From NCBI GenBank assembly GCA_965237525.1, contig CBDEFO010000008.1, forward strand, positions 512,001 to 576,000: a stretch of DNA of 64,000 nucleotides, in the 5' to 3' direction. Positions within the stretch are counted from its first letter, which is position 1. Each line of letters starts with the position of its first letter. The DNA comes from Candidatus Latescibacterota bacterium. GTDB taxonomy: Bacteria; Latescibacterota; CBDEFO01. Position numbers and translations under genes: made by a program. Below the pieces are notes generated by a model, which did not search any database, had not been told where the DNA came from, and saw only the letters and a list, made by a program, of their open reading frames with translations. Positions 1-64,000 of the stretch are shown piece after piece.

Positions 1-96
1 CGACACCCCTACCGATTCCACAATCCTTTCGGCGGTGCTGCGATTTACCAGAAAGTGCTGACCTAATCTCTTCTTAGGGCGGAAAGCTACGGTCAT
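1..96 (-). CDS. rsmA: 16S rRNA adenine dimethyltransferase, N-terminus (runs off window)
   Basis: Manual translation MTVAFRPKKRLGQHFLVN matches the KsgA/RsmA N-terminal motif; ATGA overlap with tatD stop. Confidence 0.9.
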   Translation of the reverse strand, partial: MTVAFRPKKRLGQHFLVNRSTAERIVESVGVS

Positions 97-869
97 CCTC
101 CGTCATCCTCCAGTCCGAAGAGTCTTAACGCGTTATCTGTCGTTTTCCTTGCCACCTCCTCAAAGCTCAAGTCCATCTTGCGGGAGAGTTTCTCTGCTAC
201 ATAGAGGACGGACGAGGGCTCATTTCTTTCTCCTCTGATTCGCGATGGCGACTGATAGGGGCAGTCCGTCTCTAAAAGGACCCTGTCAAAGGGCATTCCC
301 GTCGCTACTTTCAAAGCCTTCGACTTTCTGTAAGTAATTGCTCCTCCGAACGAGGCGTAGAAATTCATCTCCACACCTCTTAATGCCATATCCAGACTCC
401 CCGAAAAACAGTGGAGCACTCCTCCGACCTCAGATGTACCCTCCTCCTTTAATATCGTCATCACCTCCCAATCAGCGTTCCTGTTGTGGACGATTAGGGG
501 GAGTCCCAGATCCCTGGCAAGATGGATCTGTATCTTGAACATATCTATTTGCATGTCTCTCGAGGAGTATTCTCTAAAAAAATCTAGTCCTATCTCTCCT
601 AAAGCCACAACCTTATTGTGGCTTGCTATCTCTCTCAGGCTCTCTATAAAGTTCTCCTTTGCGTACTGCGCATTATGAGGATGCACTCCCACAGTGGCAT
701 ACACGTTCTCATAATTCTCAGATATCTCTATCGTCTTTTTACTCGACTCAACATCCGTCCCGATGGATATTATTATCCCCACTTTCGCATCCAACGCCCG
801 TTTTATAACCTCGTCCCTGTCCTGGTCAAATTGGGGATAGTCTAAATGGGCATGAGTATCGATCAACAA
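93..869 (-). CDS. tatD: TatD family hydrolase
   Basis: DTHAH, GVHPH, GEIGLD, HCFSG and LLETDCPY motifs. Confidence 0.95.
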   Translation of the reverse strand: MLIDTHAHLDYPQFDQDRDEVIKRALDAKVGIIISIGTDVESSKKTIEISENYENVYATVGVHPHNAQYAKENFIESLREIASHNKVVALGEIGLDFFREYSSRDMQIDMFKIQIHLARDLGLPLIVHNRNADWEVMTILKEEGTSEVGGVLHCFSGSLDMALRGVEMNFYASFGGAITYRKSKALKVATGMPFDRVLLETDCPYQSPSRIRGERNEPSSVLYVAEKLSRKMDLSFEEVARKTTDNALRLFGLEDDGG

Positions 870-889
870 TAAATGTTCCCCGTAAGTTC

Positions 890-2776
890 CTAGGACACCT
901 TAGCCCCTGGCGCGATCTCCCCATCCACAGTCACCAGCTTAAGCTCACCTTCGCTCTGAGCCGCCAGGAGCATTCCTTCGGACGTTACTCCTCTGATCCT
1001 TGCGGGCTTTAAGTTTACAACTACAACGATATTCTTTCCGACCAATTCATCGGGTGAGTAATACTCGGCGATCCCTGCGACTAACTGTCTCTCTTGTCCT
1101 CCCAGCTCAATTTGGAGCTTTAGGAGCTTATCCGCTCCCTCGACTTTCTCCGCCGACTCGATCTTTGCCACCTTCAAATCCACTCTCCCAAACTCGGAAA
1201 TATCTATAGTTCCACTCTCCTCTTCCTTGACATCTGGCATCTCTTTCTTCTTGTCTATCTTGGGAAATATTGCCTCACCTTTTTTCACCTTGACACCCGA
1301 CCTTATTCCTCCCCATATTCTCAGGCTATCTATCTTCACATCCGAAATATCCTCGTCCATCCCAAGTTGATGCCATATCGTCGCACAGCGCTCTGGCATG
1401 ACCGGATGCAGTAGCACAGCTATGTATCTTATCGACTCTAAAAGGTCGTACAGGACGGCTTTTAGTTCCGCCTTTTTACCGGCATCCCTGGCTAGCCTGA
1501 AGGGCGCCTTAATCTCGATGAACCTGTTCGCCTCTCTAACTAACTCCCATATCCGGTCCAGCATAGAATTCAATCTGAGCCACCTTAAATCTTTCTCCGC
1601 GCCATCCACCACAGCCTTTGCCTTCTCCATAAGGCTGCTATCCCAACGCTTCCCGGCCTCTGGAACTATACCGTCCAGATACCTTTCCACCATTGCCAAC
1701 GTTCTGCTCACCAGATTGCCCAGATCGTTAGCCAGGTCGAAATTGTACCTGTCCACAAAACGATCGGATGAAAAATCTCCGTCCTGACCGAACGAGATCT
1801 CTCTTATCAGGAAGTACCTCAAAGCATCTGCTCCGAATTGGTCCGCCATTTCTAAAGGGTCTATCACTCTCCCCAAGCTCTTGCTCAACTTTTCCCCCTC
1901 GAAATTAACAAAACCGTGTCCGAAGATGCTCTTGGGGAGTTCTATCCCTGCGGACATCAACATAGCGGGCCATATTACACAGTGGAATCTCGTAATATCC
2001 TTCCCGATAATATGGACATCTGCAGGCCAGTACTTTTTGAAAAGACCGTCTTTCTCTTCCCTGTAGTCTAAAGCCGAGATATAATTTATCAGCGCTTCGG
2101 GCCAGACGTACACTACGTGCGACTCATCTATGGGGAACGGGATACCCCAATCTTGGGACGACCTTGAGACGCTTATGTCCTCAAGCCCTCCTTCTATCAA
2201 ACTTAATATCTCGTTCTTCCTTATCTCGGGAACTATGAAATTAGGATTCTCCTGGATATGCCTTTTGATCCTGTCTGCATACTTAGAAAGAGCGAAGAAA
2301 TAGTTACTCTCTTGAATCCAGGTCGGCTTTGTGCCGTGATTTGCACACTTGCCGTCCACCAGATCCTTATCCGTGTAGAACGCCTCGCACGACTCACAGT
2401 ACCACCCTTCATATTCCCCTATATATATATCCCCGTTGTCGTACATCTGCTGAAATAGCCTCTGGACTACTACTTTATGCCTCTTTTGGGTGGTCCTTAT
2501 AAAATCGTCGTACGAAATATTCAGCCTTTTCCATATCCTCTCGAAGATCCCAGCCATCCGGTCGCAGTACGCCTGCGGTTCCAGCCCCTCATTGAGCGCT
2601 TCCTTTTTCACATTTATACTGTGCTCATCGAGTCCCATCAAAAAATAGACGTCAGATCCAAATAGCCTTTTAAACCGGGCTATCACATCTGCGCATATTT
2701 TCTCGTAAGCCGTGCCTACGTGAGGCGTGCTGTTAGTATAGTCTATAGCTGCTGTTATGTAGAACTTATCTTTCAT
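890..2776 (-). CDS. metG: Methionine-tRNA ligase with C-terminal tRNA-binding domain
   Basis: HVGT (HIGH-like) and KLSKS motifs, Zn-knuckle cysteines, C-terminal OB fold ending in SEGMLL. Confidence 0.97.
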   Translation of the reverse strand: MKDKFYITAAIDYTNSTPHVGTAYEKICADVIARFKRLFGSDVYFLMGLDEHSINVKKEALNEGLEPQAYCDRMAGIFERIWKRLNISYDDFIRTTQKRHKVVVQRLFQQMYDNGDIYIGEYEGWYCESCEAFYTDKDLVDGKCANHGTKPTWIQESNYFFALSKYADRIKRHIQENPNFIVPEIRKNEILSLIEGGLEDISVSRSSQDWGIPFPIDESHVVYVWPEALINYISALDYREEKDGLFKKYWPADVHIIGKDITRFHCVIWPAMLMSAGIELPKSIFGHGFVNFEGEKLSKSLGRVIDPLEMADQFGADALRYFLIREISFGQDGDFSSDRFVDRYNFDLANDLGNLVSRTLAMVERYLDGIVPEAGKRWDSSLMEKAKAVVDGAEKDLRWLRLNSMLDRIWELVREANRFIEIKAPFRLARDAGKKAELKAVLYDLLESIRYIAVLLHPVMPERCATIWHQLGMDEDISDVKIDSLRIWGGIRSGVKVKKGEAIFPKIDKKKEMPDVKEEESGTIDISEFGRVDLKVAKIESAEKVEGADKLLKLQIELGGQERQLVAGIAEYYSPDELVGKNIVVVVNLKPARIRGVTSEGMLLAAQSEGELKLVTVDGEIAPGAKVS

Positions 2777-2785
2777 AAAACTTAT

Positions 2786-2825
2786 GCAAAGGGACTGACG
2801 GTTTCAAACTGTCAGTCCCCCTTGC
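2786..2825 (-). terminator. Strong hairpin just upstream of metG
   Basis: GGGACTGACGGTTT / AAACTGTCAGTCCC inverted repeat. Confidence 0.45.
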
Positions 2826-2982
2826 GTATCCTCCTTGTTTACATCAAGTTTTTGATCACCTCTTAGCGTTTATCTAAGATCTAAAAGTCCTGGCGGCTTT
2901 ATTGTTCGTCAAGTTCAAAGGACACCTCATCTTCAAACTCTCCATTTTCCCTCTCTTCTACTTGCGCTTTAGGTATGCGGCT

Positions 2983-3639
2983 TTATCCTTCCTGAGGAGG
3001 CTCTGGCGTTTGAGCAACTTCTGTTTGGGTCAGCAATTTTCGATAGACCGAAGCTGCAGCAATCAATGTCGTTGGGATAGTTGCGAACAGACCAATTAAC
3101 AATGCGAGTGCACCCAGTAAATTGATAGCTCCAAGTAATAACCCCAGGAGAAACAAATCCCACTTGACACCCTTTGTGATTGCAGAGCTTCTTTTTAGAG
3201 CTTCGATTGGTCCTACTCCCTCGTCAACAATAAAATAGCTATAGAAATAAAACTTGATGTTCCAGATAATACCAGGGATAATTAGCAAAATTGTCCCTCC
3301 AAGAATAATCAGCCCACAAAGAATTGAACCGAATAGAAACTTAAAAAATAAGGGGGAACAAGAGAAAAGATCAGCAAATTTACCCCTTTCTCCATCGCAA
3401 AATCTCAGGCTAATTCTGATTAATCCCATTGTTATTACCAACTGTAAAACCAAAAATGGGACCGTAATGATGGTGGATAAAAAAGGGCTTTCTTCTCCTA
3501 CCAATGCTTGGATAATTCCAGGAGCAAAACAAATCAATCCCACAACTATAAAAAGACCGATGAAAAAACCAAGATTGCTTTTCATCGTGGTCCATCCAAA
3601 CCGTACTGCCTCGCCCTTAGAAAACTTTTCTGTCGACAT
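2983..3639 (-). CDS. Integral membrane protein (DUF975-like)
   Basis: Several TM helices; LLIIPGII and EALKRS..ITKG..W motifs; lower GC than neighbours. Confidence 0.75.
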   Translation of the reverse strand: MSTEKFSKGEAVRFGWTTMKSNLGFFIGLFIVVGLICFAPGIIQALVGEESPFLSTIITVPFLVLQLVITMGLIRISLRFCDGERGKFADLFSCSPLFFKFLFGSILCGLIILGGTILLIIPGIIWNIKFYFYSYFIVDEGVGPIEALKRSSAITKGVKWDLFLLGLLLGAINLLGALALLIGLFATIPTTLIAAASVYRKLLTQTEVAQTPEPPQEG

Positions 3640-3679
3640 ATTTTATTCTCCTGCTTGACATTTTGCCGCAGCACTTTCT

Positions 3680-4510
3680 TTATTTAACTACCAAAGAAAC
3701 TTTTTCCAAAGGCTCCTTTGCAGGGGACTCTACCTCCTGCAGCGGCAAGAGTTGCTCAGTTCCATTCTCACTCCTTACACAGACACTGTCCTTGAAGATA
3801 TTGTAAGAGCACTCCTGGCACTTTCCGTGAACCGTATTCACTGTCGTTCCCATCCTTGGGAATCTCTGCTTGGCTTCTGTGTAGAATCCCAATTCGTATA
3901 GAAGACAGCATTTAAGCCTTCCACAACATCATAGGAGTTTGTTAAGACTGGAAGATAGATTTTGCTCTCTGGCGTATTGAGATGAGATAGGTTCAAACTC
4001 CCTCATAAAAGAGGAACAACACAGCCTCCTGCCGCACATACCGTACCCGTCTACCCTCTGGACGTGATCCCTTACGCCTATCTGTCTCATTTCAATTCTG
4101 GTCTTATATACCGATGCCAGATCTTTGACCAAGTCTCTGAAGTCTACTCTATTTTCCGCTGTAAAGAAGAAACACAGTTTGCTTCTATCGAACTGGTACT
4201 CCGCGTCGATCAAATCCATTTCCAAGCGACGCTCCATAGCCCTTACCTTGCAATCAGAAAGAGCATCTTCCTCTTTTTTTGTCTTTTCTTCAAGCTGAGC
4301 GATCTCATCCTCTTAGGCCTTCCTCAGTATCCTCTTTGGCTTTTCAGGTCTGTTCCGGAGAATACTAACGGGGTAGGCCACTCTTCCGAGACCTTGGCCT
4401 CTGTCGGCCTCAACTATTACAAAATCGCCCTGCTCAAGCTCCAATCCGCTCGGACTTGAGAACATCTCCTTCCGTTTAGGTTTGAACTCTATCTCATATA
4501 TATCTAACAT
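3680..4510 (-). pseudogene. ricT: PSP1/RicT (YaaT) family gene with two in-frame stops
   Basis: One continuous 277-codon frame with RVDFRDLV, CGRRLCC and CGRLKCC motifs, interrupted by TAA at 4313-4315 and TGA at 3929-3931. Confidence 0.85.
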
Positions 4511-4550
4511 CTTATACCTTTTGTTTCCATGCTTTTGGCTGTATCCACAA

Positions 4551-5630
4551 CTATGCGGTCTTAGCTGCACTATCCCTAATCTCTTTATAGAGCGACAGCA
4601 TAATTAGCTGTAGATTGACATTACGCGACATCATTTCAAAAGATGCTTCGATCTTGGCAGCGAGTCTTTCTAAAAGGTTCATTTGGAGAACTCTCGAAAG
4701 GTTTTCTAAATCTTCTAAGCGCCCCAAATTAGTCACTCTATCGTTTAAGCCCTCACTGTAGAGAAAGATATCCTTTAGCCAGATCAGCATCATCTTTAGG
4801 GTTCGCTGCACATTCTCCCGTGCCCCTCTTACCGCAGAATTTTCTATTATGTTCAGAATCTTCAGCTCATCTTTCAGAATGGAGGCGCTTATAAAGTCAA
4901 GAGCGGCATTCAGTTCCTCATCTAGATTCCCGGACGCCCACTGGTTTGCCCTTGTCAAGCTACCATCTGCTATGGAAGAGACCAACCTTGCCTGTTTCTG
5001 GTCGAGGCCCATCTTTTCTATCAACCCTTTTTCAACTTCTCCATCCCTGAGCAGCTCTAGGTTTAACTTCTGGCATCTGGAAAGGACAGCAGGCAGCATC
5101 GAGTCGGGCTTCGACGTGGTTAAGATCAAGAGAGCATCCGTTCGCGGCTCCTCTAAAGTCTTCAGAAGGGCGCTTGCGGCCTCTGCCTTCATCTTGTCCG
5201 CCTCTAATATGACAATCACCTTCTTTTTCCCCTCAAACGCACCGTAGTTTATGTCCCTTTCTACCTGTCTGACTCTATCTATCGACACAGAGGGGTTTCC
5301 ACCCTGTTCTCCCATAAGGTAGGGGTCTTGAGTCATACTCAAAAGAGCTTTTCTCTCGTCCTCAGTATCCTTATCGGACGTTAAAGGCAGGATGAATTTC
5401 ACATCAGGGTGATTAAGTGATGCAACCTTCCTGCACGATCTACACTCGTCGCACGCATCCGAATGTAGAGTCTCACAATTTACAGCCTTGGCAAGCTCAA
5501 ACGCTAAAGCCCTCTTCCCCACACCCTCAGATCCGCAGAAAAGGAGAGCGTGCGCAAGCCTTTTCTCCTCCAGCGCGCTCTTTAGGATCTTTTTTACTCT
5601 GTCCTGGCCGATGACGTTATCAAAAGACAT
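4551..5630 (-). CDS. holB: DNA polymerase III delta-prime subunit
   Basis: HALLF.G..GVGK, C..C.SC zinc site, HPD, LLKTLEEP and SRC motifs. Confidence 0.93.
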   Translation of the reverse strand: MSFDNVIGQDRVKKILKSALEEKRLAHALLFCGSEGVGKRALAFELAKAVNCETLHSDACDECRSCRKVASLNHPDVKFILPLTSDKDTEDERKALLSMTQDPYLMGEQGGNPSVSIDRVRQVERDINYGAFEGKKKVIVILEADKMKAEAASALLKTLEEPRTDALLILTTSKPDSMLPAVLSRCQKLNLELLRDGEVEKGLIEKMGLDQKQARLVSSIADGSLTRANQWASGNLDEELNAALDFISASILKDELKILNIIENSAVRGARENVQRTLKMMLIWLKDIFLYSEGLNDRVTNLGRLEDLENLSRVLQMNLLERLAAKIEASFEMMSRNVNLQLIMLSLYKEIRDSAAKTA

Positions 5631-5708
5631 CTTATTTCAATTTGCCTTTTAGGTCCTGAAACATTATCAAGATAATGACAAAAGCTTAATATTGTCAAGA
5701 TGTTTTGC

Positions 5709-6566
5709 TCAAGTTCCGCTATTATCCTGATCGAAAAACTCTATTAACTTAGCGATAGTATCCTTCATCTTGCCTCTGTGCACTATCATATCTAAGAATC
5801 CGTGTTCAAGCACAGACTCCGACAACTGGAATCCCTCTGGCAGTTCCTCTATATTCAGCGACTGCATGATAACCCTCGGCCCTGCAAAGCCTATAAGGGA
5901 CTTGGGTTCGGCTATTATGATGTCTCCGAGCATTCCGAAGCTTGCCGACACGCCTCCTGTCGTCGGATTTGTCAATAGGGAAATGTAGGGTATCCCTTCG
6001 TCAGACAACTGATGCAGTTTGGCACACACCTTGGCCATCTGCATAAGCGCAAGAGCGCTCTCCTGCATCCTTGCTCCACCAGATTGACATACGATAATCA
6101 ACGGTATTTTCTCCACCTTAGCCCTATCTATCAGCCTTGCCAACTTCTCCCCCATAGCAGAATCCAGACTCCCCATTATGAACCGCTGATCTAAAACTCC
6201 TAAAGCCGTCTTATTGCCCTCTATTGTTCCTATCCCCGTCCTCACAGCGGCCTTTAGACCAGTTTTTTCTCTTCCGTCCTTGATCCTGTCGGTGTAGCGC
6301 TTATTATCTTTGAACTTCAAAGGGTCTGCAGATCCTACCTCCGAGTTAATGTCCTCAAAACTTCCTTCATCCATCAAAAGCTCTACGTAGACCTCGTGAC
6401 CCGCCTGAAAGTGATAATTGCACTGCGGACAGACCCAGAACCCTTTCTCAAGGTCTTTTCTATAGATCGTATTTTCACACCCGTCGCACTTAATCCATAT
6501 ATCCTCGGGTATCCCCCTCTTTATCCTTGTCTTAATCCCCTTTTTTATCTTATCGAACCAGTTCAT
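5709..6566 (-). CDS. accD: Acetyl-CoA carboxylase carboxyltransferase beta subunit
   Basis: W.KC..C...CP.C zinc finger, SGGARMQE, PTTGGVSAS, GFAGPRVI. Confidence 0.95.
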   Translation of the reverse strand: MNWFDKIKKGIKTRIKRGIPEDIWIKCDGCENTIYRKDLEKGFWVCPQCNYHFQAGHEVYVELLMDEGSFEDINSEVGSADPLKFKDNKRYTDRIKDGREKTGLKAAVRTGIGTIEGNKTALGVLDQRFIMGSLDSAMGEKLARLIDRAKVEKIPLIIVCQSGGARMQESALALMQMAKVCAKLHQLSDEGIPYISLLTNPTTGGVSASFGMLGDIIIAEPKSLIGFAGPRVIMQSLNIEELPEGFQLSESVLEHGFLDMIVHRGKMKDTIAKLIEFFDQDNSGT

Positions 6567-6587
6567 ATTTCTCCTTTAGTTGATCTG

Positions 6588-7394
6588 CTATACGCAATCT
6601 ACTAGCCCCGTTAGAAAGTCCGACATCTTCTGTTTAAATCTTTCAGAAACCGCTATAACTCCGGAATGATCCAGACTGTCTGGGCGATTTCCAAAGGTCA
6701 GATTAGATATGAAAGAGACGCCTAGGACGTCCATACTCTGTTCTTTTGCCGCTTTAACCTCAGGTATAGTGGACATCGTCACAGCGTCAACCCCTATCCG
6801 TCTTGCCATCTCCAGTTCAGCTGGTGTCTCATAAGAAGGGCCCAACATGCCCAGAAGGACACCTTCCTTTAGCGAGATCCCGTGCCTTTGTGCCGCTTGG
6901 TATGCCCTCTTTCGAAGTTTCATCGAGCAGTAGCTTTCCCCTCCCGAACTGAGGAAACTTAGCCTTCTCCTTTCCAGCATAAACGTCCCCACGTGATCTG
7001 AGATAAGCATAAGATCACCTACGCGAAACGCTTTGTTTATCCCACCTGAAGCGTTCGTAACTACAAGGTTCTTCACACCCAAAGTCCCTATTGCTCTGAT
7101 CGGGAAAGTCACCTCGTCCCAGTCGAGACCCTCATAGAGGTGCGCCCTCCCCGACATAACTAGGCACCTTTTACCCGAAACTGAACCCAGGTACAACATC
7201 CCTTCGTGGCCCTGGACACGGCAGTTCCAAAAATGAGGGATCTTGCTGTACGAAATGGAAAGATCGAACTTGAAAGACTCCGCAAAGACTCTCCATCCTG
7301 ATCCCAACACAACCCCGGTTTTCGCCCCCGTAAAGCCCTGTCCCCTGAGGAATTCGGAGGTTTCTATAACAGTGTCTATGGTACTTTTACTCAA
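6588..7394 (-). CDS. punA: Purine nucleoside phosphorylase (trimeric type)
   Basis: VVLGSG, GRAHLYEG, TNASGG, GPSYETPAE, MSTIPEV. Confidence 0.9.
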   Translation of the reverse strand: MSKSTIDTVIETSEFLRGQGFTGAKTGVVLGSGWRVFAESFKFDLSISYSKIPHFWNCRVQGHEGMLYLGSVSGKRCLVMSGRAHLYEGLDWDEVTFPIRAIGTLGVKNLVVTNASGGINKAFRVGDLMLISDHVGTFMLERRRLSFLSSGGESYCSMKLRKRAYQAAQRHGISLKEGVLLGMLGPSYETPAELEMARRIGVDAVTMSTIPEVKAAKEQSMDVLGVSFISNLTFGNRPDSLDHSGVIAVSERFKQKMSDFLTGLVDCV

Positions 7395-7885
7395 ATAAAC
7401 TTCACCATCACCAGAGAGTCTTCGACAGGATTCCTGTAATAGTTGTCCCTTATTGCAACTCCCGCGAAGCCGTATTTATTATAAAGAGAAGTAGCTTTAT
7501 CGTTGGACATCCTCACCTCTAAAGTCACCATCTTGGATCCCTCTTTTTGTACCCTTTCTAAGATCCACTCTAAAAGGGCACTGCCAAGACCCTTTCCCCT
7601 TTTGTCTCTTGCGACAGCGAAATTTGCCAGGTGAAATTCATCGTTTACGAAGAGGCCCGCAGCGTACGCCGCGATGTTCCTGTTGAACGTTCCCACAACA
7701 GCCAACACGTTCTTATCTTTTAACAACAGTTTAAAATCGTCTTCCCTCCAGGGACTTCCGAAGGAATCCATTTCAATAACCATAATCTCATCTATATGCT
7801 TTTTCCCCATCGGGATAATCTTGAAAACCTCAAAACCCAACTTACTTTCATCTTGACGATCAGATTTGGTGGCGGCATCAGACAT
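7391..7885 (-). CDS. rimI: Ribosomal protein alanine N-acetyltransferase
   Basis: GNAT fold with LEVR.SN and R.NYY..P.ED motifs; adjacent to tsaB. Confidence 0.9.
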   Translation of the reverse strand: MSDAATKSDRQDESKLGFEVFKIIPMGKKHIDEIMVIEMDSFGSPWREDDFKLLLKDKNVLAVVGTFNRNIAAYAAGLFVNDEFHLANFAVARDKRGKGLGSALLEWILERVQKEGSKMVTLEVRMSNDKATSLYNKYGFAGVAIRDNYYRNPVEDSLVMVKFI

Positions 7886-8033
7886 GCAGATTTCACCTCT
7901 ATCCTAAAGCGTGGGCACCTAAATAAGTAGTGAGTAGACAGGCCCCCTCCTGCCGTCCCTCAGACCGCCTCTCTCTTAATGCTGTCGATACCTTATATCT
8001 CTATAGTCTTGTCGCGACTATTTTGACAAATCC

Positions 8034-8711
8034 TTAGATACCCAATTGGGTCTCCGATTTCCTCAGATAAACAGGCTGAACGCTGTAAAGATCAGTTACC
8101 TCTTCTGCTTCAAGCTTTTCAAGACCCAATCTTGCCACCGCGCCCGCAGAGGGCGTGAAAAGCTCCTTCGGAGCAAAATGGGCATCTTTCCCCAACGCCG
8201 AGACGATCTCATCCCTGTAGAGCATTGCTCCGTTTCCCAAAAATACCGTGGGCCTCTCAATACGCTTCAACATATTGTCAGGGGAAACCACAATAGGCTC
8301 CCACAACCTCCTCAGACTCCCATTGGGGGCTTCGTAAAGACAGGCATAGACCTCCTTCTTCCTCGCATCCAGAGTCGGGCACACGTGGTAGCTCGAGAAA
8401 GGTACCCTCCACGCAAAAGCGTCCAGAGTCGAAACAGCCACAAGTGGACATCCGCACCCAAAACATAGCCCCTTAGCCACGCTCAGACCTATCCTCAAGC
8501 CTGTAAAAGACCCTGGTCCTATAGAGATAGCTATCCCATTCAGTTCGCCTGCAGATATATCTCCATCCTTCAAAACAGACTCTATCATCAAAGCCAATCT
8601 CTCCGCGTGAGTCGTCCCTGAGTCCAACGTACGCTCTGCGATCAACCTCGACTCATCCAGAAGAGCCACACTGCAAATGGGTGTCGCTGTCTCAATTGCC
8701 AGTACTATCAC
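8034..8711 (-). CDS. tsaB: tRNA threonylcarbamoyladenosine biosynthesis protein TsaB
   Basis: LAIETAT, GPGSFTGLRIG, DARKKEVY, P.YLR. Confidence 0.95.
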   Translation of the reverse strand: MIVLAIETATPICSVALLDESRLIAERTLDSGTTHAERLALMIESVLKDGDISAGELNGIAISIGPGSFTGLRIGLSVAKGLCFGCGCPLVAVSTLDAFAWRVPFSSYHVCPTLDARKKEVYACLYEAPNGSLRRLWEPIVVSPDNMLKRIERPTVFLGNGAMLYRDEIVSALGKDAHFAPKELFTPSAGAVARLGLEKLEAEEVTDLYSVQPVYLRKSETQLGI

Positions 8712-8811
8712 GACTTTTCCTCTGAATTTAAGTATCGGGTCAAAATAGTCTGGACAAGATTATAGAGATCCAAAATAGTACACAGCATACAAGGGAGTAA
8801 GGCACCCTGTC

Positions 8812-8911
8812 TACTAACGTTGGACCCATACCCAAATGGCCAAAGCAGTGCGAGGCCATTGCCGTCAGGGCCAAGGAGCGAAGCGACGTAGCGGGTATGG
8901 AGTTGTTAAAT
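8812..8911 (-). mobile_element. attC-like integron cassette recombination site
   Basis: On the minus strand: ATTTAAC (R'') ... CCATACC/GGTATGG inverted arms ... GTTAGTA (R'); a complementary GTTAAAT lies upstream of the gene at 9545-9539. Confidence 0.7.
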
Positions 8912-8939
8912 GTAGGTTCATAGTTTTAGCATCGTAGTT

Positions 8940-9497
8940 TCAAGATTTTAAAGGCTCCCATTCGTCTCTCAATAGGCCATATAAATACATATCGTATCTC
9001 TGTCCATCACGTTCTACAAACTTCCTAAATACCCCTTCTTTCTGAAAACCTACTTTTTCATATAGGGCAATTGCACGAGGGTTATATTCAAAGACCGTTA
9101 ATTGAAGTCTGTAGAGATTTAATTCGTTGAAGGCATATTGAATGATAAGGTATGTGGCTTCTGTACCATAGCCTTTGCCCCAATTATCCGGTTCGCCAAT
9201 GCCAATTCCCAAATAGGCCACGCGATTAGGCCACGCGATGCCCGTTATCCCGGTAACTCCTATGAGTTCGTCTTGGTTGTGCAGTCTTATGGCAAACGTA
9301 AGTTCACGGTCAGTCTTTCCTGCCTCATCAATCCACTCATTGAGACTTACTTCGCTGCGCTCAATCAATGGATTTGAATTCCATAATCGCAAAAAGCGTG
9401 TATCTTCTCTCCATTTAAGAATAGTAGGTACATCACTTTTTCTTAAACCTGTCAGTCTGATGTTCTCTCCAGCCAACAGATTTTCTTGAATTACCAT
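8940..9497 (-). CDS. GNAT/RimL-type N-acetyltransferase (cassette gene)
   Basis: WGKGYGTEA, N.RAI.LYEKVGF..EG; AT-rich relative to flanks. Confidence 0.9.
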   Translation of the reverse strand: MVIQENLLAGENIRLTGLRKSDVPTILKWREDTRFLRLWNSNPLIERSEVSLNEWIDEAGKTDRELTFAIRLHNQDELIGVTGITGIAWPNRVAYLGIGIGEPDNWGKGYGTEATYLIIQYAFNELNLYRLQLTVFEYNPRAIALYEKVGFQKEGVFRKFVERDGQRYDMYLYGLLRDEWEPLKS

Positions 9498-9764
9498 TAC
9501 ATTGCACTCCTAAACATCAATATCAATAATGAACTTTCATTTAACTGTAGATATGCGACAAGTTTTGTCGAGCTACTTATAGGGATATCAATATAGATTC
9601 TCTTCAAGTTATGTGGCTACTTCTTTCTTGACTTCATAATTAGACAGCATAGTCGGCCGAGCTATTAAAAGACCGGCTATGGTAACTCCTGCTGACAAGA
9701 GCAAAGCAGTGCACATCAGTCAGTATCTCTCTTCTTCCAGAAAGTATATCCGTACAAGATTCGG

Positions 9765-10790
9765 TTATAGCAGCGTCATCTGGCTCTTATCGTCTACCGC
9801 CCTATTTTTCCCGAAGTGCCTGTAAGCCAGAAGCGTAGCCTTTCTTCCTCTTGGGGTCCGTTCTAAGTAACCTTCCTGAATCAGATAGGGTTCATATACC
9901 TCCTCAATCGTGTCCGGCTCCTCGCCCACAGCGGCCGCTAGATTCGTCAGACCTGTGGGTCCGCCCTCAAACTTGTCTATCAAGGCTAAAAGGATCTTCT
10001 TGTCCATCTCATCCAACCCCTCCTCGTCCACGTTCAGCATTATCAAAGCCTCATTTGCCACATCCAGGTTTATAACCCCATCCGCCTTTACCTCGGCAAA
10101 ATCCCTTATTCTTCTCAACAGTCTGTTTACCACCCTTGCAGTTCCTCTGGATCTCTTTGCGATCTCTTCTGCTCCTTCATCATCTATCTTGACGTCCAAT
10201 ATCCTCGCAGATCTCTTGGCGATCCGAATCAACTCATCCACGCTGTAGAAATTCACTCGCTCCATGATCCCGAACCGGGACCTTAAAGGGGAAGTCAAAA
10301 GACCTATTCTTGTCGTGGCGCCCACCATCGTGAATTTGTCCAGATTGAGCCTCACAGACCGAGCCCTCGGGCCCTGATCTATGATTATGTCTATCACAAA
10401 ATCCTCCATAGCGGGATAGAGATACTCTTCCACTGCCCTGTTCAGTCTGTGGATTTCATCTATAAACAGGATATCTCCGTCGTTCAAATTTGTCAGGATT
10501 CCTGAAAGATCGAAAGGTGACTGAAAGAGTGGCCCTGAGGATGGCTTGAAGTTCACGCCCATCTCGTGTGCTATGATAGTCGCCAAGGTGGTCTTTCCCA
10601 ATCCAGGGGGTCCGTGAAGCAAGATATGGTCTAGCGCTTCACCTCTTTTCTTTGCCGCTTGGATGTATACTTTTAGATTCTCCTTCACTTGCTGCTGTCC
10701 CGGGAAGTCCTCGAATCTTACGGGTCGAAGCGATTCTTCAAACTCTAAATCGTCGCCCAATGGATCTGGGGCAGTCATTCGCTCGTTCAT
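9765..10790 (-). CDS. ruvB: Holliday junction branch migration helicase RuvB
   Basis: [29 protein letters not shown]. Confidence 0.98.
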
Positions 10791-10848
10791 AAGTTTTTGT
10801 GCCTCACTGAGGCTATTATCTTTTAACCTCTTCTATCTTACCTTTGCT

Positions 10849-11064
10849 CTATGGGTACTTCCGGGGGCACTTCCGGTCCTGATGGATAATATTGCCTTCA
10901 CTGTCAAAGACTTCGTGCCATGTTTCCCTGGTCTTTTCAACCTTATCTATCTTTTTCCTTATACTACTTCGTTCCCCTTTTCTCCGTAATTTCCACTTTC
11001 ACCTGATCTCAGTTCTGCCTCCATCAGAGTGCTTTATGACTTCGTCAGGCTTCCACGATGCCAT
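10849..11064 (-). pseudogene. 71-codon small ORF with one in-frame TGA between ruvA and ruvB
   Basis: ATG directly follows the ruvA TAA; reads MASWKPDEVIKHSDGGRTEIR*KWKL...WHEVFDSEGNIIHQDRKCPRKYP with TGA at 10999-11001. Confidence 0.45.
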
Positions 11065-11664
11065 TTAGGTTTGTCTCAGCACCCCTTTGATGATCTGTTG
11101 CGCAGAAAGCCCGTTTCCACTTTTTTTTATCATCTTTGCCACAGCGCGCCTTGCCTCTATATCATCCATCCCCAGTGTCCTAAGAGCCAACAGAGCCTCC
11201 TGTTCAGGGCCTATTTCACCCTCAGCGTCTGAAAGAATCGGCGCTTCGATTCCAAAATCAATCTTTCCGAACCTCTCTTTCAACTCCATAATAAGCCTTT
11301 GTCCCATCTTCTTCCCCACACCCTGAATAGAGGTGATAGCCCGGATATCTTCTCCTGCCACGGCCATCTTGAAATCCCCAACGGACATTCCGGACAGAAC
11401 AGTCTGAGCTAACCTGGGACCGACTCCCGACACCTTGATCAGGGTCTCGAAAAGCTCCCTTTCATCCTGATCCTTAAAACCGTAAAGTTCAAGCCCATCC
11501 GCCTTAACGTGAAGATATGTGAGGACCCTAATCTGGCTCCCGACGGCACCCAGCTTCTCGTAATACGAAAGAGATATATTCACCCGAAAGCCTACACCCT
11601 TAACATCCACCACAAGACTGGTAGGATCCTTATCAGCAAGCGTCCCCTCTAAATACGAGATCAT
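11065..11664 (-). CDS. ruvA: Holliday junction DNA-binding protein RuvA
   Basis: LYGF, VSGVGPRLA and GVGKK HhH motifs. Confidence 0.97.
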   Translation of the reverse strand: MISYLEGTLADKDPTSLVVDVKGVGFRVNISLSYYEKLGAVGSQIRVLTYLHVKADGLELYGFKDQDERELFETLIKVSGVGPRLAQTVLSGMSVGDFKMAVAGEDIRAITSIQGVGKKMGQRLIMELKERFGKIDFGIEAPILSDAEGEIGPEQEALLALRTLGMDDIEARRAVAKMIKKSGNGLSAQQIIKGVLRQT

Positions 11665-12155
11665 AAGTTCAAGACTTTGAACTTACTGTCCAAAGAGTGA
11701 GCGTGACACAGAGCCACCGCTAAAGCGTCCGAGGCGTCCAGGGGTTTTGGCAGTTCCCGGAGTCCCAGGACATTCATAATCATAAACTGCACCTGCTCCT
11801 TAGACGCTCTTCCCGACCCTACGACAGCCATTTTTACCTCCCTTGGGGTATATTCTGAGATAGGCAGGTTAGAATTTACCGCTGCAAGCAAGATCACGCC
11901 CCTTGCGTGGCCCATCTTCAGCGCCGTTTTGGGATTATCTTTGTAGAACACATCCTCCACGGCAACCTCATCAGGTTTAAGCTCGACTATAACGTCCATC
12001 AGATCAGAATATATTTTGCCCAGCCTTTGTGTAAACGGAGTCTTCGAGCTTGTATGTACGCACCCGCAGCTTATGAATCTGTAGTTCTTTTCTGAGCATT
12101 CAATTATTCCGAAGCCAGTCGTCACACTACCCGGATCGATTCCCAAGATTTTCAA
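11661..12155 (-). CDS. ruvC: Crossover junction endodeoxyribonuclease RuvC
   Basis: ILGIDPG, G.G.ASKEQV, DASDALAVA. Confidence 0.97.
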   Translation of the reverse strand: MKILGIDPGSVTTGFGIIECSEKNYRFISCGCVHTSSKTPFTQRLGKIYSDLMDVIVELKPDEVAVEDVFYKDNPKTALKMGHARGVILLAAVNSNLPISEYTPREVKMAVVGSGRASKEQVQFMIMNVLGLRELPKPLDASDALAVALCHAHSLDSKFKVLNL

Positions 12156-12173
12156 ATCTGTCGCTCCCGATCT

Positions 12174-12932
12174 TTAGATAGCCCGCTCAGCCAGTGTCTT
12201 CAATTCCTCCTCATCGATGTCGAAATTCGAAAACACCCTCTGAACGTCGTCGTGTTCCTCCAGGGCATCCAGCAATCTCAAAGTCTGCTGTGCCCCTTTT
12301 CCTTCCACTTTTACGGTAGCTCGAGGACTCCTTACAAGCTCGGCGTCAGTGTAATTTACGTTCGCCTGCTCCAGTGCCTTCTTTACGGTCTCAAAGCCCT
12401 CAAACGAGGTCATAATCTCAAATGCGTCCTCGACCTCCACAATGTCATCAGCCCCTTGGTCTATGATCATCATCATTAGGTCTTCCTCGTCTTGCCCATC
12501 CTTCTCCACAACGATCAGACCTTTCTGTTCGAATCCCCAGGACACAGATCCCGTCTCTCCCAAATTTCCGTTGTGCTTGGTGAATATATGCCTTATATCT
12601 GCAACAGCTCTGTTTTTGTTGTCCGTAACCACCTCAATAATGACTGCCACGCCGCCCGGACCGTATCCCTCGTACACCACCTCCTCGTAAGACACCCCTT
12701 CAATTTCTCCTGTCCCCCGCTGGATGGCCTTCTCGATATTTGTCTGTGGCATATTGGCCTTCTTTGCCGCCTCTATCGCCGTCCTCAGTCTTGGATTCCC
12801 TGTGGGGTCTCCTCCTTCCTGACGAGCCGCTATTGTTATTTCTTTTATAAGTTTTGAGAAGGTCTTTCCCTTTTGTGCATCCTCTTTGGCTTTTTTGCGC
12901 TTTATTGTGCTCCACTTTGAGTGTCCGGACAT
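12174..12932 (-). CDS. yebC: YebC/PmpR family protein
   Basis: MSGHSKW, NPRLR, YEGYGPGG, DDVQ.V. Confidence 0.97.
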   Translation of the reverse strand: MSGHSKWSTIKRKKAKEDAQKGKTFSKLIKEITIAARQEGGDPTGNPRLRTAIEAAKKANMPQTNIEKAIQRGTGEIEGVSYEEVVYEGYGPGGVAVIIEVVTDNKNRAVADIRHIFTKHNGNLGETGSVSWGFEQKGLIVVEKDGQDEEDLMMMIIDQGADDIVEVEDAFEIMTSFEGFETVKKALEQANVNYTDAELVRSPRATVKVEGKGAQQTLRLLDALEEHDDVQRVFSNFDIDEEELKTLAERAI

Positions 12933-12963
12933 ATGCTACCCTCCTAATAGTCAAGTAGACAGT

Positions 12964-12984
12964 CCCCGATAGATTCAATCGGGG
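12964..12984. repeat. REP-like palindrome CCCCGATAGATTCAATCGGGG, copy 1
   Basis: Related copies at 15950-15970, 21370-21385 and 23273-23317. Confidence 0.75.
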
Positions 12985-13161
12985 CAAGGGTGAACTACCT
13001 CTCCAATGCTGTCTGCTTAAGTGTGACTGGTCATAGGACAGTCACATTCTTCCAAGTAAAATTTAGTTCAAAAGTCCACTGCATGCAAGCGAAATTCCTA
13101 ATATCAAATTCTGGCTTAGGGTCACTTTTTAGCTGGCGTAAGGAATACAATCTGTTTTTGC

Positions 13162-13728
13162 TTATTTAACCTGTTGCACAATGTAGGGATTCATCGTTTT
13201 TTCTTGTTTCTCAGCGCGGGCCTTAGCCATCACAGATTCGATAAACGGCGTCTTGGCATCAGTGCAGGCTTGGCCTTTGAAACGGTACTTATCAGCTAAT
13301 TCCACCTTCAATTTGTAATACTCCTGAGCTACCTCGGTGTGAGCGCGCAAGAAGTCTCGAAACAGCAGGTGCTGCTCCCAAAAAAATCACTTGTCAATTC
13401 AACCATGTGCACATGCACACGTGCTTCCGGAGTACCCTTGGCCAAGTAGTACCTTTCAGGGATTGGGATTGAGGCACTGGTCCTTAGGAGTATACTCATA
13501 GCCGATGCTCTGAAGCGGCTCAATACACTCCCCTGCATCAGCAAGTTGAGAGACACCGACCATGATGTCGATGGTTGGCTTGGCTCCCAATCCCTGTACT
13601 GCGGTACTTCCTACGTGCTCGATCGCTGCGACTCTATGTCCGATTACGCCAAGAATTCGGCCCTTTTCCTCTTCATACAGGATTGGCCATTGGGAATGGT
13701 AGTCCGCAATTGTGATAGGGGGTCTCAC
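13162..13728 (-). pseudogene. GrpB (UPF0157) family protein, frameshifted
   Basis: IEHVGSTAV.GL.AKP.IDI, HVH, LLFRDFLR and KT.FI motifs split by two frameshifts, one in the A7 run at 13380-13386. Confidence 0.85.
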
Positions 13729-13757
13729 GTTGCTTTCCTTCTTGAATAATTCTGGCA

Positions 13758-13792
13758 AAAGAAAAGCGACGCTCAGGGTAACCGAACGCCGC
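13758..13792 (-). terminator. Intrinsic terminator after the EF-G2 gene
   Basis: GCGGCGTTC / GAGCGTCGC stem followed by TTTTCTTTT on the minus strand. Confidence 0.7.
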
Positions 13793-13820
13793 CTCTTTCT
13801 CCAACAACCTGAGGAAAATC

Positions 13821-15908
13821 TTATCCCTCCTCCTTTTGTCTTTTGGCGTCAGCTATCACCTTTTCACTTAATTCATGAGGCACTCGCTCATAGTGGGAGA
13901 ACTTCCTCGTGTGGAGCCCCCTTCCTTGAGTCATCGATCTTAAAGCGGTGGAATACTTATAAAGTTCAGCAAGGGGGACCTGCCCTCTGATAGTCTGGAA
14001 ATTACCGTTCGTATCCATTCCCTGAATCTTGGCCCTTCTGCTGGATAGGTCTCCCATCCCATCACCCATAAATTCCTCAGGGACTGTCACCTCTACGTCG
14101 TAGATGGGCTCCAGAAGAATCGGCTTTGCACTCATAAACGCCTCCTGGAAAGCCATTGATCCTGCCAGGGAGAACGCCAGGTCCGACGAGTCGACAGAGT
14201 GATAGGTCCCGTCGTATAGCCCTACCTTGAAATCAATTGCCGGATATCCAGCCAGAATGCCCTTTCCCATAGCCTCCACAATGCCTTTTTCCACTGAGGG
14301 AATATACTTGGCAGGGATAGCTCCGCCCCTAATTTCATTCACAAACTCAAACCCTTTGCCTCTTCCCACGGGTTCGATTCTTACATATACCTCGCCGTAC
14401 TGACCCCTCCCTCCGGATTGCTTCTTATATCTGTGCTGAGCCTGAGACTTACCCGTTATAGTCTCCCGATAAGGGATCTTGGGCTCGACAAGAGTTACGT
14501 CGACTCCGAACTTCTGCTTCAGCTTGTTTATGATAACTTCCAGATGTAACTCTCCCTGTCCCAATACGATCATCTGTCTGAGCTCAGGCTCGTATTTTGC
14601 CACAAATGTCGGATCTTCCTCGTGCAGCCTGGACAGTCCAGCGCTAATCTTTTGCTCATCCCCCTTAGACTTGAGTTCCAAAGCCTCATTTATCACTGGT
14701 TCCGGAAGATCTATCTTTGGAAGGATCACAGGAGATTCCCTGTTGCAGAGGGTATCACCCGTGTGAGAGTCCTTCAACTTGACCAGTGCAATCATATCCC
14801 CCGACGTGACGTTTCCTATTTCGTTTCTATCTCGTCCGTTCAGATTATATATTTGTCCGATCCTCTCAACCACACCTTTTGAGGAATTCAACACCTCATC
14901 TCCCGATTTCAATGTCCCCGAATAGAGTCTTATTAACGACAGTTCCCCGACGTGAGGCTCAGACATGGTCTTGAACACAAGGGACGACAGTGGACTACTT
15001 TCCGAAGCTTCAAGCTCCGCATTCTCATCTGTTCCTGGCCTGGTGCCCGAAACAGTCCCAACGTCCACAGGGGAAGGCATGCAATCCGATATTATGTCCA
15101 AAAGGGCACTTGTTCCTACGTTGGTGTAAGCGTCTGTGCACAAAATAGGGAAGATACTCCTGGTGGCTATCCCCTTCCTGAGTCCCAGGATCAGCTCCTC
15201 ATCCGACAGGTCAGTCCCTTCCAGATACTTTTCTAAAAGATCATCATCGCTTTCCGCCACTGCCTCGACCAACTTCTCCCGGAACTCTGAGGCCCTATCC
15301 TTCAATTCCGGAGGTATATGACCCTCTGTGACCTGTTTGCTCCCGTCTCCTGGATACGTTAAAAGCTTCATCTTAAGCACATCCACCAGACCGTTAAATC
15401 CATCTCCCGGATTTAGCGGGATCTGCAGGGGAATAGCCTCTCTTCCGAACCTATTGGAAATTGTGTCGCATGTTCCCTCAAAATTGGCATTTTCTTTGCC
15501 CATCCTATTCAGGACGATCAGGCAGCCGATTCCATAGTCTTGGGTGTACTCCCACACCTTCTCGGTCCCAACTTCGATCCCGGACACGGCATTTATCACC
15601 AGTACAGCCCCGTCCACAGCCCTGAGTGCTCCCACCACCTCACCTATAAAATCGGCATAGCCCGGCGTATCTATGATATTCAGCTTGTTCCCGTTCCGCT
15701 CACAGTGCAGCATCGACGCGCTTATCGAAATTTTCCTTTCGATCTCATCCTGGCTGTAATCCGATAGTGTTGTTCCGTCATCCACTTTGCCCAGACGATT
15801 AGACGCCCCTGCTGTGAACAGCATAGCCTCAGCAAGAGATGTCTTACCCACACTCCCGTGACCTATCAACCCCACATTCCTGATCTCTGAGCTGCCATAT
15901 TCTTTCAC
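13821..15908 (-). CDS. fusA: Elongation factor G paralog (EF-G2 type)
   Basis: GHGSVGKT, RKISI, DTPG, KKQSGGRGQYG, H.VDSS; GTG start after AAGGAGG; not in the str operon. Confidence 0.92.
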   Translation of the reverse strand: MKEYGSSEIRNVGLIGHGSVGKTSLAEAMLFTAGASNRLGKVDDGTTLSDYSQDEIERKISISASMLHCERNGNKLNIIDTPGYADFIGEVVGALRAVDGAVLVINAVSGIEVGTEKVWEYTQDYGIGCLIVLNRMGKENANFEGTCDTISNRFGREAIPLQIPLNPGDGFNGLVDVLKMKLLTYPGDGSKQVTEGHIPPELKDRASEFREKLVEAVAESDDDLLEKYLEGTDLSDEELILGLRKGIATRSIFPILCTDAYTNVGTSALLDIISDCMPSPVDVGTVSGTRPGTDENAELEASESSPLSSLVFKTMSEPHVGELSLIRLYSGTLKSGDEVLNSSKGVVERIGQIYNLNGRDRNEIGNVTSGDMIALVKLKDSHTGDTLCNRESPVILPKIDLPEPVINEALELKSKGDEQKISAGLSRLHEEDPTFVAKYEPELRQMIVLGQGELHLEVIINKLKQKFGVDVTLVEPKIPYRETITGKSQAQHRYKKQSGGRGQYGEVYVRIEPVGRGKGFEFVNEIRGGAIPAKYIPSVEKGIVEAMGKGILAGYPAIDFKVGLYDGTYHSVDSSDLAFSLAGSMAFQEAFMSAKPILLEPIYDVEVTVPEEFMGDGMGDLSSRRAKIQGMDTNGNFQTIRGQVPLAELYKYSTALRSMTQGRGLHTRKFSHYERVPHELSEKVIADAKRQKEEG

Positions 15909-15949
15909 AATGACCCCCTCCTTGCCCTTGATCCCCGCTTGAACCCCAT

Positions 15950-15970
15950 CCCCGATTGAATCTATCAGGG
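15950..15970. repeat. REP-like palindrome, copy 2 (inverted)
   Basis: CCCCGATTGAATCTATCAGGG. Confidence 0.7.
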
Positions 15971-15989
15971 ACAATTGGGGATGGGGGAA

Positions 15990-16862
15990 CTACTCTTTTT
16001 CAATCTTCGACTTAACGTAATCTATTCCCGCCTTTGAGACCTTCTTTCGCTTCGAGGCCCTATTTCCACCTTCATCCTCAGTTACGATCTCCAGGTAATA
16101 CGACCCATTCTTCTTATAGTAAGTAGCAGACACAAACCCCTCAAACTCAGCGAAGAGTCCAAATTGATCCCTCTCATCCCTATCTATAGACTCCCCTACC
16201 GCTTCGTTTATCGCAAATATCTCTTCCTTTTCGTCTTCTACTTCGCCTTCCACTGTCTTGTCTTCTGTCCCGGTCCCCTCAGATTTATAGTCCTTTTCTT
16301 CTGCATCTTTGTTCTGTTTTGACGCTATTTTTTGCTTTCCTCCTGACCCTAAGATAAAGATCTTAAATCCCAAGTGTTGGATAGATCCGCCTGATATCTG
16401 TGATAGGTCCAGAGGGTCCTTACCTGGGGAAGGACCGGATTCACCGTCCGTCCATATTTCTAAGTCAGCTTCGGCTTGAGCCTTAGAATCCCAAAGGTGC
16501 GCCTTCCACGCCTTTATCGCCTCATCGAAATTAGTATACTCGCCTTCGAACTTTAGATGCTGAAGGGCTGATCCCAATTCAGTTCTATCACCTTCTGATT
16601 CGACCGCTATTTCTATGGGATCTTCGGCAAAGGTGGAAAAGGGAATAATCACAACTTTATCCCCACGGTCCCTGTCCAGGATATACTGAATAAGCGCTGC
16701 CTTCAAAGCCGGCTCAGCCTTCTTCATAGTCCCGCTTACGTCCAGTGCGATATAGTTTACCTCCCTAGAACCGGCAAGTGCGAAGGCAGGGCAAAGCAGG
16801 ATATATATGACCAGCATGATGTGTCTCAAAACTATCCCCTTTTTTGTCCTCGATAGATTCAC
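15990..16862 (-). CDS. Secreted vWA-domain protein
   Basis: Signal peptide, LDVSGTM MIDAS-like motif, T and TDG motifs. Confidence 0.7.
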   Translation of the reverse strand: MNLSRTKKGIVLRHIMLVIYILLCPAFALAGSREVNYIALDVSGTMKKAEPALKAALIQYILDRDRGDKVVIIPFSTFAEDPIEIAVESEGDRTELGSALQHLKFEGEYTNFDEAIKAWKAHLWDSKAQAEADLEIWTDGESGPSPGKDPLDLSQISGGSIQHLGFKIFILGSGGKQKIASKQNKDAEEKDYKSEGTGTEDKTVEGEVEDEKEEIFAINEAVGESIDRDERDQFGLFAEFEGFVSATYYKKNGSYYLEIVTEDEGGNRASKRKKVSKAGIDYVKSKIEKE

Positions 16863-16956
16863 TCGGGGATTGAATAATGGAACTCCAAAATTCTCTCGAA
16901 CACTAAATTAATATAAATATGCTTCAGTGTCAAGGAACTTTTCTGGTGGTAGATAA

Positions 16957-18588
16957 CTAACTCTGCGCCGTTCTGGATAGCGTCATGAAGTGCTCGTGTT
17001 CTTTTAGTTTCATGATGAATAGTTGTTGACCATTTAGCGATAAATAGGCATATCCTCGAAGATCCTCAATAAATAGAGGTTCGGAGTTAGATAGATTATC
17101 CACAGTGGACTGCTGCTGGTTGACGAACATGTCAGACAGAGCGGGAGGCAGAGGCAGATTGCTCACCTCGTACGTAATAATCCTTGCAGCGCGGTTGCTG
17201 GTGCTACCTTCAAATTTATACTTTACATTATCACTAACCCAGTTAGCTTCAATTTGATCTTCGCTTTGGGTTATTGTCATCTCAATACCGTCAGTTGATT
17301 GCCATACACCCTTAAAATTTGGCAAATCAGGTTTTTCGGGGAAGTAGGCCTCCGCGAACGAAAGGAGAAACTTCTGTTGCTCACTCGCGGAGTTGAGCAT
17401 GAGTTCCTCAGTTTTTGACTCTGTTTCTTCCTTCTCTGAAATCTCTGAAATTGCACTTCCAACGTTTGCATGCACGTCCGTCTGTTGTTTTGCTTTATCG
17501 AGTATCTGCAAAGCCTCCTCCGCGAAGCCTGCGTGTATAAGTCGCTCGGCCAAATTTGACATGGCAAGGGTATTATTAAACTCGGTTGATTTCTTAAGGA
17601 ACTTAACCGCACGCATCGGCATTTCCAAAAGTGCATACGCACGCGCTATATTGTTTAACGCGGCGGCATTATCAGGAGTGAACCGCAGTAGAGTCTTGTA
17701 ATGTAGCAACGTAAGTGCATCAAATTCTCGCTCACTATACGAATATGCTGCTGTGAAGTGCAAATCTGTATCATTAGGTCTGTTTTCAATGGCCTTTTCT
17801 AAGGCGATTGCCTGGAGTTCTAGATCCTGTTTTAGCTCATAAAGTGAGGCAAGACCCTCGTACAGTTTTGCCACTGCGTTGTGGGAAGTTAGTTTTCCAA
17901 GCTCGTTCATAACTTTACCGAAAGCCTCCTTATGCTCCCCACTTTTGAAAAGACAACGGGCAACTGATACTATTGTGCTTGCTCGTTTCTCCTCTTTCTG
18001 AATGTCCTGCGCTGAAATCTCATAAGCTTTGGCAGCCTTCTCAAAGTCACCGGCTTTTTCATAGCAGTGCCCTATAACGTACTGAGCAAAGGAGGATACT
18101 TCCTTCTGTTCGGCTAGGTCCTTCAGTTTACTCATAGCCGACGTATCACTGGCGTAATCGTAGCGAAGCAGAAGATGTCGTATTTCATTTCTAAGTTTCT
18201 CAACGGCGTCGGTTTCCGATTCCTGTATCTTCTTAAAGATCTCTTCTCCTTCCTTGATGTTCCGGGACGAGAAAGCAACAAACATTTTTACTCTCAACTC
18301 ATCTGGTGTCTCTGATTCCAGCTTTAGAACTTCATCAGTCGTTTCTTCGGCTGGACTCTCTGCTCTAGCTTTCTCTGTCAGGTGTGTTTGCGGTTTTGAT
18401 TCTTCCTGTTTGGTTTCTTGATCTTTCGACACTTCAACCTCAGTCAGTCCTCTCTTGAATTTAATCTTAGTAATCTCTGTAATTTCTTGCAGTATATTCC
18501 TTAGTTGTTCCTTAAAAGTTACAATAAAGATAAGGAGCACCACAAGAGCTAGAGGCCAAGCTGTTGCCTTAATCATTTCAGCATCCAT
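16957..18588 (-). CDS. Membrane-anchored TPR protein
   Basis: N-terminal AWP.. TM helix followed by helical TPR-like repeats. Confidence 0.7.
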   Translation of the reverse strand: MDAEMIKATAWPLALVVLLIFIVTFKEQLRNILQEITEITKIKFKRGLTEVEVSKDQETKQEESKPQTHLTEKARAESPAEETTDEVLKLESETPDELRVKMFVAFSSRNIKEGEEIFKKIQESETDAVEKLRNEIRHLLLRYDYASDTSAMSKLKDLAEQKEVSSFAQYVIGHCYEKAGDFEKAAKAYEISAQDIQKEEKRASTIVSVARCLFKSGEHKEAFGKVMNELGKLTSHNAVAKLYEGLASLYELKQDLELQAIALEKAIENRPNDTDLHFTAAYSYSEREFDALTLLHYKTLLRFTPDNAAALNNIARAYALLEMPMRAVKFLKKSTEFNNTLAMSNLAERLIHAGFAEEALQILDKAKQQTDVHANVGSAISEISEKEETESKTEELMLNSASEQQKFLLSFAEAYFPEKPDLPNFKGVWQSTDGIEMTITQSEDQIEANWVSDNVKYKFEGSTSNRAARIITYEVSNLPLPPALSDMFVNQQQSTVDNLSNSEPLFIEDLRGYAYLSLNGQQLFIMKLKEHEHFMTLSRTAQS

Positions 18589-19029
18589 AAAACCTCCGAA
18601 TTACTCTTTTGCACGGTGACAATGAAGCCCTTCTACCCAACGCCGCTCGCAGATAACTCATTATCTCCAGATCGAGGTCCGGGATTCCTACATTAAGTCT
18701 CTGGAGTAATTGTAAAGATAATTGCTGTAATATAGAGAAATTTAGGAAACTTATCAACACTGGATAAGAATAAATGCAAAGTGATAATTACTACTGATTT
18801 GCGGACTATCATAGTGCGTACCTTCTACGCCCGACAGGCCCTATATCTCCCGCAGTTTGATCTCCTCGCTGTTAAGCTCGTACTCCACCACCCCGCTCTT
18901 TGTGTACTCTTTCTCTCTTTGCGAGCTCAAATGAAGTTTGCAAAATCCGCTTGATAGAACACGAAACATTGATTATATTGAGTTTCTAAGCGTATCTTCT
19001 TAAGGGATAGAATTAAACAGGGGTCATCT

Positions 19030-20004
19030 ATGAAATGGAAAGCGATTCTGCAGGTGCTTCTGGGAACAGCTTTAAGCTCCCTCTTTGTCATCCTCGTGCT
19101 TCGCAAGGTGGATTTTGAGGGATTGACACAATCGCTTCAGCAAGCTGAGTATATCTATCTTACACCGGTGGTATTCCTCATTGTCATCGAGTTTTGGATA
19201 AGAGCCTATAGGTGGAAGTACATATTTGCTTCTATTAAAGATATCAAGACGCATAGACTCTTTTCAGCTACCATGATAGGTTTTGGTGCAAACAACGTTC
19301 TTCCCGCAAGATTAGGAGAGATAGTAAGAGCCTACGTCATAGCCAAGATCGAGAACGTAAGCAAAAGTGCCTCATTAGCAACGATCGTGGTGGACCGTCT
19401 CTTTGACGGACTTGCTCTTTTCTTCTTTGCTGCAATCGTTCTTCTGTCCTTCCCTTTTCCGCAATTTCTCAAAGGAGCGGGTATCGGCTTTTTTATCTTC
19501 TACGTGGCGTCTCTTTCTTTCATAACTCTCCTGGGAATAAAGAGGGAGGAGACTCTCAGGGTTGTCAGTTTCATTCTTAACATCTTCCCCCAAGCCGTTT
19601 CAGAGAGGACTATCCGATTCTTCAGGTCATTTTCGGATGGCCTGACGATCTTTGCGGACGGAAGGAGCTTCCTTATAGCCTTTCTACTTTCGCTGCTGAT
19701 GTGGTTTACGGTAGCCTTGATAGCTCAGTGTGTTATTGCGGCCTTCGATTTGGATCTTCCCATCTATGCCGCACTGGTCATTACGATTATCGTCTGCCTC
19801 GGAATAGTGATTCCCTCTGGCCCGGGATTTGTGGGTACGTTCCAGTATTTCTGCATACTGAGCCTGAGACTTTTTGACATCCCCAAAGATTTAGGACTCG
19901 GATTCTCAATAGTCCTTCACGCCATCCAGATAACAGTTATAACACTTTTGGGATTGTTCTACTTCTGGAAGGAGCATCTATCTTTAAGAGACCTTGCCGA
20001 CTAG
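19030..20004 (+). CDS. Lysylphosphatidylglycerol-synthase TM / flippase-like protein (UPF0104)
   Basis: RAYRW, NNVLPARLGE..R, PS.PGFVG. Confidence 0.9.
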   Translation: MKWKAILQVLLGTALSSLFVILVLRKVDFEGLTQSLQQAEYIYLTPVVFLIVIEFWIRAYRWKYIFASIKDIKTHRLFSATMIGFGANNVLPARLGEIVRAYVIAKIENVSKSASLATIVVDRLFDGLALFFFAAIVLLSFPFPQFLKGAGIGFFIFYVASLSFITLLGIKREETLRVVSFILNIFPQAVSERTIRFFRSFSDGLTIFADGRSFLIAFLLSLLMWFTVALIAQCVIAAFDLDLPIYAALVITIIVCLGIVIPSGPGFVGTFQYFCILSLRLFDIPKDLGLGFSIVLHAIQITVITLLGLFYFWKEHLSLRDLAD

Positions 20005-20123
20005 AGCCAAGAGGTTGAGGAAATTTCGGCTTAATAGGCCCGCAAAAAGGTATGGAGAGATCTTTGGGGAAGAGGACTCTTGGGAAAAAAATGGAATCTC
20101 TTCCTGCTTGAAGCTATCTGAGA

Positions 20124-21326
20124 TCAATCTAGATTCCTGTCATGATCCCACAGGTACTTCGCTCCATCGGGCGTCGTCTCCACAATGTCTTCAATCCTCA
20201 AGCCTATGCCTTGGTCTTTTATATAGATCCCCGGTTCGCAGGAGTGGCATGCTCCCTCTGGCAGCACTACGCCCTCTACGTTAGGGTGCAAGAAAGGAGG
20301 TTCGTGGCTCCTAAGGCCGCTTCCGTGTCCCGTGTGGTGGGGGAAGTATTCGCCGTATCCCGCCTCCGTGATCACCTTCCTTGCAGCGGCGTCTACCTCT
20401 TGACCTGTAGCGCCCGGCTTGTCCGCCTCCATCGCCTTCTTTTGAGCCTCGGCAACTACCTCCCATATTTCTCTTTGTTTTTGGGTCGGTTTTCCAACCG
20501 AGTAGGTGCGCGTCAGGTCAGACCAGTATCCATCTAACATACCGTGCAGTTCGATCACGACTAAGTCCGATTCTTTCACCTTCCTGTGTGTGTTGAAATA
20601 CATCACGCTCCAGGCTGTACCTGTCCTTTGGCCTGTAGCTACATGCGCGAAGCCCCTCCACCTTTTGGCGCCTTCTATGTCTGCGCCCCCCAGTGTGATA
20701 GCCGATTCTACAGCTACGGCTATCTCCGCTTCAGTCATCCCCGGATGGAGTCTTTCTTTGCAGGCTAAGTTCCCCTTTGCCGTCATCTTGGCTGTCTTCC
20801 TCATTTTCTCAAGCTCATAAGGTGTCTTGGCCCCCCTCAGCTCCATTATAAGCTCGCTTCCGTCCACTAAGTGGGCGCTGGTGACCGCCAAACTTATCTC
20901 ATTGTAGAAGTTGCCAACGGACGGCACGGCTATGATGCCGCAGAAGAGCGGAGTCGAGATAACCTCGAAGCTGCCCTCGTAAGCGATTCTCCCTGATGAG
21001 ATGCCGTGCTTATTTGCCTCATCCCTGATGAACTCCGTGATCCGTGCTTTAGGATCGTCACCCTCCAAAGGAAAAGCGGGATAGCGTCTCACATCGTCTG
21101 CCCAGCTGTCTTCTACAAATATTTCATCTTCGTAGGACGCCATAACGCTCACGTCCCCATCCTGAGTCACGAAAGCACAGGGGTTATTTACTCCCATGCT
21201 CGGAAGATAACCGCTAAAATAGAGGATATTCTCAGGTATTCTGACCACAATTCCGTCGAGTTGCTTATCCTTCAACACCCTTTTGATTCTCTCGATCCTT
21301 TCGATATCCGCTGTGCCTGTCGCCAC
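20124..21326 (-). CDS. Xaa-Pro peptidase, M24 family
   Basis: GY.SDLTRT, HHTGHG.GL..HEPP, EPGIY, GLRIED. Confidence 0.9.
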   Translation of the reverse strand: MATGTADIERIERIKRVLKDKQLDGIVVRIPENILYFSGYLPSMGVNNPCAFVTQDGDVSVMASYEDEIFVEDSWADDVRRYPAFPLEGDDPKARITEFIRDEANKHGISSGRIAYEGSFEVISTPLFCGIIAVPSVGNFYNEISLAVTSAHLVDGSELIMELRGAKTPYELEKMRKTAKMTAKGNLACKERLHPGMTEAEIAVAVESAITLGGADIEGAKRWRGFAHVATGQRTGTAWSVMYFNTHRKVKESDLVVIELHGMLDGYWSDLTRTYSVGKPTQKQREIWEVVAEAQKKAMEADKPGATGQEVDAAARKVITEAGYGEYFPHHTGHGSGLRSHEPPFLHPNVEGVVLPEGACHSCEPGIYIKDQGIGLRIEDIVETTPDGAKYLWDHDRNLD

Positions 21327-21369
21327 TTGTGGCCTCCTTTGTTTACAAGGCCTTCTCTATTAAGTCTAT

Positions 21370-21385
21370 CCCCGATAGATTCAAT
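21370..21385. repeat. REP-like palindrome, partial copy 3
   Basis: CCCCGATAGATTCAAT. Confidence 0.6.
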
Positions 21386-21398
21386 GGCAGATCAATGC

Positions 21399-23225
21399 CT
21401 ACTCTACAGTTACACTTTTTGCCAGGTTTCTGGGCTGATCCACATCGCATCCCCTCAGTACGGCTACGTGATATGCCAAAAGTTGAAGCGGAATGGCAGT
21501 CAGAAGCGGGGATAGAATCTCGTACGTCTTTGGCACGGGGATAACGTAATCGCACTCCTTTTCTATCTCAGAGTCCCCGCGGGTTGCCACCGCGATGACC
21601 CTTCCTCTTCTGGCCTTAACCTCCCTTATATTGTTCATCACCTTGCTGTAGACACTGTCCTTCGTGACTATTACAACGACCGGCATCCCGTCATTTATCA
21701 AAGCTATGGGGCCGTGCTTCATCTCCGCTGCGGGATAGCCTTCAGCATGGACGTAGGAGACCTCCTTGAGCTTTAGAGCACCCTCCAATGCCACCGGGAA
21801 ATTGTACGATCGTCCCAGATAGATGGCGTACTCCCACCGATAGAATTCTGCTGCTATCTCTCTTATATATGCGTTGAGTTTAAGGATCTCCTCCACCTTT
21901 TCAGGTATCATCTCCAAAGCTGTCATTATCTCCCTTCCCTGTTCTAAAGAAAGATCTCTCATCCTTCCTAAAAAGACGGAGAGGAGAGCCAAGACCGCCA
22001 CCTGGGACGTAAATGCTTTGGTAGATGCCACGCCTATTTCTGGTCCGGCGTGCAGGAATACACCTCCGTCGGTTTCCCTTGCTATGGAACTGCCCACGAC
22101 ATTGCAGATGCCCAGACACACAGCGCCCCTCAGTTGAGCTTCTCTCATCGCCGCTAACGTGTCGGCTGTCTCCCCCGACTGACTTATCGCAAAGGTCACT
22201 GTGTCGGGGGTAATTATCGGATTCCTGTAGCGCATCTCTGAGGCGTATTCTACATCTACAGGGCGGCGGGTCAATTCCTCTATCATATACCGTCCGACTA
22301 ATGCTGCGTGCCAGGCCGTGCCGCAGGCGGTCAGGATAATTCTGTCGGCATCCCTCAGTCTCTCCTTGTTTAGTTCCAAGCCCTGCAGGTGGGCGGTCCC
22401 TTTGCTTTTGTCTATCCGCCCCCTTAGGGTATTGCTCAAGGATTCGGGCTGCTCGAATATCTCCTTGAGCATATAGTGCTCAAATCCGCCCTTTTGTATA
22501 AGGTCAAGGTCCCAATCTACCTTTTCCACCTGTGGAGAGACCACATCCTCGTAGAGTGTGGAGATATGAAACGAGTCCTCCTCAACGACCCCTATCTCTT
22601 GGTCGTTCAGATATACGACCTGATCTGTGTGTCTCAGGATAGCCGACACATCAGATGCCACTATATTCTCCCCATTTCCGATACCTATAACCAGTGGACT
22701 CCCGTTCCTTGCCACGATTATCTGTCCTGGAGATCTTGCCGATATTACGGCTATTCCGTACGTTCCCTCAACATTGTGCAGAGCAAACCGCACAGCCTCC
22801 TTGAGATCACCTTGATAGTACTTCTCTATCAGATGAGCCAGCACCTCTGTATCCGTATCGCTCGAAAATACATGTCCTTCGTCTTGAAGCAGTTTCTTGA
22901 GCGCCAAAAAGTTTTCCACGATCCCATTGTGTACTACAGCTATCTCCGCGTTACAGTCCAAATGCGGGTGAGCGTTCTTTTCCGTAGGTTCCCCGTGCGT
23001 AGCCCATCTTGTATGAGCTATCCCGTATGTGCCTGTCAATTTTCTGCCCTTTGAAAGCCTTTCCAATTCGTGGACTTTTCCTACTGCCTTAATGGTGACT
23101 ATCTCACCATTTTCAGAAAGGGCAAGACCAGCTGAGTCGTAGCCTCTGTATTCCAGCCTCTTGAGACTTTCTAAAAGGACAGGCACTGACATTTCTTTCC
23201 CTATATATCCTACGATTCCGCACAT
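21399..23225 (-). CDS. glmS: Glutamine-fructose-6-phosphate transaminase
   Basis: MCGIVG start, LEYRGYDSAG, HTRWATHG, PRNLAKSVTVE. Confidence 0.98.
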   Translation of the reverse strand: MCGIVGYIGKEMSVPVLLESLKRLEYRGYDSAGLALSENGEIVTIKAVGKVHELERLSKGRKLTGTYGIAHTRWATHGEPTEKNAHPHLDCNAEIAVVHNGIVENFLALKKLLQDEGHVFSSDTDTEVLAHLIEKYYQGDLKEAVRFALHNVEGTYGIAVISARSPGQIIVARNGSPLVIGIGNGENIVASDVSAILRHTDQVVYLNDQEIGVVEEDSFHISTLYEDVVSPQVEKVDWDLDLIQKGGFEHYMLKEIFEQPESLSNTLRGRIDKSKGTAHLQGLELNKERLRDADRIILTACGTAWHAALVGRYMIEELTRRPVDVEYASEMRYRNPIITPDTVTFAISQSGETADTLAAMREAQLRGAVCLGICNVVGSSIARETDGGVFLHAGPEIGVASTKAFTSQVAVLALLSVFLGRMRDLSLEQGREIMTALEMIPEKVEEILKLNAYIREIAAEFYRWEYAIYLGRSYNFPVALEGALKLKEVSYVHAEGYPAAEMKHGPIALINDGMPVVVIVTKDSVYSKVMNNIREVKARRGRVIAVATRGDSEIEKECDYVIPVPKTYEILSPLLTAIPLQLLAYHVAVLRGCDVDQPRNLAKSVTVE

Positions 23226-23272
23226 TGTTTCTCCTCCTCTTTTCCCGAACGGGCAAGGCACTTCGTGCGCCC

Positions 23273-23317
23273 TGTCCCCGATTGAGTGCCCGATTGAGTC
23301 TATCGGGGATCGGGGAC
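23273..23317. repeat. REP-like palindrome, nested double copy 4
   Basis: GTCCCCGATTGAGT[GCCCGATTGAGTCTATCGGGG]ATCGGGGAC. Confidence 0.7.
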
Positions 23318-23412
23318 TTCTTGCCATGCTTCCCTGCCCACTGGCACACAGGTTTCCCCCACATATGTCCGCTCTTTTGTCTTTCCGTGTCTACTGACTA
23401 TGGTCTACTCAT

Positions 23413-24852
23413 TTAGATATTGGCTGCCTCCTTGGCCAATTTTACACATCTTTCTATATTGTACTCCCTGTATATGGTGATCTTCTGCGCCTCTAACGAT
23501 CCTTCCGCGTGTATGGCTAAGATCTCCCCGTAGCCTCCGAAATCCGAAGCGGTCAGGTCCCTTATTAGATTGAACGCCTTCAACCTATCCTCTGTGGAGA
23601 CTCCTTCCTTACCTCCTAAGTACTTATCTATGTAGCTCTTCGTCTGAGGATTGTTCATATCCTCCTCTGAGGGACCTGTTACCAGTAGCCCACCGGCTAT
23701 ATCCTGGACCCAGGACACTGCCTGATGGTATTCGCCTGCGAACCTGAACTTGGCTATATTGGTTACGATCGGGTCGGGAACGGCGATTTTGTCTCCAATA
23801 ATCTTGTGATCTACCGCCGCCGCTTTGCTCAAAGCCCGGATCGTCTCCGTAAAGTTTATCAACCTCATTATCTTCTCTCTTATATGACTTGCTCTATCCA
23901 CACCGTTGTATTCGGCTATTAAGGCTGCGGCGCCTATAAAAAGATCGCCCAGGGGAGGCTTGTAGGAGATCGCCGTGAAGCGATGAAACTTAACAAACGC
24001 TGTGGCCAAGGCACCTGCAAATTGCCAGTCTCCGTTCATAAAGACCCTGTCCCAGGGCACAAACACATCGTCGAAGATGGTCAGACTCTCTGTTAATCTG
24101 TGAGAGAAACTCACCGGATCGTGAAATGCGCTCGAAGACGTCGCTCCGAAGGAACTTGCGACCATCTTGAGTCCTTTTGCGTTGGCGGGCACAGCAAAGG
24201 CTATGGCGTAATCCTTGTCCTCCTGCGACATATTTCTGGTCGGAATCACGATAATTTCATCTACATAGGGAGCGCACGTCGTGTGAGCCTTAGCGCCTCT
24301 AACTATTATCCCTTCGTCTTTTCTTTCGACCACTCTCACGTAATAGTCGGGATGAGATTGCTGTGATGGTATCAAACTCCTGTCGCCCTTGACATCCGTC
24401 TGCGCCACAGCCAGGGAAAGGTCGTTATCCTCACAGTGCTCATGATAGGATCTTACCCTCTCTGAGTAGTCTGTCCCTAATTTTTCATCCATCTCCTTTG
24501 CGATCACAGAAAGAGCAAAAAGAGCGTCTGTGCCTATCTCCTTGATCAAAAGCACGACACCGCCAGATAGCCTGGTGCTCCTTTCGATCATCTCACGGCG
24601 GTTTAGAAGATCCTCAGCATCTCTTGGAATCTTAAAATAGCGGCTTATCAGCTCTCCAGTCTCTGGGATCTTGTAAGTCATCAGATCACTGTGTTCAGGG
24701 TCGTGCGCTAATTTAAAATCCAAAGACACGTGCTCCACACCGACACCTATGTCGGGATGTGCGGTCACATCTTGGACCTTTTCTCCTTTGAAGAAGACCT
24801 CCCGACCATCTCTTAGACCCTCTTTGTATTCCTCAGCGGACCTCAGGCCCAT
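23413..24852 (-). CDS. 4-hydroxybutyryl-CoA dehydratase / 4-hydroxyphenylacetate 3-hydroxylase family flavoprotein
   Basis: AQTDVKGDRS, GIIVRGAKAH, FDDVFVPWDRVF, DIAGG. Confidence 0.85.
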   Translation of the reverse strand: MGLRSAEEYKEGLRDGREVFFKGEKVQDVTAHPDIGVGVEHVSLDFKLAHDPEHSDLMTYKIPETGELISRYFKIPRDAEDLLNRREMIERSTRLSGGVVLLIKEIGTDALFALSVIAKEMDEKLGTDYSERVRSYHEHCEDNDLSLAVAQTDVKGDRSLIPSQQSHPDYYVRVVERKDEGIIVRGAKAHTTCAPYVDEIIVIPTRNMSQEDKDYAIAFAVPANAKGLKMVASSFGATSSSAFHDPVSFSHRLTESLTIFDDVFVPWDRVFMNGDWQFAGALATAFVKFHRFTAISYKPPLGDLFIGAAALIAEYNGVDRASHIREKIMRLINFTETIRALSKAAAVDHKIIGDKIAVPDPIVTNIAKFRFAGEYHQAVSWVQDIAGGLLVTGPSEEDMNNPQTKSYIDKYLGGKEGVSTEDRLKAFNLIRDLTASDFGGYGEILAIHAEGSLEAQKITIYREYNIERCVKLAKEAANI

Positions 24853-25051
24853 TTCAACCTCCTTCATTGGACTACTATTTGACTTTTGGTCAAAATATGG
24901 ACTTAAGTGCAGACAATGTCAAGCTAAAAGATCTGTCCTGACAGCTGCCTCGACTAGGTAGACAGGGGCATCACCTCTGCTCACTGTTTGCTGTGTAGTA
25001 CTGTGGATCTTTGTCATCTCGTCCGGACAATTTTGATGCATTACTTAGTTT

Positions 25052-26683
25052 CTAAAGGTTCATACTTTCCCTGATAAACTGTATGGGAATCCCCCCGAAT
25101 CCTAAAAGAGTGTCGTGGAACTCCTTTAAATTGAAGTCATCACCCATCATCTTTTTATAGTCACTTCTCAACTGCATTATCTGGAGCTTGCCGATAGCGT
25201 AGCTCATAGGCTGTGTCGGACTGTACGTGTACCGTTTTACTTCAGCTATGGCGTTGACCCTTTCGAGTTTAGCTATCTCGACAAGCATAGCCACTGCCTC
25301 GTCGAAGGTCATACTCTTGTTGTGAAGCTTTACGTCTATGACGACTCTGCATCCTCGCCACAACTGATCTTTAAGTTGCAATAGCTTTCCTCGAGGGTCG
25401 CTGTAGAATCCCTGCTCGTGCATCATCTCCTCGCAGTACAACGCCCAGCCCTCGACAAAGACGTTCGTCTGGATTTGCCTTCTTACTATCGACTCGAGAC
25501 GGTTCGAAAGGACAAGTTGCAGGTGATGTCCCGGATAGGCTTCGTGGAGAGCGACTAACGGAATATTGTGTGTGGAGTGACCCTTAAGCTGATCTTCCTG
25601 CTCTTGGCGCGATTTGTTCTCATCCACAGGAGTGACCCAGAAGAATCCCTTCTGTTCTTCTTCGAAGGGAGCAGGCGAGATGTAGGCTGCGTAGGGCACT
25701 GTCGTCCTTTCGAACGCAGGAGTCTCGATTATCTCCAGAAATTGATCGTCCGGTACTGTAACCAGATTCCTTTTGCCGATGAACACCAGTGCCTCCTCCA
25801 TCGCCCGGACGTAAGTTATGATCAGATCGTCCTTTTGAGGATGCGAGTCTTTCATCTCCTCCAGGATTTGTTGCCAAGGTTTTGATCTATCTATCAAAGA
25901 CGCTGTCTCTTCAAGCTGCTGTGTCGTCCCTTCGATTATGTCGGTGCCTATCTTAAGGAGGTCCTGGGATGTGTAGGGTAGACCGTGCTGGACTTCAAGG
26001 AGAAAGTCGAACATCTCCTCTCCGATGGCGTAATGTCCGTTTGAGACTGGCAAGAGTTCGTCTTTAAGGAAGTGGAGATAGCAGTCGAAGGCCTTGAGGG
26101 CTTTTGCATTGTTGTGAAGTATATCTTCCTTCAAATCGGGAACTTTATGTGCCTCCCTCGGTACGAACCCTCCCCAGAATCCATTCCCGGCTTCCGTCAC
26201 TTCGATTGCGACCTCTGTCCAGATTCTGGGGATGTTTTCTCCTTTGATCAGGTTTTCTACTCCCTCTTCCAACAGGTGAGGAACCTCAGCTAACCTCTTT
26301 GAGACGTTTTCCATCCTATCGGATAACGGGGCATAATTCCTCAGCATCATTATGTATGTGCCGTAAAGGGCGATCTCAGGATACAGGCTGGCTTTGCGCA
26401 GATGGGATTGTATCTCTTCATCTTTACTCAATTCGGATCTGATAGCGTTCTTAAGGATTTGACAGTCTATCCTGTCCCCTTCCGATAGCGTGCCGCTATC
26501 AATCTCTTCGAGTTCAGAAAGGTAGGATCTCTGCTGCTCGGTGAAACTTGTATGGGTCTCCTCGTCGAATCTATCTAAAGTATAGTCATATTTGTGTATA
26601 CCCTCGAACGTAGCAGATACAGGGCTTCTCTCCCACCAGCTTTCAATTATTTCCACTGCCAAATCACGAAATTCTATGTCCAT
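25052..26683 (-). CDS. DUF885 family protein
   Basis: HEAYPGHHLQ, FVEGWALYCE, P.Q..SY..GK. Confidence 0.9.
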   Translation of the reverse strand: MDIEFRDLAVEIIESWWERSPVSATFEGIHKYDYTLDRFDEETHTSFTEQQRSYLSELEEIDSGTLSEGDRIDCQILKNAIRSELSKDEEIQSHLRKASLYPEIALYGTYIMMLRNYAPLSDRMENVSKRLAEVPHLLEEGVENLIKGENIPRIWTEVAIEVTEAGNGFWGGFVPREAHKVPDLKEDILHNNAKALKAFDCYLHFLKDELLPVSNGHYAIGEEMFDFLLEVQHGLPYTSQDLLKIGTDIIEGTTQQLEETASLIDRSKPWQQILEEMKDSHPQKDDLIITYVRAMEEALVFIGKRNLVTVPDDQFLEIIETPAFERTTVPYAAYISPAPFEEEQKGFFWVTPVDENKSRQEQEDQLKGHSTHNIPLVALHEAYPGHHLQLVLSNRLESIVRRQIQTNVFVEGWALYCEEMMHEQGFYSDPRGKLLQLKDQLWRGCRVVIDVKLHNKSMTFDEAVAMLVEIAKLERVNAIAEVKRYTYSPTQPMSYAIGKLQIMQLRSDYKKMMGDDFNLKEFHDTLLGFGGIPIQFIRESMNL

Positions 26684-26887
26684 CCTAAGTCTCCTTCGGA
26701 TACTGTCCAATAGGAACTTCAATTGCTGCCGCCACCGCGTATAGTAGTATAGTATAGTTGAAAAATCTGAGAAATCAAGTACTAAGAATTTCTGGCATTG
26801 TCCCACATTTTTTTATGACCGAGAGAATAGAAAATTTCAGGAGATGATATCAGAGACCGCGATGGAATGGGGAAAATTGTCTTTTAC

Positions 26888-26916
26888 TTGACTTCTGCCT
26901 ATCAGATAAATATATT
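26888..26916 (+). promoter_or_regulatory. Sigma70-type promoter for the DUF2294 gene
   Basis: TTGACT-17 nt-TATATT. Confidence 0.6.
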
Positions 26917-27075
26917 ATCCGAAGCATGTTTGATAATTTGCGAAGTGTTCGCTTCGATGATCTGTTCACCGATAGATTGGGGTTTTACTTTTTTTTGTCT
27001 TGCACGCAATTCATCACAGTATCTGGATTTGTGGATCCTACTTTAAGATGGATTCAAGGCGGATAGAAAGGTCAG

Positions 27076-27483
27076 ATGAGGACAGATATGCCCAACTTGA
27101 CCAAGGGACAGATGGAGGATGAGATAAGCAAGGCTATTATCAAATTTCAAAAAGAACACATGGGCAGAGGTCCTAAAGAAGCAAAGACATATATTATCGA
27201 AGATATGATCTTAGTGCGTCTGAAGGAAACACTTACGCCTGCTGAACAGACATTGGGTAACAGTCCAAAGGGAGCGGGATTGATCAAAGAGGTTAAGATG
27301 CAGCTTATGGAGTCATCCCGTCTACTTTTGGAAGATATAATTTGCAACCTTACTGGATGTAAAGTCACCAGCATTCATACTGACATCAGCACGAGGACAG
27401 GCGAGAGGATCATACTTTTCATTCTGGACAAGCGCCTTGAGGAAATTCTCCCTCAAGGGGGCACTTCGTCAAAAAAGTCTTGA
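27076..27483 (+). CDS. DUF2294 / MpsC family protein
   Basis: TKGQ.E..IS, GRGP, LT.AE..L, HTDIST.TGER. Confidence 0.9.
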   Translation: MRTDMPNLTKGQMEDEISKAIIKFQKEHMGRGPKEAKTYIIEDMILVRLKETLTPAEQTLGNSPKGAGLIKEVKMQLMESSRLLLEDIICNLTGCKVTSIHTDISTRTGERIILFILDKRLEEILPQGGTSSKKS

Positions 27484-27508
27484 CATATTAATTTAAATAC
27501 GGTATATT
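27480..27508 (+). promoter_or_regulatory. Sigma70-type promoter
   Basis: TTGACA-17 nt-TATATT. Confidence 0.75.
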
Positions 27509-27523
27509 GGTTACAGTTTTAAT

Positions 27524-27625
27524 TCGGCAGACGAGTTAAATAGCACTCTTGAAAAAGATGGCTTGTTGAAAAGTATGCCGACGCAGAGCCCAGTAGATGG
27601 GTATGTTGCGTCGGTTTTTATTTTT
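27524..27625 (+). promoter_or_regulatory. Attenuator leader (alternative antiterminator/terminator)
   Basis: TCGGCAGAC (27524) can pair with GTATGCCGA (27573), which overlaps the terminator stem GCCGACGCAG...TTGCGTCGGT followed by a T tract. Confidence 0.7.
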
Positions 27626-27665
27626 ATGCAGTACAAACAGATCTTTTCGAGGAGGTGATAAGATA

Positions 27666-27929
27666 CTGTCCGTTAGAGCTTATGTGTTGATAGATGTGGC
27701 GGGCGACAGTGTGGAAAATGTGGTGGAGGAGCTCTCCGACATAGAAGGGATAAAATTTGTCGGCCCTGCAGAAGGACGGTTGCGGGATCTTACTACCCTA
27801 ATGGAATCGTTCGATATTATGGCTCATATTCAGGCAGATGACAGCAATGACTTGGGAGAAGCGATCACATCCCGGGTGAGGAGCATTGCCGGGGTGACAA
27901 AGACGATAACGTGCATAGCAATCGAATAG
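27666..27929 (+). CDS. Stand-alone Lrp/AsnC ligand-binding (RAM) domain protein
   Basis: VRAYVLI...DI.A.I...I...VRSI.GV.KT.TC; probable CTG start after GGAGGTG. Confidence 0.8.
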   Translation: MSVRAYVLIDVAGDSVENVVEELSDIEGIKFVGPAEGRLRDLTTLMESFDIMAHIQADDSNDLGEAITSRVRSIAGVTKTITCIAIE

Positions 27930-28270
27930 AGGTCGGGAGCACCTGGCCGTAAAGGATCATAACTCAGACAACGGTGAAATTGCTTCGAGTTTCACGCTGG
28001 CAAAGACATCAACGACCAAAGCAACCTCGTCAGAGAGTACCGGAGACAGGCAGCAAAACGAAAAGACGTAGAGGCGCTGTCGCGTAGCACAGGATCTTAG
28101 GGGACGGTTCAGTACCTGTTGCATAGAACTATAAACCAGCAATAATGGCACTCTTGGTGCTTTGATAGGAGACAGACGCGGCCCTGCAGCCAGCATTAGC
28201 TAAGACACAAGCAGGGACAATGACTGGTACTGCGAGCAAGAGTGCGGAAATGACATGAAGGGATTATACG

Positions 28271-29680
28271 ATGGCTTGGGAAGATGAAGCAAAAGGAGGT
28301 GTTCAAATCGGTGAGCGGCCCCAGGGCGGTCTAGCTTCGGCTTCAAGAAAGGCTTCGGCTTCAAGAAAGAGCAGGAAATTACGACATATCATAAGAAGAC
28401 ACTCTATCAGGAGGCGCTCGTCGACCAGCAGCAATGACCTCGGCAGCCCTATCAGAAAGGTTGTAGCTTCTTTGGAAAAAGTGTTACATCTGGCGGGATC
28501 CAGAGAGACGACGGAGGAACTAGAGGCCATCAAGGTAGCTGCTGAGGGATCGTTGGGCAAGGTCGAAAGATGGAGACAGGAACTGATTGATAGCATACGG
28601 ACTGTGGATAAACTGCGAGAATATGTAGCGCTGACGCCAGAGGAAGAAGAGAAACTACCGATAGTGCTTAGGAAGTTTCAAATGGGCATTACGCCATACT
28701 ACGCTGACCTCATCGATCTACACGATCCAGACGATCCCCTGAAGAAATTAGTCGTACCCTCAGTCGATGAGCTTAGGGAAGGGGGCCAGTATGACACCAG
28801 CGGAGAGGCAGATAACGTGCAAGTAAGAGGGTTGCAGCACAAATACAGAAATACCGTCTTGCTCTTGCCCACTTCGGTCTGCGCATCTTACTGCAGATAT
28901 TGCTTCAGAAAACGCTTCACTACTGGGTCTATATCAAAACAAGAGACAGGTGTCGATTGGGAAGGCACTCTCGGCTACTTGCGAAGACATAGAGAGGTAG
29001 ATAATGTCTTGATTACGGGCGGTGATCCTCTGATGTTGGTCAACGAAAAGCTGGATTTTATTCTCAGTCAGTTGCGTACAGTAGACCATATAAAGATCAT
29101 AAGGCTCGGCACAAAGCTGCCCGCGTTTAATCCTTTCAGGATATTAGACGATGGTTTTCTGGAGTTGATAAAGAGATATAGTCTGCCGGACAGGAGGATA
29201 TACATAGTTGCGCATTACGATCATCCGAGGGAGCTGACGGCGGAGTCGCTGGAGTGCTTAGATAAGGCCATTAAGGCAGGTGCGCACATTATCAACCAGG
29301 CGGTGTTGCACAGAGGCATTAACGATGATCCGGATGTGCTGAGGGAGCTATTTAGGAGATTGGCAGATGCTGGGGTCGCTCCGTATTATCTCTTTCAGAT
29401 GCGGCCCGTAAAGGGGAGCTTGCACTACCGCGTCCCGATAGCAGAAGGATTGAGAATCTTCGAGGAGTCCAAGAAGGGTCTAGGCGGTCTGGCAAGGACT
29501 GTAAGATACGCGATGTCGCATTATACAGGTAAGATTGAGATATTCGGCACGATAGTGCAAGACGAAAAGGAAAATTTGATCCTTAAGTACCATTCGTGCA
29601 GAGATGAAGAAGATGTGGGAAAGATATTTACCGTTCCGTTAAATGATGAGGCGTGCTGGTTAGACGATTTCTTCGAATGA
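28271..29680 (+). CDS. KamA family radical SAM / PLP protein with basic N-terminal extension
   Basis: HKY, CASYCRYCFRKR, LITGGDPL, PYYLFQ, SH.TGKIEI; start position uncertain. Confidence 0.9.
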   Translation: MAWEDEAKGGVQIGERPQGGLASASRKASASRKSRKLRHIIRRHSIRRRSSTSSNDLGSPIRKVVASLEKVLHLAGSRETTEELEAIKVAAEGSLGKVERWRQELIDSIRTVDKLREYVALTPEEEEKLPIVLRKFQMGITPYYADLIDLHDPDDPLKKLVVPSVDELREGGQYDTSGEADNVQVRGLQHKYRNTVLLLPTSVCASYCRYCFRKRFTTGSISKQETGVDWEGTLGYLRRHREVDNVLITGGDPLMLVNEKLDFILSQLRTVDHIKIIRLGTKLPAFNPFRILDDGFLELIKRYSLPDRRIYIVAHYDHPRELTAESLECLDKAIKAGAHIINQAVLHRGINDDPDVLRELFRRLADAGVAPYYLFQMRPVKGSLHYRVPIAEGLRIFEESKKGLGGLARTVRYAMSHYTGKIEIFGTIVQDEKENLILKYHSCRDEEDVGKIFTVPLNDEACWLDDFFE

Positions 29681-29957
29681 CAAACTGCCAAAAAATGGGA
29701 CGTCGTTTTGCCCTTTTTCGAAGTTCCTTCAGATTTGGTAGGCGAAGTTTTCAACCTTGACCATATAGACTCGCCTGTTCACGATCTGTCAGAAGCCCTC
29801 GGGAAAAGTCTGAAAAGAAACCTAACCAGAAAGAGCGGCCAGATAGATGGTCTAGCGGGAGTTATCCTTGGACCTTCGACCCCTGTAGAGAGCGCATAGC
29901 AGGTTGTGCGGTTTCCAAGTCGGTCACTTCAATTCCAGAAAGGGACAAACCGTGAAC

Positions 29958-30148
29958 ATGGACCTTAAAGATACTATTTGTGAGGAGATCACTAAATTTC
30001 AGGAATTACAGATGGGAATAGTCCCCAGGAAAGCAACTGTCCTGATAGAGGAGGACATGATCGTCGTCCATCTCAAGGAGATGCTTTCTCCTGCTGAAAA
30101 GCATCTGGCTGTAAGCCAGAAGGGCCAAAATTTCCTAAGGGAGTTTAA
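29958..30148 (+). pseudogene. Second DUF2294 gene, disrupted by IS
   Basis: ITKFQ..QMG..P, DMI.V.LK..LS.AE..L similar to 27076-27483; frame runs into the IS end. Confidence 0.8.
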
Positions 30149-31667
30149 AAGCCTTGTGAAATAGTTATGTCCCAGGCAGCGTCTGAAGCGCCGATTATGG
30201 GTCAAAGAGAAGCATATCGTATCGTTTTGCTGTGGAATAAGCAAAATAGTCTTATCAGAGTTCTGGTCAGCAAGGAACAGGAGCTGTTTGAAGAACAGGA
30301 TGCACTGTCTTTGACAGACAGGGCACACATAGACGCTTTCCCCCTTCTTATGAAAGATACAAGCCTCTTGAGATTCTGTACTGTTGCAACAAGATTCAAC
30401 TGTTCATTCAGTGAGGCTGGTCCTCTGTAACGGGCTCGTCCCATACCGTGTTGTTGCCTGGCTTCAGCAAAGATATGTTCACTGCGTTTACGGAGTCTCC
30501 GGGAGAGTTTGTAGTCAGCTGTTAATGAGATAGACCGTGCATGATTTCTGGCTTTCGCCTCTCGCACTTTTCTATCCCGTTCGGCCTGAATATGTGCTGG
30601 ATTTGTCTTGTTTTTCCATGTAGGAATCGGTTCAATCTTCTCATCGGCTCGCAGAGGAATATGGGGTATGATTCCCCGGTCAAGTACATCAGCGATAAAA
30701 TTACCAGAACCGTAACCGGTATCGGCACTAAGTGTCTGAATGTCTTTGGGCATGGTGTATGTTTCAAGGTCATCTACCATCTTAAGGGCACTTTCGGGCT
30801 CTGCTGTCCCTGTCGCCTGCGTGCCCTGAGTCTCAAGGATTACTCTGCTTTTTGTGTCGATCAGATCATGGCCCATAAACGAGAGAAAAGCCCCTTTGCC
30901 CTTCGATTTGCTGTATAAGCGCGCGTCGGGGTCTGTAGTCGAACGGTGTGTTTGGTTCGTCCACTTTTCACCATGAAAGTCTTTATCCTGAGGATGCCCG
31001 GACCTACCCTTTGTCTTATCACCTTCAAAACCGATTCCCTTGAGATAATCATCAAGAGAAACAGGGGGTTCTATCGGCTCAATACTTTTCACTGAAGCAT
31101 CAGCTTGTATCTGAGTGCCGTCGACACTAAGGTGTTTACCGCTCACAAGACCGACATCTATGCAACACTGGACTACCTGACGCATTATCCGTTCAAACAA
31201 CCCACTGGATGCCCACTTGTGATTGCGAAGCTTGTTGATCGTGCTCCTATCCGGAACCGCATCATCAAATGTCTGATGACAAAACAACCGATATGCCGCA
31301 TGCATCCCCACTTCCTGACAGAGCCGATTCTCACTCAAATTATACAGATAGCCAATAAGGATCATTCGAACAACTAATTCAGGATCAATACCGGGTCTGC
31401 CATTGTCAGGGCAATAACAATCTGATACAACGTCTCGTATAAATGAAAAATCAACTGCCTCATCAATCTGACGAAGGATATGATCCTCGGGAACTAAATC
31501 CTCCATCTGAAAATAGTGAAACATCGGATTTGTCTGTTCCTGCTTTTGTGGGGTCATTGTTTCCTCCATGTATAATATTATCAATAACATAATATAATAC
31601 ATCGGAGCTGCTTTATCAATGCTTGTTCTATACTACTTTCTGAATCTAAGCGTTTTTCACAAGGCTT
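30149..31667 (-). mobile_element. IS1182-type insertion sequence, complete
   Basis: 13-bp TIR AAGCCTTGTGAAA / TTTCACAAGGCTT; TTAA duplication at 30145-30148 and 31668-31671. Confidence 0.9.
30202..31557 (-). CDS. IS1182/IS5-like DDE transposase
   Basis: VPEDH.LR, GRP.IDP, VDGT.I.A.AS, STTDPDA, ADTGY, R...EH.F. Confidence 0.92.
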   Translation of the reverse strand: MTPQKQEQTNPMFHYFQMEDLVPEDHILRQIDEAVDFSFIRDVVSDCYCPDNGRPGIDPELVVRMILIGYLYNLSENRLCQEVGMHAAYRLFCHQTFDDAVPDRSTINKLRNHKWASSGLFERIMRQVVQCCIDVGLVSGKHLSVDGTQIQADASVKSIEPIEPPVSLDDYLKGIGFEGDKTKGRSGHPQDKDFHGEKWTNQTHRSTTDPDARLYSKSKGKGAFLSFMGHDLIDTKSRVILETQGTQATGTAEPESALKMVDDLETYTMPKDIQTLSADTGYGSGNFIADVLDRGIIPHIPLRADEKIEPIPTWKNKTNPAHIQAERDRKVREAKARNHARSISLTADYKLSRRLRKRSEHIFAEARQQHGMGRARYRGPASLNEQLNLVATVQNLKRLVSFIRRGKASMCALSVKDSASCSSNSSCSLLTRTLIRLFCLFHSKTIRYASL

Positions 31668-31704
31668 TTAATGTGACTATCCTAAGTGAAGGCCCAATAT
31701 ATCA

Positions 31705-32846
31705 GGTAACAGCGTTGATGGTAATGACGCTTTAGGAAGTAGAGGCCTTCTCGTTGGACATTCCTGGTTCATAATCCGGAGGTAAGCAGTATGTCCAGTC
31801 CACCCGTCTACTGATGTGTCGTATTATGAGTTTCGAAGAAGACGATACGACACCTGATCAACTCAAGGTATTCTTCGCCCTACGTTTAGGATTAGATTAG
31901 AAATCAGCTTGTAGGACTTGTAGGGTAAGATACTTGGATCTATGTCATCCAGGGTTATTCAACAACCAGTGCTGAACTTGAAACAGTGCTACACTTGACG
32001 CGGTGATGAACTTGAGGCAGTGCTGAACTTGAAGCAGTGCTGAACTTTAAGCAGCGCTGAACTTGTTGGATCGCAACATCTGAGAAGACTGAATAACCCT
32101 GGGTAGTATGTCTTACAGATTAGGTGAACTGCTTTCATAATCCGGAGGTAAGTAGAATGTCCAGTCCAGGTGACTACTCATGTGTCGTATTGTGAGTTTT
32201 GCATACGACGATACGACACCTGATCAACTCAAGGTATTCTTCACCCTACGTTTAGGATTAGATCAGAAATCAGCTTGTAGGGCTTGTAGTAGGGTAGGAT
32301 ACTAGAATGTATGTCATCCAGGGTTATTCAGCAAGCAGTGCTGAACTTGTTGGATCGCAACATCTGGGAAGACTGAATAACCTTGGGTAGTATGTCTTAC
32401 AGATTAGGTGAACTGGTAAACGGGTGTGAACGGGAATGTCCTGTATTCGGGTAACAGCGTTGATGGTAATGACGCTTGAGGAAGTGAAGGCCTTCTCTTA
32501 AGGACATCTCGGTTGCAGATTCCGGAGGTAAGTAGAATGTCCAGACCACCGGACTACTGATGGTGTCGTATTGTGAGTTTTGCATACGACGATACGACAC
32601 CTGATCAACTCAAGGTATTCTTCGCCCTACGTTTAGGATTAGATTAGAAATCAGCCTGTAGGGCTTGTAGTAGGGTAGGATACTAGAATGTATGTCCCCC
32701 AGGGTTATTCAGCAAGCAGTGCTGAACTTGAAGCAGTGCTGAACTTGTTGGATCGCAACATCTGAGAAGACTGAATAACCCTGGGTAGTATGTCTTACAG
32801 ATTAGGTGAACTGCTAAACGGGTGTGAACGGGGATGTCCTGTATAA
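31705..32846 (+). ncRNA. Tandem array of three ~0.4-kb structured non-coding units (candidate novel ncRNA)
   Basis: Units at 31705-32133, 32134-32449 (5' truncated) and 32450-32846; several long stems per unit with G-U pairs on the + strand; no conserved long ORF; 3' terminator. The repeat is certain, the RNA status is inferred. Confidence 0.65.
31964..32065 (+). repeat. Six tandem 17-bp repeats AAGCAGTGCTGAACTTG
   Basis: Six copies in unit 1, one in unit 2, two in unit 3. Confidence 0.95.
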
Positions 32847-32847
32847 T

Positions 32848-32880
32848 GAGCCCCCTGCGAAACGTAGGGGGCTCTTGTTT
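32848..32880 (+). terminator. Intrinsic terminator closing the array
   Basis: GAGCCCCCTGC-GAAAC-GTAGGGGGCTC-TTGTTT. Confidence 0.85.
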
Positions 32881-32994
32881 GGATGGATCGTAGCAAGCGC
32901 TCTAATTTCCGGCTCACTCAGCGTAGCAGAGGGCGACAGGCAACACTCCGTACAACGTCAAGATTCCACGTCCCGCCGAGATTGCCTGCCTTGA

Positions 32995-33426
32995 TCAGAA
33001 TGGAGAAACCCTATCTCGCCTTTGGAACTGGCTCATCCGGTTCTCCTGTTGCTCCTCCAGCTTCCCCTGCGCGTTCTTCTTCATATCCCTGAATTTGTCG
33101 GCGATGGCCACCCAGTCCGCGTCCCCACTTTCTTCCGCCTCAGCCATCATCTGCTCCCGCCTCTCCCACGGATCCTTCAGCAGCTCTCTGACCTGTTGCT
33201 CCTGCGCTTCTGTCAGCTCCAGCGCGAAGGAAAGTCGTGTCCAGAACCAATCGATATCTAAGGCCCGCATGGCCTCCATCCGGGGCTGCATCGCCCCGAA
33301 TCGCTCTTGATCAAATGTGCCCATTCCCCGAAACACCTCTTCTCCCGCCGCTTTAGCCGCCGAGCAGCCTATGGAGGCCAGAACGAGCAGGCCACAGATT
33401 ATCAGAACAATACGCCTTATCTCCAT
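32995..33426 (-). CDS. Putative lipoprotein, Spy/CpxP-like helical
   Basis: Lipobox-like SIGC; L.LTEAQ..QVR motif. Confidence 0.55.
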   Translation of the reverse strand: MEIRRIVLIICGLLVLASIGCSAAKAAGEEVFRGMGTFDQERFGAMQPRMEAMRALDIDWFWTRLSFALELTEAQEQQVRELLKDPWERREQMMAEAEESGDADWVAIADKFRDMKKNAQGKLEEQQENRMSQFQRRDRVSPF

Positions 33427-33828
33427 CTGTTACATCTCCTTCCAACGCTTCCCTTTGTACGGGCGGGGTCACTCCATTCCTACTTCTTCGTGAGGTTGAT
33501 GTCCCCTATCTTCTGGTACTAAACTGTGATATGCGGCATGGTCTTAAGCTCCGTGCCGTTCTGACGTCACACAAATGCTCACTCACACCTCAGCTTGTCT
33601 AATGGTCTTCAACTCGATGTCTTCACTGTGGGACGAGGCCAAGCCGCCGTCGGGGAAGCCTACTTCAGCTGGCTCTTGATCTGCCGCCAGCTTTCCGACT
33701 GGACTGACGTCGATCCATTTCCTCACGCCTTTTCTGTCTTTTCTCCTGTATCTGCTCCCGGTCCTTTCTGTGATCTTCTGTCAGTTAAGTGATTTACCTC
33801 CTGTTTTGTGTTGTTCCCTAACTCTTTA

Positions 33829-34103
33829 TTTTGTTTAGGCTAACAGCCTCTCACCTTTTACGATGTTTCTTTATTTTTCACGGTGTTTCGGCTTGTTCCA
33901 GTAGAAATTTAGTAGAAGCTGGTAGAAAAGTAGCGGACAAAATTACTGAGGGATATTTAGTTTTCTTAGAAGCGCTTTTAAGTAGGAGCATAGCAACCCA
34001 TCGAGGCCTATCAATTCTCACCCACCTCCAAACTGAGAACTGAATGGTCCTACGACAACCACCGATTCTTATTGACATCTGCTATCTTATTTTGTATCTT
34101 CCC
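33829..34103. repeat. ~275-bp element, diverged inverted copy of 56733-57006
   Basis: Collinear similarity by eye, e.g. TGGAACAAGC..AAACACCGTGAAA and GTAATTTTGTCC. Confidence 0.8.
34072..34100 (+). promoter_or_regulatory. Sigma70-type promoter inside the repeated element
   Basis: TTGACA-17 nt-TATCTT, conserved in both copies. Confidence 0.65.
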
Positions 34104-34111
34104 TGCAATTC

Positions 34112-34852
34112 GTGCGGTACTCGGCCGTGAAACCGAAGACGGCTTTGAATTTGATTTCGAGCATGACGTCTTCATGGTTGACACCAGAACTCCCATCGGC
34201 CGCGGGGGATATTGGCGCACTGCATAAGAACAACTTCAGCTACGTGGCATACGGTCTCCATGACACCAGCGCCGTCACCGTGGTGGTGAACTACGCTCTG
34301 GTACCAGACGTTAGTTTTGACGAACTTGTCCGTCAGTGCCGCGCAGCGCTTGCTTGGATTTGGAGGAATGCAGATCGCTTCGGCGGTAACCGCGAACAAA
34401 TATTTGTCTCGGGCCACTCGGCAGGCGGGCACCTCGTTGCAATGATGATGGCGACCGACTGGCCCGCATTCGACCCGGAGTTGCCCGTCCAGCCGATCTG
34501 TGGCGGTTGTGGAATCAGCGGCCTTTATGACCTCGAGCCCATCCGGCTCTGCTTTCTGAACGAGGATCTCAGGCTCAGCGAGGAAGACGCGGCACGCAAT
34601 AGCCCCATGAAACAACGGCGCACCTGTCTCTCACCCCTTTTGTTGCCAGTTGGCGCGACGGAAGGGCCAGAGTATCTACGTCAGTCAAATGACCTCGCCG
34701 AAGCTTGGTTTCACTCCGGCAAGACACCTGACGTCCTGGTGATGCTGGGCCACAACCATTTTTCCATCGCGACGCAGCTGGATGATCCGGAAAGTGAACT
34801 ATCCCGAGCGATCCAGTATCAAATGGGCCTGGGGCCCGGCCCGCCCGGATGA
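34112..34852 (+). pseudogene. Alpha/beta hydrolase (kynurenine formamidase-like), N-terminally truncated
   Basis: GHSAGGH, SGLYDL and NHF motifs present; upstream HGG oxyanion motif absent. Confidence 0.7.
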
Positions 34853-34890
34853 CGAAGTAAACACCCGGTACACCACTCAAGGAGTTCATC

Positions 34891-36114
34891 ATGTCTACGA
34901 TCATTCTTCTCATTGGAGCTTTTGATGTAAAAGGAGAGGAGTACTGCTTCGTAAAAGAACAAATCGAGGACCAAGGCTGTAGCGTGTTAACAATGAACAT
35001 CGGGGTTTTAGGTGATACGGATTTGTTTGTAACTGATATTCCCAATGCGCAGGTTGCTAAAGCGGGCGGAACGGATATCACAAAACTTCAGAAAGACAAA
35101 GATCGGGGCAAAGCCATGGAAGCCATGGCCAAAGGAGCCGCCGCACTGACCAGGCAGTATTTTGATGAAGGCAAGTTTCAGGGCGTGCTGGGTATGGGTG
35201 GCAGCGGTGGAACCAGCGTCATTTCAAGTGCCATGCGAGCCTTGCCGATTGGCGCACCCAAAGTTTTGGTCTCAACCGTGGCAGCAGGTGACACCACCAT
35301 CATTACGGGGGTCAAGGACATCACCATGATTCCCTCAATTGTTGATGTCGCTGGTATCAATCCGATCAGCGAGAAAGTTTTTAAGGAAGCCGTCGGGGCT
35401 ATCTGTGGTATGACGAAAATGGATTATTCGCTCAGCGGAAAATCCAGGCCAGTGGTCTGTGCCAGTATGTTCGGCAATACCACAGATTGCGTGAATATGT
35501 GCCGCGAATCGCTGGTCGAAAAAGGATATGAAGTATTGGTGTTTCACGCTACCGGTACAGGCGGCCGGACTATGGAAGGCTTAGTTGATGATGGGTATGT
35601 CGACGCCGTTTTGGATATCACTCCAACAGAATGGGCTGATGAGATATGCGGTGGTGTCTTTAGTGCGGGCCCTGACCGGCTGGCCGCGCCCGGCCGCGCC
35701 GGGATACCTCATCTCATAGCTCCCGGATGTGTGGACATGGCCAACTTCGGGCCCATCGAATCGGTCCCAGAAAAATACAATAATCGACAGCTCTACCAAT
35801 GGAATCCAAATGTGACATTGATGCGAACCAACGTTGAGGAAAATAGAGCCATGGGGAAGATCTTCGCGGAGAAAGCTAACGCTTCCCAAGGACCAGTAGC
35901 TTTTCTTTTGCCAATCCGCGGGGTGTCTATACTGGATAGCGACGGGGATCAGTTTTGGTTACCCGAAGCCGATCGAGCGATCTTTGATGCGATTAAGGAA
36001 AATCTCAGACCGAACATTGAAGTGGTGGAATTGGATGCAAATATTAATGATTCGGCCTTTGCAGAAACGGCAGTGGACATGCTGTTGGCGCTTATGCCTC
36101 CCGGCAGAGCTTGA
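34891..36114 (+). CDS. Tm-1-like ATP-binding domain protein (UPF0261)
   Basis: D.KGEE, GGSGGT, SMFGNTT, VFHATGTGG, VDM.NFG. Confidence 0.92.
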   Translation: MSTIILLIGAFDVKGEEYCFVKEQIEDQGCSVLTMNIGVLGDTDLFVTDIPNAQVAKAGGTDITKLQKDKDRGKAMEAMAKGAAALTRQYFDEGKFQGVLGMGGSGGTSVISSAMRALPIGAPKVLVSTVAAGDTTIITGVKDITMIPSIVDVAGINPISEKVFKEAVGAICGMTKMDYSLSGKSRPVVCASMFGNTTDCVNMCRESLVEKGYEVLVFHATGTGGRTMEGLVDDGYVDAVLDITPTEWADEICGGVFSAGPDRLAAPGRAGIPHLIAPGCVDMANFGPIESVPEKYNNRQLYQWNPNVTLMRTNVEENRAMGKIFAEKANASQGPVAFLLPIRGVSILDSDGDQFWLPEADRAIFDAIKENLRPNIEVVELDANINDSAFAETAVDMLLALMPPGRA

Positions 36115-36138
36115 TTAGCAATCGAATGGAGCAAGAGT

Positions 36139-36966
36139 ATGGCTTTTACAAGAGAGCAAGTAATTGATCGCCTTCGGGCGAGTATAGACAAGGGAGTGCC
36201 CATAATCGGCGGCGGCGCAGGCGCTGGAATTTCCGCAAAATTCGAAGAGGCCGGCGGAGTAGACTTGATCGTAATCTATAACTCCGGACGTTTCCGGATG
36301 GGTGGTCACGGTTCCCTGGCGGGTTGTATGCCCTACGGCGATGCCAATGCCATTGTCATGGAAATGGCCCATGAAGTACTGCCCGTGGTGAAAAACACAC
36401 CTGTTTTAGCTGGCGTTTGTGGAACAGATCCCTTTCGGATGATGGATGTGTTTCTCAAACAGATTATCGAAGCCGGATTCTCAGGAGTACAGAACTTCCC
36501 CACAGTGGGGCTTTGCGACGGGATGTTCCGACAAAATTTGGAAGAAACCGGAATGGGATTCGGCCTTGAGGTCGATATGATTCGCCAAGCCAACCAACTG
36601 AATCTATTTACTACGCCCTATATTTTCAATGTTGATGAAGCCAAGGCTATGGCCGAAGCTAATGCAGATGTCGTGGTGGCACACATGGGCTTGACCACTA
36701 AAGGTTCAATCGGTGCGAGCACTGCGTTGACTCTGGAAGAAGCGCCGAGCAAGGTACAGGAACTTTGCGACGCCGCCAAACGAGTGAATCCGGATGTTGT
36801 GTGCCTTTGTCATGGTGGTCCAATTTCCATGCCAGATGATGCCGAATACGTCTTAAAAAACACCGAAGGGGTACATGGATTCTATGGCGCCTCGAGTATG
36901 GAGCGCTTGCCTACGGAAATCGCTATCACAGAACAAATGAAAGAATTTAAGGCGATCCAATTCTAG
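36139..36966 (+). CDS. Phosphoenolpyruvate hydrolase family TIM-barrel protein
   Basis: [35 protein letters not shown]. Confidence 0.92.
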
Positions 36967-37263
36967 GTGCCAGCTTCAAACGGAACGGTTTCCAATTCTA
37001 TTGGGGGATAACACTTAGCGCTGATAGATCGCTGGAGCTCAATGTAGGTCAAATATGATCGCCCTTCTGGCGTTTGAATCGGTTTATATAACTTTCTAAT
37101 GGGCGCCCGCCATCTTGAACGTCCTCGGCTCTAGCGGTCCCTTGCGTACGATCCCAAAACCCTACTGAGACAATACACGTCCCGGCCACACAACTACCTC
37201 GCCATGTGTTGTGTCTTATTTCGACCCTTTGGACTTAATCAGTATTGAACAAATAATTTCTGG

Positions 37264-37365
37264 TTAACCCATTCGAAAAGTCATACCGCCATCTACGGGT
37301 ACTGCAACACCCGCAATAAAACCGGTTTCCTCCGAGGCCAGGAAAAGGCCCGCATGGGCAACATC
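37264..37365 (-). pseudogene. SDR oxidoreductase C-terminal fragment
   Basis: DVAHAGLFLASEETGFIAG...PVDGG. Confidence 0.65.
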
Positions 37366-37371
37366 TGCTCG

Positions 37372-37518
37372 GGCGGAGGTTTCGGCAACAGCATTGAGCT
37401 CGACGACGGGACTCTTGTGACCAGTTATTCCTATTGGCGGCCTGACGTCTGGCCACCGGACCCGCCGACACCGGACAAACTCTTCAATTGTGAAGTGGTT
37501 CGCTGGCGTTTGCCGTAA
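37372..37518 (+). pseudogene. Sialidase-like protein C-terminal fragment
   Basis: GGGFGNSIELDDGTLVTSYSY...EVVRWRLP*. Confidence 0.55.
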
Positions 37519-37838
37519 GAGTAGGCCGGGATGCTCCGCAACGCCCATTCTGTTGGTGAAGATATATCCCGCCATGACCTGTGGGGATATGCGTTTCCAG
37601 ACCGCCGTTACGCCAAAGGAACCACGGTCCTCGTCGACAAGGTGGAGACGGCAACAAAATTCCAACGATACCGCGGGTTTTTCAATGGATCTATGGCCTG
37701 AGAGAAGGCGGACCTTTCCAGGACTGATGAAAATCACTACTGTAAAATAGACAGGTGAGGATTTTCTACCCCGGGCAATTCGTATGTGAGCGTGATATAA
37801 GTTTATTGGCCTAATTTTCAAGTGTGAAAGGAATCGAT

Positions 37839-39554
37839 ATGGAATGGGATTATCTTTGTGTAATAACTATTGTGTTTTGCCTTGCGGCCATTCTGCCTCA
37901 TTCTGGTTGTGGGGCACAGCCTGCGGCAGAGGAAGAAACCGAAATCCTCAAGATCACTGTCGGTAAGCCGACCCAGCTCAGCGATGAGGTTAATCAGAGT
38001 ACCGCGAGCGTGGCGGTCTCGCGTACCGGGACCGTCGCCGCTTTCTATCCGAAGCCAGGCACCGAAGCCAAGTTCTATCGCATTTCAAAAGACGGCGGTC
38101 GGACCTGGGGCAAGGAGCTGGACTTTCCTCCTGGGTATGCAGGCCCCATGTCGGTAGGCCTCCGCGAAGGTGGGGTCCTCTTTATGGTGCGCAAATCCAG
38201 GCACGAACTAGAAGCCAAGCGGATAGTCTTCTCTGACGATTTCCTGAAGTATGAAGTTGGCACCTCAGCGGTGTCCGTGCCAAACGCAGTTCTGCAAACG
38301 AAGTGGGCGGAGTTTTGGCCCTTCTTAGCCAAGGGAAAGATAGTCCAGTTACCTAGCGGTGATTTGCTGGGCACCATATACGGGAACCTCAAAGGCGATA
38401 CCCAGTATCGCACCATGATCGCGCGATCGACGGACTTGGGCCAGAGTTGGCAGTACCATGCCACCGTAGCCTATAGCCCAAACGACCCGGATCCGGAATT
38501 GGCTGGCGGATACTGTGGTTATTGCGAGCCAAGCCTGGCCTTACTGTCCAACGGGCAACTCTTGTGCATAATGAGGACGCAGGGAACGCAATTCCCCGGG
38601 GAATATCGGCCACTGTACCAGTGCTGGTCCGACGATCTAGGCAAGACATGGACCAAGCCAGTACTGAGCGAGCCGCACTTGATGAATATCTCGCCGACGC
38701 TGGCGACATTGGATAACGGTGTGCTGGCCTGTCAGTACGGCCGGCCGGGCTTTCACGTTGCGTTCAGTCTGGACAATGGCCACACGTGGCAGGACCGCGT
38801 CAGCTTCTCGCATCTGCCATGTGGGGTCATCACTGGCCAGTTTGACATGATCAAAGTCGGCCCGAACCGATTGTTGGCTATCGGGAATGATTCCGAAGGC
38901 ACGAAGGTATGGCCGTTGACCGTTGACCGCGTGAAGGTATCAACAACTCACGGACGTCTTCATGGCCGTGTATTGGATGAACAGGGTAATCCGATTGCCA
39001 ATGCAACGATCGAGCGCAGCCCCAACCGTTACACCGCCGACGACTGGCTGGATCACGAATCTAAGTTGGACTGGTGGGGAGCCGGGACTCCCGTGACGGT
39101 CGGTTCACCCAGCTTGGGGTTCAGATCTATTCGACAGGGAAACGGGTATCCGACGGTGAACTCGGATACAGAGGGTCGACTTGATTTTCATGATGTGCCA
39201 TTGAGCGAATACGTGTTGACCGTGGAAGCGGATGGTTACGCGCCTCAACAACGACACGTCAACGTTCGGCCGGAATCTGAGTCGCAGGATTTCAAACTCA
39301 AGCCGGGCCGGCTTGTGCGCAGCCAGGTTGTGGATGAAACAGGCCAGGGGATTCGGGGCATATGTGTGATACTCAACAGATGGCACGTCCACACGGATCG
39401 AGCTGGCTACTTCCACTGGTCAGTAGAGTTTCCGCTGCCGCAGCAGGTGGAAATCAAGGTCTACAAGCGGTACAGCGGTCAGTACGAGACATTGGAAACT
39501 ACGGTTGCCCTATCGCAGATCGAACGTCAGCCGATCACCCTGAAGAACAGATAA
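37839..39554 (+). CDS. Secreted exo-sialidase-like (BNR/Asp-box) protein with carboxypeptidase-regulatory-like domains, copy 1
   Basis: Asp boxes SKDGGRTW, STDLGQSW, SDDLGKTW, SLDNGHTW; GRVLDEQGNPIANA. Confidence 0.85.
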   Translation: MEWDYLCVITIVFCLAAILPHSGCGAQPAAEEETEILKITVGKPTQLSDEVNQSTASVAVSRTGTVAAFYPKPGTEAKFYRISKDGGRTWGKELDFPPGYAGPMSVGLREGGVLFMVRKSRHELEAKRIVFSDDFLKYEVGTSAVSVPNAVLQTKWAEFWPFLAKGKIVQLPSGDLLGTIYGNLKGDTQYRTMIARSTDLGQSWQYHATVAYSPNDPDPELAGGYCGYCEPSLALLSNGQLLCIMRTQGTQFPGEYRPLYQCWSDDLGKTWTKPVLSEPHLMNISPTLATLDNGVLACQYGRPGFHVAFSLDNGHTWQDRVSFSHLPCGVITGQFDMIKVGPNRLLAIGNDSEGTKVWPLTVDRVKVSTTHGRLHGRVLDEQGNPIANATIERSPNRYTADDWLDHESKLDWWGAGTPVTVGSPSLGFRSIRQGNGYPTVNSDTEGRLDFHDVPLSEYVLTVEADGYAPQQRHVNVRPESESQDFKLKPGRLVRSQVVDETGQGIRGICVILNRWHVHTDRAGYFHWSVEFPLPQQVEIKVYKRYSGQYETLETTVALSQIERQPITLKNR

Positions 39555-39600
39555 CTCGGTAGCCACATTTTTCACCGAAGAAGTACTGAAAGGAATCGAC

Positions 39601-41340
39601 ATGGAATGGGATTGTCTTTGTGTAATAACTATTATGTTTTGCCTCGCGGCCGTTGTGCGTGATGCTGGTTGTGCCGAAAAGTCTGCGGCAGCGGAAGAAA
39701 CCGAGATCCTCAAGATCACCGTCGGCGATCCGACCCACCTCAGCCGTCTGGTTGGACAGAATACCGCCTCTTTGATGGTGTCGCGCACGGGCGTCGTGGC
39801 GGCGTTCTACCCAAAGCTGGTGGACAGTCCAAAGTTTTACCGGCTCTCAACCGACGGCGGGCACACGTGGAGTCAGGAGATGGATTCTCCACCTGAGCTG
39901 GGCGGCGGTCAGGACAGTGGGACACTGCGAGACGGCGGCGTCATCATGCCGACGAACGATCCGCAGCCCTCAGCCAGTGGCAAAGAAGGCTGGTACGACG
40001 TGATGTTCGTGCGCTTTGCGGACGATATGATGAGCTGGGAGTCCGAAGCAGTCGAGATTTACGTGCCCAACGCCGGCCCGACCTCGCTGGACATTAAGCA
40101 CCCCGCCCTCTCAAAGGGCAAAATGGTGCAGCTCCCGAACGGCGACATGCTGGCGCCGATGTTTGGCGGCTTCAAAGGCGACAGCGAAAGTATCCATCGG
40201 GCGGTCATAGTCCGGTCAACAGATCAGGGATGCACCTGGGAGTTCTACGCCTCCATTGCTTATGATCCGGTGGACCCGCATCCGGAGCTTCCCGGCCAAT
40301 ATTTAAGCGCCTGCGAACCGAGCATCACGCTGTTGCCCAACGGCAAGATGGTGGCGATGCTGCGAACGCAATATTCGCACTATCACGGCGAATACAAGCC
40401 CATGGCGGTGTGCTGGTCCGACGATCTGGGAGTGACGTGGACAAAACCGGCGGCTACCCAGCCGCACCTGATGAACATCTCGCCGACGCTGGCCGCGCTG
40501 GACAACGGCGTGGTGGCCTGTCAATACGGCCGGCCCGGGTTTCATGTCGCCTTCAGCACGGACGACGGGCATATCTGGGGTGACCGCGTAAGCTTTTCAG
40601 ATCTTCCATGCGGTGTCATTACCGGCCAGTTTGACATGATCAAAGTCGGCCCCAACGAACTGGTCGCTATCGGAAGCGACAAGGACGGTGTGAAGGTGTG
40701 GCCGCTATCTGTTGAAAGGCTCATGGTTGGGCCTGGGCACGTAACTTTGACCGGCCGAGTATCGGGTGAAGGACTTGCGCCGGTGGCGGGCGCCCTGGTC
40801 GAACTAGGCCCCAACCGATATACGGACGACGATTGGCTGGAGCACGCCACCAAATTGGGCCCCTGGAAAGCAACCCCACTTACCATCGGCTCTCCGGCGC
40901 TGGGATACAGATCTATCCGAAAGGAGAACGGCTATCCAACAGTGCAGACGGATGCTGAGGGAGAGTTCCGATTCGAGTCCGTCAAACTCGGCGAATATGT
41001 CCTGACGGTTGAAGCCGAGGGTTACGCCCCGGAGCAACGTCACATCAAGCTGGATCCGGAAGTCAGGCCGGAGCACTTCAGGCTCAAGCCAGGGCGGATC
41101 GTGCGCGGAAAGGTCGTGGATGAGCGCGGTAAAACTATCGGTGGCGTCTGCGTCGTGCTGAATCTCTGGCACTGCCACACCGACCCCAGCGGATTCTACC
41201 ACTGGTCGGTCGAATCTCCCCCGCCAGAGCAGGTGACCATGCGAGTCTACAAGCGGTACAGTGGTCCATACGAGACACTCAAGGCAACAGTGCCGTTCTC
41301 AGAGCTGGAGCGCCAGCCGATCACATTGAAGAACAGATAA
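39601..41340 (+). CDS. Secreted exo-sialidase-like protein, copy 2
   Basis: Paralog of copy 1 with four Asp boxes and the same C-terminus RQPITLKNR. Confidence 0.85.
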   Translation: MEWDCLCVITIMFCLAAVVRDAGCAEKSAAAEETEILKITVGDPTHLSRLVGQNTASLMVSRTGVVAAFYPKLVDSPKFYRLSTDGGHTWSQEMDSPPELGGGQDSGTLRDGGVIMPTNDPQPSASGKEGWYDVMFVRFADDMMSWESEAVEIYVPNAGPTSLDIKHPALSKGKMVQLPNGDMLAPMFGGFKGDSESIHRAVIVRSTDQGCTWEFYASIAYDPVDPHPELPGQYLSACEPSITLLPNGKMVAMLRTQYSHYHGEYKPMAVCWSDDLGVTWTKPAATQPHLMNISPTLAALDNGVVACQYGRPGFHVAFSTDDGHIWGDRVSFSDLPCGVITGQFDMIKVGPNELVAIGSDKDGVKVWPLSVERLMVGPGHVTLTGRVSGEGLAPVAGALVELGPNRYTDDDWLEHATKLGPWKATPLTIGSPALGYRSIRKENGYPTVQTDAEGEFRFESVKLGEYVLTVEAEGYAPEQRHIKLDPEVRPEHFRLKPGRIVRGKVVDERGKTIGGVCVVLNLWHCHTDPSGFYHWSVESPPPEQVTMRVYKRYSGPYETLKATVPFSELERQPITLKNR

Positions 41341-41468
41341 CTGGATAACCAGATTTGACGGTCAAGAAGGCATAACACCTCCTACCTTCAGTAATTGCGA
41401 GGCGCTTAACCCCGAAGCAATCTCGGAGGAATTGTTCCTTGATTCCTTAGCCGAAAGGAGCACCAGAT

Positions 41469-42794
41469 ATGAGAGTATTTTCAAAAGTTTTCGTGATTCC
41501 ATTCCTATGTTTGACCTTTGCCGCAAAGTGCTTTTCCCCAGAAACATCTGAATGGGAAACCCTAAACGAAAAGGCAACAAGCCTCTACGAACAAGGTCAG
41601 TATGAGGAAGCAGTTAAGTTTGCGAAAGAGGCTTTGAAAATAGCTGAGGAAACTTTCGGTCCAGACCATCCCAATATGGCGCTCTCCCTGAACAATCTGG
41701 GGGAATTGTACAGAACTCAGGGCGAGTATGTCGAGGCTGAGCCCCTTTACAAGCGGTCACTGGCAATATTGGAAAAATCCCTTGGGAAAGACCACCCCGA
41801 TGTGGCGCAATCCCTGAACAATCTGGCATTGCTTTATAATACCCAGGGCAAGTATGCCGAGGCTGAGCCCCCTTTCAAGAGAGCACTGGCAATAGCAGAG
41901 AAAGCCCTTGGGAAAGACCACCCCGATGTGGCGACCTCCCTGAACAATCTGGCGGGACTTTATGTGGCTCAGGGCAAGTATGCTGAGGCTGAGCCCCTTC
42001 ACAAGCGAGCACTGGCAATATGGGAAAAAGCCCTTGGAAAAGACCATCCTACAGTGGCGAGCTCCCTAAACAATCTGGCGGGACTTTATGTGGCTCAGGG
42101 CAAGTATGCTGAGGCTGAGCCTCTTTACAAGAGGTCACTGGCAATATTGGAAAAATCCCTTGGGAAAGACCATCCCGATCTGGCGCTCTCCCTGAACAAT
42201 CTGGCGTTACTTTATCAAGATCAGGGCAAGTATGCCGAGGCTGGGCCCCTTTACAAGCGGTCACTGGCAATAAAGGAAAAAGCCCTTGGAAAAGACCATC
42301 CCGATGTGGCGCTCTCCCTGAACAATCTGGCAGCACTTTACTATGATCAGGGAAAGTATGCCGAGGCTGAGCCCCTTCAGAAGCGAGCACTGGCAATATG
42401 GGAAGAAGTCCTGGGAAAAGACCACCCCCACGTGGCGACCTCCCTGAACAATCTGGCATTGCTTTATAATACCCAGGGAAAGTATGCCGAGGCTGAGCCC
42501 CTTCACAAGCGGTCACTGGCAATAAGGGAAAAAGCTCTTGGGAAAGACCACCCCGATGTGGCAACCTCCCTGCACAATCTAGCGTTACTTTATAAGACCC
42601 AGGGGAAGTATGCCGAGGCTGAGCCCCTTTACAAGCGGTCACTGGCAATATGGGAAAAAGCCCTTGGAAACGATCACCCCCACGTGGCGACTTCCCTCGC
42701 GAACATGGCAGATCTTTACAAGAAGATTGGAAAGGAAGATGAAGCCAAGAGGTTGGAAGAACGTGCAGAAGGAATTCGTTCAAGAAACCAGTGA
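41469..42794 (+). CDS. Secreted 42-aa TPR repeat protein (8 full repeats plus caps)
   Basis: 126-bp tandem units HPxVAxSLNNLAxLYxxQGKYAEAEPLxKRxLAIxEKALGKD; N-terminal signal. Confidence 0.93.
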   Translation: MRVFSKVFVIPFLCLTFAAKCFSPETSEWETLNEKATSLYEQGQYEEAVKFAKEALKIAEETFGPDHPNMALSLNNLGELYRTQGEYVEAEPLYKRSLAILEKSLGKDHPDVAQSLNNLALLYNTQGKYAEAEPPFKRALAIAEKALGKDHPDVATSLNNLAGLYVAQGKYAEAEPLHKRALAIWEKALGKDHPTVASSLNNLAGLYVAQGKYAEAEPLYKRSLAILEKSLGKDHPDLALSLNNLALLYQDQGKYAEAGPLYKRSLAIKEKALGKDHPDVALSLNNLAALYYDQGKYAEAEPLQKRALAIWEEVLGKDHPHVATSLNNLALLYNTQGKYAEAEPLHKRSLAIREKALGKDHPDVATSLHNLALLYKTQGKYAEAEPLYKRSLAIWEKALGNDHPHVATSLANMADLYKKIGKEDEAKRLEERAEGIRSRNQ

Positions 42795-42898
42795 TGACAA
42801 TGCGGCCATCTGTTTCCCGCCGTGGTGAACGTGAACAGCAACGAGGGCAATCTCTGAGGAATTATTGCTTGATTCCTTAGTCGATAGGAGTAGCAGAC

Positions 42899-44350
42899 AT
42901 GAGAGCATTTTCAAAAGTTTTCGTGATTCCATTCCTATGTTTGACCTTGGCCGTAAACTGCTTTTCCCCAGAAACATCTGAATGGGAAAGATTAAACGAA
43001 AAGGCAAGAAGCCTCTACGAACAAGGTCAGTATGAGGAAGCAGTTAAGTTTGCCAAAGAGGCTTTGAAAATAGCTGAGGAAACTTTCGGTCCAGATCACC
43101 CTGATGTAGCGCAATCCCTGAACAATCTGGCGGCACTATATGATTCTCAGGGCAAGTATGCCGAGGCTGAGCCCCTTCACAAACGGTCACTGGCAATATG
43201 GGAAAAAGCTCTTGGGGAAGACCACCCCGATGTGGCAACCTCCCTGAACAATCTGGCGGCACTATATGATTCTCAGGGCAAGTATGCCGAGGCTGAGCCC
43301 CTTCACAAGCGAGCACTGGCAATATGGGAAAAAGCTCTTGGGGAAGACCACCCCGATGTGGCGCACTCCCTGAACAATCTGGGGGAATTGTACAGAACTC
43401 AGGGAAAGTATGCCGAGGCTGAGCCTCTTTACAAGAGGTCACTGGCAATATTGGAAAAAGCCCTTGGGAAAGACCACCCCAATGTGGCGCTCTCCCTGAA
43501 CAATCTGGCATTGCTTTATAATACCCAGGGCAAGTATGCTGAGGCTGAGCCTCTTTACAAGAGGTCACTGGCAATAGCAGAGAAAGCCCTTGGGAAAGAC
43601 CACCCCAATGTGGCGACCTCCCTAAACAATCTGGCGGAACTTTATTCTTACCAGGGCAAGTATGCCGAGGCTGAGCCCCTTCACAAGCGAGCACTGGCAA
43701 TATGGGAAAGAGCCCCTGGAAAAGACCACCCCAATGTGGCGACCTCCCTGGACAATCTAGCGGGACTTTATGAATCTCAGGGCAAGTATGCCGAGGCTGA
43801 GCCCCTTTTCAAGAGAGCACTGGCAATAGCAGAGAAAGCCCTTGGAAAAGACCACCCCAATGTGGCGACCTCCCTGAACAATCTGGCAGCACTTTACCAT
43901 GCTCAGGGAAAGTATGCCGATGCTGAGCCCCTTTTCAAGAGAGCACTGGCAATATTGGAAAAAGTCCTTGGGAAAGACCACCCCAATGTGGCGCTCTCCC
44001 TGAACAATCTGGCGGGACTTTATGTGTCTCAGGGCAAGTATGCCGATGCTGAGCCCCTTTTCAAGAGAGCACTGGCAATAGCAGAGAAAGCCCTTGGAAA
44101 CGATCACCCCCACCTGGCGCTCTCCCTGAACAATCTGGCATTGCTTTATAATGCCCAGGGAAAGTATGCCGAGGCTGAGCCTCTTTACAAGCGGTCACTG
44201 GCAATATACGAGAAATCCCTTGGCAAAGACCATCCCAATGTAGCGACCTCCCTGAACAATCTGTCAGAGCTTTACAAGAAGATTGGAAAGGAAGATGAAG
44301 CCAAAAGGTTGGAAGAGCGTGCAGAAGGAATTCGTTCAAGAAACCAGTAA
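42899..44350 (+). CDS. Secreted 42-aa TPR repeat protein (9 full repeats plus caps)
   Basis: Tandem paralog exactly 42 aa longer, with near-identical caps. Confidence 0.93.
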   Translation: MRAFSKVFVIPFLCLTLAVNCFSPETSEWERLNEKARSLYEQGQYEEAVKFAKEALKIAEETFGPDHPDVAQSLNNLAALYDSQGKYAEAEPLHKRSLAIWEKALGEDHPDVATSLNNLAALYDSQGKYAEAEPLHKRALAIWEKALGEDHPDVAHSLNNLGELYRTQGKYAEAEPLYKRSLAILEKALGKDHPNVALSLNNLALLYNTQGKYAEAEPLYKRSLAIAEKALGKDHPNVATSLNNLAELYSYQGKYAEAEPLHKRALAIWERAPGKDHPNVATSLDNLAGLYESQGKYAEAEPLFKRALAIAEKALGKDHPNVATSLNNLAALYHAQGKYADAEPLFKRALAILEKVLGKDHPNVALSLNNLAGLYVSQGKYADAEPLFKRALAIAEKALGNDHPHLALSLNNLALLYNAQGKYAEAEPLYKRSLAIYEKSLGKDHPNVATSLNNLSELYKKIGKEDEAKRLEERAEGIRSRNQ

Positions 44351-44351
44351 T

Positions 44352-44455
44352 GGCAACAGTGCCGTTCCCGCAGCTGAAACGTCAGCCGATCACCTTGAAG
44401 AACAGATAACTCGATAGCCAGATTTTCCGCCGAAGAAGTACTGAAAGGAGTTGAC
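44352..44455 (+). repeat. Orphan copy of the sialidase 3' end and spacer/RBS
   Basis: Matches 41283-41356 and about 39500-39600. Confidence 0.85.
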
Positions 44456-46330
44456 ATGCAATCCAACTACGCTGTGACAAACCGTGCTGGGGATGTGGAT
44501 CCAGGCGCTCAACTGGTTGAGGAACTCCTGGCGCACCGCAGAACCGAAAAAGCGCGCTGGCAACCTATGAGCTTTGATCTGGAGGATATGGCGATCCTCT
44601 CGTTGAATGCCTACACCCGTGCTCTGGATGAGAATTCAGATTACCTGCTGTGGATGGCGGCTTGGTATGACCGCAGGCCGCTGGCCCAGCGGCATACACA
44701 TAGCGACGGCAATCAGATGCCTAAGTACGCAGAAGGGATCGCCCTGATGCGCCTGATGACCGGCAGCACGATGAACCGTGAAATCGATGCTAAGATATGG
44801 AAATGGATCGACGACCGTACCGGGGAAGACGGCCTGATTTACAAACAACCGGGCCAGGCCGACGCGTACGGTAATGGCAGAGCACTGCTGGCCCGCATCC
44901 TTGAGTACTGCTTGAGCGGTTCATCCGGACAGCCAGATGCCATAGAAAAAACGATCGACACGCTGTGGGACAAGGTCTATGTGCAAGGTGATCGCGATGC
45001 GCCGTACAGCTATTGCATTTTCCCACGAGTCTGGGACGGCGGCTCGCAGGTCAATGCAGATACGGCGGACTGGCCTATCTATAACGCCTCGCTCATCGCT
45101 TCCATGGTCAAGTGGTACGAGATGACCGGCAGCGCCAGGGCATTGGATCTGGCGCGATGGATGACCAACAGTATTCTGCGCGATGGCGAGATTGCAGAAG
45201 ATGGGTCGTGGCAGGGCTGGTTCCATCCTTTCGTACACGCCGGAATCGCGATGCTTGAGTATGCCCGGGTGACTAAAGACGAAGTCTTATGCCGAAGGAT
45301 GCGGGGCTTCTATGAAAGTGGGCGTAGCCAGGGAACGAGCCATGGTGTTTTTCCCGAACAGCCCACCGGACTATGGGTTTCGAAGATCGGTAATGAGGGA
45401 TGCTGTACGGTGGATATGTGCAACCTGGCGATAGCGCTTTCCCGCGCGGGTCTGGGCGATTATTGGGACGATGTGGATCGCTATCTAAGGAATCAATTGA
45501 CCGAGGCTCAGATGAAGAGAACCGATTTCCTCGAGCGGATTCCGAAAAGCAATATCGTCCACATTCCAATTCGCCCCGAGCTTCAGGAGGCGGAAATAGA
45601 GGATTTCACGCGGTACATCGGATCGCTATCAGGGTGGGCAGCGCCAAACGATTATGCCAGCGCGGCCCATTTGTGGTTGCAGCAATGCTGTACGGGAAAC
45701 ATCGGGCGGGCGATTTATGCGGGCTTTGAGAGCATCGTCACACGGGAGGATAATCTCCATAAGATCAATCTCCTCATCAACCGATCAACCAAGGAATTGG
45801 ATATTGACAGCTATCTGCCCTGGGAGGGAAAGGTGGTTGTCAGTGTGAAGCACCCGGTCAAATTGGCCGTCCGCATGCCGCATTACGTGGCCCTTCAGGA
45901 CGTCGTCACAAAGTTAAATGACATGCCCATCCAACGGTCACTTGACTGGAACGGACGATATGTCCAATGCTCCTGTAAGGCAGGGGACACGATCGAGCTG
46001 CTCTTTCAGGTACCTGAATACACACAAACGTTTGCGTGGCCCGGCCGTCCCGAACTCGTCCTGAAACATTCCATTACCGACGAGAATAGCGGCGGAGGAA
46101 TGGATAATCCTCGGACAGTTCACGAAGCGAATAAGAACCCTGAATTGGTCAAAGAATTACTGGAGCCCGTTGAGTACAAGATTACGTATCGTGGAAACAC
46201 GGTAGTGGACGTTGATCCAAATGGGTCGATCTATCCGATCTACGAGCGCGATCACATGCGACTCGGAAAAGCTCCGATAAGCCGATATGAACGATTCGTA
46301 CCAACAGAGGATCTGGTCAATTGGCCTTGA
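44456..46330 (+). CDS. GH127-like (beta-L-arabinofuranosidase-like) protein
   Basis: EGCC and CCTGN Zn/cysteine motifs, RNQL, SYLPWEG.V, VRMP. Confidence 0.7.
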   Translation: MQSNYAVTNRAGDVDPGAQLVEELLAHRRTEKARWQPMSFDLEDMAILSLNAYTRALDENSDYLLWMAAWYDRRPLAQRHTHSDGNQMPKYAEGIALMRLMTGSTMNREIDAKIWKWIDDRTGEDGLIYKQPGQADAYGNGRALLARILEYCLSGSSGQPDAIEKTIDTLWDKVYVQGDRDAPYSYCIFPRVWDGGSQVNADTADWPIYNASLIASMVKWYEMTGSARALDLARWMTNSILRDGEIAEDGSWQGWFHPFVHAGIAMLEYARVTKDEVLCRRMRGFYESGRSQGTSHGVFPEQPTGLWVSKIGNEGCCTVDMCNLAIALSRAGLGDYWDDVDRYLRNQLTEAQMKRTDFLERIPKSNIVHIPIRPELQEAEIEDFTRYIGSLSGWAAPNDYASAAHLWLQQCCTGNIGRAIYAGFESIVTREDNLHKINLLINRSTKELDIDSYLPWEGKVVVSVKHPVKLAVRMPHYVALQDVVTKLNDMPIQRSLDWNGRYVQCSCKAGDTIELLFQVPEYTQTFAWPGRPELVLKHSITDENSGGGMDNPRTVHEANKNPELVKELLEPVEYKITYRGNTVVDVDPNGSIYPIYERDHMRLGKAPISRYERFVPTEDLVNWP

Positions 46331-46500
46331 AGGAGCAGTGAGAGAAGATCAATGACGTTGAACAAAGTCATTCTAAAATTCTTCTTCCACATCTGACGGC
46401 GAATGATTCCGTGACAGGGATTGACTTTTTCATCTTCAGATGGCGTTTCGCTCGGCTCGTGGCTATGGGCGACCGACAACCGGTCCGTCGCGTCATTGTT

Positions 46501-47243
46501 TCGCATCTGCCTGAGCCGATCGTTACGGGTCAGTTCGACATGATCAAAGTCGGCCCCAACAAGCTGGTCGCGATCGGGAACGACAAAGATGGCGTGAAGG
46601 TGTGGCCGCTCTCCGTTGAAAGGGTCATGGTCACGCCTGCGCGCGTCACTTTGACCGGCCGAGTGCTGGATGAAAGAGGTGGACCGGTGGCGGGTGCGCG
46701 GGTCGAAAGAGGCCCCAGCCGGTATGCGGCCGACGATTGTCTGGAGCACCCCACCGAATTGGGACCCTGGAAAGCCAACCCGCTGACAATCGGCTCTCCG
46801 GTACTGGGATACAGATCCATTCGCAAGATAAACGGATATCCAACGGTTCAGACGGACAAAGAGGGCCAGTTCCGGTTCGAGTCCGTCAAACTTGGCGAAT
46901 ATGTCCTGACGGTTGAAGCTGAGGGTTACGCCCCATAGCAACGTCACATCCAGGTCCAGCCGGAAGCCAGGCCGCAGGACTTCAGGCTCAAGCCGAGGCG
47001 GCTCGTGCGCCGAAGGGTCGTGGATGAGCGTGGCAAAACTATTGGTGGCGTCTGCGTCGTGCTGAATAGCTGGCACTGCCACACCGACCCCAGCGGCTTC
47101 TTTCACTGGTCAGTCAAATCGCCACGCCGGAGCAGGTGACGATGCGAGTCTACAAGCGGTACAGCGGTCAATACGAGACACTCAAGGCAACAGTGTCGTT
47201 CTCGCAGCTGGCGCACCAGCCGAGCACCTTGAGGAACAGATAA
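46501..47243 (+). pseudogene. Third sialidase-like copy, 3' half only
   Basis: Close match to the C-terminal half of copy 2; TAG at 46936-46938 where copy 2 has GAG, plus a later frameshift. Confidence 0.85.
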
Positions 47244-47538
47244 TTGCACGGTAACGAGTAGCGTCAAGAGCTAGGCTGGAAGAGGACTCGATATGAGCCT
47301 ATTGGGTAGCCATCAAGCCGTTTTGGAGATTCAATAAGGAAACGGCAATCCACCCAACGCTGGCCGAGGAGGGGGTCGAACTGACCAGGAAGGGGCTGCT
47401 GCGGGTGGACCAGTTGCTGCCCGAGTTCTACGATTCCAAATAAAAGAATGCGCGCTATTCCTGAAAGGATTCATACCGATGTAGATGGAGTTCCACGAAC
47501 TGTGGGAATATCTGAAAAGGAGTTGACTATGAAAAATA

Positions 47539-48818
47539 TGACGTGAACCCATTTTTCTGAGCACGAAAACGGACGGGTTAAGCAAGTTTTTTGCAATCTT
47601 GTGCTTCATACTGTGCCTTGAATTCTCCAGGCGTCAGATAACCCAGTGCTGAGTGGATACGCTGGTGATTGTAAACCACATCCAGAAAGTGACTCAAATG
47701 CACCAAGGCATCCTCAAGATCCACGTATTCTTGCTGCCATACCTCCTCATCCTTCAGGTGACCAATCGCGCTTTCCACAAACGGATTCTCCCAAGCTTTT
47801 CCTTTGGATGCCATGCTTATCTCGGCACCTACTTCCCAAAGCCCTTGACAATAGCTATGCGCAGTGTATTGAGACCCTCGATCCGAATGGTGTATCTGTG
47901 GCCGGTGTCCTCTCTGGAATGCTTTGAAAAGTGCTTCTTGCGTCAAGGCCCCAGACAAACTACGACTCAAAGCCCAACCCCGTACCATACGGGTAAAGAT
48001 ATCCAAAACCAGAGCAAGATAAAGCATAGAACCGTTCGCCAAGAAAATGTAGGTGATGTCCGCACACCATACCTGGTCAGGACGTTTGATCTTAAGACCC
48101 TTCAACAGATTGGGGAAAGGAGGCTCGTGGGCCTTGCCTTCGGTCGTTAGCACCTTACGCCGTCTGGGCTGTACCAACAAGCCCATCTGTTTCATCAACC
48201 GTAGAACCCTTTTATGGTTCACCCGGTATTGTCCCCTGTGGAGCATCGGGGTCACCCTCCGATACCCGTAACGACAATGGTGTAAACAGACGCCCCCAAT
48301 CGCCTTTCTCAGTCCCTGGTCATCTGAAACCTCACAAGTATAATAAAAGCTGCTACGTGCCAAACCTATTACGTTACACAATAAACCGATGTCAAACTCA
48401 TTCTCCACTTGACGGACCAACTCCTTCTTCTGGGCTACCGAAAGGCGAAGTAGCCGGAGAGTTTTTTTGAGGCTTCTAACTCCAGGGTCAAACACCCTAC
48501 AAGACGCTCTAACTCTCTAATGCGTTGCGCCTCGACACTGGCTTGTTGGGAGTTGATCTCAAATATCTTGGGAGCTCGATCAACAAATTGCTGTCGCCAC
48601 CGGGTCAACAACGACTCACTCAAGTCGCGCTCCCGACAGATCTGGGCAGGACTCTTACGACCACTTAACACATCCAATACACACTCAAGCTTGAACTCAT
48701 GAGTGAAGATACGACGTTTAGATGACATGACAACCCCTTTCTGGACTCTCTTTAAACCTTTACATCAGTAATTATAAAACTTGCTAAGGCATCTGTCCAG
48801 TCTTTGGGGTTCACGTCA
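47539..48818 (-). mobile_element. IS3 family insertion sequence
   Basis: TIR TGACGTGAACCC at both ends; orfA/orfB arrangement; no target duplication visible. Confidence 0.92.
47578..48728 (-). CDS. IS3 transposase OrfAB via -1 frameshift
   Basis: orfA HTH at 48435-48728; orfB YGYRR, W.ADITY, HHSDRGSQY, R.HSALGY; A7 slippery run at 48462-48468. Confidence 0.9.
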
Positions 48819-49169
48819 ACCCACTGTCAGGATCTTCTCAAGCCGCTGGCGGGTTTCCTTCTGAAGCTTCTCCATCTCATCCCCTAACTCGGTCATGCCC
48901 TGGCGGCCCTGTTCCCGAGCTTTCTTTAGGATCTCTTGCCGCTTCTCACCCTGTTCTTTAAGAATTTGAAGAACCTTGTCCTCCTGATCTTCGGTGAGCT
49001 TGAGCCGCTCTTTCATCCTGGACATGATTCTATCAGTAACTTTGTCGGTGGTGTCGCGTCGTGCACGTGCGTTGCCTTGTCCGTACACCAGCGAGGTCGC
49101 CAGGACGCTGAAGAGAAAGATGAAGGCACCCCTTCGGGCTAAGCGGTTTACAAAAGAGGTGCTATTCAT
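48816..49169 (-). pseudogene. Secreted Spy/CpxP-like protein truncated by IS3
   Basis: Signal peptide, L.LTEDQ; frame ends at KILT at the IS boundary. Confidence 0.65.
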
Positions 49170-49345
49170 GATGTCCTCCTTAGTTTTTAGCCTCAGACAG
49201 AGGCCGTTGATGATGCTGTTTCTTCGAGCAGATCTTCAAAGGTATAATCGTTATATGCTTTGTCAGCATAGATTTGACTTTCTTGGGGAAAGAGAAAAAA
49301 AGGGATCTAACATCTGTAAATTCGACCTGATGGATGTTTAGATCC

Positions 49346-50200
49346 CTATTGACTGAATAACGGGTTATTTTGAAAGCGTACTTCCTGCTGTTCTATCACC
49401 CTGTACGACCTTGATCTCCCATACATATGCTCGCCGTGCCTTCGTCTCATTCTCTCTCTGGACTCCTTGGCCCCTTGGAGGAGTTCTGTCAGCTCGGCTC
49501 CCTGCTCTTGGTCAAGTATGTCGAGTATGTTTTGCAGTGTGGCCTGTTCGATCTCTTCTATTTGGGCTCTGGAGGCGTGTTTGTCAACGTCATCTGATCC
49601 GAACTCTCCTCTCAAGGCCATTATCTGGTCTTTCTGGCCTTCCAATATCTGTTTTATATTCTCCAGTTGTTCATCTGTAGGATCGACAGCGTTGATGGCC
49701 CTTAATAGGGGATGCCCTTCGGGATGTCTTTGCCCCTCTCTGGGACGGCGATGCTGCCTTTGTGTTCTGGCTTCGATTTCTTCAAATTTTGCCTTCTGCT
49801 CTTCGTTCAGCAGGGCCACTATCTGTTCTCTTTCTTTCTGGAGGAGTTCTTCCACAGCCTCTTTGATCTGGTCACGAGGCACTCCGCTGTCCTTATTTTG
49901 CTGAATGAGAGCCTGCACCTCTTGTCGGCTCGTTTCTCTGATCTGCTTGATGGCCTCCAGTTGTTCCTCGGAAAGGCCGAGATAAGCAGCTATACGCTCC
50001 GAACGTCCCTCTGCTTCGCCATCTATAATCGGGCGTCCGGCGGGCTCTACGTCGTCGAGATCACCCGTAAGCGCTGAGTTGCTTATGTTTTCTAATCCTG
50101 TGACGGCGCCCGTGGGGATACCGGTTGTGTCCTGGCCGCATCCGGAGAGAACAAAAAGTCCTGCTGTAAGAATTCCGAAGGTGAAAATACGTCTGAGCAT
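49346..50200 (-). CDS. Lipoprotein with two Spy/CpxP-like LTXXQ repeats
   Basis: Lipobox LSGC; LSEEQ, LNEEQ, PTDEQ, LDQEQ. Confidence 0.7.
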   Translation of the reverse strand: MLRRIFTFGILTAGLFVLSGCGQDTTGIPTGAVTGLENISNSALTGDLDDVEPAGRPIIDGEAEGRSERIAAYLGLSEEQLEAIKQIRETSRQEVQALIQQNKDSGVPRDQIKEAVEELLQKEREQIVALLNEEQKAKFEEIEARTQRQHRRPREGQRHPEGHPLLRAINAVDPTDEQLENIKQILEGQKDQIMALRGEFGSDDVDKHASRAQIEEIEQATLQNILDILDQEQGAELTELLQGAKESRERMRRRHGEHMYGRSRSYRVIEQQEVRFQNNPLFSQ

Positions 50201-50272
50201 CGGTTTTCCCTCCTTGTTTTGTGAGTTTTATACAGCTACATATGTATAGAGCACTCCTACTTTCACCTGTTT

Positions 50273-50300
50273 TAGACGCATAGCAAGGCGAAATGGTTTA
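50273..50300 (-). promoter_or_regulatory. Possible ECF-sigma promoter
   Basis: TAAACC-16 nt-CGTCTA upstream of the Spy-like lipoprotein. Confidence 0.35.
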
Positions 50301-50424
50301 ATACAATTTTAACCGTTGAGACTCATTCTATCAGAAAGAGGCCAACTATCAGCTAAACGCTGATACGCTCGTCGCCTACAAGTTCAGTTCACGAACAATG
50401 TAGATCCTGTATATGTTCAGATGC

Positions 50425-51528
50425 TTACCTGCTTTTGTCTCTTCCGCTGATCTCCCATATATCTTCTAACTTGCCGTCTCTGATGCAATAGAATCTGTCG
50501 TGTAAATTGACAGTTCCGTCCGCGTAATGGGGATATAACTCAATCTTATCCGATATCTTCAAATCCTGTGCTGCACCTTCCAACGTTAAAATACCGTGTT
50601 CTGAGTACTTGTAGAGCTCTTGGGCGCCCTCTACGTCTTTAACCAGAGATGCCGACCTTAAGGGGTGCAAAGATTTTCTGCCGGTGTCCAGAATTGCCCT
50701 GTCTTTTGAAGGTCTCGATATAATCGTTGAAAGGACGGTCATAGACCTCTCAAATCCAGTGTCTATCTCCCAGAACATAACGTCGCATATACAATATGTT
50801 CCACACTGGAGTTCGGTTACCCCAGGTATGGTACCTGTAATATAGTATGTGCCAGTCCCTCCGCAACTTACGATCTCTACGTCTATGCCGTCGGACCTTA
50901 TCAGTTCCATACTGTCGATCAGTAGCGCTACTGACTCTTTAACTTTTTTCTCTTTCTCCTCCCCTCTGGGCAGCGATACTAGATGACTCTCATATGCCAT
51001 CACCCCTTTGAACCTGACTCCTTTCCTTTCGCACACAAACCTTGCAAGGTCCAAGGCAGGCTCACCTGGAAGGACTCCGCATCTCTCCATACCTATATCC
51101 ACGTCCACGACCAGTCCCACCTGTGTACCTTCCTCAATTGCGGCAGTTGATATTTCATTTACGGCCTCGAAGCTATCGACTCCGACAGATACCTCGACTT
51201 GACCGGCCAACTGTGCCAGACGCCTCCATTTTTTTTGTCCTGCAATCTCGTTAGCAATCAGGATGTCATCCATGCCACACTCTGCTAAAAGCTCTGCCTC
51301 TGCTAGCTTTGCGCAGGTTACGCCTATGGCTCCGGCCTCCAATTGCCTTTTAGATATCTCAGGTGTTCTGTGGGCTTTGAAATGAGGTCTGAGAGAACAT
51401 CCTGTGGCCCTTAGAAAATCGGCCATCTTTTTGATATTGCTTTCGAATAAATCCAAATCCAAAAGAAGAGCCGGAGTGTCTATTTCCATCTTGTCTATAC
51501 CTAATATTTCATTTTCTACACCTGGCAT
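50425..51528 (-). CDS. DSD1 / D-threonine aldolase family PLP enzyme
   Basis: TPALLLDL, RPHFKAHR, RCGV, GGTG, SEHG. Confidence 0.9.
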   Translation of the reverse strand: MPGVENEILGIDKMEIDTPALLLDLDLFESNIKKMADFLRATGCSLRPHFKAHRTPEISKRQLEAGAIGVTCAKLAEAELLAECGMDDILIANEIAGQKKWRRLAQLAGQVEVSVGVDSFEAVNEISTAAIEEGTQVGLVVDVDIGMERCGVLPGEPALDLARFVCERKGVRFKGVMAYESHLVSLPRGEEKEKKVKESVALLIDSMELIRSDGIDVEIVSCGGTGTYYITGTIPGVTELQCGTYCICDVMFWEIDTGFERSMTVLSTIISRPSKDRAILDTGRKSLHPLRSASLVKDVEGAQELYKYSEHGILTLEGAAQDLKISDKIELYPHYADGTVNLHDRFYCIRDGKLEDIWEISGRDKSR

Positions 51529-51801
51529 ATTTCCTCCTCAAAATAAGATGATTGTCAGAAAAAAGTGAGCTTCTGGTTTATAGTCGAACTGGCTAATAAT
51601 CTCACCGGAAAACAATATATATTCCTTTCATACGAAAATCAAGTAGTTTTTCTGCCACATTTTACAGGGTAATGTGGAAACAGATCTATCCCTTTTGTCT
51701 TATTCATAACAAGAAACCGAAGATGATCCTTGACTTTACACCTTACAGAACCTCTCAAAAAAGCTACAGGGTTTATGCGGGGCATAAATCGCTTTTATGT
51801 G

Positions 51802-51830
51802 TTGACAATCTGAGAGCAATTAATTATATT
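51802..51830 (+). promoter_or_regulatory. Sigma70 promoter for the tRNA
   Basis: TTGACA-17 nt-TATATT. Confidence 0.7.
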
Positions 51831-51954
51831 ATCTCCGGAAGTCGGGCCTGAATTCTCTGTTCTGTCTGCGTCTGGACACGCACACTCAGACTTTAGGCTA
51901 AAAGTCCACGAAATTATTTTGTGGGAGCGGTCACAAGACAACCTACCGTATAGT

Positions 51955-52033
51955 GGGCGGTTAGCTCAGTCTGGTTTAGAGCGCCTGCCTTACAAGCAGG
52001 AGGTCACTGGTTCAAATCCAGTACTGCCCACCA
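51955..52033 (+). tRNA. tRNA-Val(TAC)
   Basis: GGGCGGT/ACTGCCC acceptor stem, CCTGC-CTTACAA-GCAGG anticodon arm, GGTTCAAATCC T arm, encoded CCA. Confidence 0.97.
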
Positions 52034-52424
52034 TAAAAAACAACGGGTTACAAAGATTGAGTTGTAGCCCGTTGTTATTGTGGTGACAGATTGGTGACAT
52101 AAATCTATCTCGTATTGGGACCAAAGCCTGTCTAATCTCCCTCGGTAGTTGAAAATGAAGACGCATAGACATCTCTTCTACGTGAATAGCACATCCTTTC
52201 TTCCACCCTGTTCCCTTGAATTAATTCTATATAGTGGTTATATTTTCAGATACAAACAAGCCCTGTGCGATGTTCACGGGGCTTGTTCTTGTTAAGATAT
52301 CCATTTTCAGACAACACGCGTTTTTTCCTTGCTTTTCTGTTTAGTCTTTATTAGGTTCTATATATAGTGCACCATTGAACTGTAACACCAGATATAGGGT
52401 AACTTCAAAAACAGGAGCTAATCT

Positions 52425-53252
52425 ATGGCCTCGCCTAAACTGAAACCAAACAAAGTGAAGGAAACCGATCTCTTTGGCGTAATTTTCTTAAACGCGGGAA
52501 ACAGTAAGCCTGTTGAAGGATACTATACTTCTCTAGACGCAATACGTCCCCTTGTCGAAAGCGAAGCATGGCTAGAAACTGTCACAGGATTTTATATTAA
52601 CGCTTCGGAAGATCCCAATGATGAGAATGTTGTCAATGTTGCAAGGTTATCTTACTTTACTCGGTCTGCGGATCAGGCAATAAAAGTAGTAGAGGATTTT
52701 ATAGTTGCCAACAGGCTTGAGCATGCCAAAGACCCGGATATCCCTAAATTGGCAAAGGTTTCAGAGATATACGGTGGAGGGGAACTTCGCTTCAGAAAGT
52801 ATCTATCGACCTATACCCAAATTGGTTTAGATATAATGAAAAAGAAAGAAGATCAGGAGAACGCTCGTTATTTATTCACAACCTTTCGTTGGCAAGTTAT
52901 GAGAGGAAACAGGCCTTATAAGCCCCACTTTGAAAGAACCTTTGAAAGCGACAGCCCATTTTACAAGAAACTCTCGCCAGACCAAAAGGCTCACTTCTGG
53001 TCCGACCTATCCTTCTGGCCCAATCCTCCTCAAGTTGACTGGGCACATATGTTTGTGAACATGGTCCTCGCTCAAGACTTCCCCAATCCTCCTATCACAC
53101 CTCCGCTACCCTTCCCACCGTTGACTTCTCAAGAACTCAACAAACTTAGCCAACTCCATGATCACAGTGAACTATCTATCATTCAAATCGATGAGGAACT
53201 TATCAGGCAGCGTTTGAAGGTTCCTCAAATTCCTATACATTGGCGTCCCTGA
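52425..53252 (+). CDS. Hypothetical protein
   Basis: 275-aa ORF with AGGAG RBS; AT-rich; no family recognised. Confidence 0.65.
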   Translation: MASPKLKPNKVKETDLFGVIFLNAGNSKPVEGYYTSLDAIRPLVESEAWLETVTGFYINASEDPNDENVVNVARLSYFTRSADQAIKVVEDFIVANRLEHAKDPDIPKLAKVSEIYGGGELRFRKYLSTYTQIGLDIMKKKEDQENARYLFTTFRWQVMRGNRPYKPHFERTFESDSPFYKKLSPDQKAHFWSDLSFWPNPPQVDWAHMFVNMVLAQDFPNPPITPPLPFPPLTSQELNKLSQLHDHSELSIIQIDEELIRQRLKVPQIPIHWRP

Positions 53253-53742
53253 CAACTATCAGTTTGAAGTATGCTCCTTTTTTCTTTGTAATGATTGTTG
53301 TTTCCAACGTCTTTACTGCCCACTTTGTATAAAGTAGGAAGTGTTCCCCTTGACAATGAGTATCAAAAGGATGTATATTGAAGTAACTTGGAAACGAACT
53401 TCCCATTTAAAAGAAAGTAGGAAATATGAACAGGCAGCAACTTATAGACTCAGAATACCACCTGTCGCGGGAGGACGTGTATTCTCCGTGTTTGATGGGT
53501 CGCCCAACTCTGCTGTCTAATAAAACGCCGACGTCCAGGTAGTCTACAACTATCATCTCGTGAACGACCTTGCTGGGACTGGAGCAGAGGCTGTGATTTC
53601 TCATACTGATGCGCATCCTCGTGTCATCCGCATCGAGCGTGATGACACGCTGCATATCATTGATGCCCAATTGCATAACGTCTGGGTCGCGAAGCCACTC
53701 ATCGAGTATGTTTCTGCTACCTGACTGAAAGGAGCACAAGAC

Positions 53743-54939
53743 ATGACGAGAATCTGGAAAAAGCCCTTTTTACACGGTGCGAAGCTTGGATGTCTTTTCG
53801 GCGCGCTTGCCGCGGTAATCGGTCTGTTGGGATGTGATGATGAGGGCACGGTCGTTCGGGTCCATGAGCCGCACGGCTTGGAGCGCAGCGGAGAGCTGGT
53901 CAGCGTGCCGGTGAAAGCGGAGGGACCGCTGATGGTTCAGGAGGAGGGCGGTGACCCGGTACCCTCACAGGTGGTGGGCGACGGAGAAGAGCGATCCATC
54001 TGGTTCCCGGTGGATATAGCGGCGGAGCAGAGCCGCGTCTATCGCATCGTGCCCGGCAAGGCCCAAGCACCAGACCGACCCCTGAAGATCGAGGGCGAGA
54101 CGTCCAAGCAAGAGGATGTCTCGATCACCAACGCCTTCTTCGAGGCCAGGCTCAAGGCCCCGAGCGGAAACTTCGACCGCATCACCCTGCACGGAAAGCC
54201 GGAGATTTTCAATCGGATCGGAACGGTTCATTGGAATCCGGGTGTGAAGGCTGACCGCGGGTGGTTGCATACATACCAGTGGGATCCACCCCCGGGTCTG
54301 AAGGAGTGGCGCGGGGAGCTCGTGTTCGAGACGCGGCGCAAGGGTGATATGCCGAAATACCCCGAGATCGACGTCGATCTGCGCTACTGGTTTTCAGCCA
54401 CCGAGCCGTATGTGATCATGCAGTCCAAGACGACGATGAAGCAACCTCTGACGCTCGAGGTTCTTCGCAACGGCGAACAGGTTTTCGACCCGGATCTGTT
54501 TAGCCATGTGGCGTGCAAGGATCGACAAGGAAAGATCCACGCGGCTGAGATTCCAGCCGCAGCGGAAATGGAGTTTCCATCCCTGCCGGACGACGACTGG
54601 TTGGCGTTTTATAACCCCAAAACTGGTCACGGTATGGCGACCATACGCCTGAAAGTGGAGAACAAGGGACCCGAGGGGACGGAAGCGACCCTGCGCGACT
54701 ATAGAATGCAAATCACTCGATACGACAATTACGTCTACTGGGCAAGGGTCTTGGTCTGGCCTGGGGATGATTCGGAAACGCTCGTCCCGGCTGGCAACGT
54801 GTACTTCGAAAGGGAGGCCTGGCTACCGTTCCTGCTTACCGAGGACTCCCAGGGACGTCCGGAGAAGATGCTGGCCCCGGTTGAAGATACGGCACAACGG
54901 CTTTTCCATCCGCTGGAGGTCGAGATCATCGATCAGTGA
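53743..54939 (+). CDS. Hypothetical lipoprotein, beta-rich
   Basis: AAGGAG RBS, LLGC lipobox, VPSQ motif. Confidence 0.7.
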   Translation: MTRIWKKPFLHGAKLGCLFGALAAVIGLLGCDDEGTVVRVHEPHGLERSGELVSVPVKAEGPLMVQEEGGDPVPSQVVGDGEERSIWFPVDIAAEQSRVYRIVPGKAQAPDRPLKIEGETSKQEDVSITNAFFEARLKAPSGNFDRITLHGKPEIFNRIGTVHWNPGVKADRGWLHTYQWDPPPGLKEWRGELVFETRRKGDMPKYPEIDVDLRYWFSATEPYVIMQSKTTMKQPLTLEVLRNGEQVFDPDLFSHVACKDRQGKIHAAEIPAAAEMEFPSLPDDDWLAFYNPKTGHGMATIRLKVENKGPEGTEATLRDYRMQITRYDNYVYWARVLVWPGDDSETLVPAGNVYFEREAWLPFLLTEDSQGRPEKMLAPVEDTAQRLFHPLEVEIIDQ

Positions 54940-55367
54940 ATCTCCCGGAGGTGATCGATCGTTATCTAGTCACCTGGCAGCACTTCGCGCCCGGCGCTTT
55001 GAATTTCGATCCGCACGTGGCCGTCGTTCGCTTGTACCATCAGGTTGCATGCTTAGACTTGATCTTCGGAGCATCTGTTCTCCACAGGGAACCCCTCGGC
55101 AGCGCGTTCGAGTCACCAGGCACCTGCTGGCTTGGTGGGTCGGTCGTAGGGATACCGAGCCAGGTCAGAGCTGGTTTCAGGCTGGCTGGCCGGCCAGAGA
55201 CACTAGTAGTCTCCCACAACCTCTCCAAATAGCGAGTTTTCTGTTTGTATTGTCAGTGAAACGGAGAAGGCTCTCATCACGGAACGTCTCTTCCTCGAGG
55301 TTCTCTACTATCTGCCCAGAATTGCCTTATTATTTCGAGTGGCTATGCTGTCCGTTCGGAAAGGCGC

Positions 55368-55493
55368 TTATACATGGGAATACAGTTTGAGGCTTTGCTG
55401 GCAGGAGGTATTGGTAAGATCATAGCAGATGCGACAGCCGTAGTAACAATCTCGTGTCGGAAGATAGAGCTTGCCCACTCTCCGATTGCACAT
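55368..55493 (-). pseudogene. Zn-finger protein remnant
   Basis: CNRRVGKLYLP....YGCRICYDLT..SCQ. Confidence 0.45.
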
Positions 55494-55676
55494 GTGCAAC
55501 CTAATCTACCTGCTTTGGCCATCAAATTGCTTAGTACCCTCCCTTTGAGTGCCCCGCTCTGTCTGCTAACACAAAAGGTCCAGCTCCTGTGTGAATCGAT
55601 TAGATGACGCAGATCGCCCTAAAAATCATCATAGCAGGGACAGTCCGTTTCTTGCCATCCTTGAACCTTATACTTA

Positions 55677-56546
55677 CTATTCCACGACATATCCGCCCTC
55701 TTTCACCACGTTTACTTCGTCAGCGAAAACGGCAAATGGGAACCCTTTACACATAGCAGCAGCTCCGTATTCACCCTGCTTGTTCAGAGCCACCAAGGCG
55801 ATCCACATATTCTTGTTATTTTCCGGATCTTCCTCAAGTATCCTCCTTAATAAAGCTTTGCACGCCTGTTCGGGATGCATCCCATTTCGCATATTCTCCA
55901 CTACCATAAAGCTTGAGCAGTACCTCATAATGTCCTCACCGAGCCCTGTGGCGGATGCTCCGCCCACGTCGTTATCCATATAGAGACCCGATCCTATTAA
56001 GGGGGAGTCTCCCACCCTGCCCGGCTCCTTGTATCCAGCGCCGCTTGTCGAGCAGCCCACAGCAAGGTCTCCGTTTTGATCCCGCGCTACCATCCCGATC
56101 GTATCGTGACCTTGGCTCTTTACTTCCTGCTCCTTTTTCCACTCCTGCCACTTACGTCTGGTCTCCTCTGTCGTCAGATTCCACTTTTCGAATCCCTTTG
56201 AAAGAGCAAATTTCAGAGCTCCCTCTCCGACTAACATTACGTGGCGCGATTCCTCCATCACTCTCCTGGCCACGGAGATGGGGTGCAGGATATTCTCCAT
56301 ACAAGCGACACTGCCCGCCTTCTTACCCGGACCCCACATGATCGCTGCGTCTACCTGCACGACGCCTTCTTCGTTGGGAGTCCCTTCAAATCCCACGGTG
56401 GAATTTGAAGGGTCGGCCTCTGCCACCCATATCCCTTCCTCTACGGCGTCCAGTGCGCTCCTTCCCTGCAGGAGTACCTTCATCGCGTCTTCATTTGCCG
56501 CTTTACCGAAGTCCCATGTAGAGATCACAACAGGTGAATATAACAT
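55677..56546 (-). CDS. N(4)-(beta-N-acetylglucosaminyl)-L-asparaginase (Ntn hydrolase)
   Basis: STW, HDTIG autocleavage site, STSG, GRVGDSP, ATG.GE. Confidence 0.92.
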   Translation of the reverse strand: MLYSPVVISTWDFGKAANEDAMKVLLQGRSALDAVEEGIWVAEADPSNSTVGFEGTPNEEGVVQVDAAIMWGPGKKAGSVACMENILHPISVARRVMEESRHVMLVGEGALKFALSKGFEKWNLTTEETRRKWQEWKKEQEVKSQGHDTIGMVARDQNGDLAVGCSTSGAGYKEPGRVGDSPLIGSGLYMDNDVGGASATGLGEDIMRYCSSFMVVENMRNGMHPEQACKALLRRILEEDPENNKNMWIALVALNKQGEYGAAAMCKGFPFAVFADEVNVVKEGGYVVE

Positions 56547-56732
56547 AGGGTATCTTCTCCTCTGTCTGTTCTACTGTCTACTCTATGTAGGTACGAACCC
56601 AAGCCGCGGTGGAAGGGGAAATATGGCAACAAGCCACGAAGTCTTTCACCTAGTTTACCCTTATGTTAGGGCAGAGACGCGGGTCTTATATTCTGGTGTA
56701 CAGATACAAAGGCAGCTTGTGGATAGTTTGGT

Positions 56733-57006
56733 GAGAAGATAGACAATAAAATTGCGGATGTCAATAGAGGATTGCGGAGAACAGGGTCATTCAGTTGTTA
56801 ATCCGAGGCTGAGCGAGTCCTGCTTGGTCTTGATACGTTGCTTCGCTCCTGCTAGGGCAGCGCTGCTGAGAAAACTGAATATGCCTGAGTAATTTTGTCC
56901 TTGCCTTTTCTACAACCTTCTATTAAATTGCTCTTGGAACAAGCAAAAACACCGTGAAACACTAAGAAACATTGTGCAAGGTAAATGGCTGTTAGCGTAA
57001 ATAAAA
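56733..57006. repeat. ~275-bp element, second copy
   Basis: Inverted counterpart of 33829-34103; minus-strand TTGACA-17-TATCTT at 56764-56736. Confidence 0.8.
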
Positions 57007-57054
57007 CTGAAGGTTATAAATAATCATAAAGAAAGAAGAAAGGAGTAGCTAAAT

Positions 57055-57099
57055 CTCCAGGACCAAAGGTCGCGTGTTCGAATCTCGCAAAGACCTCCA
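57055..57099 (+). other. Degenerate tRNA 3' half (att-site-like)
   Basis: AAAGGTC-GCGTG-TTCGAAT-CTCGC-...-CCA. Confidence 0.55.
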
Positions 57100-57314
57100 G
57101 ATATAAAGAACGGTAGTACAAAGATTTACAGGGATTATTAAGGTTTTAAATGTTTCTGAATTTTTGCGGTTTGGGATACTTTTCTACCAGACACCTTAAT
57201 GCCTCACGTTCTCTTCTACCTTTTGTTGCAGTAGTACACATCATTTGCGAGCTCTTTGACATGGCTTGGTGCAAGGTGAGCATACTTTAGGCTGATAGAG
57301 TAAGTACGCAGGCC

Positions 57315-57707
57315 GTGGTCGTTCCTGCACCTGTGGAGAGGGTGGACGATGAGAAGAAGATGCTATCTACAGGCTTGCCCAGGCACCGCGATGATGAAGT
57401 GGAAAACATTGCCGTGGATGTGGCCACTCGTTCCGAGCGAAGTCGGGGATGCCCGCCTACCGATGTTAGCCTTGATGCGGAACACTACCATATCAGTTCG
57501 GAATCGGAGAGAAGGGAGAAACTAAAGCAACTCGGAGACCACGCGTGGCTCTATGTGGTTACGTTCTGCAAAGGTGAACAGCCTCGGTTTCGCATAATCC
57601 AAGACCCCGTGTCGAAATTGAATCGGGAGATGATATGCCAACAGATTCAGTTTCTCGTTACAGAGGCTGACTGGCAGCATCGAGGTATTGAGGTACAAAA
57701 TGGCTAA
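57315..57707 (+). pseudogene. DUF3883-like C-terminal fragment
   Basis: VE.IA....ER.RG....DVS, LGD.AWLYVV..C...P....IQDP; central EVKG segment appears deleted. Confidence 0.6.
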
Positions 57708-59084
57708 GAATATGCACGAAGTTAGGGACCCAATCCACATCTTCATACGGCTGGATTCTTACGAGCGAAAGGTCCTTGACTCGCTCCTTTCCAAAGGCTT
57801 CGGAATATCCATCAGCTCGGGCTGTCGCACTTCCTCTACCCCGGCGCAACACATAAAAGGTTCGAGCATTCTTTAGGCGTCATGGAACTGGCTGGTCGAG
57901 TTTTCGATATTATTACTCGGCGAGACAAGTTAACAGACGAGATCCGGAAACTCTTGCCAGATCTCGATAACGAAACCCGGCTCAGCTACTGGAGGAGCGC
58001 ATTACGAATGGCTGCTCTATGTCATGATCTTGGCCATCTACCTTTCTCTCATAGTGGTGAGGGACTGCTCCCTGTCGACTGGAATCACGAGCGCCTGACA
58101 GTCGAAATCATCCAGAGCGATGAAATGAAGCAGATTTGGAAGGAAATGAATCTTGACCCTGAGGATGTAGCGAAGCTGGCAGTCGGACCGGAAGACGCTG
58201 CTTCCTTGGGCCTTAATGACTTTTCGACGTGGGAGGCCATTCTGTCTGAGATTATTGTCGGAGATGCGTTTGGCGTCGACCGAATGGATTACCTTCTTCG
58301 TGACTCATATCATGCTGGAGTAATGTACGGCAGGTTTGACCACTATCGTCTTATTGACACATTACGAATCTTGCTACCCCCGCCTTCGAAGAAGCCAGTC
58401 AAGGTTTCAGGAACGGGAGTAGAAGGTGAGGATGAATCAAATAGATCTGATGAGAGCAAAGAGCCAATGCTAGGGGTGGAGGAAGGAGGACTTCACTCCG
58501 CAGAGTCGTTGCTGCTCGCCAGGTACTTTATTTTCTCACAAGTGTACTGTCATCCTGTAAGACTCATATACGATATCCATTTAAGAGATTTCCTCGAAGA
58601 GTGGCTACCGAGCGGGCAGTTTTCAACAGAAATCAAGAAACACCTTTCAATGACAGATGTTGAAGTCATGGCAGCTCTTCGAAATGCGTTCGATAAAGCA
58701 GGTGCGAGTGGTCATGAACATGCTGTACGGATATTAAAGAGACAACACTTCAAGGTGCTCTATAGCCGAAATCCTGAAGATATTGAGAAGAACCTAGACT
58801 CGGTCTCGGCTATCTACGAAGCCACTTGCGGGAAGTTCGGCGAAGATAATGTCCGATATGACAAATACACCCAGAAAGGAAGTGCCCCAGGTTTTCCGGT
58901 ATTGAAACAGGATAATCGCGTCGTCTCATCACTGGTAGAATCACAAACGCTGATGAACTTGCCTATTGTTGCTACAGGATATGTTTTCATTAGTCGTGAA
59001 TGCCAAGAAGAAGCAGAAGCCTGGCTTAGGGAAAACCGCGAGAACATTATTGCCGCGGAACAGACAGAGGAGGAGGAAACGTGA
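57700..59084 (+). CDS. HD-domain phosphohydrolase (SAMHD1/YwfO-like dNTPase) with a 1-nt frameshift near 57785
   Basis: RDPIH, FQRLR.I.QL, YPGATH.RFEHSLG, LCHDLGH.PFSH, DRMDYL.RD, VY.H. Confidence 0.88.
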
Positions 59085-59626
59085 AAGAAAGGGAAAGAGA
59101 AGCCGTTATCCTTGCTCTGGCGGATGAGCTAAGAAAAGGAGGTAGCTGGTGTGGAGAGACCCATCTACAGAAAGCTACCTACTTCCTGGAGGAGCTTGCC
59201 AATATTCCGCTGGACTTGGATTTCATCCTTTACAAACACGGGCCGTTTTCCTTCGACCTGCGTGATGAGATTACGGCAATGCGCGCGGACGAGCTTATGG
59301 AAATAAGCTTGCAGCCTAACCCGTATGGCCCAAGTCTCCTAACAACAGAGAACGGACACAGGTTACAGGAACGTTGGTCTGATACTCTTAGCCGGTACGC
59401 CGACACTATCACTTTCGTTGCGGAACATATCGGCGATCTGGCGGTTGCTGAGCTCGAACGACTTGCCACAGCGCTTTACGTCAGAAAGACGAATCCTCAA
59501 GAAAGCGTCCAGCTCAGCGCTCGACGACTTAACGAACTGAAGCCTCACGTATCCATGCAGGAAGCACAAGCTGCCGTTAAAGAGGTGGATAGAATGATCA
59601 AGGAATATGAGAAAGTTGATTGGTAA
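59081..59626 (+). CDS. Small protein coupled to the HD hydrolase (YwgA/wHTH-like)
   Basis: GTGA overlap; GETHLQK..YFL, F.LYKHGPFS.DL, LE.LAT. Confidence 0.75.
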   Translation: MKEREREAVILALADELRKGGSWCGETHLQKATYFLEELANIPLDLDFILYKHGPFSFDLRDEITAMRADELMEISLQPNPYGPSLLTTENGHRLQERWSDTLSRYADTITFVAEHIGDLAVAELERLATALYVRKTNPQESVQLSARRLNELKPHVSMQEAQAAVKEVDRMIKEYEKVDW

Positions 59627-59911
59627 TGTTAATTGCTGCCTCCGCCTGATTGACGTGGCATCCATTTCGGCAGATGTAGGCTGAGCAGGTTGCTCTTGAT
59701 TTCTCATAATTTCCAGCGTAATCGGCAGCCAAGCGTTGGCATTGCCCACCTGGAGAATCACAGACGGATCGTGCGAGGCTCTTACCCTATGGAGGTCGAA
59801 TCCCACAAGCATAGACTGATTGACCGGCCACATATCCTTTGATAGGCCTGGCATGTTCGGAATCCACGATTTTTCTCCATCTCCGTAATCTGCAATCCAA
59901 ATACGTGCGCA

Positions 59912-61885
59912 TTACCATGCTATCGATTCATTTGAAACGAACCGCTGAACCTTATTCCATCGGGTTGTGTCAGTTCGGTAATAATCCCGCTGGTAGAGTG
60001 GGCAAAACCGGCCGCGAGGGTAGATGTCCACCACCTCGTTGCCACGTGTGATTAAGTGGTAGTGCTGGCACTCTATATCAGTTTCCCTTCTACGTTCTGA
60101 GATCGGGAACGACATCGTAACCTCGTCCTTCCCGGCAACCGGCCCCACAAGGGCATATCTCTTGTCCCAGTTGAGCTGGCGTTTCTTGCCGTTGATCTTG
60201 CACGATACCTGCTGGGGAGTTACCCATTCAGGGATTCGGACGCGCAACTCTTTGCATGCCCGCTTGACGACGATGTCCACCTGACCGGTATACGGAATGT
60301 GGCTATGCACGTCGGCCCACCTGGACGGACGATTCAAGAGCAGGTTCACGGTGAGTGTGCCTCGATCATAGGTGAGCATGTGCTCCCAGATGTAGTAGAG
60401 GGCGCGGGTGGCGTTGCCGGTGCAGCAGTGCATGATGCCCGAGCCGTGTCCGATAAACCAGTCGTTAGCGGTCGGCCAACCCGCAAAGGCTCCAACGTTG
60501 CGCTCGGGCACACGATCACAGGTATCGGATAAGATCGACATGGGTGCGGGAGCCTTAGGGTCCTCGCGACTGGTATCGATGTCACTAATTCCTTCGCCCA
60601 TGGCCGAGGGTGGAATCCGGGTCTTGCTGGTCACCATTCCCCCTTCGGCACTGTGGTAAACCCATTCCGGTCGAAGTAGCTGCCCTTCGGCGAACATATT
60701 GCGGATCCAGCGGTCGGCGTCGTCCCAGTAATCGCCCAGGCCGGCGGCGCTGAGTTTCAGCGCCAAGCCGATCATCCCCGCCACCTCGCAAAGTTCGGAG
60801 GTCTCAAGCTCCGCGTAGTTGTCTATGTTCTCGGGGAAATAGCCCAACAGAGCATTGCCTTTGGTCCTGGCCCATTCGAATGAGTGTCGCACAAAATCCG
60901 CCAGATTAGCGTCGCCAACTGCCAGTGCATGATCCAGCGTGCCCAGCAGCGGCACCATGTGATGCTGGAAATGAATCAGGTTGTTAACCGGCGGCGGGCC
61001 CGGGTTGAAGCCTTGGCCGTCGCGGGCCCATCCTTCGTCCATCTCTCCTTGCCCGCCGTAATTGGGTAGGAATTCGCCGTCAGGCCCATAGTACCGGCCG
61101 TGATGGACGAGGTAACGGGTCAGCCTGCCGGCCAGGTCTACCGCTGGTTCGAAACCGCTTACGCGGTGATATTGTGCCAAGCCGTGTATGGTCCAGCCGA
61201 CCAGACTGGCCCATACACCCAAAGGCAGCGCGGCCTCGCGCACCCGCCGCGTACCGGGAGAAAACCCGCCCTGAGGGAAGAAGGCATAGTCATCTTTCTG
61301 GATTGCGATACTCCGCAGGCCATGGACAACCTTCTGAATCTCTTTGTCCCACGGGCCAGGGGAATCGCGCAGCATGTAAATTGTCATAGCACCAATCATC
61401 CTGCCGCAAAACATCGCCACCGAATAGTGTTTGGCTCCCTTGGGACATGGCTCACACCAGTCGGGGTATCTACTCCATGGAAAAGTTGGCCAATAGACCA
61501 GACCATCTGGGCCGATCGTCCCCAGCGCTGTCTTCATCCATGCCGGATCAACGCGGTCGTTGAGGGCGGCTCCGCTGGCCAACCGCATCAGCGGCAACGA
61601 TTCCATAAACTTGATTTGACAGATATCCGAAGGCCCATGCGACATGCTCGGCGGATTCGAGCGGAAGTTGACGCGGAAGTAAAGCAGGTAGTCCTTATCG
61701 GGGTCCGTTGGACCGGTCAGGCCGTTGACCGCCAGGGCGATGCGCTGCTGGATGTCGAGCGTGTCGGGTGCCATTACCTCGTAAGAACGCCCGCCGTAGG
61801 ACGGGACGTCAAACGACGGTATTGTCTGACGAATGTGCTCAACCAGGCCACGCCGCGATGCGGGTTTCGAGTTGTTGCTGTTCAT
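59912..61885 (-). CDS. GH127-like protein, paralog of 44456-46330
   Basis: ELC and HCCTGN motifs, GLGDYWDD.DR..RN, VRIPEW, RGN.VVD. Confidence 0.7.
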   Translation of the reverse strand: MNSNNSKPASRRGLVEHIRQTIPSFDVPSYGGRSYEVMAPDTLDIQQRIALAVNGLTGPTDPDKDYLLYFRVNFRSNPPSMSHGPSDICQIKFMESLPLMRLASGAALNDRVDPAWMKTALGTIGPDGLVYWPTFPWSRYPDWCEPCPKGAKHYSVAMFCGRMIGAMTIYMLRDSPGPWDKEIQKVVHGLRSIAIQKDDYAFFPQGGFSPGTRRVREAALPLGVWASLVGWTIHGLAQYHRVSGFEPAVDLAGRLTRYLVHHGRYYGPDGEFLPNYGGQGEMDEGWARDGQGFNPGPPPVNNLIHFQHHMVPLLGTLDHALAVGDANLADFVRHSFEWARTKGNALLGYFPENIDNYAELETSELCEVAGMIGLALKLSAAGLGDYWDDADRWIRNMFAEGQLLRPEWVYHSAEGGMVTSKTRIPPSAMGEGISDIDTSREDPKAPAPMSILSDTCDRVPERNVGAFAGWPTANDWFIGHGSGIMHCCTGNATRALYYIWEHMLTYDRGTLTVNLLLNRPSRWADVHSHIPYTGQVDIVVKRACKELRVRIPEWVTPQQVSCKINGKKRQLNWDKRYALVGPVAGKDEVTMSFPISERRRETDIECQHYHLITRGNEVVDIYPRGRFCPLYQRDYYRTDTTRWNKVQRFVSNESIAW

Positions 61886-62257
61886 GACATACCTCCATAG
61901 AAGACCTTATCTCTCTGCCTCTCCACCATTTCACAATTCTGGGAATATCCCCAGGACAAGAGTCAGTTTGTCCCAGCAAAACTTGTATACAGCCAATCAG
62001 ACGCAAAGCGACTAATCGTGTCAGACAGTATATGAACCGTTCTGTCTCATTTCAGGGACTTCCTTGCTTCAGACGAACTATGTGCAGCTAATACGGAGCA
62101 TGTATAGCATATGTTCGAAAAGAAGGATACAAGGTCATATGTTCATCAGGAGGGAAGATACAACAGCCAATAGTGGATGTCAACGAAAACTTCTCAGTTC
62201 AAGACATTTTCACACTATTCAGCTTGTCTAAGATAAGCACCCTTGTAATAATCAAAA

Positions 62258-62420
62258 GGAATAGATCGTGATGATGTCTGGCGGGCTGTGTATTCAATCC
62301 TCCGTGAGCTTCTGGGCAGAAGGATAACAAGCTTTTCTCATTGAGACCAGCAGCGCACCTTCGCCACGCAGCTCTTGGATCAAGGTATGCCGATATGGTC
62401 ACTACAGTCTGTAGGACCTA
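62258..62420 (+). pseudogene. Tyrosine recombinase C-terminal remnant
   Basis: SH*DQQRTFATQLLDQGMPIWSLQ resembles the H-x-x-R box. Confidence 0.5.
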
Positions 62421-62721
62421 TTTTTTTGAAGATCCAAAATGGATCTGGGATCTTAGTGGCCCAGTAAGGACATGGATCGTCTGATCGCCCGTGGCTTCGG
62501 TGCTCCCTTAGAAGAGACGACGTACTGGGACAACCCTGACACGCCGGAGTGCCAGGAGATACGTGCCAGAAGGCGAGAAGGATCAAGGAAGAGTCAAGAT
62601 TTTTGTTGACCGCAAGGAGAAAATATGTTAGAATTCGGATTACCTGAATTGAAAAGGAAAACTTCCGCTGCTGCAGATTTAGTTTTTCCAAAACTGTATG
62701 CCTTTAGAGAGGAAAAATACA

Positions 62722-63510
62722 ATGAAAGCTAAGGAGATTATGGAGCATTTTCAGGAGATCGGAACCTGGGTGGATTGGGAGAACACGGATGACCAGTTCC
62801 TGCACGGCGATCCGGACGCGGAAGTAGAAGGGGTTGCAACGGTCTGGAGCCCAACTAATGCTGCGCTGAAGGAGGCCTCTGATAAGGGACTCAACGTGTT
62901 TATCACCCATGAACCGGCGTTCTACCTCGGTTACCAGGGAACCCCCTCAGCGGATCGACTGGTAAGGGAAAAGAGGCAGTTGCTGGATGAACTAAACATT
63001 ACTATGATGCGTTGTCACGACCTGTGGGACCTTATGCCGGAAGTGGGGGTCCCCGATACGTGGGCAGCTCTTTTCGGTTTCGAGATGGAGCCGCGTCCAT
63101 CGGACTCCTACTACAAGATCTGCTTGTTGGGGAATATGACCGTGGAGGAGGCAGCCAAGCATGTTCTCCAGAAAGTGAGGAGCCTTGGACAAGATACGGT
63201 GCTCATATTCGGTGACAGGCAGAAACGAGTCAGTCGCATGGCTGTCGGCACAGGGGCCATTACCTATCTGCCGAGCATGTATGAGCTTAACGCCGACCTT
63301 CTTCTGGCAACCGATGATGGCATGAGATTCTGGGGTGGATGGCAAAGCGGAGGCCTTTGGGCTGCGGATTTGGGGATACCTGTTCTCATAGTCAATCATG
63401 CCACTGCAGAGAAGCGGGGAATGCAGGAGATGGCACCATACCTTAGAAGAATATTCCCGGGATTACGCGTTGAGTATGTGGATGTTGAGTTCCCTTACAG
63501 TAGTTTATGA
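62722..63510 (+). CDS. Nif3-like dinuclear metal centre protein
   Basis: T.D....GDP, FITHEP.FY, R.HD.WD, H...E..GM. Confidence 0.85.
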   Translation: MKAKEIMEHFQEIGTWVDWENTDDQFLHGDPDAEVEGVATVWSPTNAALKEASDKGLNVFITHEPAFYLGYQGTPSADRLVREKRQLLDELNITMMRCHDLWDLMPEVGVPDTWAALFGFEMEPRPSDSYYKICLLGNMTVEEAAKHVLQKVRSLGQDTVLIFGDRQKRVSRMAVGTGAITYLPSMYELNADLLLATDDGMRFWGGWQSGGLWAADLGIPVLIVNHATAEKRGMQEMAPYLRRIFPGLRVEYVDVEFPYSSL

Positions 63511-63715
63511 ATGAAACTCTCGAGAAGAACGAGTCTCCAACTCCGCCTTTAATGAGCAGAGATCAGCTCCGCTGACTTAGGTAACTCAAAACGTTCTGGG
63601 CCAGTTCATCAGTAATTTGAGTATTACCTTTCTGGAGACCGACTTTCACGCAGAGAGATCTATCTTGGGATATCAACACTGCAATGGAAAGATCGGAGAA
63701 TTCATTACGGCTTAG

Positions 63716-64000
63716 AAGCCTTGTGAAAAACGCTTAGATTCAGAAAGTAGTATAGAACAAGCATTGATAAAGCAGCTCCGATGTATTATATTATGTTATT
63801 GATAATATTATACATGGAGGAAACAATGACCCCACAAGAGCAGGAACAGACAAATCCGATGTTTCACTATTTTCAGATGGAGGATTTAGTTCCCGAGGAT
63901 TATATCCTTCGTCAGATTGATGAGGCAGTTGATTTTTCATTTGTACGAGACGTTGTATCAGATTGTTATTGCCCTGACAATGGCAGACCCGGTATTGATC
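63716..64000 (+). mobile_element. Second IS1182-type copy, left end and transposase start (ATG 63826), runs off window
   Basis: Same TIR and leader as 31667 inward; substitutions K>E, H>Y, I>V. Confidence 0.93.

Follow-up and report, generated by a model that had tools for sequence, protein, structure and literature searches.

The question raised by this locus is whether a tandem array of structured units of about 400 nt, found in the window (the whole stretch of 64,000 nucleotides that was analysed), represents a gene for an undescribed RNA or a mosaic assembled from mobile DNA and recombination. The array that an earlier note had read from the sequence is there: TRF detects 3.0 head-to-tail copies with a period of 381 between 31705 and 32844, with a unit-to-unit identity of 90.6-94.3% over aligned columns. 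All the stems that had been named were found again, the junction between units 1 and 2 is indeed short of approx. 100 nt (the 3' arm, the linker and the 5' hairpins are missing), and the + strand carries an intrinsic terminator at 32848-32874. On the other hand, a 17-nt internal repeat, an SD/AUG, an insertion sequence (IS) and a lost sigma gene had been overlooked. The main components of the locus are:

30145..31671, - strand, IS1182-like insertion sequence (Pfam DUF772/DDE)
31702..32131, + strand, unit 1, without the 3' arm of the closing helix and fused to unit 2
32132..32446, + strand, unit 2, 5' hairpins absent, closing helix missing its 5' arm
32447..32846, + strand, unit 3, complete
32848..32880, + strand, intrinsic terminator, kept 3' of all three known arrays

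An assembly artefact, which had been proposed as a possible refutation, is ruled out by the sister genome of the same genus (G001), where a syntenic array and a second array are present, and a contig from an RNA run that spans the boundary of units 2 and 3 also argues against it. The arrays of G001 consist of four and three units, giving ten units with those of the window; the terminator accompanies the second of these arrays into different, unrelated flanking DNA. In the window's genome (G000) the unit occupies one locus, with no dispersed whole-unit copies. The closing helix (P1) is missing at the fused junctions and the P3-P4 domains are missing in 2 of the 10 units; deletions that fuse or shorten units show that the integrity of the monomer is not strictly preserved.

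As the earlier note had anticipated, no Rfam family was detected above its gathering threshold; the best weak match reached 22.6 bits against 76. Nine sub-threshold matches fall over the array, and the only family found in the window was a tRNA, located elsewhere. The tmRNA and RNase P of G000 lie elsewhere in the genome; 6S RNA was not found in it, by a search that was positive in just 5 of 14 controls. The unit is present as DNA in 2 of 61 genomes (G000 and G001), and a model of P3-P4 detects the same number among 149 genomes of the phylum Latescibacterota. Scans with exact patterns, which diverged copies escape, produced 115 loci in metagenome contigs, none of them a true relative according to nhmmer, and 50 loci in GTDB contigs, where only L170 and L179 are true; these two carry the same arrays as G001 and are therefore not independent. 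In viral contigs, three exact array patterns (again blind to diverged copies) gave 0, 7 and 0 loci, the seven all due to chance, the end motif gave none and the sigma alignment retained 0 of 237 candidates; plasmids gave no match and phages two 25-nt chance matches. True relatives outside the genus were thus not found, which is not the same as absence. A literature search that mostly covered openly accessible papers found no description of the array RNA.

The unit is a composite, made of a unique part and of P5, a perfect hairpin akin to the ends of a dispersed MITE-like family. From 5' to 3' it starts with a 7-bp terminal helix that encloses a hairpin; then come the P1 5' strand, GGAGGT followed after 7 nt by AUG and a 7-codon frame, P3, P4, P5 with its 17-nt repeats, a short hairpin and the P1 3' strand:

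31688..31750, + strand, likely 5' end, 7-bp helix GAAGGCC/GGCCTTC around the AGCGTT/GACGCT hairpin (MFE)
31756..31779, + strand, P1 5' strand, with two mutually exclusive partners, one local, over the SD/AUG, the other at 32421-32441
31778..31814, + strand, GGAGGT SD, 7-nt spacer, AUG and 7-codon frame MSSPPVY, repeated at 32144 and 32524
31967..32065, + strand, 17-nt tandem repeat inside P5 of unit 1, six copies
32562..32601, + strand, P3 hairpin of unit 3, unique in the genome
32614..32684, + strand, P4 branched domain of unit 3, unique in the genome
32698..32785, + strand, P5 of unit 3, perfect 15-bp inverted repeat (likewise in units 1 and 2), arms matching the MITE-like end motif

Unit 3 folds with a z score of -4.5 on the + strand and -5.6 on the - strand; since both strands fold better than chance, z alone leaves the strand undecided. 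In a set of 16 control windows, each 300 nt long, the window within the array showed -5.35, one other -3.2 and the remainder values above -1.8. P3-P4 alone reach -5.6 on the + strand and -2.9 on the - strand, whereas the unit without P5 reaches just -2.4 on the + strand and its 5'-terminal 251 nt just -1.5. P1, P3 and P4 are 4-10 kcal/mol stronger on the + than on the - strand by virtue of G-U pairs, so the proposal that such pairs mark the + strand stands for these three helices and fails for the CCCAGGG hairpin, which is perfect on both strands. In the 5' helix, a C-to-T change in unit B1 preserves a G-U pair.

The stem formed by GGACAT and ATGTCC, listed in the earlier note, is present; nevertheless, the best partner of GGACAT is the 3' end of the unit, in a long-range duplex of 21 bp. 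This helix, P1, includes three or four G-U pairs, and in unit 3 it joins 32502-32525 with 32819-32839. The predicted energies of its two alternatives are approx. -11 kcal/mol for the local fold and -29.4 kcal/mol for the 21-bp long-range helix. Shuffled sequences equalled the end-closing duplex in 0/150 and 2/150 cases, and in a looser test of the whole ends, which was not significant, 65 of 300 shuffles were as good. Between the two unit types P1 shows one compensatory change, from U-A to C-G, and unit A3 has the mismatched combination. Covariation, the lack of which had been named as grounds for refutation, was not significant among the available copies: in seven copies of P3-P4, 97% of the cells pair and one of the 40 pairs changed on both sides, a count matched by 140 of 500 shuffles, and variable positions are about equally frequent in paired and unpaired columns (32/184 versus 32/220). 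Given that these copies are 90-99% identical, they offer little power to show or exclude selection on the structure.

The SD/AUG pattern is present in all ten units, and an SD plus ATG arises by chance in 2.5-8% of shuffles. Codons 5 and 6 of the 7-codon frame (31803-31808 in unit 1, 32549-32554 in unit 3) are hypervariable, with six haplotypes in eight units; among 173 windows, those away from this site show at most four. A coupled 28-codon frame is acidic, intact in five of eight units and altered or broken in the other three. No conserved hydrophobic frame of 20-60 residues was found, the best 14-residue mean hydropathy of the SD-linked frames being 1.05. A protein-coding repeat was considered and rejected, because steps of 17 nt shift the frame.

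Another aspect of the unit is the origin of P5, which accounts for 67-152 nt of each unit and, with its repeats, is the sole domain retained in all ten. The 17-nt repeat occurs once in unit 2 and twice in unit 3 (32714-32747); across the ten units it varies from one to eight copies, with 37 in total. A box C/D or K-turn reading was discarded, as UGAUGA appears in just 5 of the 37 repeats. A match to a MITE had also been named as a possible refutation, and it applies in part: P5 fits a MITE-like end motif and the rest of the unit does not. A profile of the dispersed family built without the array matches all three P5 arms genome-wide, with E values of 0.0005-0.015. When 72 18-mers were tiled over unit 3 and the terminator, one on a P5 arm had the most near-matches, 17 (1 and 5 for controls), and the next-highest had ten each, on the same P5 arm and on the A-rich loop of P4; outside P5, the unit has no relatives in G000.

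The family in question is an old MITE-like one in G000 (L201-L206) with ends of the CAGGGCTATTCAGTT type and approx. 35 strong sites, which often adjoin sigma-70-like promoters and sometimes enclose REP-like inserts; no RAYT (PF01797) was found in this genome. Its end motif occurs at 35 sites, versus two in the reversed genome, a comparison that is partly circular given that 20 sites seeded the matrix. The copies are stretches of approx. 85-220 bp bounded by inverted repeats, and one stands alone near the array:

33948..34052, no strand assigned, stand-alone copy of the dispersed MITE-like family

Target duplications, read off the flanking DNA, were seen in 3 of 10 copies at the CAGGG boundary, and in 7 of 10 if it is shifted by two bases; P5 has no in-register duplication. 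No empty site was seen for these elements, and two of the three tested are also present in G001. The P5 arms and the family both begin with CAGGG, and the end motif is similar to that on the left side of an ISAs1 element in genome G015, 104 bp before the start of the transposase; the ISAs1 copies of genome G145 start with CAGGG and generate 10-bp duplications. From these resemblances, P5 is likely, not certainly, derived from an old miniature element of the ISAs1 type, even though no ISAs1 transposase (PF13808) was found in either G000 or G001 and P5 is the only part of the unit that shares these features. An exact MITE pattern proved too strict for a wider survey, with 0 of 168 phylum genomes matched and even the copies of G000 itself missed.

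The DNA upstream of the array has been rearranged in G000. The IS1182-like element (265 bits with the NCBIfam IS1182 model, under its cut-off of 270; the IS5 model is passed) ends 30 nt upstream of unit 1 and took the place of 1,684 bp held by G001, with breakpoints defined by synteny with L016. In G001 this segment spans a GNAT gene, an ECF sigma gene and the terminal part of an MpsC-like gene, together with the -35 region of a putative promoter of the array. The element has more than 100 copies in G000, approx. 99% identical and in T/A-rich targets, indicative of a recent burst. The idea that the array belongs to the IS was rejected, since the IS stops 30 nt before it and its other copies lack the array. 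In G001 the sigma gene encodes a stress-type, ECF-type sigma factor of 175 residues (59.8 bits with the Sigma-70 ECF superfamily model TIGR02937, cut-off 42.9) and ends approx. 100 bp before the array; both arrays are so placed, the second near a recombinase/primase-like island. Two of the three sigma copies of G001 are followed by an array, and the third ends at a rearrangement junction without one. This link is one ancestral adjacency and not a set of independent cases. One contig from DNA run X7 joins the end of sigma and the array, and run X15 has window-type alleles with the native upstream spacer; from both, the IS deletion is probably strain-specific.

The sigma factor is an orphan, detected in 1 of 168 phylum genomes, with four relatives in the protein sets (P0003, P0004, P0005 and P0152; 37-42%); in G000 no orthologue was found, the best match being 28%. 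No anti-sigma gene is evident beside either array-linked copy, and a weak search found no longer, fused form. The region 4 helix of this subfamily is unusual, with TV-T/V-W-x-x-RA versus the TVKS/T-R/L of distant ECFs.

In G001, TGAAAG lies at -36 relative to the position equivalent to 31688, with TGAC 17 nt further on, a loose match made after the fact, and TGAAAC-15-CGTA precedes all three sigma copies. In PMC5758882, the sigma-W consensus is TGAAAC/CGTA with spacers of 14-17. The pattern, widened after the site had been seen, is not enriched in G000 (483 matches versus 542 in the reversed genome). A further promoter candidate straddles the end of the IS:

31656..31683, + strand, possible sigma-70-like promoter of hybrid make-up, TTCACA within the end of the IS and TATCCT beyond it, weak (9/12 match)

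Sigma-70-like sites in the region are not above chance, with nine seen versus 6.1 expected; a site at 31696-31724 on the - strand (9/12), likewise not above chance, lies at the 5' end of unit 1 and faces the sigma gene or the IS. No antisense promoter or terminator signal above chance was detected. GAACTT...TCTGA was rejected as a sigma-E promoter on account of its 14-nt spacer, judged against the familiar consensus.

Sequencing runs provide some weak hints that the array is probably transcribed. Six of the 20 runs listed are RNA runs, from three studies, and four of the six, which span the three studies, were compared with the window; they were selected by their match to this stretch, DNA carry-over is possible, and their contigs carry neither strand nor transcript start. 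Each of the four has contigs within the array, and 33012-34347 is free of contigs in all of them. The single array contig of run X18 begins at 31688, the first base of the 5' helix, with no mismatch and no cover of the IS, a weak hint to the start that comes from one study. Run X5, the source of a contig across the unit 2/3 boundary, has a depth of 17-31 over the IS and 7-12 over the array; an IS depth only two to three times that of the array fits RNA better than DNA, if the IS load is similar. Two RNA runs compared with the G001 locus cover only the array; the missing cover of the sigma gene is no evidence, as those strains carry the window's allele.

The claim of an undescribed structured RNA with its own terminator is favored by the lack of an Rfam match, the + strand helices, the travelling terminator and the RNA-run contigs, and it is weakened by the kinship of P5 with the MITE-like end motif and by the non-significant covariation. 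The best reading, which we hold tentatively, is that of a sigma-driven, fold-switching RNA amplified by recombination. It starts from the observed copies, rearrangements, sigma adjacency and loss, and SD/AUG retention, together with alternative pairings worked out on paper; from these we infer the strand, the start site, the sigma dependence, the switch and any translation. The unit would be a stand-alone RNA gene on the + strand, with an ECF-type promoter read by the upstream sigma of the sister genome. The sigma would recognize TGAAAG-17-TGAC, and the RNA would begin near 31688 and end at the 32848 terminator. During synthesis, the GGACAU strand is predicted to cover the SD and AUG until the emerging 3' end captures it in the 21-bp closing helix, a pairing like the 5'-3' long-range helix of type I toxin mRNAs. 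More speculatively, the exposed start could permit translation of the 7-codon or the coupled 28-codon frame, or ribosome binding could decide the fate of the RNA. The later steps are visible in the assemblies, where local recombination evidently multiplied the copies into fused, shortened and 17-nt-expanded units and, in this one, the IS evidently took out the sigma gene and left an orphaned copy. We counted in favor of this reading the strand-biased G-U pairs, P1 beating shuffles, its compensatory change and its two exclusive partners, the SD/AUG in ten of ten units, the terminator retention, the sigma adjacency, the promoter matches and the RNA-run contigs; against it we counted the non-significant covariation and whole-end test, the weak fold without P5, the tolerated loss of helices, the single origin of the sigma adjacency, the loose promoter pattern, the chance rate of SD/ATG, the broken 28-codon frames and the limits of the RNA-run contigs.

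Much of this could also be explained, in our view with a rather low probability, by a neutral mosaic, in which a short 3' region of the sigma gene gained a MITE and further hairpins and then expanded by recombination and slippage in a repeat-rich genome, any RNA being incidental or read-through. The match of P5 to the dispersed end motif (35 versus 2 sites, partly circular) is what such a history would leave, and damaging deletions are tolerated, the stems show no conservation signal, the range is narrow (2 of 149 phylum genomes) and the array persists in G000 without the sigma gene. However, the unit outside P5 has no relatives in the genome, the strand bias in G-U pairs and the compensated 21-bp helix are as expected if one strand is under selection, the RNA contigs end within the array, and one hypervariable spot amid invariant neighbors is unlike uniform drift. 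It is distinctly unlikely that the array is a non-coding protein sponge or an RNA partner of sigma. In that case a protein would be bound multivalently by the 17-nt repeats (with GAACUUGA loops) or by entire units, and this protein might be sigma, with the RNA taking the role of a protein anti-sigma. The retention of P5 with one to eight repeats as the only domain common to all ten units suits this proposal, as do the lack of an evident anti-sigma gene beside the array-linked copies, the failure of a weak search to find a fused sigma and the unusual region 4 helix; nevertheless, the P5 arms look DNA-derived, short repeats can expand without selection, GGA motifs are at chance (8 versus 8.4 expected), and CsrA was found in G001 (G001:C1:3458649-3458804) and not in G000. 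Its more specific version appears very improbable: the RNA would exclusively serve a rare subfamily of ECF sigma factors with an altered -35 recognition helix and no protein anti-sigma, and through multivalent binding of sigma or the holoenzyme it would act as an RNA anti-sigma or a specificity factor, with the six hypervariable bases or a tiny peptide tuning the output.

There is little chance that the locus is a type I toxin-antitoxin array like the long direct repeats of E. coli, with the 28-codon frame as the toxin. The features given in the T1TAdb paper (PMC8594479) for type I toxin mRNAs and LDR-type loci, i.e., units of 150-400 nt, tandem copies, SD sequestration and a 5'-3' helix (both predicted here) and a terminator, are all matched; however, no conserved hydrophobic frame of 20-60 residues was found (best mean hydropathy 1.05), the acidic 28-codon frame is changed or disrupted in three of eight units, and antisense promoter or terminator signals are not above chance. 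The array also differs in its tie to a sigma gene and in its MITE-like hairpin. By analogy, its RNA would work most like a type I toxin mRNA, yet it lacks the toxin frame. The least probable account is a guide or base-pairing RNA aimed at dispersed sites resembling P5, or, by means of the hypervariable bases, at mRNAs. In its favor, intergenic elements that are often found next to promoters show, on one strand, approx. 80% complementarity to the 3' arm of P5; against it, this match is to an inverted-repeat end that a 15-bp helix keeps paired, a scan of the neighbors revealed no Cas12f/TnpB-like gene, Hfq was not found in either genome, and exact 15-mer matches elsewhere number just three, none informative.

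Other known systems share single traits with the array. CsrB and RsmZ are long sponge RNAs with repeated short motifs and a terminator, as here, although in the array GGA is not enriched and no Rfam match was found. Arrays of the CRISPR, TIGR and type III antitoxin classes consist of short repeats accompanied by unique spacers or by a neighboring effector gene; here the 17-mers are all versions of a single unit, with no unique spacers between them, and no effector gene of these three kinds was found among the neighbors scanned. OLE, ROOL and GOLLD (PMC12286853) are large, multi-domain, structured RNAs like the array unit, which in contrast has no Rfam match, is confined to one genus, lies head-to-tail and shows no significant covariation. 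The dCas12f-sigmaE system (PMC12259090) also places an ECF-type sigma gene beside an RNA and not the usual anti-sigma gene, and the resemblance stops at this arrangement of genes: for the array no Cas12f-like partner or guide-target pair was found, and ECF-like promoter elements are present.

If functional, the array would represent a new 0.4-kb bacterial RNA architecture tied to an uncharacterised sigma subfamily, caught midway in its evolution through MITE capture, tandem amplification and the loss of sigma to an IS; direct control of the sigma by the RNA would be a new mode of ECF sigma regulation. If neutral, it shows that mobile debris can yield convincing RNA-like arrays. Its occurrence in one genus and its putative function limit its significance, and its parts are small enough for in vitro rebuilding.

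Several neighboring features were recorded in passing. On the - strand at 32995-33426, converging on the array terminator, an exported-looking protein of 143 residues with no Pfam match contains an LTEAQ motif as in Spy/CpxP. A 330-bp intergenic block (33770-34105) has approx. seven full copies in G000, in which a tRNA-like remnant, often present, is followed by GTAGAA repeats, the MITE-like element and a TTGACA-17-TATCTT promoter directed at the adjacent gene; the block resembles what is left of one end of a tRNA-targeting integrative element. The island-like region of G001 (L246 47-12372; L017 1-8066) contains recombinase-like and primase-like genes, named by eye, and after them MpsC-AsnC-MpsC-GNAT-sigma blocks in tandem duplication and another ECF gene that looks canonical. 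Further along the window, at 41663-44275, there are two TPR-like repeat genes with units of 126 bp.
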